Shown: positions 1-10,810 of the stretch, piece after piece
How the letters are laid out: every line of letters begins with the position of its first letter
How positions within the stretch are numbered: the stretch's first letter is position 1
Virus record (IMG/VR): IMGVR_UViG_2917886563_000002
Source: a virus
Taxonomy: Duplodnaviria; Heunggongvirae; Uroviricota; Caudoviricetes
Length of the DNA stretch: 10,810 bases
Reading direction: 5' to 3' (one strand)
The notes under the pieces: generated by a model
What the model saw: the letters and a program-made list of their open reading frames with translations, nothing else
Database searches by the model: none
Told to the model about the DNA's origin: nothing
Translations under genes and position numbers: made by a program

Positions 1-470
<470 letters not shown>

Positions 471-507
471 AATGTCACCTGTTTTGACTATGAGGTGATG
501 ATATCAC

Positions 508-543
508 CTCTATTCAGGTGGCCAAATTTACTATGCCACTACA
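508..543 (-). repeat. Terminal inverted repeat of the IS911-like element (outer end at 543)
   Basis: Lies upstream of the OrfA start; outer end TG (minus) / CA (plus) at 542-543; internal GAGGTGAT/ATCACCTC palindrome at 492-510. Confidence 0.7.
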
Positions 544-599
544 AATAAAACTATATTAGATTATTAATTAGATCATAATAATAATATTCTTTATATCTA

Positions 600-790
600 T
601 ATATATGATCTTTTGCCTTCCGGCGTTAGCTTCACTCCCTGGCAAGCAGCCTTACTCCGCTACCTTTGGGCTACGTTGGCTGGCCCGTTCCGCTCACACC
701 GAAAGCAAAGCGTTACTTTCTTCGTGTAACTATCGTGGCGGTAACGCCCACGAAGAAATACTATTGCGCTGTGCGCAGTAAGAGTAATCA
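600..790. other. GC-richer non-coding segment with nested inverted repeats, unassigned (candidate structured RNA or remnant of a disrupted locus)
   Basis: No ORF of useful length on either strand; local G+C clearly higher than the surrounding AT-rich DNA; contains the 10-bp arm inverted repeat at 713-762. Confidence 0.3.
713..762. repeat. Perfect 10-bp inverted repeat TTTCTTCGTG ... CACGAAGAAA with 30-nt spacer
   Basis: Read directly: tttcttcgtg at 713-722 and cacgaagaaa at 753-762. Confidence 0.7.
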
Positions 791-893
791 CCTAACCAAT
801 CATACTGATTGCTTACGTGTTAACTCTCTCTAACTCTTAATTACCCTCCTACATTTAATAACTCTCGTTATTCTCTGTAGTCGTGTAATTGTT

Positions 894-925
894 TTCGGTG
901 GAAAAGCCAGAGGCGACACCGAAAG
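894..925. repeat. 8-bp inverted repeat TTTCGGTG ... CACCGAAA, related in sequence to the 713-762 hairpin arms
   Basis: tttcggtg at 894-901 and caccgaaa at 918-925; the decamer ACACCGAAAG occurs at 696-705 and again at 916-925. Confidence 0.6.
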
Positions 926-934
926 AGAATTCTG

Positions 935-1000
935 ATCTTATTAATCTTATCTATCTTAGTTAATCTTCTTACTTATCTTACTTACTTTATCTACTTTATT
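935..1000 (+). repeat. Pyrimidine-rich tract with periodic ATCTTA hexamers (iteron-like array)
   Basis: ATCTTA at 935, 944, 953 and 975, with degenerate copies (ATCTTC, CTTACT, ATCTAC) between and after; spacing of 9 bp for the first three. Confidence 0.5.
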
Positions 1001-1507
1001 ATTAATAATAGCTTTATAAGCTCTGTGTAGCTCTCTGACGCAAGAAACAGCATTCAGGAAGGGAATCACCTTAGAAAAGGTGTTCTTTGCGTCATAATGT
1101 GTTTTATGAAGGATTCAGAGGTGTTTCATAACAGGAATGTATAGAGGATACTTTAATTAATTAAAAATAAGGGGTCTAAATGCTTCTCTAACAGCATTAA
1201 GCAGGGTAGGGAATGGAAACGCATTGTCTACATATAATAAGCTCACTACAGAGCTTTACAGAGCGTTTTTATAAAGTGACTCTCTATCTTATATCTACCA
1301 TTACCTTTTCATATACCTAACAAATACAAAATAAGCCCCTTAAATAAGCCTCTGGCGAGCTAAACAGCCATTACATAAGGGAATGTATTGCTTTTATCAA
1401 AATCTCGTTATAACGCGTTTTAGACAATAATGAAGAATGGCACTACACAGAAGAGCACGAGTTGCTCGTAAGTGCATGAAAAAGATCGATTTTTTTCGGA
1501 AGGGGTA

Positions 1508-1536
1508 TTGACAAACGTCTCTTTCTGTGCAATAAT
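1508..1536 (+). promoter_or_regulatory. Sigma70-type promoter candidate (TTGACA, 17-bp spacer, TGcAATAAT extended -10)
   Basis: ttgaca at 1508-1513; aataat at 1531-1536 preceded by tg at 1528-1529; AT-rich upstream; imperfect palindrome GCACGAGttgCTCGTaaGTGC at 1455-1475. Confidence 0.55.
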
Positions 1537-1590
1537 AGGAATTAGAGGGGACAGGAATAGATTCTTATCCTCTAAATAATTAAACCAATG

Positions 1591-1634
1591 CACCGCACTT
1601 TGAAGCCCAAGGCTTGCAAGGTGTTTTTTCTTTT
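1591..1634 (+). terminator. GC-rich stem-loop followed by T6CT4 run in the 5' leader of the first cargo gene (intrinsic terminator or attenuator candidate)
   Basis: CACCGCA...TGCaaGGTG pairing at 1591-1623 with inner AAGCC/GGCTT hairpin, then ttttttctttt at 1624-1634; lies between the 1508-1536 promoter and the SD at 1648-1654. Confidence 0.45.
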
Positions 1635-1661
1635 AACCAAATAGAATAAGGAGGCTAATTA

Positions 1662-1838
1662 ATGAAATATTTTACTCCACAGGATGTAGTAGAAGCCTGG
1701 AAACGTGGTGAGATCAACCGCTTTAAAGTAAGGATGTATAGAAACACCGCTCGCCGTTGTGGTTATCCAGAGCGTGAAAAATGTTTTGACGATGCACTGA
1801 AAATTATTGATGAACTGCGTAAAGCTGAGAAAGAATAA
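1662..1838 (+). CDS. Small basic hypothetical protein (58 aa), absent from the supplied ORF track
   Basis: ATG at 1662 preceded by AAGGAGG (1648-1654); hand translation MKYFTPQDVVEAWKRGEINRFKVRMYRNTARRCGYPEREKCFDDALKIIDELRKAEKE, stop TAA at 1836-1838. Confidence 0.6.
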   Translation: MKYFTPQDVVEAWKRGEINRFKVRMYRNTARRCGYPEREKCFDDALKIIDELRKAEKE

Positions 1839-1860
1839 TAGACAAGAGAAGGAGAAAACT

Positions 1861-2028
1861 ATGAGCGAAACTAAGAAACCAATTCCGCGCACTTACCTAC
1901 ACGTTGACCCTGAAATCTTCAAGGTTTTATTTGCTGAAGCCAAGAAAAGGCAAATTATGGTCAGTGATTTGATGTTAGAAATCATTACTGAAGCAGCAGA
2001 GAACATCAAACAAAAAAAGGGTAAGTGA
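1861..2028 (+). CDS. Small DNA-binding protein, ribbon-helix-helix-like (55 aa)
   Basis: ATG at 1861 with GAAGGAGA SD 5 nt upstream (the track's 1807 start lacks an SD). MSETKKPIPRTYLHVDPEIFKVLFAEAKKRQIMVSDLMLEIITEAAENIKQKKGK shows a polar/hydrophobic alternating strand (RTYLHV) followed by two helices, the RHH pattern. Confidence 0.6.
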   Translation: MSETKKPIPRTYLHVDPEIFKVLFAEAKKRQIMVSDLMLEIITEAAENIKQKKGK

Positions 2029-2079
2029 TCCTCATTCACTTTAGTAGCGCATTAAGCGTGATTTATAAGGAGATTTTTA

Positions 2080-2769
2080 ATGATTAATCAACTAACTTTT
2101 ACAAAACACTATGACACGTTTGATAATGTATCAAAGATTTATTCTGATAAATTCCCTCAAGGAAAAGATTTAGATCTATTACATATTGTGCTTTATTTTC
2201 GATTCCTTAGTTATCAGGAAAACAACCTTAATTGTTATGAAAGTCACGAAACATTAGCTAAGATTTTTAAGTCTTCAGCGTCAACAATTAAACGTAAGAT
2301 AAACGATCTTAAAGAGATGGGATTATTAGAAACATCCCCACATCCTGATCCGTATATTTCATCTTTGATTTACAATGCTCTCCCTCTCACAGATGCACAT
2401 ATTACTCCCCCAGGAGAATCATCACTCTCTGATCTTTCTGAGGCAGAAGAAGCACAGGAACAACCTAAAGGCCATAAACAGCCTTCTTTTGATGCTCTTG
2501 ATGATTGGGATACGCCTTTACCCTGGGAGATGGAAGAAACACCTGTTTCATCAAGTGAAAAGGTAGCTAATGATAATGAGGAGGATGTGTTAAAGAATTT
2601 TGCCTCTCTTATCATCCAGGAGAAACACACAAGAACAGGAGGAGCATCATTTATTGAGTTTGCAAATTCACTAGCTTGTAGATACGGGCTAAAACGACCA
2701 AATGGTATTGAGGCATATTTTGCTAAGAAACATCCCAAAGTATATGAAGACTTTGATATTCCATTTTAA
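2080..2769 (+). CDS. Hypothetical protein with N-terminal winged-HTH-like domain, acidic Pro-rich linker and C-terminal domain (229 aa)
   Basis: SD AAGGAG 7 nt upstream; N-terminus ...LHIVLYFRFLSYQENNLNCYESHETLAKIFKSSASTIKRKINDLKEMGLLE has the look of a wHTH of phage/plasmid replication or regulatory proteins. Confidence 0.8.
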   Translation: MINQLTFTKHYDTFDNVSKIYSDKFPQGKDLDLLHIVLYFRFLSYQENNLNCYESHETLAKIFKSSASTIKRKINDLKEMGLLETSPHPDPYISSLIYNALPLTDAHITPPGESSLSDLSEAEEAQEQPKGHKQPSFDALDDWDTPLPWEMEETPVSSSEKVANDNEEDVLKNFASLIIQEKHTRTGGASFIEFANSLACRYGLKRPNGIEAYFAKKHPKVYEDFDIPF

Positions 2770-2780
2770 TAAGGAGGGTT

Positions 2781-3059
2781 ATGATTCAATATTTAGTAAA
2801 AAATCAAGTAGACAGAATTCAGTGTAATGACACAGGAAAACGCATCTACGAGACACTTGCTTACCTCTATAAAGGAAAGCCAACACCGCTAAAATATAGC
2901 GATGTGTTACATCGAGCAGGTTGCTCTGAAGCTGGTTTAAAATTCTGGCTGAAACAGCTATCAGATTTCGGTGTTATAGAGATTAAAGAATTATCTTTCT
3001 CTACATTCAATCTCAAAAGATTAGATAAAGAAATAGACTTCATCTATTCCACTCTCTAA
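2781..3059 (+). CDS. Small winged-HTH-like protein (92 aa), paralogous in pattern to the N-domain of the 2080-2769 product
   Basis: SD AAGGAGGG immediately upstream; ...RIYETLAYLYKGKPTPLKYSDVLHRAGCSEAGLKFWLKQLSDFGVIEI. Confidence 0.7.
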   Translation: MIQYLVKNQVDRIQCNDTGKRIYETLAYLYKGKPTPLKYSDVLHRAGCSEAGLKFWLKQLSDFGVIEIKELSFSTFNLKRLDKEIDFIYSTL

Positions 3060-3100
3060 AATCTCTCTATGTAATTAAAATATAAAAGGAAAACATTATT

Positions 3101-3247
3101 ATGATAGTAGCTATGTATTGGTTATTGTTCTTTCTCACGTTAGAAGCATATTTCGGGGTGTTTTCCTTTAAAAGAAAAGGAAAAGTAAATGGCAAAAAGA
3201 AAAAAACAACGTTGTTAAGAAGATCGGTGATTCAGCTTCTCTTCTAA
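3101..3247 (+). CDS. Small predicted membrane peptide (48 aa): hydrophobic N-terminus, Lys/Arg-rich C-terminus; possibly the 5' part of a longer frameshifted gene
   Basis: ATG at 3101 with AAGGA about 10 nt upstream; hand translation MIVAMYWLLFFLTLEAYFGVFSFKRKGKVNGKKKKTTLLRRSVIQLLF; not in the ORF track. Confidence 0.4.
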   Translation: MIVAMYWLLFFLTLEAYFGVFSFKRKGKVNGKKKKTTLLRRSVIQLLF

Positions 3248-3360
3248 GTAAACCTAAATCTATTCTAAGACGCAAAGACTTTAAAGAGCTAGTTACGCTC
3301 ACCAAGCAAAATAGCGCCCCTGGCGAATGGAAAACAGAGATCATAGAACATTCTCCCTCT

Positions 3361-3600
3361 GTGCCTTGTGGAGATGAATTTAACGCCTTACAAGAAATCT
3401 TATCTTCAACACCTGGCGTATTCTGGAAACCCAGGAAAAGAAAAGAGTATATCGTTGATAGCTCTGATTTACGCAAATACCAGATTTTAGGATTTGAAGA
3501 TTATAATCACTACGTTGGTTATCTCGCTACCAATGGCCTAAATAATTTAGTTCCAGAATTCCAGATTTTAGATAATGCTGATCACTATGGAGACTTTTAA
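3361..3600 (+). CDS. Hypothetical protein fragment; this frame is open from 3172 with no ATG and is probably the downstream part of a gene starting at 3101
   Basis: Track ORF starts at GTG 3361 with no SD; the same frame is stop-free back to 3172 and overlaps the 3101-3247 ORF across an A-run at 3194-3206. Confidence 0.35.
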   Translation: MPCGDEFNALQEILSSTPGVFWKPRKRKEYIVDSSDLRKYQILGFEDYNHYVGYLATNGLNNLVPEFQILDNADHYGDF

Positions 3601-3601
3601 T

Positions 3602-3940
3602 ATGAACAAAAACACGTATGACACAATTTACTCACTAATTAATTATTATGAGGATGATTACCTCCTGCCTTTAAACCGCGCTGAACTTGAAGCATACAAA
3701 GAAAACACGCCAGCGGCACTAAATGAGGCGTTTAAACACTGGGATTTAGCTGTGAATGCCTTTGAGCACCTCTCTAAGCGTGTAGAGATGCTCTGTAAGC
3801 GCGAAAACGCATATCTGACAGCCGATCAGATATGGGAGCTATCAAACTGGATAGAAGATATTGAATCTGATGTTCGCTATGTAGGGGATGGCCTTGTTGA
3901 ACTCGCACAACGCTTAGGCGCTGCTATCACAGAAGAATAA
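3602..3940 (+). CDS. Acidic hypothetical protein (112 aa from ATG 3602; the track's 3575 start is less likely)
   Basis: GGAG at 3590-3593 sits 8 nt before ATG 3602; product MNKNTYDTIYSLINYYEDDYLLPLNRAELEAYKENTPAALNEAFKHWDLAVNAFEHLSK... is strongly net acidic by hand count (about 22 D/E against 10 K/R). Confidence 0.65.
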   Translation: MNKNTYDTIYSLINYYEDDYLLPLNRAELEAYKENTPAALNEAFKHWDLAVNAFEHLSKRVEMLCKRENAYLTADQIWELSNWIEDIESDVRYVGDGLVELAQRLGAAITEE

Positions 3941-3969
3941 AAAAAGCAACAAAAAAGTTGTAAAATATC

Positions 3970-3998
3970 TTGACATTTCATATATTGTATGTTAATAT
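3970..3998 (+). promoter_or_regulatory. Sigma70-type promoter candidate (TTGACA, 17-bp spacer, TGtTAATAT)
   Basis: ttgaca at 3970-3975; taatat at 3993-3998 preceded by tg at 3990-3991. Confidence 0.5.
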
Positions 3999-4132
3999 AA
4001 TTATATAGGGGTGATTATTTTTCCTTTATTGGTTCGATATTAAAAATTCTTCTTGTCGTTAAAGGGGAGTAAAATCTCCGCTCCCCGCTTCTCCTCCTTA
4101 AGTAATACTGTGTCATACCTCTTTTTTCCTTT

Positions 4133-4162
4133 GTTATGCATACATCTTGGAGTGTGCATAAC
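4133..4162. repeat. Inverted repeat GTTATGCA ... TGCATAAC (operator-like), with a third GTTATGCA copy at 4211-4218
   Basis: gttatgca at 4133-4140, tgcataac at 4155-4162, gttatgca at 4211-4218; adjacent palindrome CAACTTaaAAGTTG at 4217-4230. Confidence 0.6.
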
Positions 4163-4176
4163 ATAGGGTAATTACA

Positions 4177-4207
4177 AAGGCGGCTTTAAATGCTGCCTTT
4201 TATTTTG
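4177..4207 (+). terminator. Stem-loop followed by T-rich run (intrinsic terminator or attenuator candidate)
   Basis: AAGGCGGC (4177-4184) pairs with GCTGCCTT (4192-4199) with one G-T wobble, loop tttaaat, then ttattttg. Confidence 0.45.
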
Positions 4208-4268
4208 CCCGTTATGCAACTTAAAAGTTGTATTTCTTACTTTAAACAAGGTAACAAGGTTTATATAA

Positions 4269-4481
4269 ATGTTGTTCTTAAATGATAAAGAGCAAATCAT
4301 CAAGTATAAAGATGAAATGCTGCGAATTACTCCACAAATTACCGAAATGGTAGCTAAATACGCTGGGTGTTCTGTCGAGGAAGTAGAAAGATGTGTTGAA
4401 AAATATTTTTCTCCTTCTTCTCCGTCTACACCTTCCCTTAATGAATTAATCAAATTAAAAGCTAAGGAGATTACTAAATGA
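4269..4481 (+). CDS. Small acidic hypothetical protein (70 aa)
   Basis: Track ORF; weak SD (AAGG about 10 nt upstream); its stop overlaps the next start (ATGA at 4478-4481), suggesting translational coupling. Confidence 0.55.
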   Translation: MLFLNDKEQIIKYKDEMLRITPQITEMVAKYAGCSVEEVERCVEKYFSPSSPSTPSLNELIKLKAKEITK

Positions 4482-4840
4482 TTATTGATTTAGACACTCT
4501 TTTTCCAGTTCGAAAGACTTTCACAGATATTGTAAGTTACTGTACTGATCCGTTTGCTTCTGTAGAAAGCAAGGTTTTTGCTTCTCTTCCTGCTGATGTT
4601 GAATGCGGAGACTTGATCACCAGCACGGGCGCTAAATATGAATCAGGAGATGATATCTATGTTGTTATGAGTGAATTTGTAACGGCAGGAGAAAACAAGC
4701 CTGTAGATGTGCTACGTAGCAATGCTGGCCTTGTGTGCATTAAAGCTGATGCGCTGAATGCTGTAAGTGAAGCAGCAAAAACAGCATTAATTAAAAAAGG
4801 CTTCCAGCTTGAAGGCTTTAACACGGTTTTCACTTCTTAA
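4478..4840 (+). CDS. Hypothetical protein (120 aa)
   Basis: SD AAGGAGA at 4463-4469; overlapping stop-start with the upstream gene; no family recognised. Confidence 0.7.
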   Translation: MIIDLDTLFPVRKTFTDIVSYCTDPFASVESKVFASLPADVECGDLITSTGAKYESGDDIYVVMSEFVTAGENKPVDVLRSNAGLVCIKADALNAVSEAAKTALIKKGFQLEGFNTVFTS

Positions 4841-4858
4841 TAAAAGGAATAATAATAA

Positions 4859-5887
4859 ATGATTCTAGGTAATGATTACGTTGATTTAGCTCCGCTTTTC
4901 CAGACACACAGCACGCGTAACTTTCTGCTCTCTACCCTCGACTTCACTGATCCGGTGGGCGTTAGTTCTCATAAAGTAGCTGTTTCCCAGCTTGTCGAAA
5001 GCAACGAATCTCTCTTTAACAAAGAGACAAGCCGTTTTAGTTCTGAACACAATGTTACTAAGCGAGAACAAGGTAAAGAATGGCTGATTGAAATCCCGTA
5101 TTTTCTTCGTGAGGATGTGATCCGTCCTTCTGATGTTCAAGGCAAGCGTAAGCCTGGCACTGATTTTCAGGAAACACTTACTGATATCTATGCTGACTAT
5201 GTTGCTAAACACCACGTAGCGTATCAGCGTACAAAAGAGAGCGTGTTGGCGGCTTCTTTGTTCTCTGGCAAAACTTACACGCCTAAAACTGACGATGTGT
5301 TAATTGAGTGGGGCAAGCTGTTTAACGTATCAGCTATGAAAGCCACTGTTAACGCCTCCAGCACTGACACCACGAAGATTTTTAAAGAATTTGATCAGAT
5401 TGCTACTGACATTATCGAAAAAGCACAAAGCCAGGCGGCTGCTGTAGAGCGTATTGTTGTTTTCTGTAAGCCGGAAGCCTTCTCTGCAATTCGATTCTCT
5501 GCTGGTATGGCAAACGCATTCCAGTATGTAAGCCCACTGGAAGAGGGGAACGTTGTGTATCAGCGTCGTGACCTGCTACCAGGAGTGACAGCGTTCACTA
5601 TTCCAGGAACTAACATTGATGTTGTTAAACTGGTAGATCCGCTACACCTGGCACATATGACCGCAGACGCTGTAGCTGTGCCTAAATTCGCTAAAGGCTC
5701 TAACGTATATCAGAACATTTACGGGGCTGCTTCCAGCACTTTTGAACTGATTAATGCCGCTCCTGCTGAGGTGTATAGCTATAGCTATGAATCTTCTCGT
5801 GGTGATGCTGTTAACGTTGTTACAGAGAATAGCCAGATGGTGGTAAACCACGGCGTTGGCTTCTCCGTTCAAATCACTGTTAAATAA
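4859..5887 (+). CDS. Hypothetical protein (342 aa); candidate structural (capsid-like) protein, unverified
   Basis: SD AAGGA upstream; long ORF with protein-like composition and no signal peptide; followed by the strongest terminator in the window; paired with a 120-aa upstream gene. Confidence 0.8.
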   Translation: MILGNDYVDLAPLFQTHSTRNFLLSTLDFTDPVGVSSHKVAVSQLVESNESLFNKETSRFSSEHNVTKREQGKEWLIEIPYFLREDVIRPSDVQGKRKPGTDFQETLTDIYADYVAKHHVAYQRTKESVLAASLFSGKTYTPKTDDVLIEWGKLFNVSAMKATVNASSTDTTKIFKEFDQIATDIIEKAQSQAAAVERIVVFCKPEAFSAIRFSAGMANAFQYVSPLEEGNVVYQRRDLLPGVTAFTIPGTNIDVVKLVDPLHLAHMTADAVAVPKFAKGSNVYQNIYGAASSTFELINAAPAEVYSYSYESSRGDAVNVVTENSQMVVNHGVGFSVQITVK

Positions 5888-5905
5888 TATTTTAACGTGT
5901 AATAG

Positions 5906-5945
5906 AGGCGTGGCGTGTATTCACGCTTCGCCTTTTTTTATTTAT
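5906..5945 (+). terminator. Rho-independent terminator
   Basis: AGGCGTGGCGTG (5906-5917), loop tatt, CACGCTTCGCCT (5922-5933), then ttttttatttatttttt. Confidence 0.75.
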
Positions 5946-5973
5946 TTTTTAAGTTTTGAGAGGTGATTAAAAT

Positions 5974-6177
5974 ATGGAAGTGATTTTGAAATCAAAAAAT
6001 GGTGTACACGTACATTTAGATGCTAATGATTCTAGAGGCTTGTTAAATCTGAAATATCTATGTTCTCTTTTAGATGTTCCCTATGAAGGCGTAAAAGCCC
6101 GTATGTTCAGATTAAACGAGAGTATTGATCAGGCTCTACACCATTTCTTAAGCAAAGAAGGTGGTAAAAATGATTAA
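5974..6177 (+). CDS. Small hypothetical protein (67 aa)
   Basis: SD GAGGTGA 7 nt upstream of ATG 5974; stop 6 nt before the SD of the next gene. Confidence 0.6.
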   Translation: MEVILKSKNGVHVHLDANDSRGLLNLKYLCSLLDVPYEGVKARMFRLNESIDQALHHFLSKEGGKND

Positions 6178-6191
6178 TAAGGGGATTTTAA

Positions 6192-8024
6192 ATGTTAGAA
6201 ATTAACACTTCCAAGATTAAAAATACAGTAACATTTACTGTAGATAAAGACAGCTTGAAAAAAGCGAAAGACTCTATTACAGGCTTAAAGGAATTCGCAG
6301 AGAACATCAAGCCAGCTAAATTAAGATTTGATAGTGTCACTAAAGGCTATAAGAAAGCACAAAGCGAAGTAGACAAGATTGCTCAACAGAAAGCTAAAAC
6401 AGAAAAGCAAAATCAAAGAGCACAAGCTGCCGCAGCAAGAGCACAGGCAAGGCAACAGCAACAAATAGCAGCACGTAAGGAGAAGGCAAACTTAAAACTG
6501 TTAGACGTTGGATCAAGCATTAGTGCATTGCACCGCCTCTCTGTAGCGGAACAATACAAAGCTATTGCACAGGCTAGAGAGATAGCGAAACAATATGAGC
6601 AAGGGGCTATCTCGCTTGCACGTATGAATAGCCAGATGAAACGCTTACAACAGCAACAACGTAAGATTAATGGCAATAGAAAAACTCAATTAGCCCCCGT
6701 TAAGGGAGGAGGATCAGGGAATGCCGCCACTATGGGCGCTCTGTTATTTGGAGGCGCTACGGCTGCTGCTGGCGTGATGGCTGTTAGTAAAACCTCTGAA
6801 TTTATGGCTAACAGCTTTGCGAATGCTGAAACACAAGGCGAGCTAATTCAACGTGCAAGGCTTGGCGGTGTAGACGTTAACCAGATGTATAATATTACAG
6901 AATGGGCCTATAGAAACGGGATCGACTCTATGATGGGTGATCAAGGGGCTAGGAAATACCTGGATCAGATGAAAGATGTTAGGGAACGTGCCGCAAAATC
7001 CTATAGTGAAGCTGAATTAGTGAAAGATAAGAAAACAGGAAAATCTGAATGGAAAGGCGGTGATAACGCTATTAATGAACTTCTAAACATCGGTGTTATT
7101 AACAAAAGCGACCTTAAAAAATTTGCTGATAATCCAGCCGGATTAATTTCTAAGGCTGTTAATGGAATGATGAAAAAAGGGTTTTCAGACTCCCAAATTG
7201 GACAACGTTTAGAAGACCTGGGCGATGATTTGATGCTTACGTCAAAATATTGGCAACGTTCCGTTAAAGATGTACAAGAAAGCATTAACCAGCAAAAAGC
7301 CGCCGGACAATGGCTAACAGAAACACAGCAAGACTCTATTGTTAAATTCAGAGAACTAAACAGACAGCTTTCACAGCTTTCTGATGCAAGACAAGTAGCA
7401 TTCGTAGACGGCTTTATGAAATCTCTTGATCCAAAAGTAACGGAAGAGTTTATGAAAAACCTTTCTAATCTCACTCCGTATTTTACGAAGCTGGGAGAAG
7501 CTACAGGAAGTCTCTTTGAAGCCATTATGAAGATTGTAAACTGGTTTAATCGTAATGATGATAAGACAGATGCTATTCAGAAAAATATGGGTGATGCACC
7601 GCCACTATCTAACGATGGAATGAAACAGAATCTTTCTAACCTCGTTCCTGACCAATATAAAGGCGCTGGCACTGCAACAACTACACCTGATAATAGTCGT
7701 TCTCTCTTTAACACGATTAAGGGATTGCTTTTTGATGATAATTCTTCTGTGTCAGATGTAAAAATGTCAGTCAATGAAGCACCGATAACCAATCTCAAAC
7801 AGGGTGCTTTAAATAATCTTGCAATGACAACTCCGGCTTATAATTTATCTCCTGTGTTTAATCTGAATCCAACGTTTGAAGTGGTAACAGAGGTTCCGCT
7901 TACTATTAATTCTGACACGTCCAGATTAAGTGATTATGTGGATTTTACAGCGAGAGCAAGTCGGGATATCTTCTTGAAATCATTAACATTAACCAGCTTA
8001 TCAGGACAATCTAACGGCGGGTAA
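6192..8024 (+). CDS. Large hypothetical protein (610 aa): Gln/Ala-rich coiled-coil-like N-region, Gly/Ala hydrophobic segment, Asn/Ser/Thr-rich C-terminus; tape-measure-like or scaffold-like, unverified
   Basis: SD AAGGGGA upstream; segments ...KTEKQNQRAQAAAARAQARQQQQIAARKEKANLK... and ...GGGSGNAATMGALLFGGATAAAGVMAVS...; no signal peptide. Confidence 0.8.
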   Translation: MLEINTSKIKNTVTFTVDKDSLKKAKDSITGLKEFAENIKPAKLRFDSVTKGYKKAQSEVDKIAQQKAKTEKQNQRAQAAAARAQARQQQQIAARKEKANLKLLDVGSSISALHRLSVAEQYKAIAQAREIAKQYEQGAISLARMNSQMKRLQQQQRKINGNRKTQLAPVKGGGSGNAATMGALLFGGATAAAGVMAVSKTSEFMANSFANAETQGELIQRARLGGVDVNQMYNITEWAYRNGIDSMMGDQGARKYLDQMKDVRERAAKSYSEAELVKDKKTGKSEWKGGDNAINELLNIGVINKSDLKKFADNPAGLISKAVNGMMKKGFSDSQIGQRLEDLGDDLMLTSKYWQRSVKDVQESINQQKAAGQWLTETQQDSIVKFRELNRQLSQLSDARQVAFVDGFMKSLDPKVTEEFMKNLSNLTPYFTKLGEATGSLFEAIMKIVNWFNRNDDKTDAIQKNMGDAPPLSNDGMKQNLSNLVPDQYKGAGTATTTPDNSRSLFNTIKGLLFDDNSSVSDVKMSVNEAPITNLKQGALNNLAMTTPAYNLSPVFNLNPTFEVVTEVPLTINSDTSRLSDYVDFTARASRDIFLKSLTLTSLSGQSNGG

Positions 8025-8057
8025 TTCCCGCCATAACATTACAAGGAAATTATTATT

Positions 8058-8768
8058 ATGGCGACGGCGGGAATTTTAACCATACGTGCAGCAAATACTC
8101 CAGAACAACACGTTCAGGCTGTTTACAAAGCAGAACAAGATATAAACTCTACAAAAAACGAAAATAGCAAAGCTAATAAAACAAAAGGAGAAAATGGATT
8201 TGCTATTGTCACCAGTGGGCTGGCATCTTCTGTAAGTGACGTTTATGAAAATTATATGGCGTTATCCTTTGACAGTGTTGACGATGTGAACGTGAGACGT
8301 TCGGCAGATGTCACAAGCTATCCTGTAGAAAATGGAGCTAATGTATCGGATCACGTTCAAGTTAAGAATAATAAGTTTGCTCTTAAAGGGCGTATCTCTG
8401 AAACACCGATTAAAAGCGATCCTGGCTTGTTAAAGAGTGCAGGGGTGAACGGGAACAGAAGATCATTAGCTATCGACTACCTGAATCAGATTATGGACAG
8501 TAGACAGCCTTTTCTTCTTGTTACAGAAAATAAAACTTTTGAGAACGTTGTTTTAACAGGCATCGAATACACAGAAGAGGCAAGCGAATCTCTGGTATTT
8601 GATTTGGAATTTGAGCAAATCAGATTAGTTTCTTATGGCACTGTAAACACTGTAGCTATCAAAACACAGCCATCTAAGAACATCGGGGCTAATATGAAAA
8701 AACGTGTTAACACTGAAAAAACAAGTGAAGGTGAAGACACTATTACTCCTGCCTTTAAGCAGGAATAG
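8058..8768 (+). CDS. Hypothetical protein (236 aa); possible virion or tail-associated protein, unverified
   Basis: SD AAGGA 10 nt upstream; immediately follows the 610-aa gene; a stem-loop follows the stop. Confidence 0.75.
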   Translation: MATAGILTIRAANTPEQHVQAVYKAEQDINSTKNENSKANKTKGENGFAIVTSGLASSVSDVYENYMALSFDSVDDVNVRRSADVTSYPVENGANVSDHVQVKNNKFALKGRISETPIKSDPGLLKSAGVNGNRRSLAIDYLNQIMDSRQPFLLVTENKTFENVVLTGIEYTEEASESLVFDLEFEQIRLVSYGTVNTVAIKTQPSKNIGANMKKRVNTEKTSEGEDTITPAFKQE

Positions 8769-8809
8769 CCGTAAACGCCTCTAAAACGCTCTGTAACGAT
8801 GTAATTATA

Positions 8810-8842
8810 AAAGAGGCTACCAATCTATGTTGAAGCCTCTTT
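8810..8842. terminator. Stem-loop between convergent genes (bidirectional terminator candidate)
   Basis: AAAGAGGCT (8810-8818) and AGCCTCTTT (8834-8842), 15-nt loop; T/A-rich flanks on both strands; lies between the 8058-8768 gene and the minus-strand recombinase. Confidence 0.4.
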
Positions 8843-8849
8843 ATTGCGT

Positions 8850-9848
8850 CTATGGCGTTGTTTTACGCCTTAAATTTGATTTTTTATTGATTGATAAGCC
8901 TTTCTCTATTTCAGGGTAGCGTAGAAGCTCAATATATTTTTTAAGCTCTACTGGAGAAGCTGCATTCTTGCTATATGTGCGGAATGTCTCTGTATTGCCG
9001 CGTGTATGGCCCAGGAGAAGGGCGATCCTGTCTTCTGGAATTTGATTTCGATCAAGAAGCTGTGCTACTCCGTGTCTCAGAGAATGAAACACCTTCCTTT
9101 CTGTTCCCTTTTCCCCTAAAGCCTTTCGTTTAGCTCTTGTAAATCTCTGCGTGTGCCACGTGGAACGTTTACCATCAGCACGCTCTGTAATGCTGGCGTG
9201 ATAGAACAAAAAGCCATTGTGAGGCTTTTCACGAAGAGATAACACCAACGGAGTGATAAGGCTATGTACAGGCACAAGACGTGCCGCAGCTTTCGTTTTT
9301 CCCTGTGTGATTTCAAAACACAGCACACCTTCGATCTCTTTCACATCGTCTATTGTGAGACTTGCTATCTCATTGATCCGCATACCTGTATATAAACCGA
9401 TAAGACACAAAGCCGTCATTTCTTTGTTTTCTGCTGAATTACCGGAAAATACTTGCAACACCTGCAATAGCTCTTTGTTAGAAAATGCCTCATAGCTCTC
9501 TCTACTTTGTGCCACATCAAGCCTATGCCCTCGCCAGGGGGAGAGCGCCCTTTCTGGCGCATCGTGGTAACGTGATGAAGCTAACTCCCATAGCTGGGCC
9601 ATTGGGCTGATATAATTTGCAATTGATTGTTGTGAAAGGGTTTTTTGCATGCGTTCTATCCAGCCTGTAACAGTGGTGCGGCTCACATCTTGCAATGCAA
9701 TATCAGGCTTTTTACGGTAGGAGAGAAACATCTCTACCGCTTTTCTTGCCTTAGCTAAAGTGGCTGGCTTCTTCTTCGTGCTGTTAATTGTCAGGTAGAT
9801 TTCAAGAATTTTAAGCAATGACGGACACGAAGACGCTGTATCTTGCAT
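8850..9848 (-). CDS. Tyrosine site-specific recombinase (integrase), 332 aa
   Basis: Catalytic-domain signature in order: Arg in ...LYTGMRINEIASL..., H-x-x-R in ...FHSLRHGVAQLL..., ...LLGHTRG..., and Tyr in ...TFRTYSK...; N-terminal region ...LEIYLTINSTKKKPATLAKARKAVEMFLSY... resembles a core-binding domain. Confidence 0.9.
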   Translation of the reverse strand: MQDTASSCPSLLKILEIYLTINSTKKKPATLAKARKAVEMFLSYRKKPDIALQDVSRTTVTGWIERMQKTLSQQSIANYISPMAQLWELASSRYHDAPERALSPWRGHRLDVAQSRESYEAFSNKELLQVLQVFSGNSAENKEMTALCLIGLYTGMRINEIASLTIDDVKEIEGVLCFEITQGKTKAAARLVPVHSLITPLVLSLREKPHNGFLFYHASITERADGKRSTWHTQRFTRAKRKALGEKGTERKVFHSLRHGVAQLLDRNQIPEDRIALLLGHTRGNTETFRTYSKNAASPVELKKYIELLRYPEIEKGLSINKKSNLRRKTTP

Positions 9849-9925
9849 TCTGGTAGCTGTTTTGGCGTATTTAGCCTTACTTCGTAACAGTTCCAGCGTG
9901 TTCTCTATTGTGCTGTTTACAGGAG

Positions 9926-10810
9926 TGATCTTGACCCGCTATCTCCGGACCGCTTTTGTATCTTAAGTTAACGATGCCCGCTGCCGCCGGTATTCCCTCG
10001 GAGAGTAATATCCCAGCGCGCTGTGCGGGTGGTTTTCATTGTAATGCGTGAACGCTGCTGCAAGGTTTTGCAGGGCTGTTCTCACATCCGGTTTTGGCAT
10101 GAACGCGATATAGTCTTCTTTCATCGTCTTCACGAACCGTTCGGCCATGCCATTACTCTGCGGACTGCTCACCGCTGTTGTACAGGGTTCAAGATTCAGC
10201 TCTCTGGCGAACCTCCGCGTTTCATGCGCAGTATACGCTGAACCGTTATCCGTCAACCACTGCACTGGTGTGTCCGGCAACCTGTCGCCGAAGCGCTTTT
10301 CCACCGACCTCAGCATCACATCCTGTACGGTCGAACTGTCGTAGCCTCCCGTGCTCGCTGCCCAGTCTATGGCCTCTCTGTCGCAGCAGTCCAGCGCGAA
10401 CGTCACCCGCAGTTTTTCACCGTTGTCGCAGCCGAACTCGAAGCCGTCTGAACACCAGCGCATATTGCTTTCTGCCACCGCGATTTTTCCCTTGTGTTCA
10501 CGCTTCGGTCGCTCTGGTTTGTCATGCAACAACAACAGGTTATGCTCGCTCATTATCCTGTAAAGTCGTTTGGCGTTCACCGGTGGCTCTCCCTCAGTGC
10601 GACGTTGCTTGCGCAGGATGCCCCACACGCGTCGATAACCATAACTCGGCATATCGCTGATGATATCGAGGATATCCGTCAGTATTTCAGCGTCTGCTTC
10701 GTCATTACGCCGGTTACAGCGCCTGTCCTGCCAGTCGGCAGAACGGTTAACTCGCAGTGACAGCTGCGCACGCGACACGCCCATGGTGCGGCTGACCAGG
10801 GCTATTCCCC
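9926..10810 (-). mobile_element. IS3-family insertion sequence, IS2-like, partial (OrfA side runs off the right window edge)
   Basis: Minus-strand end reads ...GGCGGCAGCGGGCATCGTTAACTTAAGATACAAAAGCGGTCCGGAGATAGCGGGTCAAGATCA, the same pattern as the IS2 right end as recalled; G+C rises at 9926; encodes an IS2 OrfB-like transposase. Confidence 0.88.
9963..10784 (-). CDS. IS3-family (IS2 group) transposase OrfB, DDE catalytic domain
   Basis: ...[13 protein letters not shown]...RWCSDGFEF...[13 protein letters not shown]...[11 protein letters not shown]...[11 protein letters not shown]...[12 protein letters not shown]; D, D and E motif residues present; frame continues upstream past 10784 toward the window edge. 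Confidence 0.92.

Follow-up and report, generated by a model that had tools for sequence, protein, structure and literature searches.

An IS-truncated thrW island of Escherichia, probably a satellite of virulent phi92/phAPEC8-type myophages

Introduction

Few satellite systems of virulent phages are known to us, mainly PLE-ICP1 in Vibrio cholerae and the PICMIs. The integrase of PLE is a large serine recombinase. In cf-PICIs, the module for head formation and packaging is complete, with portal, protease, terminase small subunit and head-tail connectors, whereas tail genes are lacking and the helpers are temperate. P4, whose helper P2 is likewise temperate, lacks capsid and tail genes, and the P4 operon is controlled by premature transcription termination in the leader. 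PLE is reported to remodel the coat protein of ICP1 via the scaffold TcaP (PMC10002752), and the PICMIs are described as minimal satellites of virulent vibriophages with a reduced gene content and no capsid-remodelling genes (PMC10803314).

Here, we analyse a stretch of DNA of 10,810 bp (the window), which is the complete contig PDHX01000033.1 of the draft assembly of Escherichia sp. E4736. From its gene content and its relatives we conclude that the cargo, positions 544 to 9925, is an IS-truncated copy of a thrW-integrating island of ~12.3 kb, which belongs to a family spread in Enterobacterales and is probably a satellite of virulent phi92/phAPEC8-type myophages (Stephanstirmvirinae).

Results

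Borders and composition

The cargo matches the intact islands of complete E. coli genomes from 538-544 to 9923-9928 and is flanked by two insertion sequences (Table 1). The terminal sequence of the left IS, read on the minus strand, begins TGTAGTGGC, and its orfA matched the NCBIfam model transpos_IS3 (3.2e-15). The right IS end starts TGATCTTGACCC at 9926, and its orfB matched transpos_IS3 with 7.2e-59 (199.9 bits, cut-off 160). The same orfB matched the IS2 TnpB subfamily with 1.6e-117, which is under that model's cut-off, and the element is therefore placed in the IS2 group and not taken as IS2 itself. Judged by orfA/orfB transposases with a DDE (rve) domain and by TG...CA termini, both flanks are IS3-family elements, with the termini read from the sequence and fragments only of each IS in the contig. 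The initial annotation, which had the cargo trapped between two different IS3-family elements, was thus right as to the family; however, since the window is an entire draft contig, both IS copies are also assembly breakpoints, with which the IS borders coincide.

The G+C content is 48.3% in the left IS, 55.6% in the right IS and 39.1% in the cargo, where windows of 400 nt range from 31.5% to 47%. For an Escherichia sequence this is clearly AT-rich, but the earlier figure of one third G+C was an overstatement. Because the host is an Escherichia (sp. E4736), a genus with about 50% G+C, the cargo and not the IS elements is the import, which decides for the first of two options left by the initial annotation. 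The value is near that of inny (37.4%), a phage of the group with which the cargo shares genes. Twelve cargo ORFs with AGGAG-like ribosome-binding sites are on the plus strand and the recombinase alone is on the minus strand, so that the single orientation and the purine-rich Shine-Dalgarno sequences noted before were found again, as were long non-coding stretches, namely 544-1661 (the longest, 1,118 nt), 3060-3222 and 3941-4268.

Table 1. Features of the window, in order of position
Feature	Position	Strand	Remarks
IS3-family insertion sequence fragment, left flank	1-543	-	orfA 159-470; terminal inverted repeat ends at ~543; reaches contig end
AT-rich block	544-605		directly right of iteron array (putative origin) in intact relatives (APEC O1, ST866 alignment)
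G+C-rich non-coding block	606-800		almost invariant among relatives (alignment, 13 copies)
P1 promoter-like site, short leader, hairpin with U-run	1508-1636	+	TTGACA-17-TG-AATAAT; promoter 1508-1536; hairpin 1595-1624; precedes first operon
orf58, conserved small protein	1662-1838	+	59% identical in Klebsiella relative; dN/dS 0.16
55-aa RHH-like protein, common to phages inny and muut	1861-2028	+	100% amino-acid identity over 53 residues
Rep-like initiator (229 aa)	2080-2769	+	variable N-terminal winged-helix HTH_36 domain; C-terminal part conserved among island variants
orf92	2781-3059	+	95-97% identical in E. coli relatives; dN/dS 0.16
orf125 (~135 aa in relatives)	3189-3600	+	start codon cut off by +1 frameshift; 55% (Klebsiella) and 34% (Serratia) in relatives
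orf112, conserved protein	3602-3940	+	dN/dS 0.11
P2 promoter-like site, structured leader of ~200 nt, intrinsic terminator	3970-4268	+	TTGACA-17-TG-TAATAT; promoter 3970-3998; terminator 4176-4200; precedes structural operon
orf70, first gene of structural operon	4269-4481	+	dN/dS 0.30
orf120, probable distant homologue of phage head cement (decoration) protein	4478-4840	+	directly 5' of capsid gene, as in phi92-like phages
Major capsid protein (MCP), lambda gpE-like, HK97 fold class	4859-5887	+	Pfam Phage_cap_E 1.7e-13; PHROG 29; dN/dS 0.085
Intrinsic terminator right behind capsid gene	5904-5945	+	z -5.25; Serratia relative has one at same place
orf67, small conserved protein upstream of tape-measure gene	5974-6177	+	40% identical in Klebsiella relative; dN/dS 0.027
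Tape-measure protein (TMP) homologue, 610 aa	6192-8024	+	PHROG 16051 at 7e-53; PDB Phi92_gp134 3.6e-38
Tail-tube initiator, Dit-like	8058-8768	+	Pfam Dit_like 6.9e-29; PDB Phi92_gp135 8.6e-79
Tyrosine integrase, 5'-truncated	8850-9925	-	Pfam Phage_integrase and Phage_int_SAM_5; 357 of 425 codons left
IS2-group (IS3-family) fragment, right flank	9926-10810	-	orfB 9963-10784; reaches contig end

Intact relatives and state of the window copy

Neither a tRNA gene nor an att repeat is present in the window, as the initial annotation had stated, and comparison with related genomes had been proposed there for recovering the original borders and attachment site. Indeed, this comparison gave intact islands of 12.2-12.4 kb that are ~95% identical to the cargo and have 25-28 nt of the thrW 3' end as direct repeats at their two borders, 12,245 and 12,374 bp apart. 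At the thrW end the repeat reads GTTCGACTCCTATTATCGGCACCAT, and its partner, identical in 23 of 25 bases, follows at the shorter of these distances, immediately past the integrase; the ST866 copy has the same repeat arrangement. With direct repeats of a tRNA gene and a terminal integrase, the intact relatives are tRNA-integrating tyrosine-recombinase islands. The ideas of a phage, satellite or island module and of an integrative element whose ends were rearranged by IS insertion are both supported by these relatives, in that the left IS replaces attL plus 2.4 kb and the right IS replaces the integrase start plus attR. The block, which contains mobility genes, was found in 284 of 5,426 complete E. 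coli genomes and is accessory rather than conserved core chromosome. A conserved core of the island family also occurs in Klebsiella, Citrobacter, Enterobacter, Cronobacter and Serratia, with differing integrases and insertion sites, and the island genes are under purifying selection (dN/dS 0.03-0.37). Matches in IMG/VR carry isolate-style contig names and resemble predicted prophage regions, which weighs against the satellite reading.

The listed integrase ORF of 332 aa begins at an internal Met (9848), and the intact gene in APEC O1 has 1,278 nt. Since attL, the 2.4-kb left arm with the iteron arrays, the first 68 integrase codons and attR have been lost, the window copy should by itself be unable to excise, integrate or replicate. 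The left IS junction is 13 nt from the expected position of the last iteron. The frameshift in orf125 is in an A7 run at 3200-3206, which is A6 in relatives, and marks either a pseudogene or a homopolymer sequencing error.

Structural genes

The gene order cement-MCP ... TMP-tube initiator mirrors that of the phages. The family profile of orf120 found P0192 and P0193 (E ~3e-4), and these two match PHROG 2680 ("head decoration"), to which the cement protein of Justusliebigvirus belongs. The orf120 product and the phage cement protein both end in VFTS, and the corresponding gene ends have 16 nt in common. Direct hhalign comparison gave no significant result for orf120, and its AlphaFold2 model was poor; by the transitive, weak match it is a probable homologue of the cement protein. 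The MCP matched Phi92_gp124 in the PDB (E 2.3e-6), and it is only 20-26% identical to any phage in the collection. To the MCP of Justusliebigvirus, the proposed helper's, it is only 21-22% identical, and this distance counts against a satellite.

The phage counterpart of the TMP, phi92 gp134, has 659 aa; the first 23 TMP residues match it, and the 5' 87 nt of the gene are 84-90% identical to phage DNA. The tube initiator is 62% identical to the tail tube initiator of phage EmilieFrey, and both proteins have phage-identical N-termini on divergent bodies. TMP homologues were detected in 134 of 50,697 phage records, and the best 25 of the 134 are all 145-159 kb genomes of the phi92/phAPEC8 kind. 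Among the matches listed, homologues of TMP and tube initiator were confined to phi92/phAPEC8-type virulent myophages (Stephanstirmvirinae). The tube initiator is present in the Escherichia island lineage and absent from the Klebsiella and Serratia relatives, an observation that weighs against the satellite reading, as does the presence of a TMP, for which that reading offers no reason.

Between the MCP and TMP genes, orf67 occupies the position of a tail-assembly chaperone, for which it is a candidate by location only; it has no similarity to the phage gene of the same position. Family matches were found neither for orf58 nor for orf92. In searches of the cargo with Pfam, PHROGs, NCBIfam and other family collections, a portal, a protease and a terminase small subunit were all missing, as was any gene recognisable as redirecting packaging, which also speaks against a satellite. 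Neither terminase small subunit nor Ppi or Rpp had a Pfam or PHROG match, but six small ORFs have no detectable family and may include a divergent gene of this kind. Terminase, portal, tail tube/sheath and lysis genes were absent from the window, the intact E. coli copies and the Klebsiella and Serratia relatives, and remnants of them were not found either, so that the element does not qualify as a prophage, be it intact or defective.

Replication module and phage-borne nucleases

The Rep-like initiator matched Pfam HTH_36 slightly under the cut-off and the replication-initiation families PHROG 270, 428 and 391, and its alignment with other island variants is modular. Iteron arrays are located in the left arm of intact islands (L001 5905-5987). 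Rep type covaries with iteron type, each island Rep variant adjoins a different iteron type, and the Rep and iteron modules have been swapped as matched pairs. None of these iteron types occurs in phage inny. The neighbouring 55-aa protein gave no family match and can be read as ribbon-helix-helix-like from its sequence pattern. Around its gene, window positions 1849-2078 match phage inny DNA over 230 bp at 98% and positions 1849-2087 match muut over 239 bp at 99.6%, patches that show recent DNA exchange with these phages.

The proteins inny gp184, muut gp154 and Mt1B1_P17 gp053 each have a tandem pair of Rep-type DNA-binding domains ahead of a nuclease of the GIY-YIG clan (MUG113/T5orf172-like). 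Their first domains each resemble a different island Rep variant, with identities of 82% (near-identical within the domain proper), 89% and 99%, and the second domain has 85-93% identity to a fourth variant. The same architecture is known from Odn, the ICP1 nuclease that cuts the origin of PLE (PMC8263062). An initiator, matching iterons and a chimeric phage nuclease, the parts of a PLE-like mode of working, are all present at the sequence level only, and binding and cleavage are predicted. The fusions could also be homing endonucleases that merely borrow Rep domains. The Rep of the Klebsiella island is without a counterpart in phages, a further point against a satellite.

Regulatory regions

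The two best sigma-70-like sites on the plus strand both have TTGACA, a 17-nt spacer and an extended TG -10, and each lies in a long intergenic region with a terminator-like hairpin between it and the first gene downstream. They confirm the two promoter-plus-terminator leaders of the initial annotation. The P2 leader folds much better than shuffled sequence (z -5.98), and its terminator has a z of -4.75. Terminator-like sites are enriched (19 found, 7.4 expected), and promoter-like sites are not enriched over shuffled sequence (22 found, 23 expected). The promoter-leader-terminator layout is also found ahead of both operons in the Klebsiella and Serratia relatives, although the sequences there are unalignable. 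In the conserved block at 606-800, a conserved ORF is excluded by single-base indels among copies; RNA folding reached significance on neither of the two strands (z -1.25 and -1.84), and a search of Rfam gave no match.

Discussion

Since phi92-like phages carry nucleases built from island origin-binding domains, the island is probably an undescribed phage satellite. In the proposed cycle, the tyrosine integrase would place the island at the thrW 3' end. Strong sigma-70-type promoters would start both operons, and because the leader terminators would block them, expression would need read-through, presumably with helper infection as the trigger. The Rep-like initiator would then bind the matching iteron array of the left arm and amplify the element. 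The cement-like protein and the island's own capsid protein may form a shell sized for ~12 kb, with portal, protease and terminase of the helper in an assumed co-operation, and the TMP and tube-initiator homologues would substitute for the helper's in the core of helper-made tails. Phages would counter with the chimeric nucleases that bear copies of the Rep DNA-binding domains.

The alternative that survives best, though we consider it unlikely, is an anti-phage interference island that is not transmissible: divergent capsid, TMP and tube-initiator copies would poison phi92-like assembly, Rep and iterons would raise gene dosage during infection, and the element would spread by other routes and never be packaged. 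Phage-identical N-termini on divergent bodies are what one expects of subunits docking into a helper's assembly, the phages have apparent counter-measures, and interference with tail assembly is already a known type of defence (PMC11364771 and PMC10884400). However, no PADLOC defence model was matched; only weak HTH similarities of Rep to CasR/Csa3-type regulators and no system component were seen. The structural set, lacking portal, protease and terminase, is incomplete, which favours interference, but its MCP and cement pair is complete and strongly constrained (dN/dS 0.08), and together with a size held at ~12 kb this better fits shell building and headful-type limits. An efficient vehicle is also implied by the integrase with att repeats and by the spread over several genera, in which the insertion sites differ. 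This alternative overlaps with the satellite reading, since established satellites, PLE among them, combine defence with spread.

It is less probable still that the island is a satellite or defective derivative of an unknown temperate phage, with the links to Stephanstirmvirinae reflecting ancestral gene sharing and occasional recombination. An integrase and a tRNA-site lifestyle are typical of temperate elements, and the MCP is remote from every phage in the collection, but no prophage with closer genes was found among 5.8 billion protein clusters. The confinement of the listed TMP and tube-initiator homologues to virulent phages also argues against it, and the near-identical DNA patches and captured Rep domains indicate that island and phages currently share cells. 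A decaying prophage remnant between IS elements, with no present function, is highly improbable: the window element is truncated at both ends and one gene is frameshifted, but for the family as a whole such decay is already contradicted by a compact 12-kb architecture with intact att repeats that recurs in hundreds of genomes of several genera, by purifying selection in all testable genes, by a regulatory architecture conserved across unalignable lineages and by the exchange of Rep and iterons as matched pairs.

The satellite reading can be extended to an undescribed enterobacterial family living on virulent T=13 phi92/phAPEC8-type myophages, with its own MCP and cement, a tail core re-equipped with its own TMP and tube initiator, exchangeable Rep/iteron modules and phage two-domain nucleases directed against several origin types, an arms race in E. 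coli that would parallel the one between PLE and ICP1; for this fuller picture we see the chances as even. If true, satellite biology of virulent phages would become accessible in E. coli, Klebsiella, Citrobacter, Enterobacter and Serratia, and thus in the organisms best suited as genetic models. A satellite with capsid and tail-core proteins of its own, but lacking portal and terminase, would solve the problem of capsid size and virion hijacking in a new way, and the Rep-domain nucleases would show for the second time, and independently, that a phage can exploit its parasite's origin recognition. Phages of the phi92/phAPEC8 type are used against ExPEC and APEC strains and in therapy development. 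The island, carried by ~5% of complete E. coli genomes with APEC O1 among them, could make therapeutic phages less effective, and the presence of Rep-mimic nucleases in a phage could be used to predict its escape. For the window the practical message is smaller, as it is a dead-ended copy with two IS cuts at draft-contig edges.

Like P4, the island is a tRNA-integrating element of ~11-12 kb with a tyrosine integrase, and its promoter-leader-terminator layout resembles the leader control of P4; Pfam and PHROG searches found no homologues of Sid, Psu, Delta, Epsilon or the alpha primase-helicase, and it is not P4-like. PICIs have an AlpA/Stl regulator beside the integrase and a Pri-Rep replicon. 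Searches of the cargo ORFs against Pfam, PHROGs and NCBIfam gave no Phage_AlpA, primase or helicase domain, and for replication the island has an initiator-like HTH_36 protein of 229 aa, which sets it apart from them. With cf-PICIs it shares an integrase, a size of 10-15 kb, Enterobacteriaceae as hosts, a capsid protein of its own and, presumably, partial dependence on a helper for the virion. Unlike them, it has only the MCP and a probable cement gene of the head module plus the tail-core genes for TMP and tube initiator, and its related phages are virulent 145-159 kb myophages; it is therefore no cf-PICI. PICMIs are likewise satellites proposed or shown to exploit virulent phages (PMC10803314), whereas the island has ~12 kb and five structural or structure-linked genes.

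From PLE the island differs in that its proteins have no visible sequence homology to PLE proteins, so that the likeness is functional and architectural only and is drawn here from sequence alone. Its Rep is HTH_36/phage O-like where PLE has RepA_N, its recombinase is of the tyrosine type and acts at a tRNA gene, its host is Escherichia and not Vibrio cholerae, and it encodes an MCP, a cement-like protein, a TMP and a tube initiator itself. Lacking a RepA_N initiator, a serine recombinase and homology to TcaP, it is not a member of the PLEs. Both, however, are chromosomal islands linked to a virulent myophage. Both have an initiator with a matching iteron origin and replication modules swapped between variants (PMC8263062), and both face a phage chimeric nuclease of the GIY-YIG superfamily (T5orf172 type) whose DNA-binding part copies the island initiator (PMC8263062). 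The copies found here go further than Odn, with two tandem Rep-type domains and 82-99% identity to the island, in contrast to 42% for Odn (PMC8263062).

Organization of the intact element and of the window copy

With its 10,810 bp, the window is all of contig PDHX01000033.1 from draft assembly GCA_004745245.1 of Escherichia sp. E4736. The initial annotation described an AT-rich cargo of one gene orientation with an integrase between two IS3-family elements, and this description was accurate, as judged from G+C content, ORF strands and the IS fragments. The G+C content of the cargo (544-9925) is 39.1%, compared to 48.3% in the left and 55.6% in the right IS fragment; thus, the cargo is AT rich, but the estimate of about 33% was too low. 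Twelve cargo ORFs with AGGAG-type ribosome-binding sites are on the plus strand, and one tyrosine recombinase is on the minus strand. Neither a tRNA gene (tRNA scan) nor an Rfam match (E up to 1) was found in the whole window. That the cargo is trapped between IS elements holds for the flanking elements as such, but both IS copies are also breakpoints of the short-read assembly and, therefore, the window says nothing about the sequence beyond either of them. Its IS junctions were present in no complete genome.

In 284 of 5,426 complete E. coli genomes, a block was found that matches the cargo over its full length with about 95% identity. In APEC O1 and strain ST866, which carry intact copies, the block is located downstream of proA-thrW. 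The last 25 nt of the tRNA-Thr gene (GTTCGACTCCTATTATCGGCACCAT) recur there with two mismatches just beyond the 425-aa integrase, and the distance between the thrW repeats is 12,245 bp (APEC O1) or 12,374 bp (ST866). This repetition of the thrW 3' end past the integrase defines attL, attR and an integrative element of 12.2 to 12.4 kb. Compared to the intact copies, the window copy is devoid of both att sites, of the 2.4-kb left arm at the start of the element, which is mostly noncoding, and of the first 68 integrase codons. The left IS is 13 nt away from the expected place of the last iteron in the origin-like array. All window ORFs align over their full length with relatives except orf125, which is cut off from its ATG (3189) by an extra A (A7 at 3200-3206; A6 in all relatives compared); the extra A is a true mutation that inactivates the gene or else an error of the draft assembly in a homopolymer. 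In the window, two IS elements have disabled the island copy. The immediate neighbors of the island in APEC O1 (L001, the APEC O1 locus, 16037-21516) are a second integrase gene, which is truncated, and the toxin island with the vat autotransporter; thrW is the site of tandem mobile elements in this strain.

Structural genes related to those of phi92/phAPEC8-type phages

The 610-aa tape-measure protein (TMP) matched PHROG 16051 (tape measure; 7e-53) and the solved protein Phi92_gp134 (3.6e-38). TMP homologues were found in 134 of 50,697 phage records, and the best 25 of the 134 matches were all in genomes of 145 to 159 kb of the Justusliebigvirus/Phapecoctavirus kind; with the TMP of the Klebsiella island, the number of matching phage records was almost unchanged (135). 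The 236-aa Dit-like tube initiator, which is limited to the Escherichia lineage of the island, has 62% identity to its counterpart in the phage tail and matched Phi92_gp135 at 8.6e-79. The core at the center of the phi92 baseplate and tube consists of a gp134 trimer and a gp135 hexamer (PMC13450770). Both island proteins contain a stretch that is identical to the phage protein and encoded by DNA of 84 to 90% identity, namely, the first ~23 codons of the TMP (window 6192-6260) and residues 11 to 33 of the tube initiator (window 8088-8160), whereas the remainder has diverged to 26 and 62% protein identity, respectively. These N-terminal stretches suggest that a docking segment has been conserved or that gene conversion took place recently. 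The TMP match list also contains several records named "Campylobacter phage" (e.g., A150, 146 kb) with Justusliebigvirus-type TMP genes; these look like phi92-like phages of E. coli, and their host labels may be wrong.

The major capsid protein (MCP; Phage_cap_E) is 21 to 22% identical to the phage MCP and matched Phi92_gp124 with an E value of 2.3e-6; on these similarities, it is a distant relative of the phage MCP. The gene for orf120, the probable cement protein, is directly upstream of the MCP gene, which is the position of the phage cement gene, and the C-terminal VFTS is common to both proteins. The family profile of orf120 reaches proteins matching PHROG 2680 ("head decoration"), the phage cement protein family, but a direct hhalign comparison of the orf120 family with the phage cement protein was not significant (3% probability). 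A PDB profile search with the orf120 family gave no match, and an AlphaFold2 model from a 21-sequence alignment was unusable (pLDDT 45). The small ORF upstream of the TMP gene had no similarity to the phage ORF at the same position, and searches of the small ORFs against PADLOC, NCBIfam and relaxed Pfam gave nothing usable. The G+C content is 39.1% for the island and 37.4% for phage inny. By gene content, the island carries a selected part of the phi92-type virion module, kept in phage order.

Rep proteins, iterons and phage-encoded nucleases

The 229-aa Rep protein (2080-2769) has an HTH_36 winged-helix domain and matched phage replication-initiator PHROGs. Rep variants of different islands have a common C-terminal half and unrelated N-terminal DNA-binding domains, and every variant is paired with its own array of repeats in the innermost part of the left arm (see the table), a pattern that would be expected for initiator/iteron pairs. 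Intact islands stack several iteron-like arrays (ATTACACAGGGAATAGAG, TGATACCCCTATCAA, ACCTAGGAAATGATTTCC and GGGGGTAGGTCAYWGTGAGCTA; L001 5561-5987 and, in ST866, L002 5443-5987), of which the innermost alone fits the resident Rep type; the outer arrays look like relics of earlier replication-module swaps.

Features flanking the cargo, repeat arrays paired with Rep variants, and Rep-domain nucleases of phages
Feature	Location	Description
IS3-family element end	1-543	orfA 159-470, minus strand
IS2-group IS3-family element end	9926-10810	orfB 9963-10784, minus strand
Array of window/APEC O1 Rep type		4 x GGGGGTAGGTCAYWGTGAGCTA
Array of island locus L008		5 x TGGATGTAACGAnAGGTTACA
Array of island locus L014		4 x ACCTAGGAAATGATTTCC
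Array of island locus L018		5 x ACCCCCACAGAATTCTGTTA
Array of island locus L006		4 x TACCCCTATCAAnnnTGATACCCCTA
inny gp184	L003:3233-4336	First domain 82% over 178 aa to L008 Rep (nearly identical within domain); second 91% to L014 Rep
muut gp154	L043:2732-3730	First domain 89% to L006 Rep; second 93% to L014 Rep
Mt1B1_P17 gp053	L044:1114-2100	First domain 99% to Rep of island locus L040 (82% to L018 type); second 85% to L014 Rep

The phages inny, muut and Mt1B1_P17 encode proteins in which two tandem DNA-binding domains of the island Rep type are followed by a nuclease. The first domain varies between the three phages, and the second is invariably of the L014 type. The C-terminal nuclease domain (GIY-YIG clan) matched PHROG 681 ("endonuclease"; 3.9e-18), Pfam MUG113 exactly at the cutoff and, weakly, T5orf172; in isolation, its relatives are putative homing endonucleases, encoded by T5-like and other phages. 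The upstream neighbor of the nuclease gene in inny and muut is the 55-aa RHH-like gene of the island, with 98 to 99.6% DNA identity, including the intergenic spacer. In total, such fusions were found in six phage records. The inny genome contains no island iterons, which makes a role of the fusions in phage replication unlikely. No phage record has the Rep domain of the window, the only match being to inny (29%), and the window's iteron type (GGGGGTAGGTCAYWGTGAGCTA) is predicted to be resistant. The Rep of the Klebsiella island had no match in phages. Island and phage share many 14-mers, but at the level expected by chance.

Odn of phage ICP1 is a T5orf172 nuclease whose N terminus copies RepA of PLE, a satellite of Vibrio cholerae, and it cuts the PLE origin at the iterons (PMC8263062). 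The phage proteins described here share this design of a nuclease joined to a copied DNA-binding part of an initiator and, by analogy, are candidate origin-directed anti-island nucleases. We take this design as strong indirect evidence that island replication takes place in cells that these phages infect and that it costs the phage enough to select countermeasures.

Predicted promoters and terminators, and noncoding DNA

The two best promoter-like sites on the plus strand (1508-1536 and 3970-3998) each consist of TTGACA, a 17-nt spacer and a TG-extended -10 element, and each precedes a hairpin with a U-run that lies upstream of an operon's first gene. Strong structure is predicted for the second leader (z -6.0), and a third terminator is predicted 3' of the MCP gene. 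The Klebsiella and Serratia relatives have the same two promoter-terminator pairs, although their leader regions cannot be aligned with the window, and the Serratia relative also has a terminator after the MCP gene. The leaders differ too little among E. coli copies for covariation tests, and those of Klebsiella and Serratia are unalignable. A layout conserved without sequence conservation argues for function. We infer that the operons are controlled by termination and read-through, which resembles lambdoid late operons and P4 immunity.

A 46-bp block (GCTnGnTTGCGAGAGGTGCTTAACGCGATTTTCAGCGCCCCCCGAT) in the noncoding left arm of the island (L001 4746-4791; missing from the window) is 95% identical to a sequence in a long noncoding region of inny (138,621-138,667). 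Its 27-nt core (L001 4758-4784) was present in 10 island loci and two phage-length IMG/VR contigs, and the block is a candidate packaging, origin or promoter signal. A G+C-rich noncoding block at window 606-800 is almost invariant in 13 island copies and conserved above the neighboring genes; single-base indels exclude an ORF, no Rfam match was found, and the RNA fold on either strand was no better than that of shuffled sequences. A 42-nt sequence (CTACATTTAATAACTCTCGTTATTCTCTGTAGTYGTGTAATT) is present twice in ST866 (L002 6307-6348 and 6431-6472), 124 nt apart, and once in the window (~850-890); other aligned copies have ~90 extra nt at this place.

Distribution in Enterobacterales

Homologues of MCP and orf120 were found in E. 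coli, E. albertii, Shigella, Citrobacter, Klebsiella, Enterobacter, Cronobacter, Kluyvera, Leclercia, Dryocola, Sodalis and Serratia. Loci of Klebsiella, Serratia and a metagenome, which differ in chromosomal site and integrase, have a common compact order: small ORFs and a Rep-like gene, two conserved ORFs, a long intergenic region, a small ORF, orf120, MCP, a small ORF, a TMP-like gene (610 to 629 aa) and an integrase in the opposite orientation. Near their left end, these loci have a second, short (183 to 205 aa) ORF with a Phage_integrase domain (L019 2968-3585, L022 3138-3689 and L027 264-845) that is missing in the Escherichia islands and could be a remnant, an accessory recombinase or a piece of a neighboring element. 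An MCP search of a collection with one genome per species yielded one partial locus, and the sole match to the cargo in the plasmid collection was the integrase. IMG/VR loci were rejected as evidence for packaging because their contigs have isolate-style names and look like predicted prophage regions; a 12.3-kb metagenome scaffold was rejected as a free element because it contains chromosomal flank.

A probable satellite of Stephanstirmvirinae

We consider it fairly probable that the island parasitizes Stephanstirmvirinae as a satellite and, in addition, protects its host. Island MCP and cement protein would build their own shell on the portal of the helper, and the TMP and tube initiator would go inside helper tails. 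Two findings weaken this reading: searches of the island revealed neither a terminase small subunit, a portal or a protease nor a packaging signal, and the tube initiator occurs in the Escherichia lineage only. The main alternative is an interference island that does not undergo packaging at all; the two readings overlap, since both behaviors occur in known satellites. The island family is not a decaying prophage, as its genes are under selection between E. coli copies (dN/dS, 0.03 to 0.37; MCP, 0.085; orf120, 0.076; orf67, 0.027).

No description of the island family or of satellites of Stephanstirmvirinae was found in the literature open without subscription, and within that literature we rate the island as a probable phage satellite of a previously undescribed family. 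It does not qualify as a PICI, cf-PICI, P4-like satellite or PLE: none of the markers AlpA, Pri-Rep, terminase small subunit, portal, Sid, Psu and RepA_N was found, and tail genes are present. In its predicted way of working, the island is most like PLE.

Follow-up and report, generated by a model that had tools for sequence, protein, structure and literature searches.

A strand-specific hairpin domain beside the iteron origin of a putative Escherichia phage satellite

What does a mobile element keep in almost a kilobase of DNA that encodes no protein? The question is raised by positions 544-1500 of a 10,810-nt stretch of Caudoviricetes DNA (IMG/VR record IMGVR_UViG_2917886563_000002; hereafter the window), which a preliminary description made from the letters alone had singled out for its hairpins and repeats. 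Our best reading, from comparison with related elements, is that 544-1500 forms the non-coding, origin-proximal part of a satellite replication and control module. Within it, alignment of alleles shows a strand-specific multi-hairpin domain at 611-790, with predicted helices kept by compensatory change and two short motifs that are invariant. As candidate explanations for this domain, we rank a signal acting in single-stranded DNA first and an undescribed structured RNA second.

The window represents an integrative element of Escherichia, ~12 kb in size. Scanning its ORFs with Pfam and PHROGs, we found genes for two small proteins of 58 aa (p58) and 55 aa (p55), a winged-helix replication initiator of 229 aa (Rep; 2080-2769, plus strand; phrog_270 'replication initiation protein' and Pfam HTH_36), a lambda E-type major capsid protein, a 610-aa tape-measure-like protein (phrog_16051), a Dit-like tail protein and a tyrosine integrase; the set included no gene for a terminase, a portal protein or lysis. 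A protein search with p58 returned relatives from Escherichia only. Annotated relatives of the element are islands of ~12 kb adjoining tRNA-Gly, tRNA-Thr or tRNA-Leu, in which the tRNA gene is followed by ~3.7 kb almost free of genes, one rightward operon and a leftward integrase. A search of 5,426 complete E. coli genomes located the 544-1500 stretch in 681, nearly always on the chromosome, and carriers include EHEC-sized, APEC and B-lineage strains. It is clearly not poorly conserved or missing in homologous elements: 411 of the 5,426 genomes carry it at no less than 80% query coverage, as an integral and conserved part of the element and not the remnant of a target into which an insertion sequence (IS) had jumped, as had been suggested.

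Two observations connect the element with a particular type of helper. The tape-measure-like protein is ~30-36% identical to the tape-measure proteins of the 150-kb myoviruses of phi92 and phAPEC8 type, and in an intact relative of the element (L001) positions 10658-10697 match phi92 positions 357-318 at 40 of 40 bases, across the right edge of the left terminal repeat of phi92 (1-343). The matching bases lie ~1.3 kb left of the region in relatives and are absent from the window. On the strength of this likeness and this match we read the element as a satellite, which appears to parasitise phi92-like virulent phages. The cryptic prophage CP-933H of strain EDL933, with its antibiotic-induced 'tail fiber' genes Z0314 and Z0316 (PMC4048457), may be the same kind of element. 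Our literature search found no paper connecting satellites with phi92-like phages, and both the satellite family and the satellite-helper pair (the CP-933H/Sp1-like element and phi92-like phages) are apparently undescribed.

The sequence features that had first drawn attention to the region are all present. They comprise a perfect inverted repeat with 10-bp arms (717-726 and 749-758); a second hairpin, in which TTTTCGGTG at 892-900 pairs with CACCGAAAG at 917-925; the decamer ACACCGAAAG at 696 and again at 916, with its complement at 891-900; ATCTTA or ATCTTC hexamers at 935, 944, 953, 963 and 975, in a tract (935-1002) for which TRF reports periods of 9, 13 and 26; and an island richer in G+C (GC 0.505 over 601-800, compared with 0.33-0.40 to its left and right). 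Taken one by one, these features are just modestly beyond chance: dinucleotide shuffling produces an inverted repeat of 10 bp or longer in 6% of cases and a G+C-containing 8-mer in triplicate in 13 of 300, and ATCTTA occurs 5 times where 0.78 are expected. We accept them as real because of the comparison with relatives, in which the first hairpin and the structure of the GC island are kept in eight alleles. The likeness of arms that had been noted between the two hairpins is superficial; both hairpins exist, but they are not homologous.

The region likewise proves to be non-coding, as had been described, with no credible ORF and no conserved reading frame. The sole ORF of note (605-781, 58 aa) was rejected as coding sequence, since close relatives (e.g. 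L011) carry in it single-base indels with a net length not divisible by three, and the PGAP annotation marks no pseudogene in the region in any locus. These observations speak against decayed coding DNA, one form of a reading in which the region is a functionless spacer, kept through the youth of the element or as stuffer that brings it to a packageable length.

The left edge of the region shows where the replication origin of the element lies. Positions 1-543 are the end of an IS3-family insertion sequence on the minus strand (orfA at 159-470, with a match to NCBIfam transpos_IS3), and homology of the window to intact elements such as L001 begins at ~538-544 and runs rightward. The IS3-family element occupies the site that in relatives holds an array of iterons: L001 has five tandem 22-bp copies (TAGGTCAyaGTGAgCTAGGGGG) that end ~10 bp left of the point homologous to window position 544, and a 40-bp AT-rich box that is duplicated, with one copy on each side of the iterons. 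The right-hand copy of this box is retained in the window at 560-600, within the AT-rich right flank of the iteron origin (544-611; GC 0.37-0.40), which is presumed to be a DNA-unwinding element. Inside this flank are an 8-bp inverted repeat (AGATCATA at 570-577 and TATGATCT at 604-611) and GATC sites at 571 and 607. No iteron-like sequence occurs anywhere in the 10.8-kb window, so the origin of this copy has been split by the IS or deleted, and it may be broken; nor did the region yield convincing DnaA-box, IHF, Chi or iteron-like sites.

The assignment of the origin is supported by the joint change of iteron type and Rep type across alleles in which the architecture stays constant: alleles with different iterons have Rep proteins that are only ~30% identical or unrelated. 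A winged-helix initiator together with iterons points to an origin of theta type. The earlier proposal of a replication origin is thus borne out in part, in that the 544-611 flank is involved, while the true iterons lie left of 544 in relatives; the ATCTTA array, which had been put forward as iterons, is lineage-specific and prone to indels, and the AT-rich tract that belongs to the origin is confined to 544-611.

Comparison of the module across E. coli genomes and viral contigs gave eight alignable alleles (A-F, H and I) and a very diverged ninth, G; in a pattern search with 16 matches, 11 of the 16 are attributable to chance. All share the same order, namely their own iterons, an AT-rich tract, ~0.8-1.2 kb free of genes, and a strong sigma-70 promoter followed by a p58-like gene, in most cases one like p55, and the winged-helix initiator. 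One allele belongs to the E. coli B lineage and adjoins thiM. Within lineage A, the conservation of the region (identity 0.94-0.97) does not exceed that of much of the remaining element (0.93-0.98) and is about on a par with that of the structural genes, so high identity alone proves nothing, and it is the pattern across alleles that counts. Between alleles the island has diverged to ~66% identity (A versus B and C). In every allele the AT-rich element is separated from the start of the structured domain by 0-60 nt, and collinear homology among the alleles extends ~400 nt past the domain.

The GC-rich structured domain, or island (611-790, plus strand), is homologous by alignment in alleles A-F, H and I. 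Its first helix, P1 (641-685, plus strand), is formed by GGC at 641-643 and CAGCC at 647-651, which pair with GCC at 683-685 and GGCTG at 678-682 and leave a bulged AAG at 644-646. The inner stem differs among alleles while its pairing is retained (CAGCC/GGCTG, TGACC/GGTCA, TGTCC/GGACA and CATAG/CTATG). Over eight alleles, 39 of 40 pairs are canonical, a figure that drops to 5-16 of 40 if the 3' arm is shifted out of register, and each of the five pairs occurs as two or more pair types; a pair-counting tool gives 95.8% paired, with 3 of 5 pairs changed on both sides. The covariation score of P1 in an 11-sequence alignment, with ends trimmed flush to keep the register and the P1 register set by hand, is 0.553 versus 0.232 in shuffles, and none of 500 shuffles scored as high, although the mosaic alleles are not independent of one another and these helix statistics are therefore not to be taken as probabilities. 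A one-column shift in register hid P1 from RNAalifold when plain MAFFT alignments were used.

Downstream of P1 lies the unpaired motif CCGCTCA (690-696, plus strand), invariant but for CTGCTCA in allele I. It is followed by helix Y (717-758, plus strand), the 10-bp inverted repeat mentioned above and the longest in the region, which encloses a small hairpin, GGCG-GTAA-CGCC, at 737-748; single changes within helix Y in two relatives (L012 and L010) give G.T pairs on the plus strand. Helix Y is the local version of a positional hairpin found in every allele: in 8 of 8 alleles a perfect hairpin of 5-10 bp ends 7-9 nt 5' of a second motif, the hairpin GCGC-TGT-GCGC (766-776, plus strand). The positional hairpin is built from at least six different stem sequences, with a per-allele shuffle frequency of 0-12%, and alleles E and F have a common three-branched version of it with compensatory differences. 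GCGC-TGT-GCGC is itself invariant except in allele F (GCGC-CGTGT-GCGC). Both CCGCTCA and GCGC-TGT-GCGC are always on the plus strand and are single-copy in every locus except L041. The domain was not found in the literature that we searched or in Rfam.

The explanation that we favor for 611-790, tentatively and short of calling it probable, is an origin-associated signal in single-stranded DNA, comparable to ssi priming sites. Under this model, Rep would bind the iterons and open the AT-rich element, leaving the adjacent domain single-stranded; its plus strand, as the lagging-strand template of a rightward fork, would then fold into the conserved hairpins and serve as a single-strand initiation signal, at which host or helper primase or helicase-loading machinery would begin DNA synthesis. 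A domain placed right after the unwinding element and carrying constant motifs is what would be expected of a signal read once single-stranded, and the hairpin structure beside the origin is indeed strand-specific and kept as structure. Since the motifs are invariant while Rep and iterons differ, the factor that reads them should be common to all alleles, which suggests that it is encoded by the host or the helper. The ORFs scanned with Pfam and PHROGs include no primase domain, so initiation of this kind would need a host or helper enzyme. Besides the lack of a primase gene and of iterons in the window itself, further observations count against such a signal: the ~400 nt of homology beyond the domain, which to our knowledge exceeds any ssi signal known; a conserved, terminator-like T-run at 1266-1270; and folding z-scores that are modest and symmetric between the strands.

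These same observations bear on whether the domain, possibly with sequence as far as ~1270, is instead the gene for an undescribed structured non-coding RNA transcribed rightward, a possibility that we take seriously but regard as doubtful. Its transcription would begin in the AT-rich box, at a promoter that is weak or relies on the helper, and would run to the conserved T-run; the RNA might act in satellite immunity, copy-number control or helper sensing. Functional RNAs typically show covarying helices together with a conserved bulge, here AAG, and loop motifs that are kept, and compensatory changes are found both in P1 and in the positional hairpin. In alleles A, C and I, however, promoter prediction places no sigma-70 promoter within the domain or immediately before it, and -35 regions are poor, even though by eye -10-like hexamers (TATGAT, TAATAT, TATGGT and TATGTT) lie 2-3 nt 5' of TTTTGC in alleles A, D, H and I. 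The collinear ~400-nt homology favors a longer transcript and includes a partly covarying GGCT..AGCC helix, but past the GC island the consensus fold from RNAalifold gains no net support from covariation (covariation term +4.9). A hairpin and T-run at the same alignment position in all alleles would suit the 3' end of an RNA; in allele I, on the other hand, a hairpin and T-run also stand just 5' of the domain.

Neither folding energies nor substitution patterns favor RNA over DNA. MFE z-scores of the domain range from -0.4 to -4.3 across alleles and are weak in allele A (-1.2), RNA folding of the whole region in lineage A gives z-scores of -1.95 to +0.5, and the energies are modestly better than those of shuffled sequences and similar on both strands. 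One-sided substitutions yield both G.T and A.C pairs: several give G.U pairs on the plus strand, as an RNA would favor, but some variants (L024) give A.C pairs instead, and the G.U content of MFE structures is uninformative as a test of RNA versus DNA. An RNA would also find alternative pairings in the three copies of CACCGAAA, and could supply regulation in an element where the Pfam and PHROGs scan showed no obvious repressor gene. Rfam returned no match for the window, either at the gathering score or at E <= 10, nor any match in the region at the gathering score for seven other loci representing alleles B-I, and a scan for tRNA and tmRNA genes found none. The structured-RNA gene proposed in the preliminary description is a live option as regards its covarying structure, though without an Rfam match or a predicted promoter. 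It is possible, though not likely, that the GC island, perhaps with the ~400 nt that follow, represents a new class of structured non-coding RNA that a helper-dependent promoter would drive and that would serve the satellite as an immunity, replication-priming or helper-sensing molecule.

Beyond the domain, 800-1290 is a spacer that varies among lineages. At 869-890 is the junction of a ~105-bp deletion: most relatives have between 869 and 870 a unit flanked by a direct repeat of 17-42 bp (attctctgtagtYgtgtaatt), and this unit, which L042 likewise lacks, holds the partly conserved and partly covarying GGCT..AGCC helix. The second hairpin (892-925, plus strand; arms 892-900 and 917-925) has a loop motif, GCCAGAGG (906-913), that is kept in alleles C-I. 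The low-complexity, pyrimidine-rich ATCTTA/CTTA array that follows (932-1002) varies in copy number; it is the most indel-prone spot, with indels of 4-23 bp among close relatives, and it is absent in alleles B-I. A third hairpin (1036-1094, plus strand), in which TGACGCAA and TTGCGTCA enclose CACCTTAGAAAAGGTG, occurs in the A lineage only, as does the duplication or triplet of the decamer. We see the array, the decamer duplication and this third hairpin as filler or tuning elements particular to the lineage. The T-run at 1266-1270 is conserved at one alignment position in all alleles and has no canonical adjacent stem in lineage A.

The spacer gives way to the upstream control region of the operon promoter (1292-1500, plus strand), which is common to alleles A and B; the sequence from ~1290 to 1660 is shared even with distant B alleles, and this is the segment that distant relatives and two plasmid-collection records have in common. 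Here lie 13-bp AAATAAGCCNCT repeats at 1329-1353 (two copies, with extra tandem copies in L010), GCGTTTTAGA at 1415-1424 (one copy, where relatives have two), ATTACAC-type boxes at ~1370-1382 and 1441-1452, and a hairpin at 1453-1470. The sigma-70 promoter of the p58/p55/Rep operon follows at 1508-1536 on the plus strand (TTGACA, a 17-nt spacer and AATAAT, with TG; 11 of 12 matches) and is conserved in all alleles. Between it and the first gene are a leader hairpin and T-run (1591-1634, plus strand), with a stem that is kept and a loop that varies among relatives, a possible attenuator.

This part of the region offers most to the reading in which the whole acts as double-stranded DNA, as an array of protein-binding sites (operators, enhancer-like or bending sites) regulating the operon promoter or the firing of the origin, although for the region as a whole we consider that unlikely. 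Besides the two ATTACAC-type boxes within 1370-1452 there are ~7 more left of the iterons, and GTGTAAT occurs on the other strand at 883 and in the 105-bp unit; the 13-bp AAATAAGCC repeats vary in copy number and the GCGTTTTAGA sequence is repeated in relatives; the ATCTTA units are spaced about one helical turn apart; and p55, which has no Pfam match, looks to us on reading its sequence like a ribbon-helix-helix protein. Sites in duplex DNA would not, however, be expected to show compensatory changes that preserve intrastrand pairing, loops of 3-23 nt between arms rule out dimer operators, and the ATCTTA array is missing from the other alleles. Binding of proteins to duplex DNA probably describes 1290-1500 but not 611-790.

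A similar division by position applies to functionless spacer, which for the region as a whole is improbable. In its favor, the region is no more conserved in lineage A than much of the remaining element, and both a 105-bp deletion in the window copy and indels in the array have been tolerated; yet the architecture persists in eight alleles diverged to ~66% identity between A and B or C, and in them the motifs are invariant and the helices covary. We regard a spacer as largely refuted for 611-790 and as possible for 930-1250.

Least probable of all, and in our view very unlikely, is that the region serves packaging (as a pac or cos site), transfer (as its origin) or recombination. Sites of all these kinds typically contain hairpins and repeats, and a satellite must carry a packaging signal, but the sole helper-like sequence, the 40-base phi92 match, is outside the window and ~1.3 kb to the left in relatives. 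We found no phage similarity for 544-1660, none to the first 50 kb of phi92 for the region, and no plasmid similarity for 600-1100, the exception elsewhere being the promoter-proximal 350 bp in two related copies. A transfer origin, one of the earlier suggestions, has against it this lack of plasmid similarity and the absence of a relaxase domain among the ORFs scanned with Pfam and PHROGs, and the same scan gave no reverse-transcriptase domain for a retron. Recombination arm sites, also suggested, are disfavored by an att/tRNA end more than 2.5 kb away; moreover, the segment is not inverted between genomes, and the serine recombinase near the region is optional cargo. Inversion by this recombinase was considered and dropped, as the plus-strand ORF found there in some genomes is a different gene. 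A XerCD/dif-like site at GCGCTGTGCGCA was discarded by eye for want of a XerD arm and of a conserved flank. A resemblance of GGTAAGTGCC to the nick region of RSF1010 was dropped, this sequence not being conserved across alleles.

Among known systems, the closest parallel for a single-strand signal beside an iteron origin is the IncQ plasmid RSF1010, where oriV exposes the hairpin-containing signals ssiA and ssiB beside its iterons, to be read by a primase that recognises an unpaired motif, short and flanking the hairpin (PMC8567376). The parallel lies in the order of parts, with iterons first, a GC-rich and AT-rich segment next and strand-specific hairpin signals last, which turn (here, would turn) single-stranded once the origin opens, and in a short unpaired motif beside a hairpin. 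RSF1010, however, has two signals of 40 nt on opposite strands, whereas the present domain is single, ~180 nt long and confined to one strand; and it encodes the primase RepB' and a helicase, whereas here no primase gene was found and no sequence similarity was detected. Single-strand origins of the ssoA type offer a second comparison. These are orientation-specific, non-coding stretches of 150-300 nt in which structure covaries and only short unpaired motifs are conserved in sequence, and the domain resembles them in its orientation specificity, its covarying structure and its short conserved unpaired motifs. They serve rolling-circle replicons with HUH-type Rep proteins and are read by host RNA polymerase on displaced single-stranded DNA, unlike the theta-type origin proposed here.

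The origins of known satellites (SaPI/PICI ori, P4 ori with crr, and the PLE origin) combine a satellite initiator acting on iterons beside an AT-rich tract with a long non-coding stretch, and the present module shares the initiator, iterons, AT-rich tract and unusually long non-coding stretch, but we know of none among them with a covarying hairpin domain alongside. The gene content also sets the element apart from known satellites: it has lambda E-like capsid, tape-measure-like and Dit-like genes, without terminase, portal, Sid/Psu or alpha primase. P4 further provides, in its CI RNA and the C4-type antisense RNAs, small structured RNAs by which a satellite dispenses with a repressor protein, and a short repeat together with its complement in our region recalls their seqA/seqB/seqC logic. 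Rfam gives no C4 match, though, the domain lies 5' of the operon promoter and not in a leader, and the repeat triplet is found in lineage A only.

If the domain is an ssi signal, it would show how a satellite without a primase or helicase of its own recruits the replication machinery of its host or helper, and it would offer a way to block or engineer such elements. Should it prove to be an RNA, it would be a new class of structured RNA present in at least 411 of the 5,426 complete E. coli genomes searched. Either way, the module of iterons, AT-rich box, hairpin domain and promoter is a clean and testable system, and the satellite-helper pair to which it appears to belong, previously unreported, would be relevant to phage therapy with phi92-like phages.

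Positions 10658-10697 of L001, an intact relative of the window element with five 22-bp iterons, are identical at 40 of 40 bases, in the opposite orientation, to positions 318-357 of phage phi92 (FR775895.2), which mark the right boundary of its left direct terminal repeat; dozens of records of phi92-like phages contain similar matches of 46 bp. The L001 sequence, which is absent from the window, is probably a packaging signal of the satellite. The structural module of the window (4478-8768) encodes a 120-aa protein, a lambda E-type capsid protein, a 67-aa protein, a tape-measure-like protein and a Dit-like protein, and nothing else; genes for a portal, a terminase or a protease were not seen in this module. 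As far as we know, this set of structural genes matches none of the P4-like, PICI, cf-PICI and PLE satellites. The 332-aa integrase of the window (region 8850-10810) differs from that of L001, as homology stops at 8891, and it is followed by an IS2-type transposase (9963-10784), so that both ends of the window copy adjoin IS3-family elements.

Left of the iterons, L001 has a near-consensus, rightward sigma-70 promoter at 11052-11079 (TTGACT, 16-nt spacer, TATAAT), downstream of which lie ∼900 bp of repeats and iterons without an ORF. About seven copies of a ATTACACAGGGAA-type box are found there (11116-11681), and the window has two copies upstream of the promoter of the operon that encodes Rep, the winged-helix replication initiator (∼1370-1382 and 1441-1452); the first 50 kb of phi92 contain few such boxes. 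L001 also carries GATACCCCTATCAA repeats (11733-11831) left of its main iterons and, because these same repeats form the principal iteron set in alleles D and H of the origin module, it seems to hold a remnant of a second origin type. Many relatives have a serine recombinase, and others have other genes, in a variable cargo slot between the tRNA and the iterons (e.g. L005 4181-4732 and L012 2683-3222); neighbouring islands carry the defence genes GmrSD, HNH, AIPR and KwaB.

The 13-bp unit TTAAATAAGCCAC is present in several tandem copies in the relative L010 (∼4780-4850), as compared to two in the window (1329-1353), so that the number of copies upstream of the operon promoter varies. Between the operon promoter and the first gene, a hairpin is followed by a T-run (window 1591-1634). 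Among relatives the stem of this leader hairpin is kept while its loop varies, which suggests that the Rep operon is controlled by attenuation. Two more apparently gene-free gaps lie within the operon (window 3060-3575 and 3940-4269) and are 93-98% conserved across relatives of lineage A, the allele group of the window; B-type relatives have a gap of ∼1 kb at the corresponding position (L005 8696-9681).

A short relative of the origin module is found in laboratory strains of the E. coli B lineage; in C41(DE3) (L046) it adjoins thiM. It comprises iterons, the non-coding domain, the promoter and three genes, without capsid genes. This short B-strain module would be a convenient experimental system.

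Follow-up and report, generated by a model that had tools for sequence, protein, structure and literature searches.

A conserved promoter, structured leader and predicted intrinsic terminator preceding the early operon of a satellite-like island in Escherichia coli

Introduction

What does a terminator-like hairpin do when it stands between a near-consensus promoter and the first gene of an early operon? The question is raised by the region 1440-1661 of a tailed-phage record in IMG/VR (IMGVR_UViG_2917886563_000002; Caudoviricetes), which was analysed over its whole length of 10,810 nucleotides, referred to here as the window. A first-pass annotation, made from the letters of the sequence, had described this region as having the layout of an attenuator or riboswitch-like leader, or of a short sRNA of about 90 nt, and had proposed a palindrome upstream of the promoter as an operator. 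The coordinates of all features discussed below are collected in Table 1.

Results

The island and its relatives

We found that the window holds an element of about 9.4 kb (538-9923), 95% identical to thrW-adjacent DNA of E. coli APEC O1 and of numerous further strains, and flanked here by two different IS3-family fragments. Integrative elements of this kind measure about 10-13 kb; intact copies at thrW are about 13 kb long and include a serine recombinase together with about 1.7 kb without an annotated gene upstream of the early operon, where a six-frame check gave nothing informative. The minus strand encodes a tyrosine integrase, with integration at thrW. In addition to the early operon, the plus strand encodes several small proteins, a major capsid protein of the lambda gpE type, and tape-measure-like and Dit-like proteins, and these last three are the only recognisable virion genes of the element. 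The tail-related genes are akin to those of virulent phAPEC8-like (Stephanstirmvirinae) and rV5-like phages; compared with phage muut, the Dit-like protein is 62% identical and the tape-measure-like protein 28-55% identical. Searches with PADLOC and NCBIfam gave no informative match for the proteins of the element, and family searches identified no Q, N or other antiterminator family among them. The window was also considered as a circle closed through one IS, and this was rejected, as its ends join in none of 5,426 genomes; nor did metagenome contigs of 12.5-12.6 kb have terminal overlaps. The integrase, the tRNA gene as integration site and the partial set of virion and lysis genes are all features of satellites, and we treat the element as a putative, uncharacterised satellite-like island, with its homology to phage muut suggesting a link to a helper.

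The region 1380-1700 matches 662 of the 5,426 complete E. coli genomes (about 12%) at 67-97% identity, and the complete genomes have 733 copies in all. A 47-nt query covering the terminator-like hairpin (t1) was found at 709 places in 643 genomes, all of them unannotated; this roughly coincides with the set matched by the whole region, and so the hairpin is specific to this element. For an alignment, 14 copies were sampled at regular intervals along the BLAST ranking of the E. coli matches, and each of them has both promoter and terminator intact. Scanning with a pattern contributed a further 25 viral and 74 metagenome loci. With the copies obtained before, these made a pool of 116 loci and 44 unique cassettes, of which three match by chance, and 99 of the 116 loci are biased in that the retrieval pattern required parts of the promoter and terminator. 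With a covariance model, each element yielded exactly one cassette, and the phage muut genome yielded none.

Among phage records there was no significant homologous leader, whether by blastn against 50,697 records or by nhmmer and the covariance model on the muut genome, where the best nhmmer match (E = 0.2) was to the upstream repeat described below and not to the leader. We found no relatives outside Escherichia, and a capsid-based scan of species-representative genomes returned one locus, itself in Escherichia. E. coli O157 Sakai has no element at thrW, and therefore the published EHEC sRNA maps for this strain are unhelpful. In Rfam at E<=1, the window and an intact copy matched thrW only, with no family for the leader, and our search of the literature gave no account of the element or its RNA. 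As judged from its sequence, the cassette is a previously unannotated and strongly conserved regulatory part.

Table 1. Positions of the features of the cassette, of the operon behind it and of related sites in the window.
Feature	Coordinates	Strand	Basis and remarks
Conserved 34-nt repeat, about -85 to -117 from the promoter	1391..1424	+	Copy comparison; candidate RHH/wHTH binding site
Overlapping imperfect palindromes with 5-bp arms, GAGCA-N5-TGCTC and ACGAG-N3-CTCGT	1453..1469	.	Window scan
A5-GATCGA-T7 tracts, UP-element-like A/T-rich region	1479..1496	+	Read from sequence; about 12-30 bp 5' of the -35 hexamer
-35 hexamer TTGACA of P1	1508..1513	+	Scan; TTGACAAA unchanged in all copies compared
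Extended -10 element TGcAATAAT of P1	1528..1536	+	Scan and copy comparison
Predicted transcription start	1543..1545	+	7-9 nt past the -10 hexamer, inside conserved TTAGAGGGG
5'-terminal two-tier stem-loop of the leader RNA	1546..1573	+	RNAfold
A/U-rich single-stranded linker AAAUAAUUAAACCAAUGCACC	1574..1594	+	Fold and copy comparison
Terminator stem-loop of t1, 13 bp, one bulged G, CAA loop	1595..1624	+	RNAfold
U-tract T6CT4 of t1 (TTTTTTCTTTT)	1624..1634	+	Read from sequence; directly after the stem
Shine-Dalgarno AAGGAGG (1648-1654) and gene 1 (1662-1838)	1648..1838	+	ATG at 1662
Gene 2, 55-aa ribbon-helix-helix (RHH) protein	1861..2028	+	AF2 model
Gene 3, 229-aa wHTH (HTH_36), replication-initiator-like	2080..2769	+	Domain match
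Second unit: promoter P2 TTGACA-17-TAATAT with TG (3970-3998), structured leader, terminator-like hairpin	3970..4210	+	Scan and fold
Third terminator-like hairpin (t3) with T7 run	5905..5940	+	dG -21.2 kcal/mol, z -5.3
Right arm of inverted repeat, counterpart of 1391-1424	8780..8813	-	34 nt, 76% complementary

A strong promoter ahead of the leader

A promoter scan placed the top sigma-70 match on either strand of the window at 1508-1536 (P1), with a score of 11/12 plus the TG extension. Its -35 hexamer is separated by a 17-bp spacer from AATAAT at 1531-1536, which is preceded by TG at 1528-1529. The near-consensus promoter named in the first-pass annotation (TTGACA, 17 bp, TGcAATAAT) is thus exact in its coordinates and is the best match of the window. 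P1 has each of the parts of a sigma-70 promoter of the extended -10 type, namely both hexamers, a spacer of 17 +/- 1 bp and TG at -15/-14. A match of this grade with TG, on either strand, arises in 2% of dinucleotide-preserving shuffles of the whole window, while the total number of promoter-like sites in the window is not above that of the shuffles. Among the pooled cassettes the promoter spacer and -10 element occur in about a dozen sequences, with five main versions. The three commonest versions of the -10 element (TGcAATAAT, TGtAATAAT and TGgTAAAGT) share the spacing and the TG, which is missing from two rarer versions.

From the geometry of P1, transcription would begin near 1544. The A/T tracts upstream of the -35 hexamer are present in all copies with variable centres, and may serve as an UP element. 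The motif TAG(R)GGG is conserved at the predicted start of both P1 and P2 (3970-3998), and is potentially a protein site, a better candidate than the palindrome at 1455-1475. The window promoter scan gave no promoter-like site between the T-tract, which runs to 1634, and gene 1.

The predicted terminator and its invariant stem

The GC-rich stem-loop and T6CT4 run that had been reported upstream of the Shine-Dalgarno sequence of the 1662 gene were recovered by folding (t1; dG -15.5 kcal/mol, z -2.4 in RNAfold). A simple terminator scan had overlooked t1 because of its bulge. The stem-loop does lie downstream of the predicted start as proposed, with its onset about 51 nt past 1544 instead of about 55 nt, and 13 nt separate the end of t1 from the ribosome-binding site of gene 1. 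A stable G+C-containing stem with a U-rich tract directly after it is the sequence signature of an intrinsic terminator, and transcripts would be expected to terminate at 1634 in vivo.

Hardly any change is seen in the stem GCACUUUGAAGCC...GGCUUGCAAGGUG or in the tract UUUUCUUUUA across the 14 aligned copies. The U-tract has the highest mean pairwise identity of any segment (0.90), and the t1 stem-loop reaches 0.85, compared with 0.72-0.77 for the promoter spacer, the 5' hairpin, the linker, the ribosome-binding region and the start of gene 1. Across 37 distinct copies, 99.8% of cells in the t1 helix are paired, and 9 of the 13 pairs are the same in every copy. There is no covarying pair, the invariance of the stem leaving the helix without covariation support. 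The loops do vary among the pooled cassettes (CAA, GUCA, CAAGA, CAACAA and GUCGUCA) on a single stem sequence, and 13 loci share a paired deletion in the stem (AAGCC/GGCUU to AGCC/GGCU) that keeps the helix. In four leader versions, t1 forms with an ensemble probability of 0.98-0.999, and when its 3' arm was blocked in folding of these versions the 5' arm found no competing helix. Since no competing helix explains it, the invariance of the stem hints at either sequence-specific recognition or homogenisation by recombination.

A leader RNA of two hairpins

Folding of the leader, which had been put forward in the first-pass annotation as a check, was run on 1543-1640 and gave two hairpins, a 5' hairpin and the terminator (dG -26.1 kcal/mol, z -2.4). 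The 5' stem-loop, which had not been noted before, consists of an outer stem AGGGGA/UCCUCU and an inner stem AGGAA/UUCUU. Its sequence is not conserved as that of t1 is: the 44 unique cassettes include at least four widely divergent sequences, and each folds into a two-tier hairpin. In the model alignment its pairing extends to 88% of cells, and both sides have changed in 4 of 10 pairs, values that were reached by 14/500 and 1/500 shuffles. When the partners were slid by 1-3 columns, at most 58% of cells paired, versus 95% for the real structure. The hairpin is followed by the A/U-rich linker, of which there are seven among the pooled cassettes, and within it the motif UCUAAAUAAU.AAA is nearly invariant. 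A -10-like TAGATT at about +16 is present in some leader versions only.

The genes behind the leader

The early operon begins with a gene for a basic, three-helix protein of 58 aa, with homologues in Escherichia only. An RHH and a wHTH protein had been said to be encoded downstream, and both were borne out. The 55-aa product of gene 2 was modelled as an RHH fold (AF2, pLDDT 90) with Arc, CopA, MazE and CopG as the best structural matches, and the 229-aa product of gene 3 has the HTH_36 domain. The RHH protein is identical to muut_153 of virulent phage muut (100% aa identity), and at the DNA level the gene is 99.6% identical to that of the phage, the 3' intergenic region included. Based on the model, it is a candidate regulator of P1.

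Candidate operators upstream of P1

The conserved repeat at 1391-1424 includes the palindrome CGTTATAACG and one copy (1415-1424) of a 10-bp unit, GCGTTTTAGA, which is found in 1-3 tandem copies across elements. The segment 1380-1440 has a mean pairwise identity of 0.83. The counterpart arm on the minus strand sits just downstream of a minus-strand promoter-like site (8833-8804), and it is conserved in six related loci, where it lies about 7.3 kb past the first promoter.

The imperfect palindrome that had been suggested as an operator for the RHH or wHTH protein, at 1455-1475, corresponds to overlapping palindromes that do exist at 1453-1469. These arise from a 9-bp deletion present in 2 of 34 distinct sequences (this variant and one other), and in the majority of copies only AGCA-N5-TGCT is left of them. 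The operator role was rejected, as the palindromes are not conserved across copies, and the repeat at 1391-1424 is potentially a better operator.

Further predicted terminators in the element family

The succession of promoter, non-coding leader, terminator and operon is repeated ahead of the capsid operon (3970-4210). This second unit is present in 307 genomes; its leader is highly structured (dG -62 kcal/mol, z -5.6), and its terminator-like hairpin (t2, 4176-4200) has a T-rich tail; the next operon, which includes the capsid gene, starts at 4269. A third hairpin, t3, lies between the stop codon of the capsid gene (5887) and the genes for a 67-aa protein and the tape-measure-like and Dit-like proteins. 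In a divergent subfamily (L042), a long gene-free leader with a strong terminator at its end precedes the late operon.

Discussion

The operon has no promoter other than P1, and therefore every transcript for the 58-aa, RHH and wHTH proteins must pass t1. Because all transcripts of the operon must pass it, we read the cassette as a constitutive terminator gate, in which leaky or factor-induced read-through controls the operon and an RNA of about 90 nt is released. We would give this reading an even chance of being right. According to this model, the strong sigma-70 promoter would fire from a start near 1544, and the first 90 nt or so would fold into the 5' stem-loop, the A/U-rich single strand and the intrinsic terminator. 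In the resting state, most polymerases would halt at 1634 and free a short RNA that may be shielded by its 5' hairpin. Expression of the operon would then depend solely on leak or on factor-dependent antitermination, for which a helper phage or a protein of the element itself might be the trigger. Read-through at t1 may be regulated; the terminator may also be unregulated and simply damp expression. The order of promoter, hairpin, U-tract and gene is real and conserved, and it is compatible with both an attenuator-type leader and an sRNA of about 90 nt, the two layouts that had been proposed at the outset.

The RNA architecture fits an sRNA of the Hfq type equally well. Under such an explanation, the cassette would be a stand-alone gene for an Hfq- or ProQ-type RNA of about 85-92 nt, acting in trans or in cis on mRNAs of the element, host or helper, with a terminator that doubles as an insulator. 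The leader does have the terminator hairpin, long U tail and adjacent A/U-rich strand of Hfq-type RNAs, in addition to a 5' stem-loop; the A/U-rich strand is the conserved UCUAAAUAAU.AAA, the promoter looks both strong and constitutive, and the invariance of the stem exceeds the needs of a plain terminator. Against this, when the leader was scanned, albeit crudely, for duplexes with 7.4 kb of downstream mRNA in three elements, the scan yielded long gappy duplexes only and no conserved site of the seed type, and no Rfam family was matched, the C4/IsrK-type phage immunity RNAs included. Moreover, as the operon lacks a separate promoter, the terminator must be more than the end of an sRNA gene, and we regard this explanation as tentative and rather unlikely. 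Control might instead reside in the promoter, with the RHH and/or the wHTH protein repressing P1 through nearby operators and the terminator acting as an unregulated partial stop that lowers or insulates expression. Autoregulated operons of phages and plasmids are commonly laid out with an RHH gene inside them, and here a gene for an Arc/CopG-like RHH protein is the second of the operon; the conserved upstream repeats (1391-1424, with tandem GCGTTTTAGA in 1-3 copies) and TAG(R)GGG at the start sites of both P1 and P2 would offer places to bind. The variant of the RHH protein, however, does not follow the version of the promoter spacer across loci, and the operators are candidates drawn from sequence. 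The extreme conservation of t1 and the presence of terminators before both operons, in two divergent subfamilies, suggest a stop that has been selected, and control through the promoter alone seems to us improbable.

Two further explanations are far less probable. The hairpin may be a site acting at the level of DNA, in recombination, replication or packaging, whose likeness to a terminator is incidental. This would agree with a stem that is conserved in sequence without compensatory substitutions, with the Rep-like wHTH protein, and with the serine recombinase and long gene-free upstream DNA of the intact copies. Yet the T-tract always follows the hairpin on the transcribed strand, and the hairpin is always found 50-55 nt past the conserved promoter, with the ribosome-binding site 13-20 nt beyond it. 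Loops of differing length and sequence on a stem that stays paired, even across the paired deletion, fit an RNA hairpin, and the element has no second copy of the site; a DNA-level role is accordingly very improbable. The position of the leader at the 5' end, with a terminator ahead of the first gene, also recalls a riboswitch or a ribosome-mediated attenuator, and an ORF of 18 codons (ATG 1588 to TAG 1644) spans the terminator. The riboswitch-like leader of the first-pass annotation did not hold up: besides the lack of an Rfam match at E<=1, the terminator is preceded by only about 50 nt, made up of a 28-nt hairpin of variable sequence and a 21-nt linker, and four leader versions gave no antiterminator helix or other mutually exclusive fold. 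As for a leader peptide, the ORF has no Shine-Dalgarno sequence, a 5-nt indel after ATGCAC puts it in different frames in different leader versions, and the position of its stop depends on the length of the T-tract. With no aptamer, alternative fold, ribosome-binding site or conserved frame, the riboswitch and leader-peptide readings were rejected, and we consider them barely credible.

The terminator gate may also be part of something larger. The leader of about 90 nt could be the sensing switch of undescribed, Escherichia-restricted satellites of phAPEC8-like or rV5-like myoviruses, working through factor-induced read-through of t1, t2 and t3; we hold this extension to be unlikely. A factor of the helper or the element would recognise the invariant t1 hairpin, or else TAG(R)GGG or the 5' hairpin, and would drive polymerase through t1 (1595-1634), t2 (4176-4210) and t3 (5905-5940). 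The near-identical RHH gene that the element has in common with phage muut might then be a part of the cross-talk between phage and satellite.

Functionally, the closest known systems appear to be PR'-tR'/Q of phage lambda and the termination-based immunity of satellite P4, and the cassette could be assigned to neither. In lambda, transcription from PR' is terminated at tR' to give the short 6S RNA (194 nt), and Q brings about antitermination. The likeness lies in a strong promoter, a short terminated RNA (predicted here) and an operon that depends on read-through, as well as in further terminators within the downstream structural genes. In contrast, no protein of the Q family is found among the proteins of the element, the pause-like TAGATT at about +16 is limited to some leader versions, the leader is about 90 nt versus 194 nt and shares no sequence with phage records, and the gated operon is an early regulatory and replication operon and not one of late genes. 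The immunity of P4 involves premature termination in the leader of the PLE transcript through CI RNA, and the C4 RNA of P1 and P7 is related. Here too the model has a satellite-type element, a constitutive-looking promoter, a replication operon that would be silenced by termination in its leader, and a small leader RNA that would be stable. However, the leader has no Rfam C4/IsrK match at E<=1 and, in the crude duplex scan, no conserved complementarity to downstream sites; in addition, the stop is a self-sufficient intrinsic terminator, whereas termination in P4 needs RNA-RNA pairing.

Other RNAs provide partial parallels. Like the leader, enterobacterial Hfq sRNAs are about 90 nt long and have a 5' stem-loop, an A/U-rich strand by the terminator and a U tail of at least 6; the leader differs in being sense-oriented and directly ahead of an operon that depends on read-through, and in having no target in the crude duplex scan of downstream mRNA. 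The put sites of phage HK022 are two specific stem-loops, just past the early promoters, that render polymerase resistant to terminators. Both put and the 5' hairpin are structured RNA at the extreme 5' end of an early transcript, upstream of terminators, but the hairpin described here is a single two-tier structure whose sequence is not conserved and which is followed at once by a terminator (predicted to form with a probability >0.98).

What makes the cassette interesting is chiefly its position, at the head of the early operon of an undescribed island that is widespread and related to virulent phages. If phage infection induces read-through, the cassette would be a compact and easily testable case of termination-based latency in a satellite, and could be used as a reporter of helper infection. 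Should it prove to be no more than an sRNA gene or a leaky attenuator, it would count as an ordinary part, yet it would still be a useful annotation and a marker for this family of elements, whose carriers include APEC, O26:H11 and O104:H4 strains.

Nature and spread of the island

The whole island looks like a phage satellite or a defective relative of phAPEC8-like and rV5-like phages. It has an integrase of the tyrosine type at thrW, and also encodes a wHTH protein that resembles Rep and a gpE-type capsid protein of its own. The tail-related genes code for a tape-measure-like protein of 610 aa and for a Dit-like protein with 62% identity to muut_230 of phage muut. Terminase, portal and lysis genes are absent. 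The region of the first promoter (P1) was matched in 662 of 5,426 complete E. coli genomes, and homologues of the first gene downstream (gene 1) were found in Escherichia only. No description of the island was found in a literature search. We also identified three independent metagenome contigs that match the length of the whole island nearly exactly (L048, 12,600 bp; L079, 12,583 bp; L114, 12,593 bp). Two of the three came from food samples and one had 84x coverage, and terminal overlap, which would be a sign of circularity, was seen in none of them.

Two IS3-family fragments bracket the element in the window. The right fragment truncates the integrase, which has 332 aa here compared with 425 aa in APEC O1, and the left fragment interrupts the gene-free region upstream of P1. 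In none of the complete E. coli genomes are the two joined as a single IS.

A candidate regulator common to the island and phages muut and inny

The 55-aa RHH gene shares 99.6% DNA identity and 100% protein identity with muut_153 of muut, a virulent phage of the Stephanstirmvirinae. The near-identical stretch covers the RHH gene, its ribosome-binding site and the 3' intergenic region. Phage inny is 97% identical to the island across the RHH region, and has an additional similar stretch within the wHTH gene that adjoins the RHH gene. Such identity in muut and inny implies that the island and a lytic phage recently exchanged a regulator.

Coordinates of island features and their counterparts (window positions unless another sequence is named)
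Feature	Position	Strand	Remark
Whole island	538-9923; L042 3970-16764		L042, divergent subfamily element
IS3-family fragments	1-537; 9925-10810		left; right
IS3-family orfA	159-470	minus	left fragment
IS3-family orfB	9963-10784	minus	right fragment
Integrase	8850-9848		truncated
Gene-free upstream DNA	538-1507; L042 5847-7369
Tandem-like repeats	935-1002		in upstream DNA
34-nt inverted repeat	1391-1424; 8780-8813		left arm; right arm
Further repeat sites	1253-1270; 9180-9206
muut repeat-like site	muut 51,865-51,939 (L046 1865-1939)	minus
Near-identical RHH stretch	1849-2087		RHH gene 1861-2028
muut counterpart of 1849-2087	MN850573.1 81,027-81,265 (L041 2501-2739)
inny RHH region	L040 2501-3125
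Promoter-like site	8833-8804	minus	TCAACA-18-TATAAT, 10/12
Unit of P2, structured leader and terminator-like hairpin	3970-4210		before capsid operon; fold z -5.6
Third terminator-like hairpin	5905-5940		between capsid and tail-related genes
L042 counterpart sites of the unit	9853-9882; 10745-10798
TAG(R)GGG sites	1541-1550; 4003-4011; L042 9884-9893
IS903B insertion	L044 1431-2399		E. coli CUWW11

Gene-free DNA and the inverted repeat

Over the ~1-1.7 kb upstream of P1, none of 14 RefSeq copies has a gene annotated and Rfam gives no match, yet conservation is 50-75%. This stretch holds an array of CTTATCT/ACTTA repeats with periods of 9, 13 and 26. This DNA could serve as a replication origin, or could carry other non-coding RNAs.

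A 34-nt inverted repeat brackets a 7.4-kb gene block, with partial additional copies of TTACAGAGCGT, and a 10-bp unit in its left arm is present in one to three tandem copies, depending on the element. The left-arm half-sites, TTATCAAAA and TTGTCTAAAA, are similar to the half-sites of invertase hix/gix sites, but the spacing in the island does not fit such sites, and no inverted arrangement of the gene block was seen. In muut, CGTTAGAATGCGTTACAGGAGGTTTTAGG shows a weak, non-significant likeness to the island upstream repeat CGTTAGAACGCGTTTTAGAG (nhmmer E = 0.2); it lies downstream of a terminator-like hairpin after muut_85 and overlaps the 3' end of muut_84. On the minus strand, a promoter-like site directly upstream of the right arm is directed leftwards into the Dit-like gene, and may give rise to RNA antisense to the late operon.

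Promoter and leader units

Further promoter, leader and terminator sites are listed in the table. In a divergent subfamily (L042), the late operon is preceded by a ~900-nt leader without genes, with a strong terminator at its end. TAG(R)GGG is found 6-10 nt past the -10 in every version of P1, and within that range also in the second promoter (P2) of the window and the P2-like promoter of L042. The motif could act as a common start-site operator, or could instead be a common 5' RNA motif. In one genome, E. coli CUWW11, an IS903B lies within the P1 promoter region and the leader downstream is intact from about +5 on; this insertion is a putative natural promoter knock-out of the cassette of P1, leader and terminator.

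Follow-up and report, generated by a model that had tools for sequence, protein, structure and literature searches.

Two small genes, one for a predicted ribbon-helix-helix protein, open the long operon of an apparently undescribed phage-related island family of Escherichia coli

The closest described counterparts of the arrangement reported here are CopG-RepB of plasmid pMV158 and ORF56-ORF904 of the Sulfolobus plasmid pRN1, in which a ribbon-helix-helix (RHH) gene of ~45–56 aa is located immediately upstream of, and co-transcribed with, the initiator gene. In the immI region of phage P22 (Arc/Mnt), Arc is a 53-aa RHH repressor, and its gene is the first of an operon which is repressed by Arc. 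Late control in the lambdoid phages takes place at PR'-tR', with a 6S RNA and antitermination by Q, and the Stx phages have the sRNA StxS. The left operon of P4, with its PLE promoter, leader and CI RNA, is an early/replication operon which is controlled by early termination of transcription within a structured leader.

Here we analyse two small genes, g1 and g2, in a stretch of 10,810 nt of Caudoviricetes DNA (IMG/VR record IMGVR_UViG_2917886563_000002), in the following called the window. They are the first two cistrons of a long operon that runs rightward in an integrative, phage-related island, where they are followed by an HTH_36 initiator-like gene (orf229), small genes, and genes for a lambda-E-type capsid protein, a tape-measure-like protein and a Dit-like protein. 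A preliminary description of the sequence had placed both genes at the operon head. This holds for the order of the cistrons, but the transcript would begin ~120 nt further upstream and cross a conserved terminator before it reaches g1. The genes and their translation signals are:

1647–1654, plus strand: Shine-Dalgarno (SD) sequence of g1, TAAGGAGG, 7 nt before the ATG, duplex -12.2 kcal/mol
1662–1838, plus strand: g1, 58 aa, predicted three-helix protein, pI 9.3, open in 14 of 14 orthologues
1659–1892, minus strand: 77-aa ORF antisense to g1, spurious
1807–1860, plus strand: spurious 5' extension of g2 from a mechanically called TTG start without SD
1849–1854, plus strand: SD of g2, AAGGAG, duplex -8.8 kcal/mol
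1861–2028, plus strand: g2, 55 aa, predicted RHH fold, WP_000005056.1
2080–2769, plus strand: orf229, 229 aa, HTH_36 initiator-like gene, resembles phage replication initiators

The locus resembles the CopG and ORF56 systems in that both proteins are among the structural matches of g2 and in that the downstream gene resembles phage replication initiators. The latter is located on the same strand, adjacent to g2 across a 51-nt spacer; it is called initiator-like from a match to PHROG 270 (replication initiation protein, E 3.6e-9) together with a sub-threshold match to Pfam HTH_36 (E 2.7e-5, just under the cut-off). It differs from both systems in that g2 has no threshold match to Pfam RHH_1/CopG, that neither a promoter-overlapping operator was identified nor an antisense RNA found, and that upstream of the RHH gene there are g1 and a leader with a terminator. 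Foldseek ranks Arc first among the matches of g2 (1par_A, probability 0.96); however, the two proteins are only ~16% identical, and the operon content of the island is unrelated, with no antirepressor gene.

The region was counted in 705 out of 5,426 complete E. coli genomes (~13%), with up to three copies per genome and nucleotide identities of 68–99.7%. Thirteen E. coli loci were fetched across this full identity range, the comparison of g1 comprises 14 distinct sequences, and five distant loci (L015–L019) were compared as well. The copy in the window carries IS3-family fragments, which interrupt the upstream non-coding region at ~543 and truncate the integrase.

Because its frame is free of stops in all 14 orthologous sequences, its pooled pN/pS is 0.25 and the variable columns are distributed 25/16/43 over the three codon positions, g1 is, judged by its pattern of variation, a real protein-coding gene, at exactly the coordinates first proposed for it. 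It had also been credited with the best SD of the window, and indeed its anti-SD duplex is the strongest among the 14 gene starts tested, ahead of that of orf92 (-11.6 kcal/mol); an AAGGAG-type SD is kept in most orthologues. The protein is basic, as stated before, if mildly so (pI 9.30; 15 K/R versus 11 D/E). Its absence from the list of open reading frames, which had been pointed out, goes back to the 60-aa default minimum of that mechanical list, but RefSeq does annotate the gene: PGAP calls it in relatives as a hypothetical protein (WP_021543225.1 or WP_000873455.1). The minus-strand ORF at 1659–1892 was rightly dismissed as spurious. In 12 of the 14 orthologous sequences its frame holds one to three stops, and pN/pS in this frame is 0.80, compared to 0.25 for g1.

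For g2, the mechanical list gives a 73-aa ORF at 1807–2028 with a TTG start, and the preliminary description had preferred ATG 1861 with its SD. Three observations agree with this preference. The anti-SD duplex at TTG 1807 amounts to +0.3 kcal/mol, that is, to no SD. An in-frame stop is located four to six codons 5' of ATG 1861 in 5/12 orthologues, with no alternative start in between, which closes the extension. Finally, PGAP calls an identical 168-nt gene in relatives (WP_000005056.1, hypothetical protein). Furthermore, GAAGGAGAAAACT-ATG is kept in all twelve orthologues, including a protein allele of 46% identity. On this comparative evidence the start of g2 is ATG 1861. The mis-called start thus concerns the mechanical list, whereas the RefSeq gene already had its 168 nt. 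The pI of g2 is 9.40.

The family of g1 is very small. An exhaustive HMMER search with a g1 profile against 1.84 billion representatives gave only 30 matches, of which ~12 are proteins of 58–63 aa or longer gene calls that embed the module. Members called at a length of 58–63 aa begin with M(K/R)YF, and only G16 and R38 are invariant throughout the family. By these searches g1 founds a very small protein family which is confined to the island family described here. Its AF2 model (pLDDT 87) has helices at 6–15, 20–33 and 36–57. Profile searches against Pfam, PHROGs, NCBIfam, PADLOC and the PDB yielded nothing meaningful, and Foldseek found no meaningful PDB neighbour (best E 2.5) and no helix-turn-helix or winged-helix match; the best neighbours in BFVD are small uncharacterised phage proteins (TM up to 0.89). 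Since neither sequence nor structure shows a significant likeness to any protein of known function, no function can be assigned to g1 by homology. Three candidate assignments were discarded. A Sushi_2 match is sub-threshold and implausible in a bacterial protein. An RHH_1 match on residues 29–49 of one relative (P0065) is sub-threshold, occurs in one of 14 members and covers helices 2–3 instead of a strand-helix-helix unit. A helix-turn-helix pattern suspected by eye fits imperfectly, and no such structure was found by Foldseek.

The product of g2 is better placed. Its AF2 model, a monomer with pLDDT 84, consists of an extended N-terminus, for which DSSP does not call a strand, and helices at 17–29 and 34–53. 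RHH proteins make up nearly all of the best 50 Foldseek matches in the PDB (probability up to 0.98, TM 0.6–0.74), with E-values that are individually weak, 0.13–1.5, as expected at 55 residues. These structures include Arc, ParG, CdbA, ORF56, CopG and NikR as well as the RHH antitoxins CopA_SO, MazE-mt9, VapB, TacA, AtaR and HicB. A PDB profile search gave a weak match to the antitoxin chain 7e4j, with an alignment typical of RHH proteins. With Pfam, PHROG, NCBIfam and PADLOC there was no match of g2 at or near a curated threshold. Because no Pfam RHH model reaches its threshold even with 13 aligned homologues added, the assignment rests on the monomer model and the Foldseek matches; on these, g2 models as an RHH protein, in line with the first impression of an RHH-like 55-mer. 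In L015 and L005, the proteins encoded at the place of g2 have sub-threshold Pfam matches to RHH_4, FitA-like, Antitox_RHH and HicB, and a profile search extends the family of g2 to Enterobacter, Klebsiella aerogenes and Dryocola.

The many antitoxins among these structures, together with the weak profile match to an antitoxin chain, would fit a type II toxin-antitoxin system by which the island is stabilised: g2 would be the antitoxin, and g1 or the gene downstream of g2 would be its toxin. The preliminary description had listed an antitoxin among the possible functions. We consider this highly improbable. Neither g1 nor orf229 matches a toxin family in Pfam, NCBIfam, PHROGs or PADLOC, and with its 55 aa g2 is taken up by the RHH core, so that a C-terminal extension for toxin binding would not fit. 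Moreover, g2 changes its allele without regard to either neighbour, and two lytic phages have g2 without g1 (see below).

The region upstream of g1 contains the following elements:

1453–1467, no strand assigned: inverted repeat GAGCA-N5-TGCTC, candidate operator, ~80 bp upstream of the inferred transcription start
1508–1536, plus strand: sigma-70-type promoter, TTGACA, 17 nt, TG-n-AATAAT (extended -10), 11 of 12 consensus positions
1546–1573, plus strand: 5' hairpin of the leader, in the MFE fold
1595–1635, plus strand: intrinsic terminator, 12–13 bp stem with one bulged G, then the run TTTTTTCTTTT (also given as UUUUUUCUUUU)

The inferred transcript start is at ~1543, ~120 nt upstream of g1. 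The -35 element TTGACAAA is invariant in the 14 E. coli loci and is also found in L016–L019. The -10 element varies among loci but keeps a TGnTAnnnT-like shape, and the region between the two elements differs among island types. From this start a leader of ~90 nt would be made, composed of the 5' hairpin, an A/U-rich spacer and the intrinsic terminator, and the leader gives the same fold in 13 loci. In seven of eight leader types, a 5' hairpin is found at the same place with a different sequence and is more stable than shuffled RNA (z-scores from -1.9 to -4.0), whereas L016 lacks it. The terminator stem is almost invariant over the 14 loci and the distant islands L016–L019. It shows one compensatory change from U-A to A-U in L018 and a paired A-U insertion in the E. 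coli type, and in each of the six loci that were folded its energy lies between -15.5 and -17.1 kcal/mol. In sequence and fold, 1595–1635 has the stable hairpin and the U-run which are characteristic of Rho-independent termination. A simple terminator scanner missed this element, possibly because of the bulged G. The U-run ends only ~12 nt before the SD of g1. With the terminator placed there, it follows that every gene of the operon, from g1 and g2 onwards, would need read-through or antitermination. The distant island L015 lacks the conserved terminator, yet it has g1 paralogues.

A strong, constitutive-looking promoter, an intrinsic terminator within ~100 nt and a long operon with structural genes beyond it are features in which the island would parallel PR'-tR' of the lambdoid phages. 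Unlike there, no Q-like gene or Q-binding element was identified, and the interval between -35 and -10 varies. The parallel to the left operon of P4 would lie in a satellite-type element with an early/replication operon that such a leader keeps in check by terminating transcription early. However, pairing of the leader with downstream island RNA in the manner of the P4 CI RNA was not above chance: the longest complement was 9 nt, and 175 out of 200 shuffled leaders gave 9 nt or more. Furthermore, Rfam yielded no match to the leader, whether taken from the window or from three related loci, and none of the window proteins has a match named as Sid, Psu, Delta or alpha primase.

In its succession of a 5' hairpin, an A/U-rich stretch and a terminator the leader is built like an sRNA, and it is the most conserved non-coding stretch of the region. 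One might therefore regard the leader as a stand-alone sRNA and the main conserved element, and g1 and g2 as minor by-products of read-through. The purifying selection on both genes and their strong, conserved SDs argue against this, as do the lack of an Rfam match and a complementarity to island transcripts no better than chance, and we judge it unlikely. The leader as an sRNA and the two genes as regulators are, for that matter, not mutually exclusive.

Upstream of the promoter, the core of the inverted repeat, AGCACGAATTGCT, is kept in the alignment of 14 loci, and the same core is located directly upstream of the -35 element of a second g1 paralogue in L015. By its position and conservation the repeat is a candidate operator. 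An invertible promoter, driven by the nearby small recombinases, was considered as well and discarded, as no convincing inverted repeats flank the promoter and its orientation is the same in 14 of 14 loci. In relatives, ~2 kb of conserved, unannotated non-coding DNA lie upstream of the promoter. This DNA contains 13 TTACAC motifs (1.3 expected), in opposite orientations around an AT-rich centre, and in addition five iteron-like repeats.

The pair heads related islands not only in Escherichia but also in the more distant genomes of L015–L019. Four distant homologues of g1 could be traced to contigs, and each is part of an island of the same architecture: a recombinase gene on the opposite strand, of the small serine or the short tyrosine type, then a gap of 1.3–2 kb and g1, followed by an RHH-like gene of 52–58 aa, an HTH_36 or helicase-like gene, small genes, Phage_cap_E, a ~600-aa protein and a Dit-like protein. 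In three E. coli loci in which tblastn finds no g2, an unannotated ORF of 58–62 aa (MNINFDSATYNALLNRAKAEGKSIPKLVNELL...) occupies the same place, so that the g2 slot always holds an RHH-like gene, and at least three types of allele can be told apart. Of these, A and B are found with the same leader/promoter type and with the same downstream HTH_36 type; therefore, g2 alleles reassort freely. With the exception of allele C, no co-variation was found between the g2 allele and the promoter type or the downstream DNA-binding domain.

Small basic proteins beside recombinase genes often are excisionases, and ParG is among the RHH structures matching g2. Hence g1 and/or g2 might act as recombination directionality factors, or g2 as a ParG-like partition factor; excision and partition had both been named as options at the outset. 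This is very unlikely. The recombinases that accompany the same g1/g2 types are of the serine, the short tyrosine or the long tyrosine kind, and they include a 406-aa integrase as well as a different integrase of only 34% identity to it. Neither model contains a winged-helix Xis or AlpA fold, g1 being all-helical and g2 RHH, and there is no ParA-type ATPase gene among the window proteins scanned.

Among known families, the window proteins match only Phage_cap_E, Dit_like, HTH_36 and tyrosine recombinase. When they were screened for satellite markers (P4-like, PICI, cfPICI and PLE), no terminase, portal or protease was found and none was named as a P4 marker. A literature search did not yield a description of the island family, a paper on Tai tail interference being unrelated. 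Thus, this is an apparently undescribed phage-related island family of E. coli.

Its structural proteins and g2 itself lead to virulent phages. The Dit-like protein of the island is 62% identical to Phi92_gp135 and the 610-aa protein is 27% identical to tape-measure proteins of the Stephanstirmvirinae, while the capsid protein reaches only 21–26% identity to those of rV5-like phages and Pakpunavirus. At the nucleotide level, one segment is shared almost completely:

1849–2090, plus strand: segment common to virulent phages, comprising the g2 SD, g2, the spacer and the first 11 nt of the next gene

Over these 242 nt the identity is 99.2% with Escherichia phage muut and 98.3% with phage inny; the two phages belong to Justusliebigvirus. 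In both phages g2 is located directly upstream of an HTH_36 gene, without g1, and the ~1.2-kb cassette which contains it is absent from most other Justusliebigvirus genomes. Judged by this distribution, g2 behaves as a self-contained, transferable unit. From an identity of 98–99% it follows that island and phage meet and recombine, and the presence of g2, almost unchanged, in two lytic phages suggests that the two are still in conflict.

The phage gene that follows g2 codes for a protein of 332 aa. Its two HTH_36 domains are 88–89% identical to DNA-binding domains of the L012 and L005 islands, and its C-terminus has a borderline match to MUG113 (22.5 bits, cut-off 22.3). We take this protein to recall Odn, the origin-directed nuclease of the Vibrio phage ICP1 (PLE-ICP1, Vibrio cholerae). 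As with Odn, a gene of a virulent myovirus would here join island-type DNA-binding domains (88–89%) to a MUG113/T5orf172-type domain, and a g2 copy derived from the island adjoins it. In contrast to PLE-ICP1, nuclease action, satellite mobilisation and interference are putative in this E. coli system, and the MUG113 match is borderline. Extending this comparison, g1, g2 and the terminated leader could form the control switch of satellite-like islands that parasitise or counter phi92/phAPEC8-like myoviruses of the Stephanstirmvirinae. Terminator and RHH repressor would keep the operon off until infection, and muut and inny would have captured the RHH gene, possibly as a repressor mimic, together with an HTH_36-MUG113/T5orf172-like chimera as the counterpart of Odn. 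This scenario is speculative, and we regard it as rather improbable as a whole.

The same observations could be read in a different way, with g1 and g2 as effectors directed against a helper or target phage: the RHH protein would repress phi92-like promoters, in the way that CapR of PLE represses the capsid genes of ICP1, and g1 would bind a phage or host protein. The kinship of the Dit-like and 610-aa proteins to Phi92_gp135 and to Stephanstirmvirinae tape-measure proteins would suit such effectors, and so would the g2 copies in muut and inny and the small phage proteins among the nearest structural neighbours of g1. Both genes, however, come first after the promoter of the island and upstream of the initiator-like gene, which is the typical place of a self-regulator. 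We give effectors of this kind only a minor chance.

Taken together, we lean, with modest confidence, towards the view that the real genes g1 and g2 are gated by read-through, that g2 is a repressor similar to CopG, ORF56 or Arc which is co-transcribed with an initiator-like gene, and that g1 is a second regulator. Transcription would start at the near-consensus promoter at 1508–1536 and first yield the leader of ~90 nt, and only polymerases that read through or are antiterminated would reach g1 and g2. Like CopG of pMV158, ORF56 of pRN1 or Arc of P22, g2 would act as a dimeric DNA-binding repressor and, being co-transcribed with the HTH_36 gene, feed back on the expression of the operon. Because g1 always comes directly after the leader, we propose it as a co-regulator of the same switch, which may act on DNA, on the leader RNA or on a protein. 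The analysis shows that both genes are coding, where they start, that the pair and its leader are conserved, and that g2 has a predicted RHH fold; dimerisation, DNA binding and autorepression by g2, the function of the terminator in vivo and any role of g1 are what we infer from the arrangement. Several findings speak against parts of this view. No Pfam RHH model reaches its threshold with g2, no operator was identified, and L015 does without the conserved terminator yet has g1 paralogues. Against a simple autoregulation by g2, allele specificity tracks neither leader/promoter nor downstream HTH_36 type, and against g1 as a regulator, it has no similarity to any characterised regulator. Of the functions offered in the preliminary description (repressor, antitoxin, excision or partition factor), a repressor or regulator is the best fit for an RHH protein, and the other three appear unlikely.

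By itself, the result is a point of annotation: it concerns two genes already listed as hypothetical in RefSeq and settles one start codon. The gene calls and the RHH idea put forward for them are right, and their functions are what we infer from context. The pair is the conserved core of an island family that is present in ~13% of the complete E. coli genomes and whose structural genes point to phi92-like virulent phages. The arrangement of a promoter, a terminated leader, g1 and an RHH gene is the obvious place to seek the on-switch of the island, and the g2 copy in two lytic phages makes the suggested conflict between island and phage directly testable. With g1, a well-modelled small protein family without a known relative is added. 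The pair thus shows where the control region is located in an island that is apparently undescribed and is linked to virulent phages.

Between the small recombinase gene and g1, the gene for the 58-aa three-helix protein, all relatives carry about 2 kb of conserved, unannotated non-coding DNA:

L008 (related E. coli locus), 1670-3667: non-coding region of about 2 kb
Window, 543-1643: right part of the same region

TTACAC motifs occur there 13 times, with 1.3 expected, on the plus strand to the left of an AT-rich centre and mostly on the minus strand to the right of it. The region also holds five iteron-like GTAACG..CGTTAC repeats and could serve as an origin or as a site of recombination.

Among the relatives, g1 orthologues start with GTG, CTG (in the source's gene call) or TTG (L005 6117, L016 7001, L018 5583 and L019 7001), and these keep the M(K/R)YF N-terminus together with a strong SD. 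(A/S)E(K/T)E-type repeats also make the C-terminal tail of g1 variable. In one distant island, L015, two g1 paralogues are present (3933-4163 and 6001-6189). Behind the head paralogue come an RHH-like gene and then a helicase-like gene. The second paralogue is served by its own promoter, with the conserved AGCACGAATTGCT motif ahead of it. The conserved leader terminator is absent at both. The place of g2, the 55-aa ribbon-helix-helix gene, is taken in three of the related E. coli loci by an RHH-like ORF of 58-62 aa (MNINFDSATYNALL...), which runs into the beginning of the gene after it and is without RefSeq annotation:

L005, 6317-6505: RHH-like ORF
L013, ~3862-4050: RHH-like ORF
L014, 3793-3969: RHH-like ORF

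The structural genes of the island point to virulent myoviruses of the phi92/phAPEC8 type:

Window, 4859-5887: structural gene
Window, 6192-8024: structural gene
Window, 8058-8768: structural gene

Phi92_gp135 and the Dit-like protein share 62% identity; with the tape-measure proteins of these phages, the 610-aa protein shares 27%. The Phage_cap_E capsid protein reaches only 21-26% identity to any phage capsid protein. Neither terminase nor portal nor protease genes were found in the island, and a description of this island type was not found in the literature.

IS3-family fragments flank the window's copy on both sides. An HTH_Tnp_1 OrfA forms the left fragment, which interrupts the non-coding region within its AT-rich centre, and an rve OrfB forms the right one. 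The IS3 fragments, the point of interruption and the integrase lie at:

Window, 159-470 (-)
Window, ~543: interruption of the non-coding region
Window, 8850-9908 (-)
Window, 9963-10784 (-)

About 74 N-terminal residues are missing from the tyrosine integrase, which shares only 34% identity with that of L001, although the two islands are otherwise 97% identical. At 3190-3600 the frame is open throughout and orthologous to a 135-aa island gene. No ATG, GTG or TTG stands at the expected start, and the earliest in frame is GTG 3361; the window's copy may have lost its start codon.

A close copy of g2 is found in two virulent Justusliebigvirus phages. Window 1849-2090 (242 bp) matches 8989-9230 of Escherichia phage muut (MN850573) at 99.2% identity and a segment of phage inny at 98.3%. 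The stretch takes in g2 with its SD, the spacer after it and 11 nt from the beginning of the following gene. The cassette of about 1.2 kb around this copy is absent from most related phages (phi92, cardinal, alia and others). Directly after the g2 copy follows:

Phage muut, 9220-10218: muut_154, encoding two HTH_36 domains

Compared with L012 4101-4763 and L005 6441-7109, these domains match the DNA-binding domains of initiator-like proteins from two island types at 88% and 89% identity, and the C-terminus gives a borderline MUG113/T5orf172-like match. By analogy, muut_154 could be a nuclease aimed at the island, a candidate anti-island nuclease resembling Odn of ICP1.

Follow-up and report, generated by a model that had tools for sequence, protein, structure and literature searches.

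Reading frames that meet at a run of adenines recall several described systems, with which the locus analysed here, at positions 3101 to 3600 of a 10,810-nt stretch of viral DNA (the whole of which we call the window), can be compared. It resembles −1 frameshifting of the dnaX type, on A AAA AAG, in its A- and Lys-rich AAA AAG AAA AAA and in an SD-like AGGA upstream; unlike that system it has neither an in-frame heptamer nor a downstream stem-loop, its two-frame layout is not conserved, the AGGA belongs to the next gene as its ribosome-binding site, and the protein of the relatives is read in one frame. With poly-A and poly-T contingency loci it shares a tract that lies just past a start codon and varies in length among assemblies, but the tract is short, only error-prone assemblies show the variation, and the sampled complete genomes are uniformly in frame. 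It is also like the overlapping, probably coupled gene pairs of phages and islands: the wild-type small ORF ends 20–29 nt past the next start, and the SD of the next gene lies inside the small ORF in every lineage examined, the coupling being putative. Here the difference is that the small peptide is conserved in presence, hydrophobicity and position, and not in sequence. Finally, flow-based platforms (Ion Torrent, 454) miscall homopolymers and so leave false frameshifts in draft genomes; in Ion Torrent sequencing the length of a homopolymer is inferred from signal strength, and runs as long as the present one are known to be miscalled. The locus agrees with such cases in a discrepancy of one base in a run of six to seven, in the use of Ion Torrent, in otherwise identical sequences elsewhere that are in frame, and in an annotation pipeline pushed to an odd rescue call of 125 aa from an ATC at 3223; it differs in that a real mutation, private to this strain, keeps some probability.

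Our reading is that the apparent split ORF consists of two ordinary overlapping genes and one extra A, most likely an Ion Torrent error. The features concerned, all on the + strand of the window, are:

3087–3090, + strand: AGGA, the SD-like motif of the small ORF, 10 nt before ATG 3101 (read from the sequence)
3101–3247, + strand: small hydrophobic-peptide ORF with an ATG start, 48 aa in this contig, MIVAMYWLLFFLTLEAYFGVFSFKRKGKVNGKKKKTTLLRRSVIQLLF
3172–3600, + strand: second open frame, opening after TAA 3169–3171, with its stop at 3598–3600
3178–3181, + strand: AGGA, the SD motif of the 136-aa gene, inside the small ORF and 7 nt before ATG 3189
3189–3218, + strand: start of the 136-aa gene, with ATG 3189–3191 in the third frame; here a 9-codon stub, MAKRKKQRC and a stop
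3200–3206, + strand: poly-A run, A7 here versus A6 in relatives, within the overlap of the two genes
3205–3600, + strand: body of the 136-aa gene, codons 6–136 and the stop, without a start codon in this contig

One gene encodes a hydrophobic peptide of ~39 aa from ATG 3101, and the other, of 136 aa, starts at ATG 3189 with the SD at 3178–3181, 29 nt short of where the small gene ends. In this contig one A too many, 12 nt into the larger gene, gives A7 at 3200–3206 where relatives have A6. The extra base cuts the 136-aa gene to its nine-codon stub, leaving the remaining 131 codons open and without a start, and with it the small peptide grows from 39 aa to 48. Together these effects give the locus the look of a split ORF for which a −1 shift seems to be required. 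The extra A itself is most likely an Ion Torrent homopolymer over-call that passed into the draft assembly rather than something that the organism has. The split ORF is no real biological feature; the extra A is spurious or, at most, private. The result is chiefly a correction, in which a tempting recoding candidate turns out to be a homopolymer in an Ion Torrent draft that is off by one base, and its useful by-product is a conserved hydrophobic ORF of 34–39 aa that overlaps the start of the next gene.

The two overlapping genes and their relatives

The window corresponds to the complete contig PDHX01000033.1, in assembly GCA_004745245.1. An earlier note on this DNA had described an SD-led ORF of 48 aa at 3101–3247, and the ORF is indeed present, its product being hydrophobic at the N-terminus and rich in Lys in the tail. 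The same note had given an SD-less GTG at 3361 as the sole start candidate of the frame 3172–3600; this GTG is the earliest ATG, GTG or TTG of that frame, but the AGGA-led ATG at 3189, in the third frame, had been missed. We also confirmed that the two frames overlap at caaaaagaaaaaaac (3193–3207; A5 G A7), which the 3101 frame reads as AAA AAG AAA AAA, and that the frame breaks at the A-run. The gene table of the contig lists a product of 125 aa at 3223–3600, with a non-canonical ATC start and stored with an initial Met, and this call looks like a homology-guided rescue of a frameshifted gene. Rfam gave no match in the window, and scans of the window for promoters and terminators were at chance level only.

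The frame that is open from 3172 is genuine coding sequence and not a chance ORF, since it matches a 136-aa protein (P0001) at E = 5.5e-83 with 98% identity and has 430 homologues at E ≤ 0.01. P0001, the nearest intact homologue, comprises 633 member sequences and has the N-terminus MAKRKNNVVKKIG / MAKRKNNVVKKIGDSASLL; its start, MAKRKNNVV, is what ATG 3189 yields when read with A6 instead of A7. The homologues examined start at the ATG equivalent to 3189, with the pattern M-A/S/G-K/R-K/R. Those of Klebsiella and Enterobacter are 128–137 aa long and begin M-S/G-K/R-K-E/Q-R-N, and complete E. coli genomes in RefSeq carry a 411-nt CDS, annotated 'hypothetical protein', from the equivalent ATG. 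The AGGA at 3178–3181 is unchanged in all aligned E. coli relatives. By comparison with these homologues, ATG 3189 is shown to be the true start of the downstream gene, and the AGGA upstream reads as its ribosome-binding site and not as a stimulator of frameshifting. A hydrophobic N-terminus is absent from the homologues of the 136-aa protein in the family alignment. When both frames are aligned to homologues, a check that the earlier note had proposed, the one protein found elsewhere corresponds to the 136-aa gene alone, without the small ORF.

Sequence searches of Pfam, PHROGs and the PDB found no relative of the 136-aa protein, and its AlphaFold model (mean pLDDT 56.8) is too poor for use. 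DNA and protein searches of a phage collection with the region gave no match. A scan of species-representative genomes yielded one locus, and the diversity of lineages was taken from protein look-ups instead.

The small ORF was compared in five lineages, namely E. coli, the Klebsiella type, the Enterobacter type and the metagenomic loci L026 and L028. In every lineage examined it encodes 34–39 aa with a hydrophobic N-terminus of ~17–20 residues and a basic tail, starts with ATG behind a GGAAA-type SD (GGAAA or GGGAAA in the Klebsiella, Enterobacter and metagenomic lineages, the counterpart of AGGA 3087–3090), lies in frame +2 relative to the 136-aa gene, and ends 20–29 nt past the ATG of that gene. 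Its wild-type extents are 3101–3218 in the window, 6916–7020 in L019, 6916–7029 in L022 and 1413–1520 in L028. With A6 it is 38–39 aa long and ends at the TAA equivalent to 3216–3218; the extra A swaps the tail ending KKKKQRC for one ending KKKKTTLLRRSVIQLLF, by which the peptide grows from 39 to 48 aa. Gene callers report the small ORF in many assemblies, as 37–39 aa ending GKKKKQRC, and PGAP gives it no annotation in any of the four complete RefSeq E. coli genomes that we read at this position. The residues of the peptide evolve fast, and because a codon-level comparison gave no clear signal of purifying selection, the case for the small ORF rests on its conserved presence, position and composition. 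By these comparisons the 48-aa ORF is a separate gene for a small hydrophobic peptide and not the N-terminal half of the 136-aa gene, each of the two genes having a start codon and an SD of its own that are kept in diverged relatives. The peptide may be a membrane peptide, or its ORF a translational-coupling leader. The correct annotation is a 136-aa gene from 3189 and a separate small gene from 3101.

Length of the A-run across assemblies

Four copies of the locus from complete genomes were aligned, and all of them read A5-G-A6, versus A5-G-A7 in the window. A regular-expression count over the loci that we fetched found A6 in ten and A4 in one Logan contig, with A7 confined to the window and its own copies; apart from that contig and the window, every Escherichia locus that we read across a complete start region has A5-G-A6. 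The exact 111-mer of the window around the run occurs in no complete genome. The reading frame was surveyed in an even sample taken through the ranked list of the 302 complete E. coli genomes with the gene; since the full-length hits span 411 or 408 nt in 59 out of 59, all of the sampled complete genomes are in frame.

Three other assemblies, located by look-ups of the window's own neighbouring protein, differ from it by a single base. L035 (Logan SRR8835208) aligns over 5,190 nt with 1340–6530 of the window and L036 (Logan SRR6053163) over 2,187 nt with 2014–4201, while 1,679 nt were fetched of L034 (VATT01000052.1, in GCA_005781225.1); each alignment has 0 mismatches and one gap, at 3200, and the gene is called as 136 aa in all of L034, L035 and L036. 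The discrepancy is restricted to the length of the run, sequence that is otherwise identical being in frame elsewhere. The rescue call of 125 aa from 3223 is recorded for this contig alone, and no record of a 48-aa product was found anywhere. The two observations that the earlier note had named as telling against a split gene, namely homologues with two separate genes that have their own starts and a different length of the A-run that merges the frames, were therefore both made.

The accession PDHX00000000 belongs to Escherichia cryptic clade II strain E4736, from sediment of the intertidal zone in Hong Kong (PMC6639607). The sequence of E4736 comes from Ion Torrent single-end reads of 35–400 nt, at a coverage of about 100x, from which MIRA and SPAdes built the assembly (PMC6639607); the read accession is SRX3200104. 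An Ion Torrent error is expected to show itself as one base over-called in an A6 run while the sequence otherwise equals that of other assemblies, and the platform used for E4736 is one that is biased towards errors of this kind. Counting against an artefact is the stated 100x coverage, which usually corrects random, though not systematic, homopolymer errors. From these observations, we infer that the extra base is an error rather than a private mutation.

Run lengths of A4, A5 and A10 were found in draft, Logan or metagenome assemblies only; the A5 allele, P0007, directly encodes a fusion of the small ORF and the 136-aa gene. A second A-rich site lies at 3422–3436 (ccc agg aaa aga aaa gag), where several draft-derived proteins are frameshifted from KPRKRKEY to KPRKEKSI. 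The proteins listed for variants at this site are P0007, P0008, P0010 and P0012, the last of which differs in having a compensated double frameshift close to the N-terminus. Within O111:H11, the complete genome of strain 88.0502 has an intact gene whereas the draft record of another strain, CVM9545, is frameshifted, a contrast which suggests that many of the second-site variants are sequencing artefacts. A complete RefSeq genome, that of ES5, carries a frameshift elsewhere in the gene and the PGAP label 'frameshifted', which shows that such alleles occur in finished assemblies too.

Alternative readings of the extra A

The earlier note had proposed that a −1 shift on the A-run, by programmed ribosomal frameshifting or by transcriptional slippage, joins the 48-aa ORF to the second frame in a membrane-anchored fusion of ~165 aa. 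It is well established that in E. coli A-rich sequence makes tRNA-Lys slip readily, and the A5 allele of P0007 encodes such a fusion directly, but we regard this proposal as extremely unlikely. The geometry of a −1 fusion exists only because of the extra A: with A6 the larger gene is +1, not −1, relative to the small ORF and has its own SD and ATG, and the shift that the window would actually need is +1 from the 9-codon stub, which equals the removal of one A. The two-frame arrangement is seen in this contig only, the homologues being single-frame proteins of 128–137 aa with their own ATG, none of them with the hydrophobic N-terminus, so that the predicted ~165-aa product is left unsupported. 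The codons of the 3101 frame, GGC AAA AAG AAA AAA ACA, contain no X XXY YYZ heptamer in the zero frame. Two candidates, C AAA AAG (3193–3199) and G AAA AAA (3199–3205), fail as heptamers because the P-site tRNA would not re-pair at the first position, and slippage of a single tRNA on AAA AAA is the sole mode that is still conceivable. Nor does the RNA downstream fold better than shuffled sequence: 3205–3275 folds at −8.2 kcal/mol versus a shuffle mean of −8.75 (z = 0.21). As regards the transcript, A7 is too short a run for efficient slippage of E. coli RNA polymerase; transcriptional slippage calls for ~9 or more A or T in a conserved out-of-frame layout, and what we find is A7 in the window and A6, in frame, in relatives. 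Low-level spontaneous slippage on lysine codons could take place at any such run, and there is no sign that this site is a programmed one. The sequence lends no support to programmed recoding, and of the options that the earlier note had listed, a homopolymer sequencing error and a decayed gene survive whereas recoding and slippage do not.

Should the extra A be real, it would be a recent slipped-strand insertion from A6 to A7, private to E4736. It would inactivate the 136-aa gene and give the small peptide a changed tail, within the wider decay of an island that is immobilised. Indels in homopolymers are a very common class of spontaneous mutation, ES5 shows that a frameshifted allele can stand in a complete RefSeq genome, and genuine decay would be tolerated because the island of E4736 is already damaged, its integrase lacking residues 1–63 after truncation by an IS2-like element and the contig being bounded by IS elements. 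We nevertheless judge a private mutation to be unlikely, though the next most probable reading after an artefact, given that over 5.2 kb the window departs from other assemblies by one base and is otherwise identical to them, that this base lies exactly in the context where the platform used makes errors, and that the allele occurs in no other record of the collection. It is conceivable, too, that the poly-A tract is a hypermutable contingency switch, which by phase variation would switch between presence and absence of the 136-aa protein and exchange one tail of the small peptide for another; A4, A5, A6, A7 and A10 are all present among the assemblies, and a tract just past the start codon is typical of such switches. 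This seems to us very improbable: the off-length alleles all come from draft, Logan or metagenome assemblies, the sampled complete genomes are in frame without exception and on and off lengths are not both seen in reliable sequence, A6–A7 is short for a poly-A contingency tract, and Enterobacter-type homologues have no tract at this position, so that the family as a whole does not conserve it. Were the overlap of the two genes nonetheless to hold a slippage-prone switch, for which we see very little chance, a single tract would have three protein outputs. A6 would give the 39-aa peptide and the 136-aa protein; A7 the 48-aa peptide and no 136-aa protein, save for low-level rescue by +1 shifting or slippage; and A5 the membrane-anchored fusion. 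The reading that we prefer is thus still that of two ordinary overlapping genes with an over-called A.

The phage-like island

The locus forms part of a small integrative, chromosomal phage-like island of Escherichia at 2080–9848 of the window, related loci being L001 and L019–L024. Its genes run in the order HTH replication initiator (2080–2769), a 92-aa gene, the small ORF, the 136-aa gene, genes of 112, 70 and 120 aa, a lambda-E-type major capsid protein (342 aa), a 67-aa gene, a 610-aa protein, a Dit-like baseplate protein and a tyrosine integrase, the 136-aa gene sitting between the replication module and the capsid module. For the most part E. coli, Klebsiella and Enterobacter share this order. 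The replication gene differs in the E. coli, Klebsiella and Enterobacter loci, where it encodes 482–485 aa, and the Klebsiella loci that we read are without the Dit-like gene. The capsid protein of the island shares 22–25% identity with capsids of rV5-like phages and of ~95-kb Pseudomonas myophages, and the 610-aa protein has 27% identity, over 93% of its length, to a Phapecoctavirus 'tape measure' protein. The island is a possible satellite, not yet described, of large virulent myophages. No account of the island family came up in literature searches; the family is little described and is common to Escherichia, Klebsiella and Enterobacter.

The integrase gene of the window (8850–9938, − strand) aligns in a single frame from residue 64 of a full-length relative of 425 aa, the first 63 residues being gone, and an IS2-like element (rve orfB) at 9963–10810, which runs to the end of the contig, truncates it. 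The island is probably immobilised in E4736. A second frameshift was sought in the integrase and not found, the gene being IS-truncated in a single frame. At the left end, positions 1–520 of the window hold an IS911-like element of the IS3 family, with orfA at 159–470 (− strand), while orfB begins here and continues beyond the contig end. We rejected the idea that the contig is a circle joined up through one IS, given that the two ends differ (IS911-like orfA versus IS2-like orfB) and have no terminal overlap.

In E. coli Res13-Lact-PEA14-20 (L001, 755–13103; NZ_CP062871.1) the island lies between the tRNA-Thr that adjoins proA and the pao genes, with the integrase at the far, pao-side end and a small separate 'recombinase family protein' towards the tRNA. 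In Klebsiella and Enterobacter, too, the loci have a second short gene with a Phage_integrase domain, followed by ~1.6 kb without called genes.

Follow-up and report, generated by a model that had tools for sequence, protein, structure and literature searches.

In lambdoid phages, late control relies on the PR′ promoter, the 6S RNA and the tR′ terminator, which is read through by Q, and in Stx phages the terminated product of the late leader doubles as the sRNA StxS. The immunity of satellite P4 is due to the CI RNA, which comes from the PLE leader, and P1 and P7 have the c4 RNA. The put RNAs of HK022, which form two stem-loops in ~70 nt, act on RNA polymerase without the help of a protein. 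Lastly, a bioRxiv preprint (10.1101/2022.04.08.487710) describes SviR, an sRNA of the Vibrio cholerae satellite PLE.

We analyzed a window of 10,810 nt, which is an IS-flanked, partly decayed copy of a phage-satellite-like island of Escherichia coli. This island, carried by about 307-308 of 5,426 complete E. coli genomes (~6%), has genes for a major capsid protein and for tape-measure-like and Dit-like proteins, all kin of those of Stephanstirmvirinae/rV5-like phages. Ahead of its morphogenesis operon is a gap (positions 3941 to 4268) devoid of any annotation in 39 of 40 sampled RefSeq records and without phage or plasmid matches, even at E = 10. A sequence-only reading had proposed that this gap produces a structured RNA or an operator-controlled leader, and all the motifs that it listed were found where it placed them or no more than 1 nt away (Table 1). 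Taken together, they exceed what chance would produce.

By analogy, the gap is best read as working like lambda PR′-6S-tR′ without being a member of that system. As in the lambdoid arrangement, a sigma-70 promoter is found directly upstream of the morphogenesis genes, the predicted default product is an ~200-nt non-coding RNA ended by an intrinsic terminator, and further terminators are present inside the operon, so that the late proteins would depend on read-through. In contrast, no Q family member was found among the upstream proteins of the island by Pfam, PHROG and PDB sequence scans. Where a lambdoid leader would have its Q-binding element and sigma-dependent pause signal, both promoters show, in most lineages, a conserved A(U)AGGG start. 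Unlike 6S, the RNA is highly structured, with counterparts of 360-930 nt containing conserved helices in related loci, a palindromic candidate operator is attached to the promoter, and the element that hosts the system is a small satellite-like island rather than a lambdoid phage. We estimate at about 0.5 the probability that the gap is a late-operon control region in which a terminated, structured leader RNA gates the late genes, with a promoter-linked operator.

Table 1. Features of the gap and of related control sites, numbered from the first nucleotide of the window
Feature	Position	Strand	Sequence or basis
Early-operon promoter P1	1508-1536	+	TTGACA, 17 nt, TGcAATAAT, then UUAGAGGGG; same design as late promoter
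Terminator-like hairpin in P1 leader	1596-1634	+	Hairpin 1596-1623, U-tract 1624-1634; first early gene at 1662
O1, 17-bp palindromic element	3946-3962		GCAACAAAAAAGTTGTA; direct-repeat and palindrome searches
Late-operon promoter	3970-3998	+	TTGACA (3970-3975), 17-nt spacer, TAATAT (3993-3998); near-consensus sigma-70
Predicted non-coding leader RNA, ~203 nt	4005-4207	+	Inferred start A4005/A4007, to terminator U-tract
Conserved transcript start	4005-4011	+	AUAGGGG; A(U)AGGG after -10 in most lineages
U-rich CCUUU motif, copy 1	4018-4030	+	TTTTTCCTTTATT; direct repeat
Hairpin 1	4064-4086	+	GGGGAGU, loop, GCUCCCC; 7 bp in MFE and centroid folds
CU-rich tract	4088-4100	+	CTTCTCCTCCTTA containing CCUCCUUA; CTCCTCC at 4091-4097
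U-rich CCUUU motif, copy 2	4123-4135	+	TTTTTCCTTTGTT; 5′ base of hairpin 2
Hairpin 2	4128-4167	+	Arms 4128-4143 and 4152-4167, with GTTATGCA (4133-4140) and TGCATAAC (4155-4162)
Intrinsic terminator	4176-4207	+	AAAGGCGGC, 7-nt loop, GCUGCCUUU, UAUUUUG; 9-bp stem 4176-4200
O2 and post-terminator hairpin	4211-4233	+	Third GTTATGCA (4211-4218) overlaps palindrome GCAACTTAAAAGTTGTA (4216-4232)
Tandem repeat	4245-4260	+	AACAAGGT AACAAGGT; direct repeat, before ATG at 4269
First morphogenesis-operon gene, 70 aa	4269-4481	+	Followed by 120-aa gene and major capsid gene (4859-5887)
Second intrinsic terminator	5905-5939	+	Directly after capsid gene, ahead of tape-measure-like and Dit-like genes

The promoter candidate of the sequence-only reading was borne out, with an extended -10 (TG at 3990-3991) and a score of 10/12. 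Promoter-like matches as a class were not enriched (21 observed versus 20.3 expected). Between positions 1400 and 9000, a perfect TTGACA is combined with 17-nt spacing and an extended -10 only at 1508 and 3970, both at operon heads. Among 34 distinct E. coli copies of the late promoter, the -35 hexamer is invariant, the -10 hexamer has one variant, and the remaining substitutions fall in the spacer. Loci of Buttiauxella, Kluyvera, Citrobacter and Klebsiella type have, at the same position, a TTGAC(A/T) -35 followed after 16-18 nt by a -10-like hexamer. The promoter scan of the window revealed no promoter-like site between the terminator and the first late gene, so that transcription of the operon would be coupled to that of the RNA. 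TATAGGG was also considered as part of a T7-like promoter; this reading was rejected, as the upstream specificity region is mismatched, and to our knowledge the candidate helpers carry no T7-like polymerase.

The expected palindrome was found at 4217-4230, and it has a previously unlisted twin at 3947-3960. Two copies of this CAAC-N6-GTTG core were reached in 3 of 200 shuffles, for an expectation of 0.12. The corresponding 17-mers, O1 and O2, are 88% identical, and O1 ends 7 bp before the -35 hexamer, its core ending 9 bp before it. In 84 distinct loci, an xAAC-N6-GTTx element keeps a register to the promoter, being located either 24 nt before the start of the -35 hexamer or in the spacer at +8 to +11. 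These registers are seen in types A, B and E of the five sequence types described below. In those types the palindrome is also present 34-64 nt before the first gene, and in type B the stems of that copy show compensatory changes. Both promoter and palindrome motifs were absent from a related phage segment (5.2 kb of phage muut). Judging from its fixed registers to the promoter hexamers across lineages, the CAAC-N6-GTTG palindrome appears to be an element with operator-like behavior.

The earlier proposal that the repeats are operators may apply to this palindrome but does not suit GTTATGCA. The triplication of the latter, including the inverted repeat, was confirmed, with copies at 4133-4140 (plus strand), 4155-4162 (minus strand) and 4211-4218 (plus strand) and nowhere else in the 10.8 kb, and it exceeds chance expectation (0.49; three copies reached in 1 of 200 shuffles). 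However, two of the copies make up the two sides of a 12-bp RNA hairpin, and the third supplies the 5′ side of the post-terminator hairpin. Because its copies are arms of transcribed hairpins, with wobble-compatible polymorphisms, GTTATGCA is not a good operator candidate.

These repeats could nevertheless be taken to indicate a purely DNA-level element, in which no role would fall to the RNA and they would serve as protein-binding sites, whether operators, DnaA boxes or iterons of an origin, or a packaging site for the small, HTH-like protein of 70 aa. The two 17-bp palindromes bracket the cassette, and their promoter-linked registers recur across lineages. A replication-initiator-like protein is encoded upstream of the gap, and a 92-aa protein yielded weak, sub-threshold winged-helix, MerR-type and PefI-like matches in profile and PDB sequence searches. 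In addition, TTATGCACA, on the minus strand at 4153-4161, matches the DnaA-box consensus perfectly. However, that perfect box occurs only in the minority variant represented by the window, most copies having TTATGCATA, while one-mismatch boxes are found at background rate and the other types have none. With no conserved cluster of TTATNCACA, the hypothesis of a replication origin was rejected. GTTATGCA is not conserved at the equivalent position outside type A, the orientation of promoter and terminator fits an RNA, and the strand-asymmetric, G.U-rich compensatory variation that extends over hundreds of nucleotides in the relatives is inexplicable by duplex sites. We therefore regard an exclusively DNA-level function as improbable. 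Reading the palindromes as operators does not conflict with the terminated-leader explanation, which incorporates it.

The structured RNA of about 200 nt that had been predicted is in agreement with the folding data. The 203-nt plus-strand RNA has a predicted free energy of -58 kcal/mol (z = -4.8, with none of 200 shuffles as good), against z = -3.1 for the minus strand, and the leader of the majority variant, L002, reaches z = -5.8. At its 5′ end, the A(U)AGGG start has variants in types C and E and is also present at P1. It forms a 5′-terminal stem with a downstream CCCU in type B and pairs with CUCCUCCU in the predicted fold of L002. Hairpin 1, reported earlier as a GGGGAG/CTCCCC hairpin (4064-4069 with 4081-4086), is intact in 32 distinct E. 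coli copies (pi = 0), its sole change being a 1-nt deletion in the loop. In hairpin 2, the only substitution (G4154 to A) converts a U.G pair to U-A opposite U4141. The U-rich CCUUU motif also recurs in the type B and type C RNAs.

The stem-loop with a T-run is also confirmed and has the form of a canonical intrinsic terminator. It ranks first among the listed terminator-like sites between 1400 and 9000, is present in all folds and has its sole substitution in the loop. It ends 61 nt before the ATG of the first late gene. In this interval, positions 4214-4220 pair with 4227-4233 to form the post-terminator hairpin, in which the G4216-to-A polymorphism replaces G.U with A-U, and the second AAGG of the tandem repeat (4256-4259) is likely the Shine-Dalgarno sequence of the first late gene.

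The CCTCC tract noted previously as resembling an anti-Shine-Dalgarno sequence is present, but it is probably not a free one. The tract, which is unpaired in the centroid fold of the window, pairs with the 5′ AGGGG in the MFE fold of L002, and it plausibly represents the 3′ strand of a stem closed by that conserved 5′ sequence. Its (CCU)n stretch varies in length among E. coli copies, and its segment is the most variable part of the RNA (pi = 0.10). Sequestration of a Shine-Dalgarno by an anti-Shine-Dalgarno sequence was predicted in some folds of type B and of the window, inconsistently, and was not retained. The ORF list and the comparison of E. coli copies revealed no conserved ORF in the leader. 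The start of a small ORF at GTG 4011 is destroyed in several copies, the ATG at 4136 lies inside hairpin 2 and has no ribosome-binding site, and a 49-aa minus-strand ORF (4015-4164) has no support. A minus-strand AAGGAGG was also discarded as a ribosome-binding site, as no start codon follows it. ARAGORN detected no tRNA or tmRNA in the region.

Nucleotide diversity among E. coli copies is 0.0255 in the gap, whereas third codon positions in the genes on either side range from 0.046 to 0.17, and substitutions are as rare as at the first and second codon positions of those genes, in line with purifying selection. The two hairpins, the terminator and the post-terminator segment have diversities of 0-0.016, and substitutions in paired elements either are in loops or keep the pairing by changing G.U to A-U. 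These data support the view that the gap is a real, selected control region in which a promoter is followed by a structured, ~200-nt non-coding transcript and by a terminator ahead of the next operon. Since type A copies differ too little among themselves for covariation to be seen, the structure of this RNA itself is supported by thermodynamics and two wobble-compatible changes. The window harbors a minority variant: most E. coli copies have 4 additional nt after 4115 and 17 after 4175. Since it is degraded, with these two deletions in the RNA, a frameshifted 136-aa gene, a truncated integrase and IS3 flanks, this copy may no longer function.

We found ~120 related loci in E. coli, Citrobacter, Klebsiella-type hosts, Enterobacter, Kluyvera, Buttiauxella and Scandinavium that keep the promoter, a non-coding stretch, the terminator and the first late gene, with promoter-to-first-gene distances of 299-993 nt. 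A homologue of the 70-aa protein was found in 113 loci, where its gene is 3′ of the RNA cassette, although the homologue set is shallow. The loci fall into five mutually unalignable sequence types (A to E), type A being that of the window. Homology between RNA types was not retained: BLAST gave a single 65-nt match, between D and E, and A-B alignments scored z = 1.7-4.4. As the RNA bodies cannot be aligned, their equivalence is positional rather than demonstrated homology. The RNAs diverge far faster than the flanking proteins.

Covariation in homologous regions, the check suggested earlier, was observed in the best-sampled type. There, 51 of 131 consensus pairs show compensatory changes, and a 16-bp domain that includes 11 covarying pairs reaches 96.9% pairing, its score being matched by none of 500 shuffles. 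Structure is strand specific in the relatives, with 90.7% of cells pairing on the plus strand versus 78.2% when mirrored, and fold z-scores in other types are -6.0, -9.9 and -11.4. In all five types the RNA ends in a terminator-type hairpin, even though some type B terminators have poor U-tracts, and CU-rich tracts recur in all types. Thus, the equivalent RNAs of related lineages are genuinely structured, plus-strand molecules. As to the motifs themselves, the promoter and the terminator are conserved in relatives, as is the palindrome in types A, B and E, whereas GTTATGCA is not conserved outside type A. Searches with the Rfam 15 covariance models, with E values up to 1, assigned neither the window region nor representatives of the five types to a described RNA family. 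Identity with the Pas sRNAs of E. coli prophages was likewise rejected, because these are lambdoid and found in Stx phages and our region has no phage match.

The size of the structured RNAs in the relatives exceeds the apparent need of a leader, and it bears on the possibility that the cassette is a stand-alone sRNA gene. The terminated RNA of ~200 nt would then be the functional product, acting in trans on host, satellite or helper-phage targets by base-pairing of CCUCCUUA or UUCCUUU tracts with Shine-Dalgarno regions or by protein titration, and its position before the operon would be incidental or would allow leaky read-through. Like Hfq-type sRNAs, it is preceded by a strong promoter of its own and ends in a canonical, U-tailed terminator. 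CU-rich tracts are found in all types, and CCUCCUUA, which is identical to the 3′ end of 16S rRNA, has its complement in UAAGGAGG (1649-1656), the strong site of the first early gene. The rapid divergence of the RNAs relative to the flanking proteins would fit an arms race. There is a satellite-encoded precedent in the Vibrio PLE (bioRxiv 10.1101/2022.04.08.487710). Similarly to SviR, the island RNA is a satellite-encoded non-coding RNA that could act on satellite and helper transcripts, but host, helper and sequence are unrelated. In addition, the island RNA is transcriptionally fused to the late operon, and we found no target complementarity for it in the phage searches. Past the terminator the operon has no promoter-like site, and variation in the RNA is greatest in the CU tract, which can also pair with the 5′ AGGGG. 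The early codons of the 70-aa gene, the single candidate target examined, are polymorphic, with no compensating change. A search of 50,697 phage records detected no coliphage with extended complementarity, although short seeds may escape such a search. The compensatory changes of the post-terminator segment in type B also argue against a stand-alone sRNA, since they indicate a functional read-through RNA. Altogether, we retain a trans-acting sRNA as a tentative possibility.

P4-type RNA immunity had been evoked for this region as well. According to that hypothesis, a small RNA processed from the leader, like the P4 or P1 c4 RNAs, would pair with repeated sites in its own transcript, so that in the resting state the genes downstream would be subject to premature termination or blocked in translation. 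The island shares with P4 CI and P1/P7 c4 a constitutive-looking promoter followed by a non-coding leader and a terminator before the genes and, with P4, its satellite nature. The leader also has short repeats (UUUUUCCUUU twice, GUUAUGCA three times and AACAAGGU twice), the 3′ arm of hairpin 2 could pair instead with the third GUUAUGCA copy beyond the terminator, and two repeats in the opening codons of the 70-aa gene show 77-78% complementarity to a 5′ motif. However, this sole candidate complementarity to downstream sites is not conserved: its second target repeat is variable (AAA to CGC or CGA), and the leader shows no change that would compensate. Such long-range pairings are absent from the predicted folds, the motif set is not conserved in other types, and no lineage type resembles an Rfam model. 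Furthermore, the island RNA is much larger and precedes structural rather than replication genes. Immunity of this kind is therefore very unlikely here.

The organization of the early operon is more consistent with a leader that gates the downstream genes. The promoter, 5′ stem and terminator design of this operon is shared in all four types checked (A to D), with altered stems in the terminator arrangement of the P1 leader. Together with the terminator that follows the capsid gene, this indicates that termination control looks like a general principle of the element. Because both operons have the promoter-leader-terminator arrangement and no promoter-like site separates the late terminator from the first gene, the proposal of a hairpin acting as an attenuator is the option that fits best. 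The layout is also reminiscent of HK022 put, with a structured RNA immediately downstream of the promoter and upstream of terminators and with early and late promoters of shared design. This likeness is one of layout, and the lineage types have no common alignable fold.

In our model, the sigma-70 promoter would start transcription at about 4005, and the first ~200 nt would form a stable, non-coding leader with several hairpins, namely, the 5′ AGGGG stem, hairpin 1 and hairpin 2. This leader would end at the intrinsic terminator, ~60 nt before the first morphogenesis gene. By default, most transcripts would stop there, yielding a discrete ~200-nt RNA, and the 70-aa, 120-aa and capsid proteins would be made only by polymerases that pass this terminator, the tape-measure-like and Dit-like genes being situated beyond the second one. 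As both promoter activity and read-through would be needed for the late genes, their output would be set at two levels. At the promoter, a DNA-binding protein may act on the CAAC-N6-GTTG palindrome beside the -35 hexamer, with a second copy after the terminator, and beyond it conditional read-through would occur by antitermination or attenuation, most plausibly triggered by infection with a helper phage. We infer the existence of a factor that regulates this read-through. Pfam, PHROG and PDB sequence searches recognized no antiterminator-like protein in the island and were uninformative for the 70-, 112- and 136-aa proteins, and no mention of the island's proteins was found in the literature searched.

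A simple leader does not obviously require the 500-950 nt of conserved structure found in relatives, which argues for a function of the RNA itself. It is conceivable, albeit doubtful, that this RNA is the first representative of a class, so far undescribed, of large and structured non-coding RNAs of 200-950 nt with a direct role in helper hijacking. It might sense a helper factor to switch on morphogenesis, interfere with helper expression, or participate in particle assembly or packaging. If so, each lineage would have its own rapidly diverging RNA type, and the carriers would be uncharacterized capsid- and tail-bearing satellites of large virulent myoviruses.

Relatives of the island are spread across Enterobacterales. 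If the gating model holds, it would explain how such a satellite avoids expressing its capsid and tail genes before the arrival of a helper. Transcription of both operons would be poised but would end at the terminators, which represents a directly testable switch. The large, covariation-supported RNAs of the relatives, which belong to no known family and are located directly upstream of capsid genes, are targets for structural and functional studies of the conflict between satellites and their helpers.

The window is an island carried on the Escherichia coli chromosome. Of 5,426 complete genomes, 308 match the stretch spanning the 328-bp gap between the 112-aa acidic gene and the late genes with 90-99% identity, on the chromosome in every case; when searched alone, the gap was found in 307. 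Among complete E. coli genomes, ~6% carry the island, which also has relatives in many Enterobacterales. No feature was annotated under the gap in 39 of 40 sampled records. On the plus strand, the intact copy encodes small proteins, a replication-initiator-like HTH protein, 92-aa, 136-aa and 112-aa acidic proteins, then, after the gap, 70-aa and 120-aa proteins, the major capsid protein (Pfam Phage_cap_E), 67-aa and 610-aa proteins and a Dit-like 'baseplate' protein; the last gene, for a tyrosine integrase, is read from the minus strand. One segment of the window shares 97-99.6% identity with the Stephanstirmvirinae phages muut and inny, and another ~77% with rV5-like phages over their tape-measure and tail-tube-initiator genes; the capsid protein is just 22-26% identical to phage capsid proteins. 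As parts of the island are close to large virulent myoviruses, and as it has its own capsid gene and no portal or terminase annotated in the intact copy, it looks like a phage satellite. It encodes its own major capsid, 610-aa tape-measure-like and Dit-like proteins, and as a satellite it looks undescribed.

The window copy is decayed. Its IS3 fragments at both ends and its truncated integrase (332 aa vs ~425 expected, N-terminus lost) indicate that it is probably immobile. In the 136-aa gene, which other copies conserve, an A-run soon after the ATG is one A too long and shifts the frame, the remaining frame being intact; directly past this site lies a perfect 12-bp palindrome, AACAACGTTGTT. 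The window gap is shorter than in most copies, with 4 nt and 17 nt missing. In some E. coli copies (L007 and L047), an IS3 element has displaced the late promoter as far as its -10, along with the genes upstream, which leaves the RNA body and the operon promoterless.

Features of the island and its relatives (window coordinates unless a locus is named)
Feature	Position	Locus in relatives
IS3-family transposase fragments, truncated integrase	159-470, 8850-9848, 9963-10784	
Unannotated AT-rich stretch	800-1500	L001:8184-10188
Satellite-like element	1400-9850	L001:7644-18645 (intact copy)
Early promoter	1508-1536	
Early promoter and leader region	1508-1661	
Early-leader hairpin and U-run	1596-1634	
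Match to muut and inny	1849-2418	
Frameshift region, 136-aa gene (ATG at 3190)	3190-3216	
Palindrome AACAACGTTGTT	3205-3216	
Stretch matched in complete genomes	3500-4900	
Gap	3941-4268	
Upstream palindromic 17-mer (CAAC-N6-GTTG at 3947-3960)	3946-3962	
Late promoter	3970-3998	
Hairpin 1	4064-4086	
CU tract	4088-4100	
Hairpin 2	4128-4167	
Terminator (4176-4200 plus U-tract)	4176-4207	
Post-terminator hairpin	within 4211-4233	
Downstream palindromic 17-mer	4216-4232	
Post-capsid terminator	5905-5939	
Match to rV5-like phages	6193-8384	
Apical-loop palindrome AUUCGAAU, type B		L010:3787-3794 and equivalents
Palindromes AGGAATGTTCCT and AGGAATATTCCT		L017:3859-3887
IS3 replacement		L007:4733-5946

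All motifs listed for the gap by the sequence-only reading are present where it had placed them. The late promoter combines TTGACA, 17-nt spacing, TAATAT and an extended -10 TG. Promoter-like matches as a class are not enriched (21 vs 20.3 expected), and the combination of a perfect -35, 17-nt spacing and an extended -10 occurs at only two sites, the late promoter and the early promoter, each at the head of an operon. The motif GTTATGCA has three copies, all inside 86 nt (0.49 expected). CAAC-N6-GTTG has two (0.12 expected), one of which, just upstream of the -35, had been missed; the two palindromic 17-mers are 88% identical to each other. The terminator ranks first among the terminator-like sites listed.

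The early promoter is of the same near-consensus, extended -10 design. Its leader comprises a 5' stem, UUAGAGGGG...CCUCUAA, then a hairpin with a U-run, then the first early gene, an arrangement kept with altered stems in types A, B, C and D of the gap (described below). Another strong intrinsic terminator separates the capsid gene, which it directly follows, from the tape-measure-like and Dit-like genes, and no promoter-like site comes after it. Terminators therefore lie directly after both strong promoters and inside the late operon. The sequence upstream of the early promoter is AT-rich and unannotated over a long distance (~2 kb in intact copies; in the window the IS truncates it) and has short repeats resembling CTTATCT; an origin, a site related to attachment or a further RNA could lie there.

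Searching with the capsid protein showed the family to occur in Citrobacter, Klebsiella, Enterobacter, Cronobacter, Serratia and further genera, and ~120 related loci were fetched. Wherever a locus extends far enough upstream, the equivalent place is occupied by a long non-coding gap. These gaps fall into five types, none joined by BLAST except for one 65-nt D-E match.

Sequence types of the gap
Type	Representative and hosts	Loci	Promoter to first gene (nt)
A	window; E. coli	42	299-323
B	L010; Buttiauxella, Kluyvera, Citrobacter, Enterobacter, Scandinavium	34	545-725
C	L017; Klebsiella-type	16	419-474
D	L008	13	976-993
E	L015	6	860

All five share a near-TTGACA -35, a good and often extended -10, an A(U)AGGG-like start and CU-rich tracts, together with an intrinsic-terminator hairpin followed by a short hairpin and the ribosome-binding site of the 70-aa homologue. 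As the likeness of types A and B is confined to the promoter and a few motifs (alignment z = 1.7-4.4), the equivalence of the types is positional.

Type B was diverse enough for a covariation test. Its 51-column domain (GCGCGG...CCGCGC) has 16 pairs, 11 with compensatory double changes, and 96.9% of cells are paired; none of 500 shuffles matched the covariation score, and sliding the partners by one column made the signal collapse. Around a conserved UCGAAUC loop, the 5' hairpin has three versions of its stem (AAGU/ACUU, ACGU/ACGU and AUGU/ACAU). Through the perfect palindrome AUUCGAAU in its apical loop, the RNA could dimerise by loop-loop contacts. RNAalifold on 22 type B sequences gave 131 pairs, with compensatory changes in 51. 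Folding energy was -164 kcal/mol on the plus strand vs -131 on the minus strand; the plus-strand structure kept 90.7% pairing on its own strand and 78.2% once mirrored, and the reverse test dropped just 3 points. Single-sequence fold z-scores were -11.4 (B), -6.0 (C) and -9.9 (D), and the plus strand was more stable in 9 of 10 representatives. None of the five types matched an Rfam family, a tRNA or a tmRNA. The type B covariation, the strand bias and the fold z-scores together indicate that in the relatives this locus encodes plus-strand RNAs that are genuinely structured. A gap acting purely as a DNA-level element would leave the strand-specific covariation unexplained.

The window's predicted 200-nt RNA is the shortest form among the related RNAs. 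The 203-nt plus-strand sequence folds with z = -4.8 (-5.8 for the majority E. coli variant) and the minus strand with z = -3.1; hairpins 1 and 2 and the terminator are stable in both MFE and centroid folds. E. coli copies are too similar to each other for real covariation. Among 32 distinct copies, nucleotide diversity of the gap was 0.0255, a level comparable to that of codon positions 1 and 2 in the flanking genes (0.014-0.048; position 3, 0.046-0.17). Hairpin 1 had zero substitutions, and hairpin 2, the terminator and the post-terminator segment had diversities of 0.009-0.016. Variation lies mainly in the CU tract and the next segment, mostly as indels, including (CCU)n length change; copies differ there by whole CCT units (CTCCTCCTT vs CTCCTCCTCCTT), which fits slippage. 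Across 34 distinct sequences, the changes in paired elements were G4154 to A in hairpin 2 (U.G to U-A), G4216 to A in the post-terminator hairpin (G.U to A-U), one T-to-C change in the terminator loop and a one-base deletion in the hairpin 1 loop. A plus-strand RNA would tolerate changes of this pattern.

Palindrome positions were compared in 84 distinct loci. An xAAC-N6-GTTx palindrome, A/T-rich at its centre, occupies one of two positions relative to the promoter, either exactly 24 nt ahead of where the -35 starts (in type A and some of type B) or within the promoter spacer at +8 to +11 (remaining B and E). Such a fixed register to the hexamers, one of the two being the site between -35 and -10 classically used by repressors, points to a DNA operator. 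Small HTH-type proteins are candidate binders; the 92-aa protein had only weak winged-helix, MerR and PefI-like matches. The proposal that the GTTATGCA repeats are operators was not borne out, hairpin arms being the better explanation. A second palindrome copy lies past the terminator, 34-64 nt ahead of the first late gene, and forms the tip of a hairpin; because its stems carry compensatory changes in type B, it may also act in the read-through RNA. Klebsiella-type loci are without AAC-N6-GTT palindromes and have two adjoining 12-bp palindromes instead, AGGAATGTTCCT and AGGAATATTCCT, ~50-80 nt ahead of the promoter, which may reflect another operator specificity.

On the best-supported reading, the gap is a three-part control region for the late operon: a strong promoter linked to an operator, a structured leader RNA that would normally be stopped at the intrinsic terminator, and structural genes that would be expressed only by read-through, most plausibly triggered by helper infection. 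We infer the transcription, termination efficiency and regulation of the late operon from these features. The leader or terminated RNA of the sequence-only reading is thereby retained, and the P4-type RNA immunity that it evoked found no support, in view of the missing Rfam match and of the lack of conserved leader-target complementarity. That the RNA acts in trans is a serious possibility, its size and conservation in the relatives going beyond the needs of a passive leader, although no target complementarity was found among the candidates tested. Late control in phage lambda, through PR', the 6S RNA and tR', follows the same logic of a terminated leader and read-through. The lambda system has Q, whereas protein family searches found no Q-like gene in the island, so the gap is not a member of that system. 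Identity with the prophage Pas sRNAs of E. coli was rejected, as those are lambdoid and unrelated. Literature searches on satellites of these phage groups and on the island's protein accessions turned up no description of the element or its RNA. In mechanism, the control region would be a variant on a known regulatory type; both the RNA set and the satellite family that carries it appear undescribed.

Follow-up and report, generated by a model that had tools for sequence, protein, structure and literature searches.

A capsid operon in an enterobacterial integrative island with ties to virulent phi92-type myophages

The three-gene block and its surroundings

The window, i.e., the whole stretch of 10,810 nucleotides analysed here, contains a block of three genes that is preceded by a promoter and a non-coding leader and closed by an intrinsic terminator. 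The block is part of an IS-truncated remnant of a larger island, and the following features were assigned:

1-537: IS3-family fragment, transposase OrfA at 159-470 on the minus strand
538-9923: IS-truncated island remnant, equivalent to positions 5434-14955 of locus L001 of E. coli APEC O1 (blastn, 95% identity)
1849-2090, plus strand: phage-shared stretch with a 55-aa ORF (1861-2025) and the 5' end of the winged-helix gene
2080-2769, plus strand: 229-aa winged-helix (HTH_36) protein, candidate replication initiator or regulator
3970-3998, plus strand: near-consensus sigma-70 promoter with extended -10 (TTGACA-17-TAATAT), at the start of the non-coding leader
4176-4200, plus strand: intrinsic terminator at the leader end (-13.7 kcal/mol)
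4269-4481, plus strand: 70-aa gene, small-protein ORF, first of the block
4478-4840, plus strand: 120-aa gene, head-decoration protein, remote homologue of phi92 gp123 (PHROG 2680)
4859-5887, plus strand: 342-aa gene, HK97-fold major capsid protein (Pfam Phage_cap_E)
5904-5942, plus strand: intrinsic terminator closing the capsid operon (stem 5904-5935 and U7)
5974-6177, plus strand: 67-aa protein at the position of phi92 gp133, before the tape measure gene (synteny only)
6192-8024, plus strand: 610-aa tail tape measure protein (PHROG 16051, E = 7e-53)
8058-8768, plus strand: 236-aa Dit-like tail tube initiator, 62% identical to phi92 gp135
8850-9938, minus strand: tyrosine integrase, first 63 residues missing, cut by IS insertion
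9924-10810: IS3-family fragment, rve transposase at 9963-10784 on the minus strand, truncating the integrase

The initial annotation had described the three genes as tightly packed, and the sequence confirms this, the stop codon of the 70-aa gene overlapping the start codon of the 120-aa gene in an ATGA at 4478-4481. A Shine-Dalgarno sequence had been assigned to each gene. Those of the 120-aa gene (AAGGAG, 4464-4469, 8 nt 5' of the ATG) and of the 342-aa gene (AAGGA, 4844-4848, 10 nt 5' of the ATG) stand, while the 70-aa gene is preceded by a weak AAGG only (4256-4259). The terminator behind the block had rightly been singled out as the clearest of the window. Its stem, 13 pairs with interruptions followed by U7, has a folding energy of -20.6 kcal/mol (z = -6.1; none of 200 shuffles equally stable) and is the strongest in the window. 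As a second terminator, with counterparts in all members of the island family, is located 70 nt upstream of the capsid genes (4176-4200), the block is bracketed by terminators. An equivalent of the promoter is conserved in other genera, and the succession of promoter, leader and terminator in front of the capsid operon suggests control by antitermination or by a leader RNA. A late-promoter motif common to the region upstream of the block and to phi92 intergenic regions was not seen.

The same three-gene unit, with an identical 4-nt overlap, occurs in Buttiauxella, Kluyvera, Scandinavium, Citrobacter and a second E. coli lineage. Ratios of dN/dS amount to 0.10-0.17 for the 120-aa gene, 0.07-0.15 for the 342-aa gene and about 0.4-0.5 for close pairs of the 70-aa gene, distant pairs of the latter exhibiting a pN of 0.34 vs. 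a pS of about 0.8. Recurrence across lineages and these values identify the three ORFs as real genes rather than chance, and the unit as conserved and under purifying selection.

With regard to the remainder of the window, the 229-aa protein scores just below the cut-off for Pfam HTH_36 (24.3 vs. 25 bits), matches PHROG replication-initiator families and is homologous to gp094 of phage muut (27% identity, E = 6e-7). In intact islands, the equivalent of the phage-shared stretch at 1849-2090 is 99% identical at the DNA level to the Justusliebigvirus phages muut and inny. The tape measure protein shares its first 23 residues with that of phi92, the rest of the two proteins being 26% identical, and the 67-aa protein has no sequence similarity to phi92 gp133. 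The start of the 134-aa homologue (3190-3600) is gone because of a shift within a run of A. The Rfam scan returned tRNA only, NCBIfam gave nothing for the structural genes, and PADLOC reported no defence system, only generic winged-helix matches. The IS fragment at 1-537 stands in place of 2.4 kb at the left of the island, where intact copies have origin iterons and a copy of a phage terminal-repeat boundary, and attL and attR are missing as well. Because the origin region, the terminal-repeat copy and the N-terminus of the integrase have been lost to IS insertions, the window copy is probably immobile, its structural genes still being intact.

Proteins encoded by the block

The 342-aa protein is an HK97-fold major capsid protein of the lambda gpE family. 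It had initially been regarded as belonging to no recognisable family, a view that is contradicted by a match to Pfam PF03864 (Phage_cap_E) at 50.7 bits vs. a cut-off of 22.9 (E = 1.7e-13), in which residues 23-341 align with positions 18-329 of the 329-position profile. PF03864 is present in all homologues of the protein, and a match to PHROG 29 was also obtained. Sequence matches in the PDB comprise the solved capsid proteins 9zbi_A and phi92 gp124, the latter being 22% identical end to end (E = 1e-9). An AlphaFold2 model (pLDDT 62, pTM 0.64, with low confidence in the N-arm and E-loop) was compared with the PDB by Foldseek, a fold search that had been proposed as a check, and retrieved the capsid protein of PhiTE as the best match (E = 4.9e-12), along with those of Sf14, Bas63, ICP1, YSD1, Chi and lambda. 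The best 50 matches listed are almost all HK97-fold phage capsid entries, accompanied by an encapsulin and an engineered cage, and non-capsid entries of T5 and DT57C are absent among them. All named sources of homologues, from a search of 5.8 billion proteins, belong to the Enterobacterales, and a larger prophage version of the capsid module was not seen in the loci examined.

With regard to the 120-aa protein, the picture is one of remote homology to the head-decoration family of phi92 gp123. Direct comparison gave no match at E <= 0.1 among the PHROGs, none at this threshold in Pfam, the gpD family (HDPD) included, and E = 1.1 with gp123 in BLASTP. Profile-profile alignment by hhalign, on the other hand, connected the 120-aa family with the gp123-type family end to end over 107 columns (probability 83%, E = 9.2e-6). 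Two distant relatives, P0178 and P0179, match PHROG 2680 at 1.7e-5 and 6.9e-4, respectively, and phi92 gp123 itself matches this PHROG at E = 6.7e-39. The 120-aa protein and gp123 have the C-terminus VFTS in common, and the decoration gene lies directly upstream of the major capsid gene in the island, in phi92 and in five further phages. The AlphaFold2 model of the 120-aa protein is poor (pLDDT 49.6), its Foldseek search gave nothing below E = 0.85, and the profile reached the Bas63 decoration protein at E = 0.85 only. A full HMMER scan of 1.84 billion representatives yielded just 22 relatives. Phi92 gp123 and its PhiTE homologue are present in solved capsids, and solved decoration proteins include 21uy_E and 9cul_e. 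Identity as a lambda gpD-type protein was considered and rejected, as there is no Pfam match and the protein resembles decoration proteins of phi92/rV5-type myophages instead.

These assignments bear out the initial proposal of a capsid-type module, on the strength of PF03864, PHROG 29, the HK97-fold matches and the decoration homologue. The further suggestion that the proteins are candidates for an undescribed function does not survive: the NCBI pipeline already annotates the 342-aa protein as 'major capsid protein', and the 120-aa protein is a remote homologue of a known decoration family. Likeness to lambda D and E had been taken as architectural only; for E it is true homology because the capsid protein falls into the Pfam family named after lambda E. 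The three-gene block by itself is an ordinary class of genes, a capsid module.

The 70-aa gene has been retained ahead of the decoration gene in six lineages, and its product is an orphan for which no family match was found. Comparison with the phi92-type scaffold (PHROG 2970) gave an hhalign probability of 0.2% and a BLASTP E-value of 0.34. The best match of the C-terminal 13-mers, SLNELIKLKAKEI in type A and SHQDLINAKAQQI in type B, among 8,598 positions is the last helix of the scaffold. This correspondence with the scaffold C-terminus has a z of about 5-5.6, a value that derives from a post hoc test on short segments rich in lysine and alanine. Type A prefers phi92 and type B prefers ESCO25. 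A full scaffold homologue was rejected on the basis of the profile-profile comparison, leaving the C-terminal motif as the only lead. The 70-aa protein may be a mini-scaffold, a scaffold mimic or a capsid-size factor.

The island family and its ties to phi92-type phages

The intact E. coli island has a size of 12.2 kb and is located at thrW, bounded by a 20-25 bp repeat of the 3' end of tRNA-Thr. The islands of Kluyvera and Buttiauxella comprise 13.8 kb, and the Buttiauxella copy resides at tRNA-Leu. Altogether, a compact gene set in the same order is found between att repeats in at least five genera, with island sizes of 12-14 kb. Intact islands are equipped with att sites, an integrase, iterons and a winged-helix initiator-like gene, and a tube initiator is encoded in the E. 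coli and Buttiauxella islands. None of the 13 island proteins was recognised by Pfam, PHROGs or NCBIfam as a portal, terminase, protease, sheath, tube, baseplate or lysis protein. Island matches occur in 727 of 5,426 complete E. coli genomes (about 13%), APEC O1-type extraintestinal pathogens included. Identity with the thrW elements Sp1 and Sp2 of O157 Sakai was rejected, these being different elements. Full-text searches of openly accessible papers found no published description of the island.

Metagenome and viral contigs did not contain the predicted attP junction. Of 25 metagenome contigs with the island site, 14 were wholly retrieved, none of them circular. Two metagenome contigs terminate at the att repeats, as assemblies ordinarily do. 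The matches in IMG/VR are proviral regions of genomes and include isolate-derived records. The respective contigs (19.6-76 kb) are longer than the island and therefore provide no evidence of free island DNA.

The relatives of the structural genes reside in virulent 145-150 kb myophages, not in temperate phages. In phi92, the scaffold (gp122), decoration (gp123) and capsid (gp124) genes are followed further downstream by gp133, the tape measure gene and gp135. The structural genes of the island form a collinear subset of this order, and phi92, too, has a terminator directly after the capsid gene. Furthermore, positions 4191-4230 of L001 are identical to phi92 nt 318-357 (40 of 40 nt). This segment spans the point at which the annotated 343-bp direct terminal repeat ends, and its core is conserved among phages from three host genera. 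In the second E. coli island lineage, the Phapecoctavirus version of this site is present; each record of these phages contains it twice, at a distance of 260-360 nt from the genome ends. Tube-initiator identity, the N-terminus of the tape measure protein and the C-terminus of the 70-aa protein are further markers tracking the same helper genus. In addition, islands of both lineages have stretches of 242-570 bp in common with the phages muut, inny and Mt1B1_P17, at 97-99% identity. The terminal-repeat copy is a candidate packaging signal; it could instead serve as a regulatory or origin site.

Interpretation and comparison with known systems

The context of the block is a 12-kb island that is tied to virulent phi92-like phages and lacks most virion genes, not a lambda-like prophage. 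In our reading, the block is probably the head operon of a satellite that exploits virulent phi92/phAPEC8-type myophages (Stephanstirmvirinae) and has apparently not been described before. Upon infection by the helper, the island would excise and replicate, and the capsid operon behind its strong promoter, leader and terminator would then be switched on. The capsid and decoration proteins of the island would form, on the helper portal, a shell with room for 12-14 kb, with the 70-aa protein possibly acting as mini-scaffold or scaffold mimic. Co-assembly with the helper portal is an assumption, since capsid sequence identity between the island and the presumed helpers amounts to 22-25% only. The helper terminase would package island DNA via the terminal-repeat mimic, and tails would be assembled from helper parts around the tape measure protein and tube initiator of the island. 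With about even confidence we extend this to a new satellite family of the Enterobacteriaceae that contributes its own capsid, decoration, tape measure and tube initiator proteins, draws portal, terminase and the remaining tail parts from the helper and is packaged via a terminal-repeat mimic that covaries with helper genus.

An unlikely alternative is that of an anti-phage interference island that is not itself packaged and whose structural homologues act as dominant-negative decoys that co-assemble into phi92-type virions and poison them, to the benefit of the bacterial population. The retention of interface segments identical to those of the phage (tape measure residues 1-23, N-terminus of the tube initiator), the scaffold-like C-terminus of the 70-aa protein and the intactness of the structural genes in the immobile, IS-truncated window copy would all suit such decoys, and satellites often interfere with their helpers (PMC12409344). 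Decoy action would, however, leave unexplained the constant size of 12-14 kb, the apparatus of att sites, integrase and iterons, and an exact terminal-repeat boundary copy whose version changes with the helper genus. There is also no match to a PADLOC defence model, and interference can coexist with satellite transfer.

Distinctly improbable is a decaying remnant of a temperate phage, i.e., an ordinary prophage head module left behind after deletions. Such decay could be read from the IS-flanked and IS-truncated state of the window copy, from the lost start of the 134-aa homologue and from the location at thrW, a prophage hotspot occupied by Sp1 and Sp2 in O157 Sakai, but it is at odds with the recurrence of the same att-bounded gene set and order at 12.2-13.8 kb in at least five genera, with strong purifying selection on the genes, with structural-gene relatives in virulent rather than temperate phages and with the exclusively enterobacterial-order range of the named capsid homologues, among which no larger prophage version appeared in the loci examined. 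A helper-independent minimal virus or producer of gene-transfer-agent-like particles could draw on the capsid, decoration and tape measure genes of the island, on the tube-initiator gene present in some lineages and on the replication module, but is extremely improbable, as a tailed particle is impossible from the island set alone given that portal, terminase, protease, sheath, tube, baseplate and lysis genes went undetected among the 13 proteins (Pfam, PHROGs, NCBIfam).

Phages of the phi92/phAPEC8 type have been isolated for and used in phage therapy. Present in about 13% of complete E. coli genomes, the island could affect phage efficacy and gene transfer during therapy. Moreover, these phages, whose packaging site has so far not been defined, gain a concrete candidate for it in the terminal-repeat mimic.

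The closest counterpart of the block is the head module of phi92 and its relatives in the Stephanstirmvirinae/Vequintavirinae. Both have the succession of decoration gene, capsid gene and terminator, the same capsid assignment by Pfam, PHROG and fold, remotely homologous decoration proteins ending in VFTS, and a collinear tape measure and tube initiator downstream. They differ in capsid sequence (22% identity), in the 371-aa scaffold of the phage, with which the 70-aa protein of the island has at most the C-terminal motif in common, and in the placement of the island module in a 12-kb integrative element without portal or terminase. With lambda gpD/gpE, the block shares gene order and sizes, the gpE-named Pfam family and lambda capsids among the fold matches, but the 120-aa protein has no gpD-family match (E <= 0.1) and the surrounding element is unrelated to lambdoid phages.

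Among satellites, P4 encodes the decoration-type protein Psu. Like P4, the island is roughly 12 kb in size, chromosomally integrated and provided with a copy of a helper sequence and a decoration-type protein. P4, however, lacks capsid and tail structural genes and exploits the temperate helper P2, whereas the candidate site of the island is the direct-terminal-repeat boundary of a virulent phage. In P4 and cos-type SaPIs, a copy of the helper packaging site leads to packaging by the helper terminase (10.1101/2022.09.08.507074). PLE of Vibrio cholerae, a satellite of the virulent myophage ICP1, is likewise a small integrative island tied to a virulent myophage, and the top structural matches of the 342-aa protein include the ICP1 capsid from PLE particles (8g1r), both proteins belonging to the same fold class. 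PLE uses the helper coat protein together with an external scaffold, TcaP (PMC10002752), whereas the island brings its own coat and decoration proteins. CpmB of SaPI1, a small helical mimic of the scaffold, has a motif in common with the helper scaffold by which it competes with it (PMC12409344). Like the 70-aa protein, whose C-terminus best matches the C-terminal helix of a scaffold, it comprises about 70 aa and is encoded in a satellite capsid operon, but homology is not detectable, the likeness consists of a 13-residue motif without hhalign support, and the island has its own capsid protein.

The cf-PICIs, e.g., EcCIEDL933, are E. coli islands that encode their own HK97-fold capsid protein and need a helper for the remaining virion; their set comprises protease, portal, head-tail connectors, HNH, TerS and TerL but no tail genes (10.1101/2022.09.08.507074). 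The island described here likewise encodes an HK97-fold capsid protein of its own instead of remodelling that of the helper. In contrast to cf-PICIs, it lacks portal, protease, connectors and HNH/TerS/TerL, possesses a tape measure protein and a tube initiator, and appears to borrow the helper terminase via the terminal-repeat mimic.

Satellites of E. coli either remodel the helper capsid, as P4 and classical PICIs do, or carry a complete head and packaging set, as cf-PICIs do. To our knowledge, those known all exploit temperate phages. If the satellite reading of the island is true, no earlier such parasite of virulent coliphages is described in the openly accessible full-text literature that we searched, and the island would represent a third design of E. 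coli satellite, whose own contribution is limited to a shell, a decoration protein and two proteins of the tail core and which has sequence ties to virulent 150-kb myophages.

Organization of the three-gene block and its products

With regard to layout, the three ORFs and the ATGA stop/start overlap of the 70-aa and 120-aa genes at 4478-4481 lie exactly where the initial annotation had placed them, and the block ends, as claimed, in a strong terminator. The assertion that each gene has a Shine-Dalgarno sequence holds fully for the second and third genes only.

Block genes and flanking terminators
4176-4200, plus strand, weaker terminator 70 nt upstream of the block
4269-4481, plus strand, 70-aa ORF, weak Shine-Dalgarno sequence
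4478-4840, plus strand, 120-aa ORF, good Shine-Dalgarno sequence
4859-5887, plus strand, 342-aa ORF, good Shine-Dalgarno sequence
5904-5935, plus strand, intrinsic terminator 3' of the 342-aa gene, 13-pair stem followed by U7, -20.6 kcal/mol, z = -6.1

The proposed capsid-type nature of the module was borne out by profile searches, structure prediction and fold search. The 342-aa protein is a full-length member of the Pfam family Phage_cap_E and matches PHROG 29 'major head protein', so that the earlier statement that it belongs to no recognisable family cannot be maintained. Its sequence matches solved capsid proteins including gp124 of phi92, a virulent myophage of the Stephanstirmvirinae, to which it aligns end to end with 22% identity. 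Among the matches listed for its AlphaFold2 model (pLDDT 62), almost all are phage capsid entries of the HK97 fold, including the capsid proteins of PhiTE, Sf14, Bas63, ICP1 and lambda, and RefSeq already names the protein 'major capsid protein'.

The 120-aa protein yielded no direct family match in profile searches against Pfam, PHROG and NCBIfam, and the very small family to which it belongs has 22 representatives in a set of 1.84 billion proteins. Two distant members match PHROG 2680 'head decoration', the family of phi92 gp123, and the two families, compared profile to profile, align with 83% probability (E = 9e-6, 107 columns). Both are encoded immediately 5' of the capsid gene and share a C-terminal VFTS, and gp123 as well as its PhiTE homologue are present in solved capsids. 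The suggested role as a decoration protein is therefore retained on the grounds of remote homology to gp123 and gene position, while the protein is not devoid of recognisable relatives as had been stated. As a module, the block is of a kind already known, a capsid/decoration gene pair; it is kept as a unit in other genera, and purifying selection acts on its genes (dN/dS 0.07-0.17 for the 120-aa and 342-aa genes).

The 70-aa protein is an orphan that is conserved, with 28-50% identity and an unchanged gene position, in six lineages. Among 8,598 positions, its C-terminal motif is best matched by the last helix, at the extreme C-terminus, of the phi92/ESCO25 scaffold; homology to the scaffold was unsupported in a profile comparison. 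By analogy, it may act in the manner of SaPI CpmB, a competitor of the helper scaffold through a motif common to both (PMC12409344).

The block follows, in every lineage, on a near-consensus promoter with its leader and terminator (together at 3970-4268 in the window and, in related islands, at L012 8742-9404, L013 8755-9394 and L016 8752-9390). The promoter is a conserved near-consensus sigma-70 type with extended -10, the non-coding leader comprises about 180 nt in E. coli and about 550 nt elsewhere, and the intrinsic terminator lies about 70 nt ahead of the capsid genes. The longer leader aligns among four genera at 72% identity, and of the 145 pairs that RNAalifold predicts for it, 34 show compensatory changes; a search of Rfam gave no match. 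The leader might serve as a target for antitermination or act as a regulatory RNA, and expression of the block probably depends on read-through past the leader terminator.

The island and its truncated copy in the window

The window is 95% identical over 538-9923 to part of a 12.2-kb element that is integrated at thrW, adjoining proA, in E. coli APEC O1 and many other strains and, when intact, has the tRNA 3' end repeated at its boundaries.

Gene order of the intact island
non-coding region of 3.6 kb, rich in repeats and including four 22-bp iterons
small ORFs and a wHTH (HTH_36) protein
capsid block
67-aa gene
tape measure protein (PHROG 16051)
Dit-like tube initiator
integrase

Kluyvera and Buttiauxella harbour related islands of 13.8 kb (at a tRNA-Leu in Buttiauxella), and relatives are also carried by a second lineage of E. 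coli and by Citrobacter and Scandinavium. The tube-initiator gene is present in both E. coli lineages and Buttiauxella, whereas the islands of Kluyvera, Citrobacter and Scandinavium lack it and have the integrase gene immediately after that for the tape measure (L013 13215-13244; L016 13215-13704; L014). The conserved core thus consists of the 70-aa, decoration, capsid, 67-aa and tape measure genes. Searches of the island proteins against Pfam, PHROGs and NCBIfam revealed no portal, terminase, protease, sheath, tube, baseplate or lysis genes. This is a compact, conserved, integrative element that is not autonomous.

In the left non-coding region of the APEC O1 island (L001 4640-5430), repeat families are tightly packed: TTACACAGGGAATAGA-like (at least three copies), CTGWTACCCCTATC (three), CCTAGGAARTGRTTTCC (three) and the four iterons TAGGTCAYWGTGAGCTAGGGGG with AT-rich repeats on either side. 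These repeats likely represent a replication origin and a protein-binding array.

IS3-family elements cut the window island at both sides:
1-537, IS3-family piece with HTH_Tnp_1 OrfA at 159-470
9924-10810, IS3-family piece with rve transposase at 9963-10784

No iterons remain in the window copy, which has also lost the left 2.4 kb and integrase codons 1-63. None of 5,426 complete genomes of E. coli contains this IS-flanked configuration (best coverage 87%), and the window may stem from Shigella, E. albertii or a draft genome. Compared with APEC O1, about 90 bp of non-coding DNA right of the iterons are deleted at 874-890 (L001 5785-5875). At 3190-3600, the ATG of the homologue of the island 134-aa gene is out of frame with the remaining ORF because of an A-run shift near the 5' end, the sole sign of gene decay in the otherwise intact, IS-truncated copy.

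Links to virulent myophages and the satellite interpretation

The structural genes of the island are collinear with, and correspond to part of, the phi92 morphogenesis module. With gp135 of phi92, the tube initiator shares 62% identity, and its N-terminus (8088-8140) shows a single D/E difference over 24 aligned residues; tape measure residues 1-23 (6192-6260) are identical to those of phi92, the remainder sharing 26%. This mosaic conservation suggests that contact surfaces with helper tail proteins are preserved.

Intact islands furthermore carry, in the non-coding left part (L001 4191-4230), a 40-nt site identical in 40/40 nt to phi92 nt 318-357, a stretch within which the annotated direct terminal repeat of 343 bp ends. 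Its core is conserved in Stephanstirmvirinae phages of three host genera, and the island segment containing it has one match per genome in 428 complete E. coli genomes; the IS truncation at 538 has removed it from the window. The island of the second E. coli lineage (capsid protein 72% identical) has the Phapecoctavirus version (L037 about 3929-4011), which in these phages is located at a distance of 260-360 nt from the genome ends and is present twice per record. Tube-initiator identity, tape-measure N-terminus and 70-aa C-terminus track the same helper genus.

Stretches of 242-570 bp in the window/APEC O1 lineage and of 355 bp in the second match single phages of the corresponding genus at 97-99% identity: window 1849-2090 (L001 6878-7119) is near-identical to Justusliebigvirus muut and inny, the match in inny extending into a chimeric wHTH gene, and L037 about 6471-6825 to Phapecoctavirus Mt1B1_P17. 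This implies recent recombination between island and phage in the same cell. By several independent sequence links, the island is tied to two genera of virulent myophages.

We consider the block to be, with fair probability, the head operon of an integrative island behaving as a satellite of virulent phi92/phAPEC8-type myophages. Helper infection would induce the island, which would build its own small shell on the helper portal; the helper terminase would package its DNA, and the particles would receive helper tails assembled around the island tape measure. Metagenomes and viromes, when searched for island DNA in excised or packaged form, gave negative or uninformative results.

If the structural genes of an unpackaged island served purely as decoys or in defence, the conserved interface segments would be accounted for, but the constant size, the replication/integration apparatus and the helper-specific terminal-repeat copy would be left unexplained; this role appears unlikely. 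Even less probable is a decaying prophage remnant, which is contradicted by cross-genus conservation and the dN/dS values, and helper-free production of particles is ruled out by gene content.

Comparison with known satellites

No published description of the island was found in the full-text literature searched, papers beyond that coverage being possible. The cf-PICIs encode portal, protease, connectors and terminase and are devoid of tail genes (10.1101/2022.09.08.507074), whereas the island lacks portal, protease and terminase but encodes a tape measure and, in some cases, a tube initiator. PLE relies on the helper coat protein together with TcaP (PMC10002752), while the island encodes its own capsid protein. 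P4 has neither structural shell nor tail genes; the island has both. Pending experiments, we rate the island from its sequence as a probable phage satellite that differs from cf-PICIs, PLE and P4.

What the first reader, a model, noticed from the sequence alone, without database searches (positions are those of the whole stretch)
6192..8024. 610-aa protein with coiled-coil, Gly/Ala hydrophobic and Asn/Ser/Thr-rich regions (tape-measure-like or scaffold-like)
The protein has a Gln/Ala-rich helical repeat region (nt about 6385-6490), a Gly/Ala-rich hydrophobic stretch GGGSGNAATMGALLFGGATAAAGVMAVS (nt about 6701-6790), long helical segments and a polar low-complexity C-terminus. Phage tape-measure proteins commonly look like this, but no tail tube, sheath or other tail genes are seen here. 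The protein may therefore be a reduced or novel structural or injection protein, or something unrelated.
Basis: partly seen in the sequence, partly recalled or inferred. Interest (0 to 1): 0.55.

Follow-up and report, generated by a model that had tools for sequence, protein, structure and literature searches.

The report
Tape measure gene of a phage satellite
The 610-residue protein is a genuine tail tape measure protein, but it sits in a small chromosomal island that has no tail tube, sheath, portal or terminase genes, so the island probably borrows those parts from large virulent phi92-like phages and builds hybrid virus particles.

Summary
The ORF (6192-8024, +) and all the described features are real. 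The window is an IS-truncated copy of a 12-kb island at thrW. That island belongs to a family found across Enterobacteriaceae and in about 10% of complete E. coli genomes. All members share the order 120-aa gene, capsid-protein homologue, 65-aa gene, TMP, usually a tube initiator, then integrase. None has sheath, tube, portal or terminase genes. Island TMPs are under purifying selection (dN/dS 0.1-0.2) and are about 40 aa shorter than phage TMPs. Their two ends match helper phages far better than their cores do; the first 69 nt are 64/69 identical to phi92. The best reading is a satellite-encoded TMP for chimeric tails, as shown experimentally for Vibrio PLEs in 2026. I found no paper describing this family. 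Helper dependence and incorporation into particles are inferred, not shown.

The parts
6192..8024 (+). Tape measure protein (TMP), 610 aa; homologue of phi92 gp134 and phiWec188 TMP
6192..6326 (+). TMP aa 1-45: N-terminal segment matched to the helper. It is 73% identical to phi92 gp134, aa 1-23 are identical, and the first 69 nt are 64/69 identical.
6327..6701 (+). TMP aa 46-170: long helices including the Gln/Ala-rich repeat. Island TMPs lack the Gly/Pro-rich insert and the ~38-aa charged helix present in phage TMPs.
6705..6788 (+). TMP aa 172-199: Gly/Ala-rich hydrophobic segment (KD19 maximum 1.6). Its hydrophobic character is conserved in island and phage TMPs. It is a presumed membrane-inserting segment.
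6801..7391 (+). TMP aa 204-400: confidently predicted, mostly helical central domain. It holds the family-wide invariant residues D258, K261, D262 and E341 and the near-invariant K281, G289, G290, P315 and D346.
7887..8021 (+). TMP aa 566-610: C-terminal anchor, 62% identical to the phiWec188 TMP. It aligns with phi92 gp134 residues 631-656, which are resolved inside the baseplate.
8058..8768 (+). Tail tube initiator (Dit_like), 236 aa; homologue of phi92 gp135, which forms a hexameric ring on the hub
5974..6177 (+). Conserved 62-76-aa ORF that always sits directly upstream of the island TMP. Function unknown; no detectable similarity to the phage tail chaperones gp132/gp133.
4859..5887 (+). 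Major capsid protein homologue (Phage_cap_E fold family), 342 aa, 22% identical to the helper MCP gp124
4478..4840 (+). Conserved island-specific 120-aa protein upstream of the MCP. It occupies the position of the phage cement protein, but no homology was detected.
4269..4481 (+). Conserved 70-aa first gene of the structural operon
3970..3998 (+). Sigma-70-like promoter (TTGACA-17-TAATAT with a TG extension), followed by a ~270-nt leader
4176..4200 (+). Terminator-like hairpin in the leader. A hairpin plus T-run at the equivalent place is conserved in distant islands.
5905..5929 (+). Terminator-like hairpin between the MCP and the TMP part of the operon. phi92 also has a terminator just after its MCP gene.
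2080..2769 (+). HTH_36 protein similar to replication initiators (phrog_270)
8850..9923 (-). Tyrosine integrase lacking about 68 N-terminal codons (425 aa in APEC O1); cut by an IS
1..537 (-). IS3-family fragment (IS911-like orfA at 159-470) that replaces the left ~2.4 kb of the island, including attL and the iterons
9924..10810 (-). IS2-like element (orfB at 9963-10784) that replaces the integrase 5' end and attR

Best explanation
The 610-aa protein is the tape measure protein of a helper-dependent mobile island, a phage satellite of large virulent phi92-like myoviruses (Stephanstirmvirinae: Justusliebigvirus and Phapecoctavirus).

Proposed mechanism. By analogy with phi92 gp134, the protein forms a trimer. 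Its C-terminal ~45 residues dock in the helper's baseplate hub, under a ring of the island's own tube initiator (the next gene). The helper's tube and sheath then polymerise around its long helices until its N-terminal ~45 residues are reached and capped by helper neck proteins. It is about 40-50 residues shorter than helper TMPs, which predicts a tail about 2 rings (6-8 nm) shorter. On infection it is ejected, and its Gly/Ala hydrophobic segment and central domain help DNA cross the envelope. The island also carries its own capsid-protein homologue, so the particle would be a chimera of island parts (capsid protein, TMP, tube initiator) and helper parts (everything else).

What is shown here: homology, gene context, the island family and its architecture, purifying selection, termini that match the helper, and the absence of all other virion genes. 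What is inferred: helper dependence, incorporation into tails, shorter tails and small capsids.
For: Homology to TMPs:
- PHROG 16051 at E 7e-53.
- End-to-end alignment to the 651-aa phiWec188 TMP at E 4e-58.
- phi92 gp134 in PDB 21vq at E 3.6e-38. The phi92 structure paper defines gp134 as a trimeric TMP with residues 631-656 inside the baseplate, gp135 as the hexameric tube initiator, and the tail as 24 rings.
- The neighbouring gene is a gp135 homologue: 62% identity, E 8.6e-79.

Context:
- 40+ island loci from Escherichia, Citrobacter, Klebsiella, Kluyvera, Buttiauxella, Phytobacter, Enterobacter, Leclercia and Cronobacter keep the same order: ~120 aa, MCP-like, ~65 aa, TMP, with or without an initiator, then integrase.
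- None has a terminase, portal, sheath, tube or hub gene within 10 kb. Phage loci found in the same search have all of them.
- The intact E. coli copy is a 12.2-kb element bounded by a 25-nt repeat of the thrW 3' end.
- One relative is a circular 14-kb contig with a ParA-like gene.
- 575 of 5426 complete E. coli genomes carry the TMP/initiator pair. None has phi92-like sheath or tube DNA.

Selection and matching to the helper:
- dN/dS is 0.10-0.23.
- Residues invariant in phage TMPs are kept.
- Island TMPs are 599-626 aa and phage TMPs about 645-660 aa; the islands have specific deletions.
- The termini are closer to phage TMPs than to other island TMPs: aa 1-45 are 73% identical to phi92 and aa 566-610 are 62% identical to phiWec188, whereas the core is 11-32% identical.
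- The first 69 nt are 64/69 identical to phi92, while other islands encode the same peptide with different codons.
- Island GC is 39%, the phi92 structural module 38% and the host flanks 53%.

Precedent: V. cholerae PLEs encode a TMP, a chaperone and a hub protein that replace the ICP1 counterparts in chimeric, 10-nm-shorter tails, and the PLE tmp gene is needed for transduction.
Against: - No experiment or sequencing data set shows that this island is induced, replicated or packaged by any phage.
- No packaging determinant was identified (no terS, and no cos or pac site).
- No tail assembly chaperone homologue was found in the island.
- The capsid-protein homologue is only 19-22% identical to helper MCPs, so co-assembly with the helper portal and scaffold is uncertain.
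- Some family members lack the tube initiator.
- Conserved, helper-matched termini would also be expected of a poisoning decoy.
- The copy in this window has lost both att sites, part of the integrase and the iteron region, so it can hardly be mobile itself.
Confidence: 0.6

Rival explanations
1. Assembly-interference defence. The island TMP, tube initiator and capsid-protein homologues are dominant-negative decoys. They co-assemble with the invading phage's parts and yield defective tails and heads. This would protect the bacterial population without necessarily moving the island. It may coexist with the satellite reading.
For: Only low-copy or nucleating virion parts are encoded (TMP trimer, initiator hexamer), and these are efficient points to poison. 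The termini match helper phages. Tail assembly is now a known target of defence (Tai, Tab, Rta). Satellites of virulent phages such as PLE also act as defences. The IS-crippled copy in this window still keeps intact structural ORFs.
Against: No PADLOC hit. Purifying selection acts over the whole length. It covers the hydrophobic segment and the central-domain residues shared with phage TMPs, which matter for ejection rather than for poisoning. The integrase, att repeats, replication-initiator-like gene, circular episomal relative and constant 12-14 kb size all point to a packaged mobile element.
Confidence: 0.22
2. Decayed prophage remnant. The TMP gene is a leftover of a once-complete phage, has no present function, and is accidentally intact.
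For: This copy is flanked and truncated by IS elements and its integrase is cut. NCBI annotates most island genes only as hypothetical.
Against: The same reduced gene set and order recur in islands whose TMPs are only 30-39% identical, across many genera. dN/dS is 0.1-0.2. Thousands of intact copies of 608-616 aa exist. The related phages are ~150-kb virulent myoviruses with no integrase, and no locus carries the missing genes.
Confidence: 0.05
3. Not a TMP in function: a capsid scaffold, internal or ejection protein, or an unrelated membrane protein that merely looks like a TMP.
For: It lies 300 nt downstream of the capsid gene. Helical, low-complexity proteins are easy to mis-assign. Pfam and NCBIfam have no model that matches it.
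Against: It is collinear in sequence with an experimentally located TMP, phi92 gp134, whose C-terminus is seen in the baseplate. It shares synteny with the tube initiator exactly as in the phages. The phi92 scaffold gp122 shows no similarity to the conserved small island proteins tested.
Confidence: 0.03

Closest known systems
Tape measure protein gp134 of Escherichia phage phi92 (Justusliebigvirus; PDB 21vq) and the TMP of Phapecoctavirus phiWec188
   Same: Collinear homologue. The N-terminal 23 aa are identical to gp134. The hydrophobic segment, the central-domain invariant residues and the C-terminal baseplate anchor are conserved. The gene sits directly upstream of the tube initiator gene.
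   Different: It is 41-49 aa shorter and lacks the Gly/Pro-rich insert and a ~38-aa charged helix. The core is only 11-32% identical. It uses an ATG start rather than TTG. It is encoded in a 12-kb chromosomal island without tube, sheath, chaperone or hub genes, not in a 148-kb virulent phage.
TMP-TAC-BhuB tail module of Vibrio cholerae PLE satellites (Nature 2026, PMC12987554)
   Same: A satellite of a large virulent myovirus encodes its own, shorter TMP plus an adjacent central-baseplate protein, and takes the tube, sheath and fibres from the helper. In PLE this gives chimeric, shorter tails and the tmp gene is needed for transduction.
   Different: No sequence relation was detected: no Vibrio phage name appears among the listed organism names of the TMP search, though three names were not shown. 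The host clade and helper family differ. No chaperone homologue was found here. The partner protein is a tube-initiator ring; whether PLE BhuB is the same part was not tested. This island also carries a capsid-protein homologue, which PLEs lack. Nothing has been shown experimentally here.
EPIP satellites of Mycolicibacterium aichiense (bioRxiv 2025, PMC12822802)
   Same: Satellites that encode a TMP and a major capsid protein but lack tail tube genes. Their tail length differs from that of the helper.
   Different: EPIPs also encode terS, a scaffold, and head-tail adaptor and stopper proteins. They use a serine integrase, parasitise a temperate siphovirus-type prophage and have longer tails. 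They are unrelated hosts.
Capsid-forming PICIs, and SaPIbov5 Ccm (a satellite-encoded capsid-protein homologue)
   Same: A satellite carries its own HK97-fold capsid protein (abstracts listed).
   Different: cf-PICIs carry a full head and packaging set (portal, protease, connectors, terminase) and take whole tails from the helper. Here portal, protease and terminase are absent and tail parts are present.

Membership tests
Tape measure proteins of phi92-like myoviruses (PHROG 16051 / phi92 gp134) | Significant full-length sequence homology to family members | tested here: met
   phrog_16051 at E 7e-53; phiWec188 TMP at E 4e-58 over residues 1-608; phi92 gp134 at E 3.6e-38
Tape measure proteins of phi92-like myoviruses (PHROG 16051 / phi92 gp134) | Gene lies directly upstream of the tube initiator and baseplate genes | tested here: met
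   The ORF at 8058-8768 is a gp135 homologue, in the same order as in phi92 and phiWec188
Tape measure proteins of phi92-like myoviruses (PHROG 16051 / phi92 gp134) | C-terminal segment that docks in the baseplate interior (gp134 residues 631-656) | tested here: met
   aa ~583-608 align to that segment; aa 566-610 are 62% identical to phiWec188 and 38% to phi92. Docking itself was not tested.
Tape measure proteins of phi92-like myoviruses (PHROG 16051 / phi92 gp134) | Extended helical architecture with an internal hydrophobic segment | tested here: met
   AF2 helices at 46-167 with pLDDT 84-98; G/A segment at aa 172-199 with KD 1.6; the best named BFVD matches are TMPs
Tape measure proteins of phi92-like myoviruses (PHROG 16051 / phi92 gp134) | Preceded by tail assembly chaperone genes (gp132/gp133 type) | tested here: not met
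   The only upstream ORF (67 aa) has no BLAST or profile-profile similarity to gp132 or gp133. The helper's chaperone may be used instead.
Tape measure proteins of phi92-like myoviruses (PHROG 16051 / phi92 gp134) | Located in the tail lumen and sets tail length | not testable with these tools
   Needs electron microscopy and mass spectrometry of particles
Phage satellite (helper-dependent mobile island) | Integrase and att repeats bounding a small element | tested here: met
   In APEC O1 a 25-nt repeat of the thrW 3' end bounds 12.2 kb that includes a 425-aa integrase. In this window both ends have been lost to IS elements.
Phage satellite (helper-dependent mobile island) | Lacks genes essential for an autonomous virion | tested here: met
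   No terminase, portal, protease, sheath, tube or hub gene in the window or within 10 kb in 40+ related islands
Phage satellite (helper-dependent mobile island) | Own replication functions | tested here: inconclusive
   HTH_36 / phrog_270 initiator-like protein (E 3.6e-9); 22-bp iterons in the APEC O1 copy; helicase-like or other initiators in relatives
Phage satellite (helper-dependent mobile island) | Induced, packaged and transferred by a helper phage | not testable with these tools
   Only indirect evidence: a circular 14-kb relative, a recombination patch shared with phi92, and GC content like that of the helper
PLE-type chimeric tail module | Satellite TMP shorter than the helper TMP, next to a central baseplate protein | tested here: met
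   610 aa against 651-659 aa; tube initiator adjacent
PLE-type chimeric tail module | Sequence homology to PLE TMP, TAC and BhuB | not tested
   No PLE sequences were available. No Vibrio phage name appears among the listed organism names of the TMP tblastn search; three names were not shown.
PICI / cf-PICI / P4-like satellites | Marker genes: AlpA, Pri-Rep, TerS or Rpp; portal, protease and connectors; Sid, Psu and Delta | tested here: not met
   None found by Pfam or PHROG scans of the island ORFs
Known anti-phage defence systems (PADLOC) | Match to a defence-system protein model | tested here: not met
   No hit except weak HTH matches for the initiator-like protein

The most novel reading that the evidence does not exclude
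This window holds a member of an undescribed family of phage satellites, spread across Enterobacteriaceae and present in roughly one in ten complete E. coli genomes, including APEC O1, O104:H4 and ST131 strains. The family parasitises ~150-kb virulent Stephanstirmvirinae phages by replacing just three virion parts: capsid protein, tape measure and tube initiator. The two ends of its tape measure are repeatedly re-matched to locally circulating helpers by short gene-conversion patches. The resulting particles would have a small head (roughly T=3 for 12-14 kb, by volume scaling from T=13 and 148 kb) and a tail about two rings shorter. Because phi92-like and phAPEC8-like phages are used in phage-therapy work, the island would also be a hidden determinant of therapy outcome.
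Probability: 0.45. Interest if true: 0.8.

Novelty: new variant of a known kind. Interest (0 to 1): 0.66.

Why it matters
Until 2025-26 satellites were thought to take whole tails from their helpers. Satellite-encoded tape measures have been shown only for Vibrio PLEs and proposed for mycobacterial EPIPs. A second, unrelated and very common family in E. coli and its relatives would have three consequences.

- Chimeric tail building would be a general satellite strategy rather than a Vibrio curiosity.
- It would give a tractable E. coli model, with a solved helper structure (phi92), for an open question from the PLE work: how a satellite TMP is chosen over the phage TMP.
- It would point to an unrecognised element that may affect the success of Stephanstirmvirinae phages, which are candidates for therapy against UPEC, APEC and K1/K92 strains.

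It would also re-interpret part of the classic thrW 'pathogenicity island' region next to vat. That link to the published vat island rests on my own knowledge of the locus plus the annotation.

Tried and rejected
- Pfam, NCBIfam and PADLOC scans of the TMP found nothing. Only PHROGs and the PDB sequence search recognised it.
- Foldseek of the AF2 model against the PDB gave only insignificant helical look-alikes (best E 0.48). There is therefore no enzymatic or other domain assignment.
- I tested whether the 120-aa and 67-aa island proteins are the cement protein (gp123) or the chaperones (gp132/133) of the helper. BLAST and local hhalign profile comparisons were all negative, with probabilities of at most 3%. 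AF2 of the 120-aa protein was too poor to use (pLDDT 51).
- An Rfam scan of the window and three islands found only the thrW tRNA.
- I considered that the window might be a circle, with the IS orfA at the left end and orfB at the right. I rejected this because the two ORFs belong to different IS types (IS911-like and IS2-like), by my own comparison with remembered sequences, and because the island homology ends at 538 and 9923.
- Literature searches for a described satellite of Phapecoctavirus, Justusliebigvirus or phi92, or for this thrW island as a satellite, found nothing. The jumbo-phage satellite commentary and the Pakpunavirus paper were read and are unrelated.
It was repeated with a closer alignment.
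- A search for helper late-promoter motifs shared with the island was not conclusive. Both use sigma-70-like promoters and terminators.
Full report
1. THE OBSERVATION

The ORF at 6192-8024 (+) encodes 610 aa.
- The Gln/Ala-rich stretch is aa 65-100 (nt 6384-6491).
- GGGSGNAATMGALLFGGATAAAGVMAVS is aa 172-199 (nt 6705-6788). It is the most hydrophobic 19-residue window of the protein (Kyte-Doolittle 1.6).
- The Asn/Ser/Thr-rich part is the last 150 residues.

AlphaFold2 on a 35-sequence alignment gives confident long helices at 46-111, 118-136 and 142-167, and a confident, mostly helical domain at about 205-395. Confidence is low over the G/A stretch and the C-terminal third. The ORF is not a chance reading frame. 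It has thousands of near-identical copies and 73 clusters of relatives at 50% identity, and it evolves with dN/dS 0.10-0.23.

2. WHAT THE PROTEIN IS

Pfam, NCBIfam and PADLOC have no model that matches. PHROGs does: phrog_16051, 'tail length tape measure protein', E 7e-53.

A translated search of 50,697 phage genomes finds relatives only in ~150-kb myoviruses, mainly Phapecoctavirus and Justusliebigvirus of the subfamily Stephanstirmvirinae. The protein aligns from residue 1 to 608 with the 651-aa protein of phiWec188 that sits between the tail chaperone-sized genes and the baseplate genes (E 4e-58).

The PDB sequence search hits Phi92_gp134 (entry 21vq, E 3.6e-38). The paper behind that entry (PLoS Pathog 2026, PMC13450770) identifies the phi92 parts as follows:
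- gp134 is the trimeric tape measure protein; its residues 631-656 are resolved inside the baseplate.
- gp135 is the hexameric tube initiator.
- gp124 is the T=13 capsid protein and gp123 the cement protein.
- The tail has 24 tube/sheath rings.

Window residues ~583-608 align with the resolved gp134 segment. Foldseek of the model against solved structures gives nothing significant, so there is no enzymatic domain. Against predicted viral structures, the best named matches are tape measure proteins. The protein is a tape measure protein homologue. The scaffold, ejection-protein and 'unrelated' options can be dropped.

3. THE NEIGHBOURHOOD

It is 62% identical to phi92 gp135 (E 8.6e-79 against 21vq chain N). 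That makes it the tube initiator, in the same position relative to the TMP as in the phages.

Upstream lie four more genes of the unit:
- A capsid-protein homologue at 4859-5887 (Phage_cap_E). It is 22% identical to the helper-type MCP, and the PDB search hits Phi92_gp124.
- A conserved 120-aa gene (4478-4840).
- A 70-aa gene (4269-4481).
- A 67-aa gene (5974-6177).

The last three have no detectable similarity to the phage cement protein, scaffold or chaperones.

Further left are an HTH/replication-initiator-like gene and small ORFs. To the right is a tyrosine integrase on the other strand. There is no terminase, portal, protease, sheath, tube, hub or fibre gene.

4. THE ELEMENT

The window between about 538 and 9923 is ~95% identical to an island in 209 complete E. 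coli genomes. In APEC O1 the island lies next to tRNA-Thr (thrW), between proA and the vat toxin region. It is bounded by a 25-nt direct repeat of the tRNA 3' end and spans 12.2 kb.

In the window both ends have been replaced by IS pieces. Lost are attL, about 2.4 kb that include four 22-bp iterons, attR, and about 68 N-terminal codons of the integrase. This particular copy is therefore probably immobile, although its structural genes are intact.

5. THE FAMILY

Representatives only 30-39% identical to the TMP lie in islands with the same order: ~120 aa, MCP-like (~345 aa), ~62 aa, TMP (599-626 aa), usually a Dit-like initiator, then integrase.

A local tblastn used all window proteins and 22 phi92 structural proteins against 61 fetched loci. 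It gives a clean split:
- About 45 island loci have the TMP, with or without the initiator and MCP, and none of the other virion genes within 10 kb.
- 16 phage loci have the complete module.

A second E. coli type (TMP 62% identical) has a very divergent but collinear MCP-like gene. One variant adds homologues of the phi92 adaptor gp126 and plug gp136.

Hosts named by the sources are Escherichia (coli, albertii, fergusonii), Citrobacter, Klebsiella, Kluyvera, Buttiauxella, Phytobacter, Enterobacter, Leclercia and Cronobacter. One relative is a 14,065-nt contig with 30 identical bases at its two ends, which is the signature of a circle in a k=31 assembly. It carries a ParA-like gene.

In the 5,426 complete E. 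coli genomes, 575 carry the TMP-initiator pair. None has DNA resembling the phi92 sheath and tube genes. The missing parts are therefore not stored elsewhere in the chromosome at that sensitivity.

6. SIGNS OF FUNCTION AND OF CONTACT WITH THE PHAGES

Island TMPs keep the residues that are invariant or nearly so across phage and island TMPs: D258, K261, D262, K281, G289, G290, P315, E341, D346 and G435. They are under purifying selection along the whole gene.

They are consistently shorter than phage TMPs, 599-626 aa against about 645-660 aa. They lack a Gly/Pro-rich insert and a ~38-residue charged helix. Scaling from phi92 (24 rings for 659 aa) gives about 22 rings for 610 aa. This is an inference.

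The two ends of the window's TMP are closer to phage TMPs than to other island TMPs:
- aa 1-45: 73% to phi92, 59% to phiWec188, 33-44% to other islands.
- aa 566-610: 62% to phiWec188.
- The regions in between: 11-32% to the phages.

At the DNA level the first 69 nt are 64/69 identical to phi92, as close as the sister island in APEC O1 (63/69). Distant islands that encode almost the same peptide use different codons. Apart from the tube initiator gene, this is the only stretch of the island with nucleotide similarity to phages. The simplest reading is a recent short recombination patch with a phi92-like phage in the same cell.

Island GC (39%) equals that of the phi92 structural module (38%) and is far below the host flanks (53%).

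A sigma-70-like promoter (3970-3998) with a long leader precedes the operon. A terminator-like hairpin follows the capsid gene, as in phi92. This would lower TMP expression relative to capsid protein. All of these are consensus matches only.

7. MECHANISM

I read the protein as the tape measure of a phage satellite that builds chimeric tails. The proposed steps are:
- Its C-terminal anchor sits in the helper's hub, below a ring of the island's own tube initiator.
- Helper tube and sheath polymerise along it.
- Its helper-like N-terminus is recognised by the helper's chaperone or terminator proteins.
- On infection it leaves the tube, and the hydrophobic segment helps form the path for DNA.

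Homology, synteny, family architecture, selection and helper-matched termini are shown here. Assembly, tail length, helper identity and transfer are inferred.

The direct precedent is the V. cholerae PLE family. There a satellite TMP, chaperone and hub protein replace those of phage ICP1, tails are 10 nm shorter, and deleting tmp cuts transduction by 96-99.9% (Nature 2026, PMC12987554). That paper and a 2025 preprint on mycobacterial EPIPs state that TMPs were otherwise unknown in satellites.

The main rival is that the TMP, initiator and MCP act as poisoning decoys, a defence in the manner of Tai, Tab and Rta. It is not excluded and may be a second face of the same element. A decayed prophage is unlikely, given the conserved reduced architecture, the selection, and the virulent lifestyle of all related phages.

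8. COMPARISON AND NOVELTY

As a protein, this is a new member of the phi92-type TMP family; one UniRef cluster already names it a tape measure protein.

As a system, it resembles PLE in its tail strategy, and cf-PICI or SaPIbov5 in carrying a capsid-protein homologue. It fails the marker tests for PICI, cf-PICI and P4-like elements. It shows no detected sequence relation to ICP1-type proteins.

Eight full-text searches found no description of a satellite of Stephanstirmvirinae or of this island as one. I therefore rate it a new variant of a known kind, of clear interest, and still unproven experimentally.

Noticed in passing
window 1-537 and 9924-10810: The island copy in this window is truncated at both ends by two different IS3-family elements: IS911-like orfA at 159-470 and IS2-like orfB at 9963-10784, both on the minus strand. 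attL, attR, about 2.4 kb of the left arm and about 68 N-terminal integrase codons are gone, yet all the structural ORFs are intact.
   Followed up: partly
L001:4911-4993 (APEC O1 island; region deleted in the window): Four tandem 22-bp repeats (TAGGTCAnnGTGAGCTAGGGGG) in the gene-poor left arm of the intact island. They are a possible replication origin or regulator binding array.
   Followed up: no
L001:4275-4320, L003:~2640-2680, L065:~2315-2355, L006, L008, L005: A ~45-nt motif with an inverted repeat (AATCA..TTGGCAtTTcTAAACAgATGTTTgaacGTTGCCAAAT). It is conserved at 84-92% in islands whose proteins are only 30-60% identical, and lies ~200 nt from a small recombinase gene. It is a candidate cis site (pac/cos, origin or operator).
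   Followed up: partly
window 538-1660: More than 1.1 kb without a convincing ORF; in APEC O1 the gene-poor stretch is 3.6 kb with only one annotated 52-aa CDS. No Rfam family matches. Such a gene-poor left arm recurs in distant islands (1.5-2 kb).
   Followed up: partly
L007 (Logan SRR7500800 contig, 14,065 nt): The contig has 30 identical bases at both ends, consistent with a circular molecule. It carries a ParA-like gene, a 185-aa tyrosine recombinase, the MCP-like gene, the TMP and the tube initiator but no large integrase. It may be a plasmid-like or episomal member of the family.
   Followed up: partly
L008:6739-7239 and 11809-12240: One island variant also encodes homologues of the phi92 head-tail adaptor gp126 (40% identity) and baseplate plug gp136 (59%, Pfam Pam3_gp18). 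The set of helper parts that is replaced therefore differs between lineages.
   Followed up: partly
TMP codons ~250-400 (window ~6940-7390) compared with L018/L017: Against two E. coli island copies the central TMP domain is a mosaic patch. Synonymous difference there is 0.6-0.74, against 0.13-0.26 in the flanking parts. This indicates intragenic recombination in the central domain.
   Followed up: partly
E. coli complete genomes (L020-L033): A second island type (TMP 62% identical in protein, ~71% in DNA) occurs in 271 complete E. coli genomes, including O104:H4 2009EL-2071. Some genomes hold up to three family members. The two types share a 98-99% identical integrase while their structural genes differ greatly.
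   Followed up: partly
L003-L008, L065 left ends (e.g. L003:1882-2442): Most non-E. coli islands carry a second, short (185-193 aa) tyrosine recombinase of the Phage_integrase family on the opposite strand at the left end. L020 has a serine resolvase there instead. Their role is unknown (dimer resolution or inversion?).
   Followed up: no
window 3970-4268: A good sigma-70-like promoter with an extended -10 is followed by a ~270-nt untranslated leader containing terminator-like hairpins. A hairpin plus T-run just upstream of the structural operon is conserved in distant islands. This suggests control by antitermination or by a helper factor.
   Followed up: partly

Follow-up and report, generated by a model that had tools for sequence, protein, structure and literature searches.

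A tail tube-initiator homologue in a probable satellite island linked to phi92-like phages

The gene and its surroundings

The window, by which is meant the whole stretch of 10,810 nucleotides that was analysed, contains an ATG-started open reading frame (ORF) of 236 amino acids that lies between a tape-measure homologue and a convergent integrase gene. The features of the window, as given by the ORF list, by sequence comparison and by direct reading of the sequence, are as follows.

159..470, minus strand: OrfA-like ORF, from its translation, which we take to be orfA of the IS3 family (IS911-like)
1849..2090, plus strand: muut-like segment of 242 bp, 99.2% identical to the Justusliebigvirus phage muut
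2080..2769, plus strand: HTH_36/DUF6945-type protein of 229 aa, putative island replication initiator
4269..4840, plus strand: two small conserved ORFs of 70 aa and 120 aa, 5' of the capsid gene
4859..5887, plus strand: major capsid protein homologue of 342 aa, HK97-type (PF03864, E 1.7e-13)
5905..5929, plus strand: intrinsic-terminator-like hairpin with a T-run, 3' of the capsid gene
5974..6177, plus strand: 67-aa ORF directly 5' of the tape-measure gene (ORF list)
6192..8024, plus strand: tape-measure homologue of 610 aa (PHROG 16051, 7e-53; phi92 gp134, 2e-34)
6193..6279, plus strand: phi92-like patch of 87 nt, 89.7% identical to the first 87 nt of gp134 (local blastn)
8043..8047, plus strand: Shine-Dalgarno-like AAGGA, 10 nt 5' of the ATG of the 236-aa gene, read from the sequence
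8058..8768, plus strand: ATG-started ORF of 236 aa, the tube-initiator homologue (ORF list)
8798..8850, no strand assigned: hairpin between the convergent tube-initiator and integrase genes, with its core stem at 8810-8818 / 8834-8842
8850..9848, minus strand: tyrosine integrase, N-terminally truncated ORF of 332 aa (PF00589)
9963..10784, minus strand: OrfB-like transposase ORF, from its translation, presumably orfB of IS2

The reading frame at 8058-8768 is a genuine gene and far beyond a chance ORF, as judged from its Pfam score, its homologues, its dN/dS ratio and its prevalence in E. coli, and no ORF of at least 50 aa overlaps it on the opposite strand. A spacer of 33 nt separates its ATG from the TAA stop codon (8022-8024) of the 610-aa ORF, and a scan of positions 8024-8058 found no terminator-like site, so that the tape-measure and tube-initiator genes are likely to be co-transcribed. 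The hairpin at 8798-8850 has a calculated RNA folding energy of -26.4 kcal/mol (z = -3.85), a stability that none of 200 shuffled sequences reached. The arrangement described in an earlier note on this DNA, with the 236-aa gene just 3' of the 610-aa gene and followed by a convergent terminator and then an integrase, agrees with the ORF list, the hairpin and the PF00589 match. An Rfam search of the whole window returned nothing at E ≤ 0.1.

The tape-measure homologue is about 7% shorter than phi92 gp134 (659 aa), and its similarity to that protein is uneven. BLASTP gives 56% identity over residues 1-66, of which the first 23 are the same in both proteins, and about 26% over residues 86-610, while the last 30 or so residues, which end in SGQS.GG, remain recognisably conserved. 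Both termini are kept in islands from Klebsiella and Enterobacter. An ORF of 62-67 aa occupies the position 5' of the tape-measure gene in all islands examined; no similarity was detected between the 67-aa ORF and phi92 gp133.

The hairpin at 5905-5929 divides the capsid operon from the tail-initiation operon. The capsid protein is 22% identical to the phi92 major capsid protein gp124 (BLASTP) and at most about 26% identical to any protein of a cultured phage (tblastn against phages). The two small ORFs 5' of the capsid gene have counterparts of similar size in the same positions in related islands, and the 120-aa ORF has no similarity to the phi92 cement protein gp123. For the 229-aa protein all Pfam and PHROG matches to replication initiators are weak, lying below or near the threshold.

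Among the ten largest ORFs of the island, Pfam and PHROG identified no terminase, portal, protease, tube, sheath, hub or fibre gene, and no scaffold gene was recognised in the island. NCBIfam added no further virion gene on a similar set of ORFs and has no family for any of the 236-aa, tape-measure, capsid and small-ORF products. The recognised virion homologues among these ten ORFs are thus the capsid protein, the tape measure and the tube initiator only. Genes of the baseplate module (plug, hub, spike and sheath initiator), which in the phage loci of its relatives follow the tube-initiator gene, are absent both 3' of it and from the island.

The tube-initiator homologue and its phage relatives

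The Pfam family PF21821 (Dit_like) matches the 236-aa protein with an E-value of 6.9e-29 and 101 bits against a gathering cut-off of 24.2, the match covering residues 71-198 and model positions 1-126/127, and tail families are also matched in PHROGs. In a sequence search of the PDB the best match was chain 21vq_N, Phi92_gp135 (E 8.6e-79, residues 11-219), to which the protein is 62% identical over residues 11-215/219, followed by the tube initiators of PhiTE (9cuy_K, 2.4e-12) and Pam3 (gp17, 4.5e-7). There are 184 database homologues with E ≤ 1e-5; WP_000179449 is an accession of an island tube initiator.

An AlphaFold2 model, built from an alignment with 26 homologues, is of moderate quality (mean pLDDT 55, core blocks 70-82, arms below 50) and contains a tube-protein-like beta-sandwich core. 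When the model was compared by Foldseek with a PDB fold library with entries up to April 2026, from which no phi92 chain was returned, the top match was again the PhiTE tube initiator (9cuy_K, 2e-12) and the top 12 were all phage baseplate entries, each with a probability of 1.00. Strong matches were confined to inner-baseplate and tube proteins, among them those of PhiTE, Pam3, Bas63, XM1, E217, Pa193, Milano, pyocin R2 and diffocin. Owing to the disordered arms of the model, the PhiTE and Pam3 matches reach TM-scores of only 0.34-0.47.

From the Pfam, PHROG, PDB sequence and Foldseek matches the protein is a virion tail protein of the Dit/tube-initiator kind and of contractile-tail type, and it is almost certainly a tube-initiator homologue. 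The earlier note had raised the possibility of a virion tail protein of the Dit kind encoded after a tape-measure gene, which the PF21821 and gp135 matches bear out; the structure prediction and fold comparison yielded strong matches to baseplate and tail-tube proteins only, and no fold unrelated to virion proteins emerged from Pfam, the PDB or Foldseek. What did not survive is the siphovirus frame in which that suggestion was set, as the nearest relatives are contractile-tail tube initiators (phi92, PhiTE, Pam3, Bas63, XM1 and E217) and, in the nearest phages, genes for plug, hub, spike and sheath initiator come next.

In contractile-tail phages the Dit-like tube-fold protein forms a hexameric ring upon the trimeric baseplate hub. 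This tube-initiator ring surrounds the C-terminus of the tape-measure trimer and provides the template for the first ring of tube protein. In phi92, gp135 is a hexameric tube initiator seated on the trimeric hub gp137, and the tape-measure protein gp134 has its C-terminus inside the baseplate (PMC13450770).

The window protein shares with phi92 gp135 a length of 236 aa, a tube-like core and a gene position after the tape measure. It differs in that its gene resides in a chromosomal island with an integrase rather than in a 148-kb phage, and lacks the plug, hub, spike and sheath-initiator genes on its 3' side; the protein itself has a 10-residue N-terminal extension and a shorter C-terminal arm that stops at a motif described below. 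The PhiTE (9cuy K/L) and Pam3 (gp17, 7yfz_a) tube initiators, which are the best matches in the PDB fold library searched, likewise have a core with N- and C-terminal arms, but their identity to the window protein is only 23-24%.

Block-wise comparison with the phage and island versions reveals a mosaic structure. Residues 1-10 (MATAGILTIR) form an extension of island type that is missing from the phage proteins, residues 11-35 are near-identical to phi92 gp135, residues 36-80 and 101-180 are of an island-specific type shared with a second E. coli island lineage, and residues 81-100 are conserved across all versions compared. The tube-like core extends from about residue 70 to residue 198. The C-terminal arm (about residues 191-236) is again island-type and terminates in DTITPAFKQE, and 98 of 120 homologues end with D-[TV]-[VI]-T-x-x-F-[KN]-[KQ]. 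The proteins of verified phage genomes have a related T-G-T-x-x-L motif, preceded by a longer linker and followed by 8-10 further residues; phi92 gp135 and the window protein carry related versions of a C-terminal motif T-x-T-x-x-[F/L]. Elsewhere in phage baseplate proteins the island motif had a single internal match, in the sheath-initiator gene of one contig, which was judged to be due to chance.

A recombinant island allele adds to this picture. In this allele (P0010, locus L026) nucleotides 31-581 of the tube-initiator gene share 94.6-94.9% identity with the genes of phi92-like phages, and nucleotides 1-30 and 582-714, the tape measure and the capsid gene are still island-type. An island allele with a phage-derived core provides indirect support for the predicted hexameric ring on the hub and for its nucleation of tube polymerisation. 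The island-type ends of recombinant alleles may reflect nothing more than a lack of homology for crossover at those places, and the conservation of the C-terminal motif across genera is the better argument for a constraint on the arms. In PhiTE, N- and C-terminal insertions of the tube initiator extend through much of the baseplate, where they contact neighbouring tube initiators, the sheath, the sheath initiator, the spacer, wedge 2 and the hub (PMC11972413). Taken together, the block-wise mosaic, the C-terminal motif and the PhiTE arm contacts indicate that the core, which is predicted to touch tube, hub and tape measure, is exchangeable with that of the helper, whereas the arms that would run from the inner hub to the periphery are class-specific.

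The island, its spread and its links to phi92-like phages

The genes of the window belong to a chromosomal island with a gene set of approximately 10-12 kb that is found in different genera and at different chromosomal sites. Its order is replication gene, small ORFs, capsid, tape measure, tube initiator and convergent integrase, and the typical products, from the small ORFs onwards, are of ~66 aa and ~120 aa, a capsid protein of ~343 aa, a ~65-aa ORF, a tape measure of ~615 aa and a Dit-like protein of ~225 aa. The same order is seen in Klebsiella, in Enterobacter, in the second E. coli lineage, which occupies another site, and in the lineage with the mosaic allele; the Enterobacter island has a 482-aa DEAD-like protein in place of the replication-like gene. 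An intact copy is present in APEC O1 (locus L001), where the element adjoins tRNA-Thr beside the vat island and is bounded by a direct repeat of the tRNA-Thr 3' end (23 of 25 nt; attL 3558-3582, attR 15803-15827), the two repeats lying 12,245 bp apart. This island has three 22-bp iterons at 5849-5931 and an integrase of 425 aa, as against the 332-aa ORF of the window.

Megablast located the 9.3-kb stretch of the island in 739 of the 5426 complete E. coli genomes; in 284 of these the coverage was at least 80%, and the best match was only 95.8% identical. DNA of the tube-initiator gene was found in 568 of the 5426 genomes (about 10%), and 295 of these 568 carry the window's own lineage (90-95% nucleotide identity). 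The names attached to homologues include E. albertii, Citrobacter, Kluyvera, Raoultella, Kosakonia, Cronobacter, Lelliottia, Pluralibacter and Pseudescherichia, among others. A scan of contigs retrieved only 7 loci because it was seeded with exact patterns. The IMG/VR matches consist of prophage-type predictions from isolate genomes and of phi92-like phage contigs, and gave no sign of the island inside virions. No published description of the element was found in the literature searched, although one may exist elsewhere.

The copy in the window has been trimmed on both sides by insertion sequences. Its alignment to the APEC O1 locus begins at window position 538 (L001 5939) and ends at 9923 (L001 15460), and IS2 sequence starts at 9923, where the integrase alignment stops. 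The left insertion sequence replaces ~2.4 kb of the island, including attL, the iterons and a copy of a putative packaging site described below, and the right one (9963-10784) truncates the N-terminus of the integrase and removes attR. A search of the window found no att repeat, no iterons and no packaging-site copy. Lacking these sites and an intact integrase, the window copy cannot move and is immobilised by the insertions; its capsid, tape-measure and tube-initiator ORFs are intact. Of the traits expected of a satellite, an integrase with att repeats is found in the intact relatives but not in the window copy, and the gene content, judged from the ten largest ORFs, is too small for the island to build a virion of its own.

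The structural genes are maintained. In comparisons of the window genes with five other E. coli copies (dS ~0.2), dN/dS was 0.07-0.12 for the tube initiator, 0.10-0.19 for the tape measure and 0.09-0.13 for the capsid gene, and all three genes are under strong purifying selection. Ratios of about 0.1 on diverged copies argue against a decaying remnant. The earlier description of the module as truncated or minimal can thus be kept as far as minimal is concerned, whereas truncation in the sense of decay does not fit with a gene set that is conserved across genera and under purifying selection. Cross-genus conservation together with purifying selection points to a satellite-type element rather than a broken prophage.

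Several lines of evidence connect the island with phi92-like phages. The closest phage homologues of the tube initiator are from Justusliebigvirus (62% identity), Phapecoctavirus (56%) and phiWec179-like phages (52%), and all phage homologues above 50% identity are of the Stephanstirmvirinae type, after which identity drops to 29% or less (rV5-like and other phages). The GC content of the island (38.7-39.0%) is near that of phi92 (36.7-38.0%), with the host flank at 54.9%. The 87-nt patch at the start of the tape-measure gene sits within an otherwise diverged gene, and the muut-like segment spans muut_153 (a 55-aa ORF) and the start of an HTH_36/T5orf172 gene. The islands recombine with phi92-like phages, and DNA has been exchanged repeatedly.

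Intact E. coli islands also contain a segment in which 44 of 46 nt match phi92 positions 318-363 in inverted orientation, a stretch that runs across the inner edge of the annotated left terminal repeat (343 bp) of the phage; in L001 it lies at 4690-4735. An exact 31-mer from this segment occurs in phi92 and in nine island loci, and other Stephanstirmvirinae genome records have matches to the segment at their ends. In the Klebsiella, Enterobacter and second E. coli lineages a search for it gave nothing. From its position at the annotated repeat boundary, the 46-bp segment is read as a likely copy of a putative helper packaging site.

The phi92-like phages, in whose genus muut is classified, are virulent and have genomes of ~148 kb. 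In the ~91 kb of the phi92 record that was inspected, a resolvase-family invertase (gp053) is annotated and an integrase gene is not, and a tblastn comparison of 13 island ORFs with phi92 positions 1-91316 gave matches for the capsid, tape-measure and tube-initiator genes alone. Overall, the protein is probably part of an island of satellite type that has links to phi92-like phages.

Possible roles in helper tail assembly

The explanation that we favour, as somewhat more likely than not, is that the island exploits virulent phi92-like (Stephanstirmvirinae) myophages as a satellite and that its tube initiator and tape measure start tails which are otherwise built from helper components. On helper infection, the island tape measure and tube initiator would replace gp134 and gp135 on the helper hub, and the tape-measure trimer with the tube-initiator hexamer would then nucleate polymerisation of the helper tube and sheath. 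The resulting tails, whether those of island particles or of all particles, would possess a satellite-encoded central initiation complex. Both the incorporation of the island proteins into tails and a gain for the satellite are inferred. The gain may lie in securing or redirecting tail nucleation, in changing the tape measure that is injected, or in sabotaging helper tails. According to the ruler principle, established for lambda gpH and others, the length of the tape measure sets the length of the tail; a tape measure ~7% shorter would give a tail of only slightly reduced length, so that a change in length is probably not what the island version is for. Tentatively, the islands may, unlike the satellites described so far, hijack helper tail assembly at the step of nucleation by means of their own tape measure, tube initiator, capsid protein and repeat-boundary copy, in which case the tube initiator would combine a helper-compatible core with altered baseplate-contact arms.

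The same two proteins might instead serve mainly in interference or defence. The island tube initiator and tape measure would then be chiefly dominant-negative, the helper-like core allowing the protein to enter the hub complex and the altered arms derailing the baseplate or sheath, so that fewer infectious helper progeny result; it would be the population bearing the island, and not island transfer, that profits. The helper-like, interchangeable core with class-specific N- and C-terminal arms speaks for this role, as do the contacts of the PhiTE arms with sheath, sheath initiator, spacer, wedge and hub (PMC11972413). A block of tail assembly, to which this role would be analogous in outcome, is also documented in satellites and prophages: the Tai systems are carried by both and act at tail assembly, but they are described as immune systems that block the process and not components of the tail, whereas the window protein is a structural homologue (PMC11364771). 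The immobilised window copy, which keeps its three structural ORFs intact, would fit with a function that does not depend on mobility, but the insertions may simply be recent. Moreover, no PADLOC model was matched by the structural or small ORFs, the only hits being weak HTH matches of the replication-like protein, and the integrase, att sites, iterons, capsid gene and repeat-boundary copy suggest that packaging and transfer are served too. In known satellites interference and self-transfer do not exclude each other, and the chimeric-tail and inhibitory roles are not mutually exclusive; interference as the chief role is judged rather unlikely.

Two further explanations fare much worse. That the element is a degraded prophage of a phi92-like or other myovirus, and the gene a leftover without current function, might be thought from the window copy, which is IS-flanked and cut and has lost its att sites and part of its integrase, and from the presence of only three virion genes out of many. 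Against this, the phi92-like phages are of ~148 kb with no integrase gene annotated in the part inspected, the same gene set of ~10-12 kb recurs in the same order across genera and chromosomal sites with defined att repeats, all three structural genes are under strong purifying selection at a dS of ~0.2, and the capsid gene, at 22% identity, is not derived from phi92. The conserved gene set, the att repeats and the purifying selection largely refute this explanation, which is very improbable. Still less probable is a siphovirus Dit from a minimal non-contractile tail module, for which one could cite the position directly after the tape-measure gene, the Pfam name 'Dit-like' and the weak Foldseek matches (E ~3e-3) to the tail-tip proteins of lambda and T1. 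A siphovirus Dit shares the tube-like fold distantly, as well as the gene position, but none gave a significant sequence match and no siphovirus Dit family was matched in Pfam, whereas the strong matches in sequence and fold are all to contractile-tail tube initiators, the relatives of the window protein are in contractile-tail baseplates and the nearest phages have genes for a sheath, a sheath initiator, a hub and wedges. On the sequence and fold matches found, this reading is refuted.

If the island is a satellite that seeds tails from helper parts, as favoured above, it can be set beside the satellites already described. The capsid and packaging set of the cf-PICIs comprises capsid, portal, protease, head-tail adaptors and small terminase. 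Of this set only the capsid homologue was found in the island by Pfam and PHROG. That the capsid protein is only 22% identical to that of the helper, and that portal, scaffold and protease were not recognised, was counted against the satellite reading. The cf-PICIs, likewise small integrative islands found in Enterobacteriaceae, have a major capsid protein of their own and draw on a helper for the rest of the virion (PMC10085698). They are described as providing all the proteins for small capsids and packaging, and they encode no tail proteins but steal whole tails. The present island, by contrast, has on the head side the capsid gene only, together with two tail-initiation genes, and appears to have a virulent myophage as its helper. 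PLE and PICMI are also chromosomal islands that exploit strictly lytic phages, and PICMI is also very small; neither is reported to encode a capsid protein, tape measure or tube initiator, and PICMI is described as being without capsid-remodelling genes. No sequence relationship of the island to PLE or PICMI was detected. The island falls outside the four SatelliteFinder families, and the SatelliteFinder paper makes no mention of a tape measure, baseplate, tail protein or tail genes. In the literature searched no satellite encoding tail-initiation components was found, and those described there take over helper tails as they are or block them by means of small inhibitors.

Taken alone, the protein is an ordinary member of a structurally solved family, and it is the genomic setting that matters. 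What appears to be new is a phage satellite with an unprecedented tail-initiation cargo, and a tube initiator with a diverged arm architecture. The alleles that are mosaics of phage and island sequence represent a natural experiment on which parts of a tube initiator are interchangeable. Phages of the phi92-like group are under development as therapy against encapsulated E. coli. If the proposed explanation is true, the island would add a common satellite family that targets these phages, with DNA of the tube-initiator gene in ~10% of complete E. coli genomes and homologues in Klebsiella, Enterobacter, Citrobacter, Kluyvera and other genera, and the swapping in of its own tape measure and tube initiator would constitute a new point of attack in phage assembly.

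Insertion sequences and the state of the window copy

The island copy in the window is cut at both sides by IS sequences, which we take to be IS911-like and IS2.

Window 1-540: IS sequence, replacing the left ~2.4 kb of the island
Window 9923-10810: IS sequence, replacing the right end of the island

With the left ~2.4 kb, the copy has lost attL, the candidate packaging-site copy and the iterons, and with the right end, the N-terminus of the integrase and attR. The window copy is immobilised; its capsid, tape-measure and tube-initiator open reading frames are intact despite the replacements.

Predicted replication and expression signals, and possible accessory genes

The following signals and genes were found in the window and in island loci of APEC O1 (L001, with an intact island), Klebsiella (L003) and Enterobacter (L006).

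L001 5849-5931: three 22-bp iterons, TAGGTCAYWGTGAGCTAGGGGG, flanked by AT-rich 31-nt repeats
Window 1500-1540: strong sigma-70-like promoter (TTGACA, 17-nt spacer, TGCAATAAT), read from the sequence
Window 3970-4200, within: near-consensus sigma-70 promoter, TTGACA-17-TAATAT with TG
Window 4176-4200: terminator-like hairpin with T-run
L006 10712-11383: EAL-domain gene
L003 1353-2021: Dam-type methylase gene

The iterons sit upstream of the island gene block and probably mark the replication origin of the island. Within the window, the promoter at 1500-1540 lies 5' of the first small open reading frames of the early region (1662-2028), and the near-consensus promoter is followed by an ORF-poor leader of ~180 nt, which ends at the hairpin just 5' of the capsid operon. 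This leader, for which Rfam returned no match, could be antitermination-controlled or encode a small RNA. In the Enterobacter islands the EAL-domain gene is flanked by the tube-initiator and integrase genes, and the methylase gene, a candidate island member, is located ~1.2 kb 5' of the first island-type open reading frame of the Klebsiella locus; both are possible accessory genes.

Sequence exchange with phages

The APEC O1 locus at 4690-4735 matches positions 318-363 of phi92 in inverted orientation (44/46 nt), and the phi92 stretch lies across the inner edge of the left terminal repeat (343 bp). This 46-bp segment, a candidate copy of the helper packaging site, is absent from the window, and nine E. 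coli island loci hold an exact 31-mer from it.

Two tube-initiator alleles are natural chimeras. The first, P0010 (island locus L026, 7743-8456), has island-type ends around a phage-derived core, nt 31-581, that is ~95% identical to phi92-like phages. The second, P0005, contains a phage-like segment at residues ~36-80 inside an otherwise window-type protein.

Several INPHARED records within MG065639-MG065690, labelled as Campylobacter jejuni phages ('Campylobacter phage A150, C3, B15' and others), contain a tube-initiator gene of phi92-like, phAPEC8-like or rV5-like type that is also present, with identical sequence, in E. coli phages, and their host labels look doubtful.

Window 1849-2090 matches positions 81027-81268 of muut, a virulent Justusliebigvirus phage, with 99.2% identity over 242 bp, and this indicates a very recent exchange of DNA between island and phage. 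The segment contains a 55-aa open reading frame together with the initial bases of the following gene, which in the phage encodes a protein with two HTH_36 domains and T5orf172/MUG113, and in the island is an HTH_36 replication-like gene. The route of exchange between the island and muut was possibly a mobile cassette.

Follow-up and report, generated by a model that had tools for sequence, protein, structure and literature searches.

Integrases of the lambda and HPI (P4-type) kind are heterobivalent and combine a small N-terminal domain of three strands plus a helix with a SAM-like core-binding domain and a catalytic domain. Lambda-type integrases require the arm-binding domain for intasome assembly in both integration and excision. 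The insertion sequence (IS) IS2 duplicates 5 bp of its target. Its right terminal repeat (IRR) is 41 bp long, and its right end supplies only the -35 half of Pjunc, for which a -10 is needed exactly 17 bp away (PMC3299598). At thrW, PAI-APECO1-thrW/VAT-PAI (Parreira & Gyles 2003) is listed at 295124-315041 (PMC7545054). The integrase discussed here has the same three-domain layout in its intact form and is integrated at the 3′ end of a tRNA gene (thrW), with a 20-bp repeat at attR. In the copy that we analyzed, an ISEcl1-like IS has very probably inserted within codon 68 of the gene and left an N-terminally truncated pseudogene, of which Met94 is not the true start.

The window, i.e., the whole stretch of 10,810 nucleotides that was analyzed, is the entire draft contig PDHX01000033.1 of assembly GCA_004745245.1 from Escherichia sp. 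E4736, an unclassified cryptic-clade Escherichia. Both contig ends run into insertion sequences. The features that matter for the argument are as follows.

1-543, minus strand: 5′ end of a second, different IS3-family IS, with its tip near 543 and an HTH_Tnp_1 domain; it interrupts the island too
159-470, minus strand: orfA of this second IS (Pfam HTH_Tnp_1)
544-8768, plus strand: body of the thrW-type genomic island to which the integrase belongs
544-1660, island: AT-rich, ORF-poor stretch
2080-2769, island: rep-initiator-like gene
4859-5887, island: Phage_cap_E capsid gene
6192-8024, island: tape-measure-like gene (610 aa)
8058-8768, island: Dit-like gene
8850-9925, minus strand: integrase remnant, codons 69-425 plus 2 nt of codon 68, from a DUF6538-type tyrosine recombinase; stop codon at 8850-8852
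9846-9848, minus strand: apparent start codon, by alignment the internal Met94 of the intact 425-aa protein, with no SD upstream
9911-9925, no strand: predicted target-site duplication TGCTGTTTACAGGAG, on the assumption of a 15-bp duplication such as two related copies appear to have
9926-10810, minus strand: 3′ 885 bp of the ISEcl1-like IS (IS3 family, IS2 group); the window ends inside it
9926-9966, minus strand: IRR, tip 5′-TG on the plus strand, its 41-bp extent set by analogy with IS2
9939-9941, minus strand: first in-frame stop (TAG) upstream of the remnant, inside the IRR
9963-10810, minus strand: partial orfB with HTH_21, rve and rve_3 domains (Pfam)

The open reading frame listed on the minus strand at 8850-9848 encodes 332 aa. 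Its frame is open upstream as far as the TAG at 9941-9939, inside the IS terminal repeat, so that the open frame across the junction comprises just 4 IS-derived codons before this stop. The IS tip TG lies at 9926-9927, 77 nt from the ATG at 9846-9848, and the 30 nt preceding the ATG contain no 4-mer of AGGAGGT. On all of these points the sequence-only reading was accurate: its placement of the tip (at 9926), the ATG and the TAG is correct, and it had noted both the lack of a clear SD and the frame that stays open through the junction into the terminal repeat. It had, however, taken the ATG for the start codon of the integrase, with the IS some 78 bp upstream of the gene. The spacing from the ATG is real, but the IS sits inside the gene and the ATG is an internal codon of a 425-aa reading frame. 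Aligning the remnant with intact homologous integrases, as that reading had proposed, makes the truncation directly visible: with zero internal stops and zero frameshifts, the remnant aligns to residues 69-425 of the intact E. coli protein at 98% aa identity. Translated, the 77 nt from the IS to the ATG give residues 69-93 of the intact protein at ~100% identity, and the four codons upstream of Pro69 are IS sequence (R-V-K-I-T in the window vs. E-S-V-A in intact genes). No ATG, GTG or TTG lies between the IS-borne stop and Met94.

The DNA gives the same answer. Position 9925 is the last one with homology to intact genes, and from 9926 on the sequence is that of the IS, beginning with its tip TGATCTTGACCC; the window thus reads TTTACAGGAG followed by TGATCTTGACCC, where intact genes read TTTACAGGAG followed by CGACACTCTCCCG. 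A search with the region 8700-9928 gave 413 matching records, from 412 of the 5,426 complete E. coli genomes, each match breaking off at the IS tip. The break point is exactly this tip, after the first base of codon 68 of the intact gene. Because homology stops at the IS tip inside codon 68, the IS lies within the gene and the apparent start codon is Met94. OrfB and the integrase remnant share one frame, and an OrfB-Int fusion was considered as a candidate product; it is ruled out because two stops (9965-9963 and 9941-9939) separate them.

Intact orthologs are annotated at 1278 nt (425 aa) in the three complete E. coli genomes examined, and the SD of their true start is GGGGAG or GGAGA. Full-length homologs at 55-66% identity are mostly 404-426 aa long. 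The 17 that were aligned (57-67% identity, 406-426 aa; from Escherichia, Klebsiella, Citrobacter, Enterobacter, Raoultella and Scandinavium) all have a conserved N-terminal DUF6538 domain, start at or upstream of the 425-aa Met and share the N-terminal block Y..D..G.Y.VRI.IP.YM..F.GK..FV.S..T.D.R.AR..RD. Homologs of the same length as the window ORF that begin at the same Met, which would have spoken for a complete gene, were not what we found: the close homologs checked are 425 aa long and, like the distant ones, carry DUF6538. In Pfam terms the intact protein consists of DUF6538 (15-60), Phage_int_SAM_5 (104-183) and Phage_integrase (218-388); the window ORF keeps PF13102 and PF00589 (E 1.9e-17), and PF20172 is absent. 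As a tyrosine recombinase (PF00589 with R...K...HxxR...H...Y) the window ORF is thus recognizable, whereas the N-terminal DUF6538 is missing, the IS cutting at codon 68. R269, K296, H367, R370, H393 and Y404 (P0055 numbering), which we take to be the catalytic residues by analogy with lambda Int, are invariant in 19 homologs and also in the window row. Judged by its sequence, the window gene is a truncated derivative of the DUF6538-type integrases and not an intact member.

The remnant differs from intact copies by 6-15 synonymous and 3-5 non-synonymous codon changes. Since these differences are mostly synonymous and there are no stops or frameshifts, the insertion may be recent, or the remnant may still be constrained. 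No protein identical to the 332-aa ORF is on record in a collection of 15 billion proteins, and no gene was called at the remnant position on the source contig. Searched against phage genomes, the integrase gave only distant matches (~25-28% identity), and it therefore does not come from a known phage. A protein search with residues 1-69 recovered other disrupted or partial alleles of the same integrase in E. coli (P0002-P0009), of which P0002-P0008 are independently disrupted copies.

The remnant has lost codons 1-67 with the genuine SD and start codon, and beyond these ~145 bp of upstream DNA as well as attR, which in intact islands is a 20-bp copy of the 3′ end of the thrW tRNA-Thr gene, ~145 bp upstream of the int start. 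The sequence-only reading had suspected that the IS displaced the native upstream region and possibly clipped the 5′ end of the gene. Both are borne out, the second to a greater extent than suggested, with 67 codons (202 nt) gone from this side of the IS. The N-terminal 105 aa are predicted (pLDDT 77) to fold into three beta-strands, a short helix and a long one, the latter ending at residue 67, exactly the IS cut point. The best matches to the model of the lost domain are 3jtz, 1z1b and 2wcc, i.e., the arm-type DNA-binding domains of HPI and lambda integrases, so DUF6538 is predicted to have an arm-type DNA-binding fold. This N-domain family is uncharacterized: no mention of DUF6538 was found in the literature searched. 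The model is the first fold-level hint we found that Pfam DUF6538 may be an arm-type DNA-binding domain, and the likeness is one of fold only.

The window ends 885 bp into the interrupting IS and one IS junction is visible. IS3-family copies in E. coli and on Klebsiella and Enterobacter plasmids match the stretch 9926-10810 at 94-96% identity, and ~95%-identical copies of the IS are found on more than 1,400 Klebsiella plasmids; full-length related copies measure about 1337 bp. The description of this end as IS2-like, made from the sequence alone, is fair in that OrfB shows 64% aa identity to IS2 InsD and the terminal repeats resemble those of IS2, but ISEcl1-like is closer: the same 90% protein cluster as OrfB contains a member named "IS3-like element ISEcl1 family transposase". 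The window IS and its relatives share with IS2 the HTH_21, rve and rve_3 domains of OrfB, the TG tip and, in related copies, the IRL motif GCCCCCTGAA...CCAGACA; at the nucleotide level the identity to IS2 is only ~70%. By hand count, 17 of the first 25 positions of the IRR tip TGATCTTGACCCGCTATCTCCGGAC match the IS2 IRR TGGATTTGCCCCTATATTTCCAGAC, and the IRL of related copies reads TGATGTAGCCCCCTGAAACACCAGACA vs. TAGACTGGCCCCCTGAATCTCCAGACA in IS2. The ends thus have the IS2-like form 5′-TG...CA-3′. As expected for the IS2 group of the IS3 family, the transposase is of the DDE (rve) type, and its production from orfA plus orfB by a programmed -1 frameshift is supported by a full-length related copy annotated "programmed frameshift", the orfA region of the window IS lying outside the window. 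The ISEcl1-like relatives appear to differ from IS2 in their target duplications: 15-bp direct repeats border the related copies in L007 and L017, and a third copy, which is degenerate, has none; the window holds one IS end. A simple insertion would be predicted to give a far junction made up of GGGGGCTACATCA (IRL tip), TGCTGTTTACAGGAG (15-bp duplication) and CGACACTCTCCCGTAAGCAATGG (rest of int).

A consensus scan of the minus strand from 8700 to 10300 found no sigma-70-like sites save one downstream of the gene, and no terminator-like site between the transposase orfB and the remnant. A hybrid outward promoter with the geometry of IS2 Pjunc was checked by hand and rejected, its -35 (CGGAGA) matching at 3/6 positions and its -10 (TCCTGT, in int DNA) at 2/6. 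The suggestion that an outward-reading IS end now drives the integrase is therefore unsupported, with no sigma-70-like site across the junction and no SD or start to follow it.

We propose that an ISEcl1-like IS (IS3 family, IS2 group) transposed into codon 68 of the gene for the island's tyrosine integrase. Codons 69-425, with the SAM-like core-binding and catalytic domains, would have stayed next to the island, while the DUF6538 domain, RBS, start codon, promoter region and attR would now lie at least 1.3 kb off beyond the IS, or be deleted. The ATG at 9846-9848 would lack an SD because it is merely the first Met codon (Met94) after a chance stop in the IS terminal repeat. Without promoter, SD and proper start, the remnant is most likely a silent pseudogene, a loss of expression that we infer from these missing signals. 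Any product made from Met94 would still be missing the arm-binding domain for the intasome. With neither expression signals nor an arm-binding domain, the island can most likely no longer move by itself, although a related integrase might act on it in trans, and the copy in Escherichia sp. E4736 is probably immobile. For annotation, the 332-aa ORF is best labeled a pseudogene truncated at its N-terminus and not an integrase with an odd start.

Read at face value, the ORF list offers another account, in which ATG 9848, the first start after the stop, begins a complete integrase that still has SAM-like and catalytic domains, and the IS lies 78 bp upstream in non-coding DNA, where it replaced the promoter and possibly brought an outward one. 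This account has next to no chance of being right. The supposed non-coding spacer codes for residues of the intact protein, the homologs are longer and have DUF6538, there is neither an SD nor a promoter-like site, and at the level of sequence the alignments already refute it. A second account accepts the truncation and holds that the remnant is still expressed, by transposase read-through or from a cryptic promoter, as an arm-less Int (Met94-425) with some activity left, which might bind and cleave core sites, resolve Holliday junctions or interfere, as a dominant negative, with the related intact integrase of the strain's second island. The arrangement of the locus gives it some footing. The transposase gene has the same orientation and no terminator-like site precedes the remnant, so read-through transcripts could reach it; the ORF is undisrupted, its differences are mostly synonymous and its conserved catalytic-region residues are identical to those of intact copies. 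The Met94-425 product would match the two-domain layout of Xer or Cre, lambda Int fragments without the N-domain retain core binding and cleavage activity, and a paralog in the same strain, P0062, has a C-terminal half of nearly the same sequence. Against it stand the missing SD, the lack of an alternative start, the absence of the product from the record and the indigenous IS2 promoter PIRL, which is described as weak (PMC3299598). On balance we consider an active arm-less protein improbable.

The remaining alternative concerns how the junction arose. It could be the scar of an IS-mediated deletion or inversion, or of recombination between IS copies, with the int 5′ end, promoter and attR absent or elsewhere. 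The window, which ends inside the IS, is compatible with a simple insertion as well as with an IS-mediated deletion, and a break exactly at the IS tip fits either. The rearrangement gains some weight from the contig running out inside IS copies at both ends, and from the protein search with residues 1-69, in which no short N-terminal relative ends at this junction. An uncalled 69-aa fragment is weak evidence, however, as pseudogene pieces are seldom called, and in E. coli related copies of the IS are found as simple insertions between direct repeats. We regard a rearrangement as unlikely, though well short of negligible. It differs from the insertion that we favor only in the fate of the 5′ fragment, and the truncation stands under both.

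The rest of the window is island DNA. The 9.4 kb between the two ISs is ~95% identical to an island that at least 209 complete E. coli genomes carry; homology to the intact islands begins at 538-544, where the second IS ends. The latter is 99.8% identical to E. coli loci annotated "IS3 family transposase"; a composite transposon is ruled out, since the two flanking ISs are different elements. Small genes are also present in the island body (544-8768), and Rfam gave no matches anywhere in the window. GC content is 39% for the island and 37% for phage muut, and reaches 55-56% in the IS portion of the window (10001-10800). In a second NCBI assembly of the strain and in Logan contigs of SRR8835208 and SRR6053163, runs not established as the same strain, the island genes were found only on contigs of 2-10 kb, some of them breaking off ahead of the integrase, compared with 10.8 kb for the window.

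Several observations connect the island indirectly to large phages. Five of its 12 proteins have homologs in muut, a 146-kb virulent phage (Justusliebigvirus, Stephanstirmvirinae): one of 55 aa matches at 100% identity (99.2% nt over 242 bp), the Dit-like one at 62% and the tape-measure-like one at 28-55%, and the capsid and rep-like proteins match weakly. The tape-measure-like proteins of Escherichia and Klebsiella islands match almost only the tape measures of ~145-155 kb myophages. In Klebsiella pneumoniae, and in E. coli islands of a second type, the same gene order lies beside integrases with no more than 57-65% identity; strain E4736 itself carries one such example, with the intact integrase P0062. 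A scan of IMG/VR with the capsid returned 12 loci on contigs of 19-76 kb, which are not island-sized; we read their numeric ids as isolate-genome prophage calls, which are no evidence of encapsidation.

Across the family the gene order is small genes, rep-like, small genes, capsid, a ~65-aa gene, a ~615-aa tape-measure-like gene, an optional Dit-like gene and the DUF6538 integrase. Like a phage satellite, the island is a small integrated element with an integrase, a replication gene (rep-initiator-like) and an incomplete virion/packaging set: capsid, tape-measure-like and Dit-like genes are present, and searches of Pfam and PHROGs gave no matches in the island to terminase, portal, sheath or tube. 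It does not fit the definition of a cfPICI, in that the Phage_cap_E capsid alone is recognizable, with no portal, protease or terminase in the same collections. The literature searched yielded no paper describing satellites of these large phages. Tentatively, and with rather less than even confidence, we suggest that the ~10-12 kb islands of Escherichia and Klebsiella make up a family that has apparently not been described before, and that they are satellites or parasites preying on virulent Stephanstirmvirinae myophages (~145-155 kb, phi92/phAPEC8 types), or a decoy defense that poisons their tail assembly; the island could alternatively be a conserved remnant. If the islands are satellites, satellite biology in E. 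coli and Klebsiella would extend to a new helper group. The integrase serves as a marker for this conserved group of islands with ties to large virulent coliphages; one copy has probably been grounded by the IS.

Among described islands, VAT-PAI/PAI-APECO1-thrW is the point of reference. The E. coli island type, the one for which the site was determined, sits at thrW, and in APEC O1 an intact version of ~12 kb, from thrW to the 20-bp attR repeat, lies between thrW and the vat gene and falls within the PAI-APECO1-thrW interval. The window copy differs in coming from Escherichia sp. E4736, in being ~95% identical to that version and in being cut by two IS elements. Its int junction differs in turn from other IS-disrupted integrase pseudogenes: none of the 5,426 complete E. 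coli genomes has it, and no match to the junction 39-mer turned up among the GTDB species representatives. As a kind of event, an IS-disrupted integrase is already known, and neither the mechanism nor the junction is new. The IS-disrupted integrase pseudogenes of Escherichia and Shigella cryptic prophages and islands likewise have a transposable element in the int ORF and an N-terminally truncated remnant beside the cargo.

The integrase remnant lies in an island that is a member of a conserved family shared by Escherichia and Klebsiella, in a comparison with the intact island of APEC O1 (L006) and with six loci carrying related islands (L019-L024). The features of the contig considered here are as follows.

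Window 544-9925: the island owning the integrase, compared with L006 1644-13889 and L019-L024
Window 1-543: second IS3-family IS at the left contig end, its tip near 543, with orfA at 159-470 on the - strand
Window 544-1660 (L006 1644-4000 in APEC O1): AT-rich stretch with almost no ORFs, on the attL-proximal side of the island
Window 1861-2028, + strand: 55-aa gene, within the stretch 1849-2090 that matches phage muut

Gene order in the family runs from small genes through a rep-like gene and further small genes to a Phage_cap_E capsid gene, followed by a ~65-aa gene, a ~615-aa tape-measure-like gene, an optional Dit-like gene and the DUF6538 integrase. The IS at the left contig end is unrelated to the ISEcl1-like IS at the other end, and it too cuts the island, ~2.4 kb from thrW as laid out in the intact APEC O1 copy. 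The contig is simply a product of short-read assembly, unique DNA bounded by two IS copies.

Disruption of the integrase of this family seems to be a repeated event. Further alleles of the window integrase in various E. coli assemblies (P0002-P0008) are independently disrupted near the N-terminus, with foreign sequence joined after residue 39 or 48 or with the frame shifted after residue 30. In some cases the start is called 19 codons farther upstream (MRHNQFSHYKRSDTLAG-), giving a 444-aa form. IS sequence near a related integrase was also found in the related island, in a single copy from Klebsiella pneumoniae.

L019 8736-9667: IS3-family element fragments

Downstream of these fragments, at a distance of ~330 bp, comes an intact DUF6538 integrase; this is the layout that the sequence-only reading had pictured for the window. 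Around ISEcl1-like copies elsewhere in E. coli, direct repeats were located at two loci.

L007 1490-1504 and 2842-2856: perfect 15-bp direct repeats flanking the ISEcl1-like IS
L017 886-900 and 2237-2251: perfect 15-bp direct repeats flanking the ISEcl1-like IS

The repeats, GAGCTAGCTGCGGAT and GGGAAACGGCAATTT, surround two independent complete copies and are absent around a third, degenerate one (L018). Direct repeats are usually quoted as 3-5 bp for the IS3 family and 5 bp for IS2, and those of the ISEcl1-like copies are far longer.

Strain E4736 also has on record an integrase paralog, P0062 (423 aa, 65% identity overall), which carries DUF6538 and appears full-length. In the genomes examined (L022-L024), integrases of this type are housed by a second island, which belongs to this family too. 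The C-terminal catalytic half of P0062 and the window remnant are almost identical, while the N-terminal half of P0062 has diverged. This pattern points to mosaic integrases, to possible action in trans or gene conversion, and to a repeat which may break short-read assemblies.

The AT-rich stretch near attL (GC 0.34-0.44) amounts to ~3.5 kb in the uninterrupted island of APEC O1 and carries small palindromes and short direct repeats (22-nt units, 938-1020). Rfam gave no match within 544-1660. Possible roles for the stretch are those of an origin, a packaging site or a region of non-coding RNA.

The 55-aa gene has its counterpart in the virulent phage muut, where muut_153 shows 100% amino acid and 99.2% nucleotide identity to it, and muut_154, immediately downstream in the phage, has weak similarity to the 229-aa rep-like protein of the island; taken together, these similarities imply a recent exchange of DNA between island and phage. 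GC content is 39% in the island and 37% in the phage. Pfam and PHROGs revealed no gene for a terminase, portal, sheath or tube in the island. The island family is possibly an undescribed satellite or decoy-defence family, and the only phages whose structural proteins its own resemble are the Stephanstirmvirinae, myophages of ~145-155 kb of the phi92 and phAPEC8 types.
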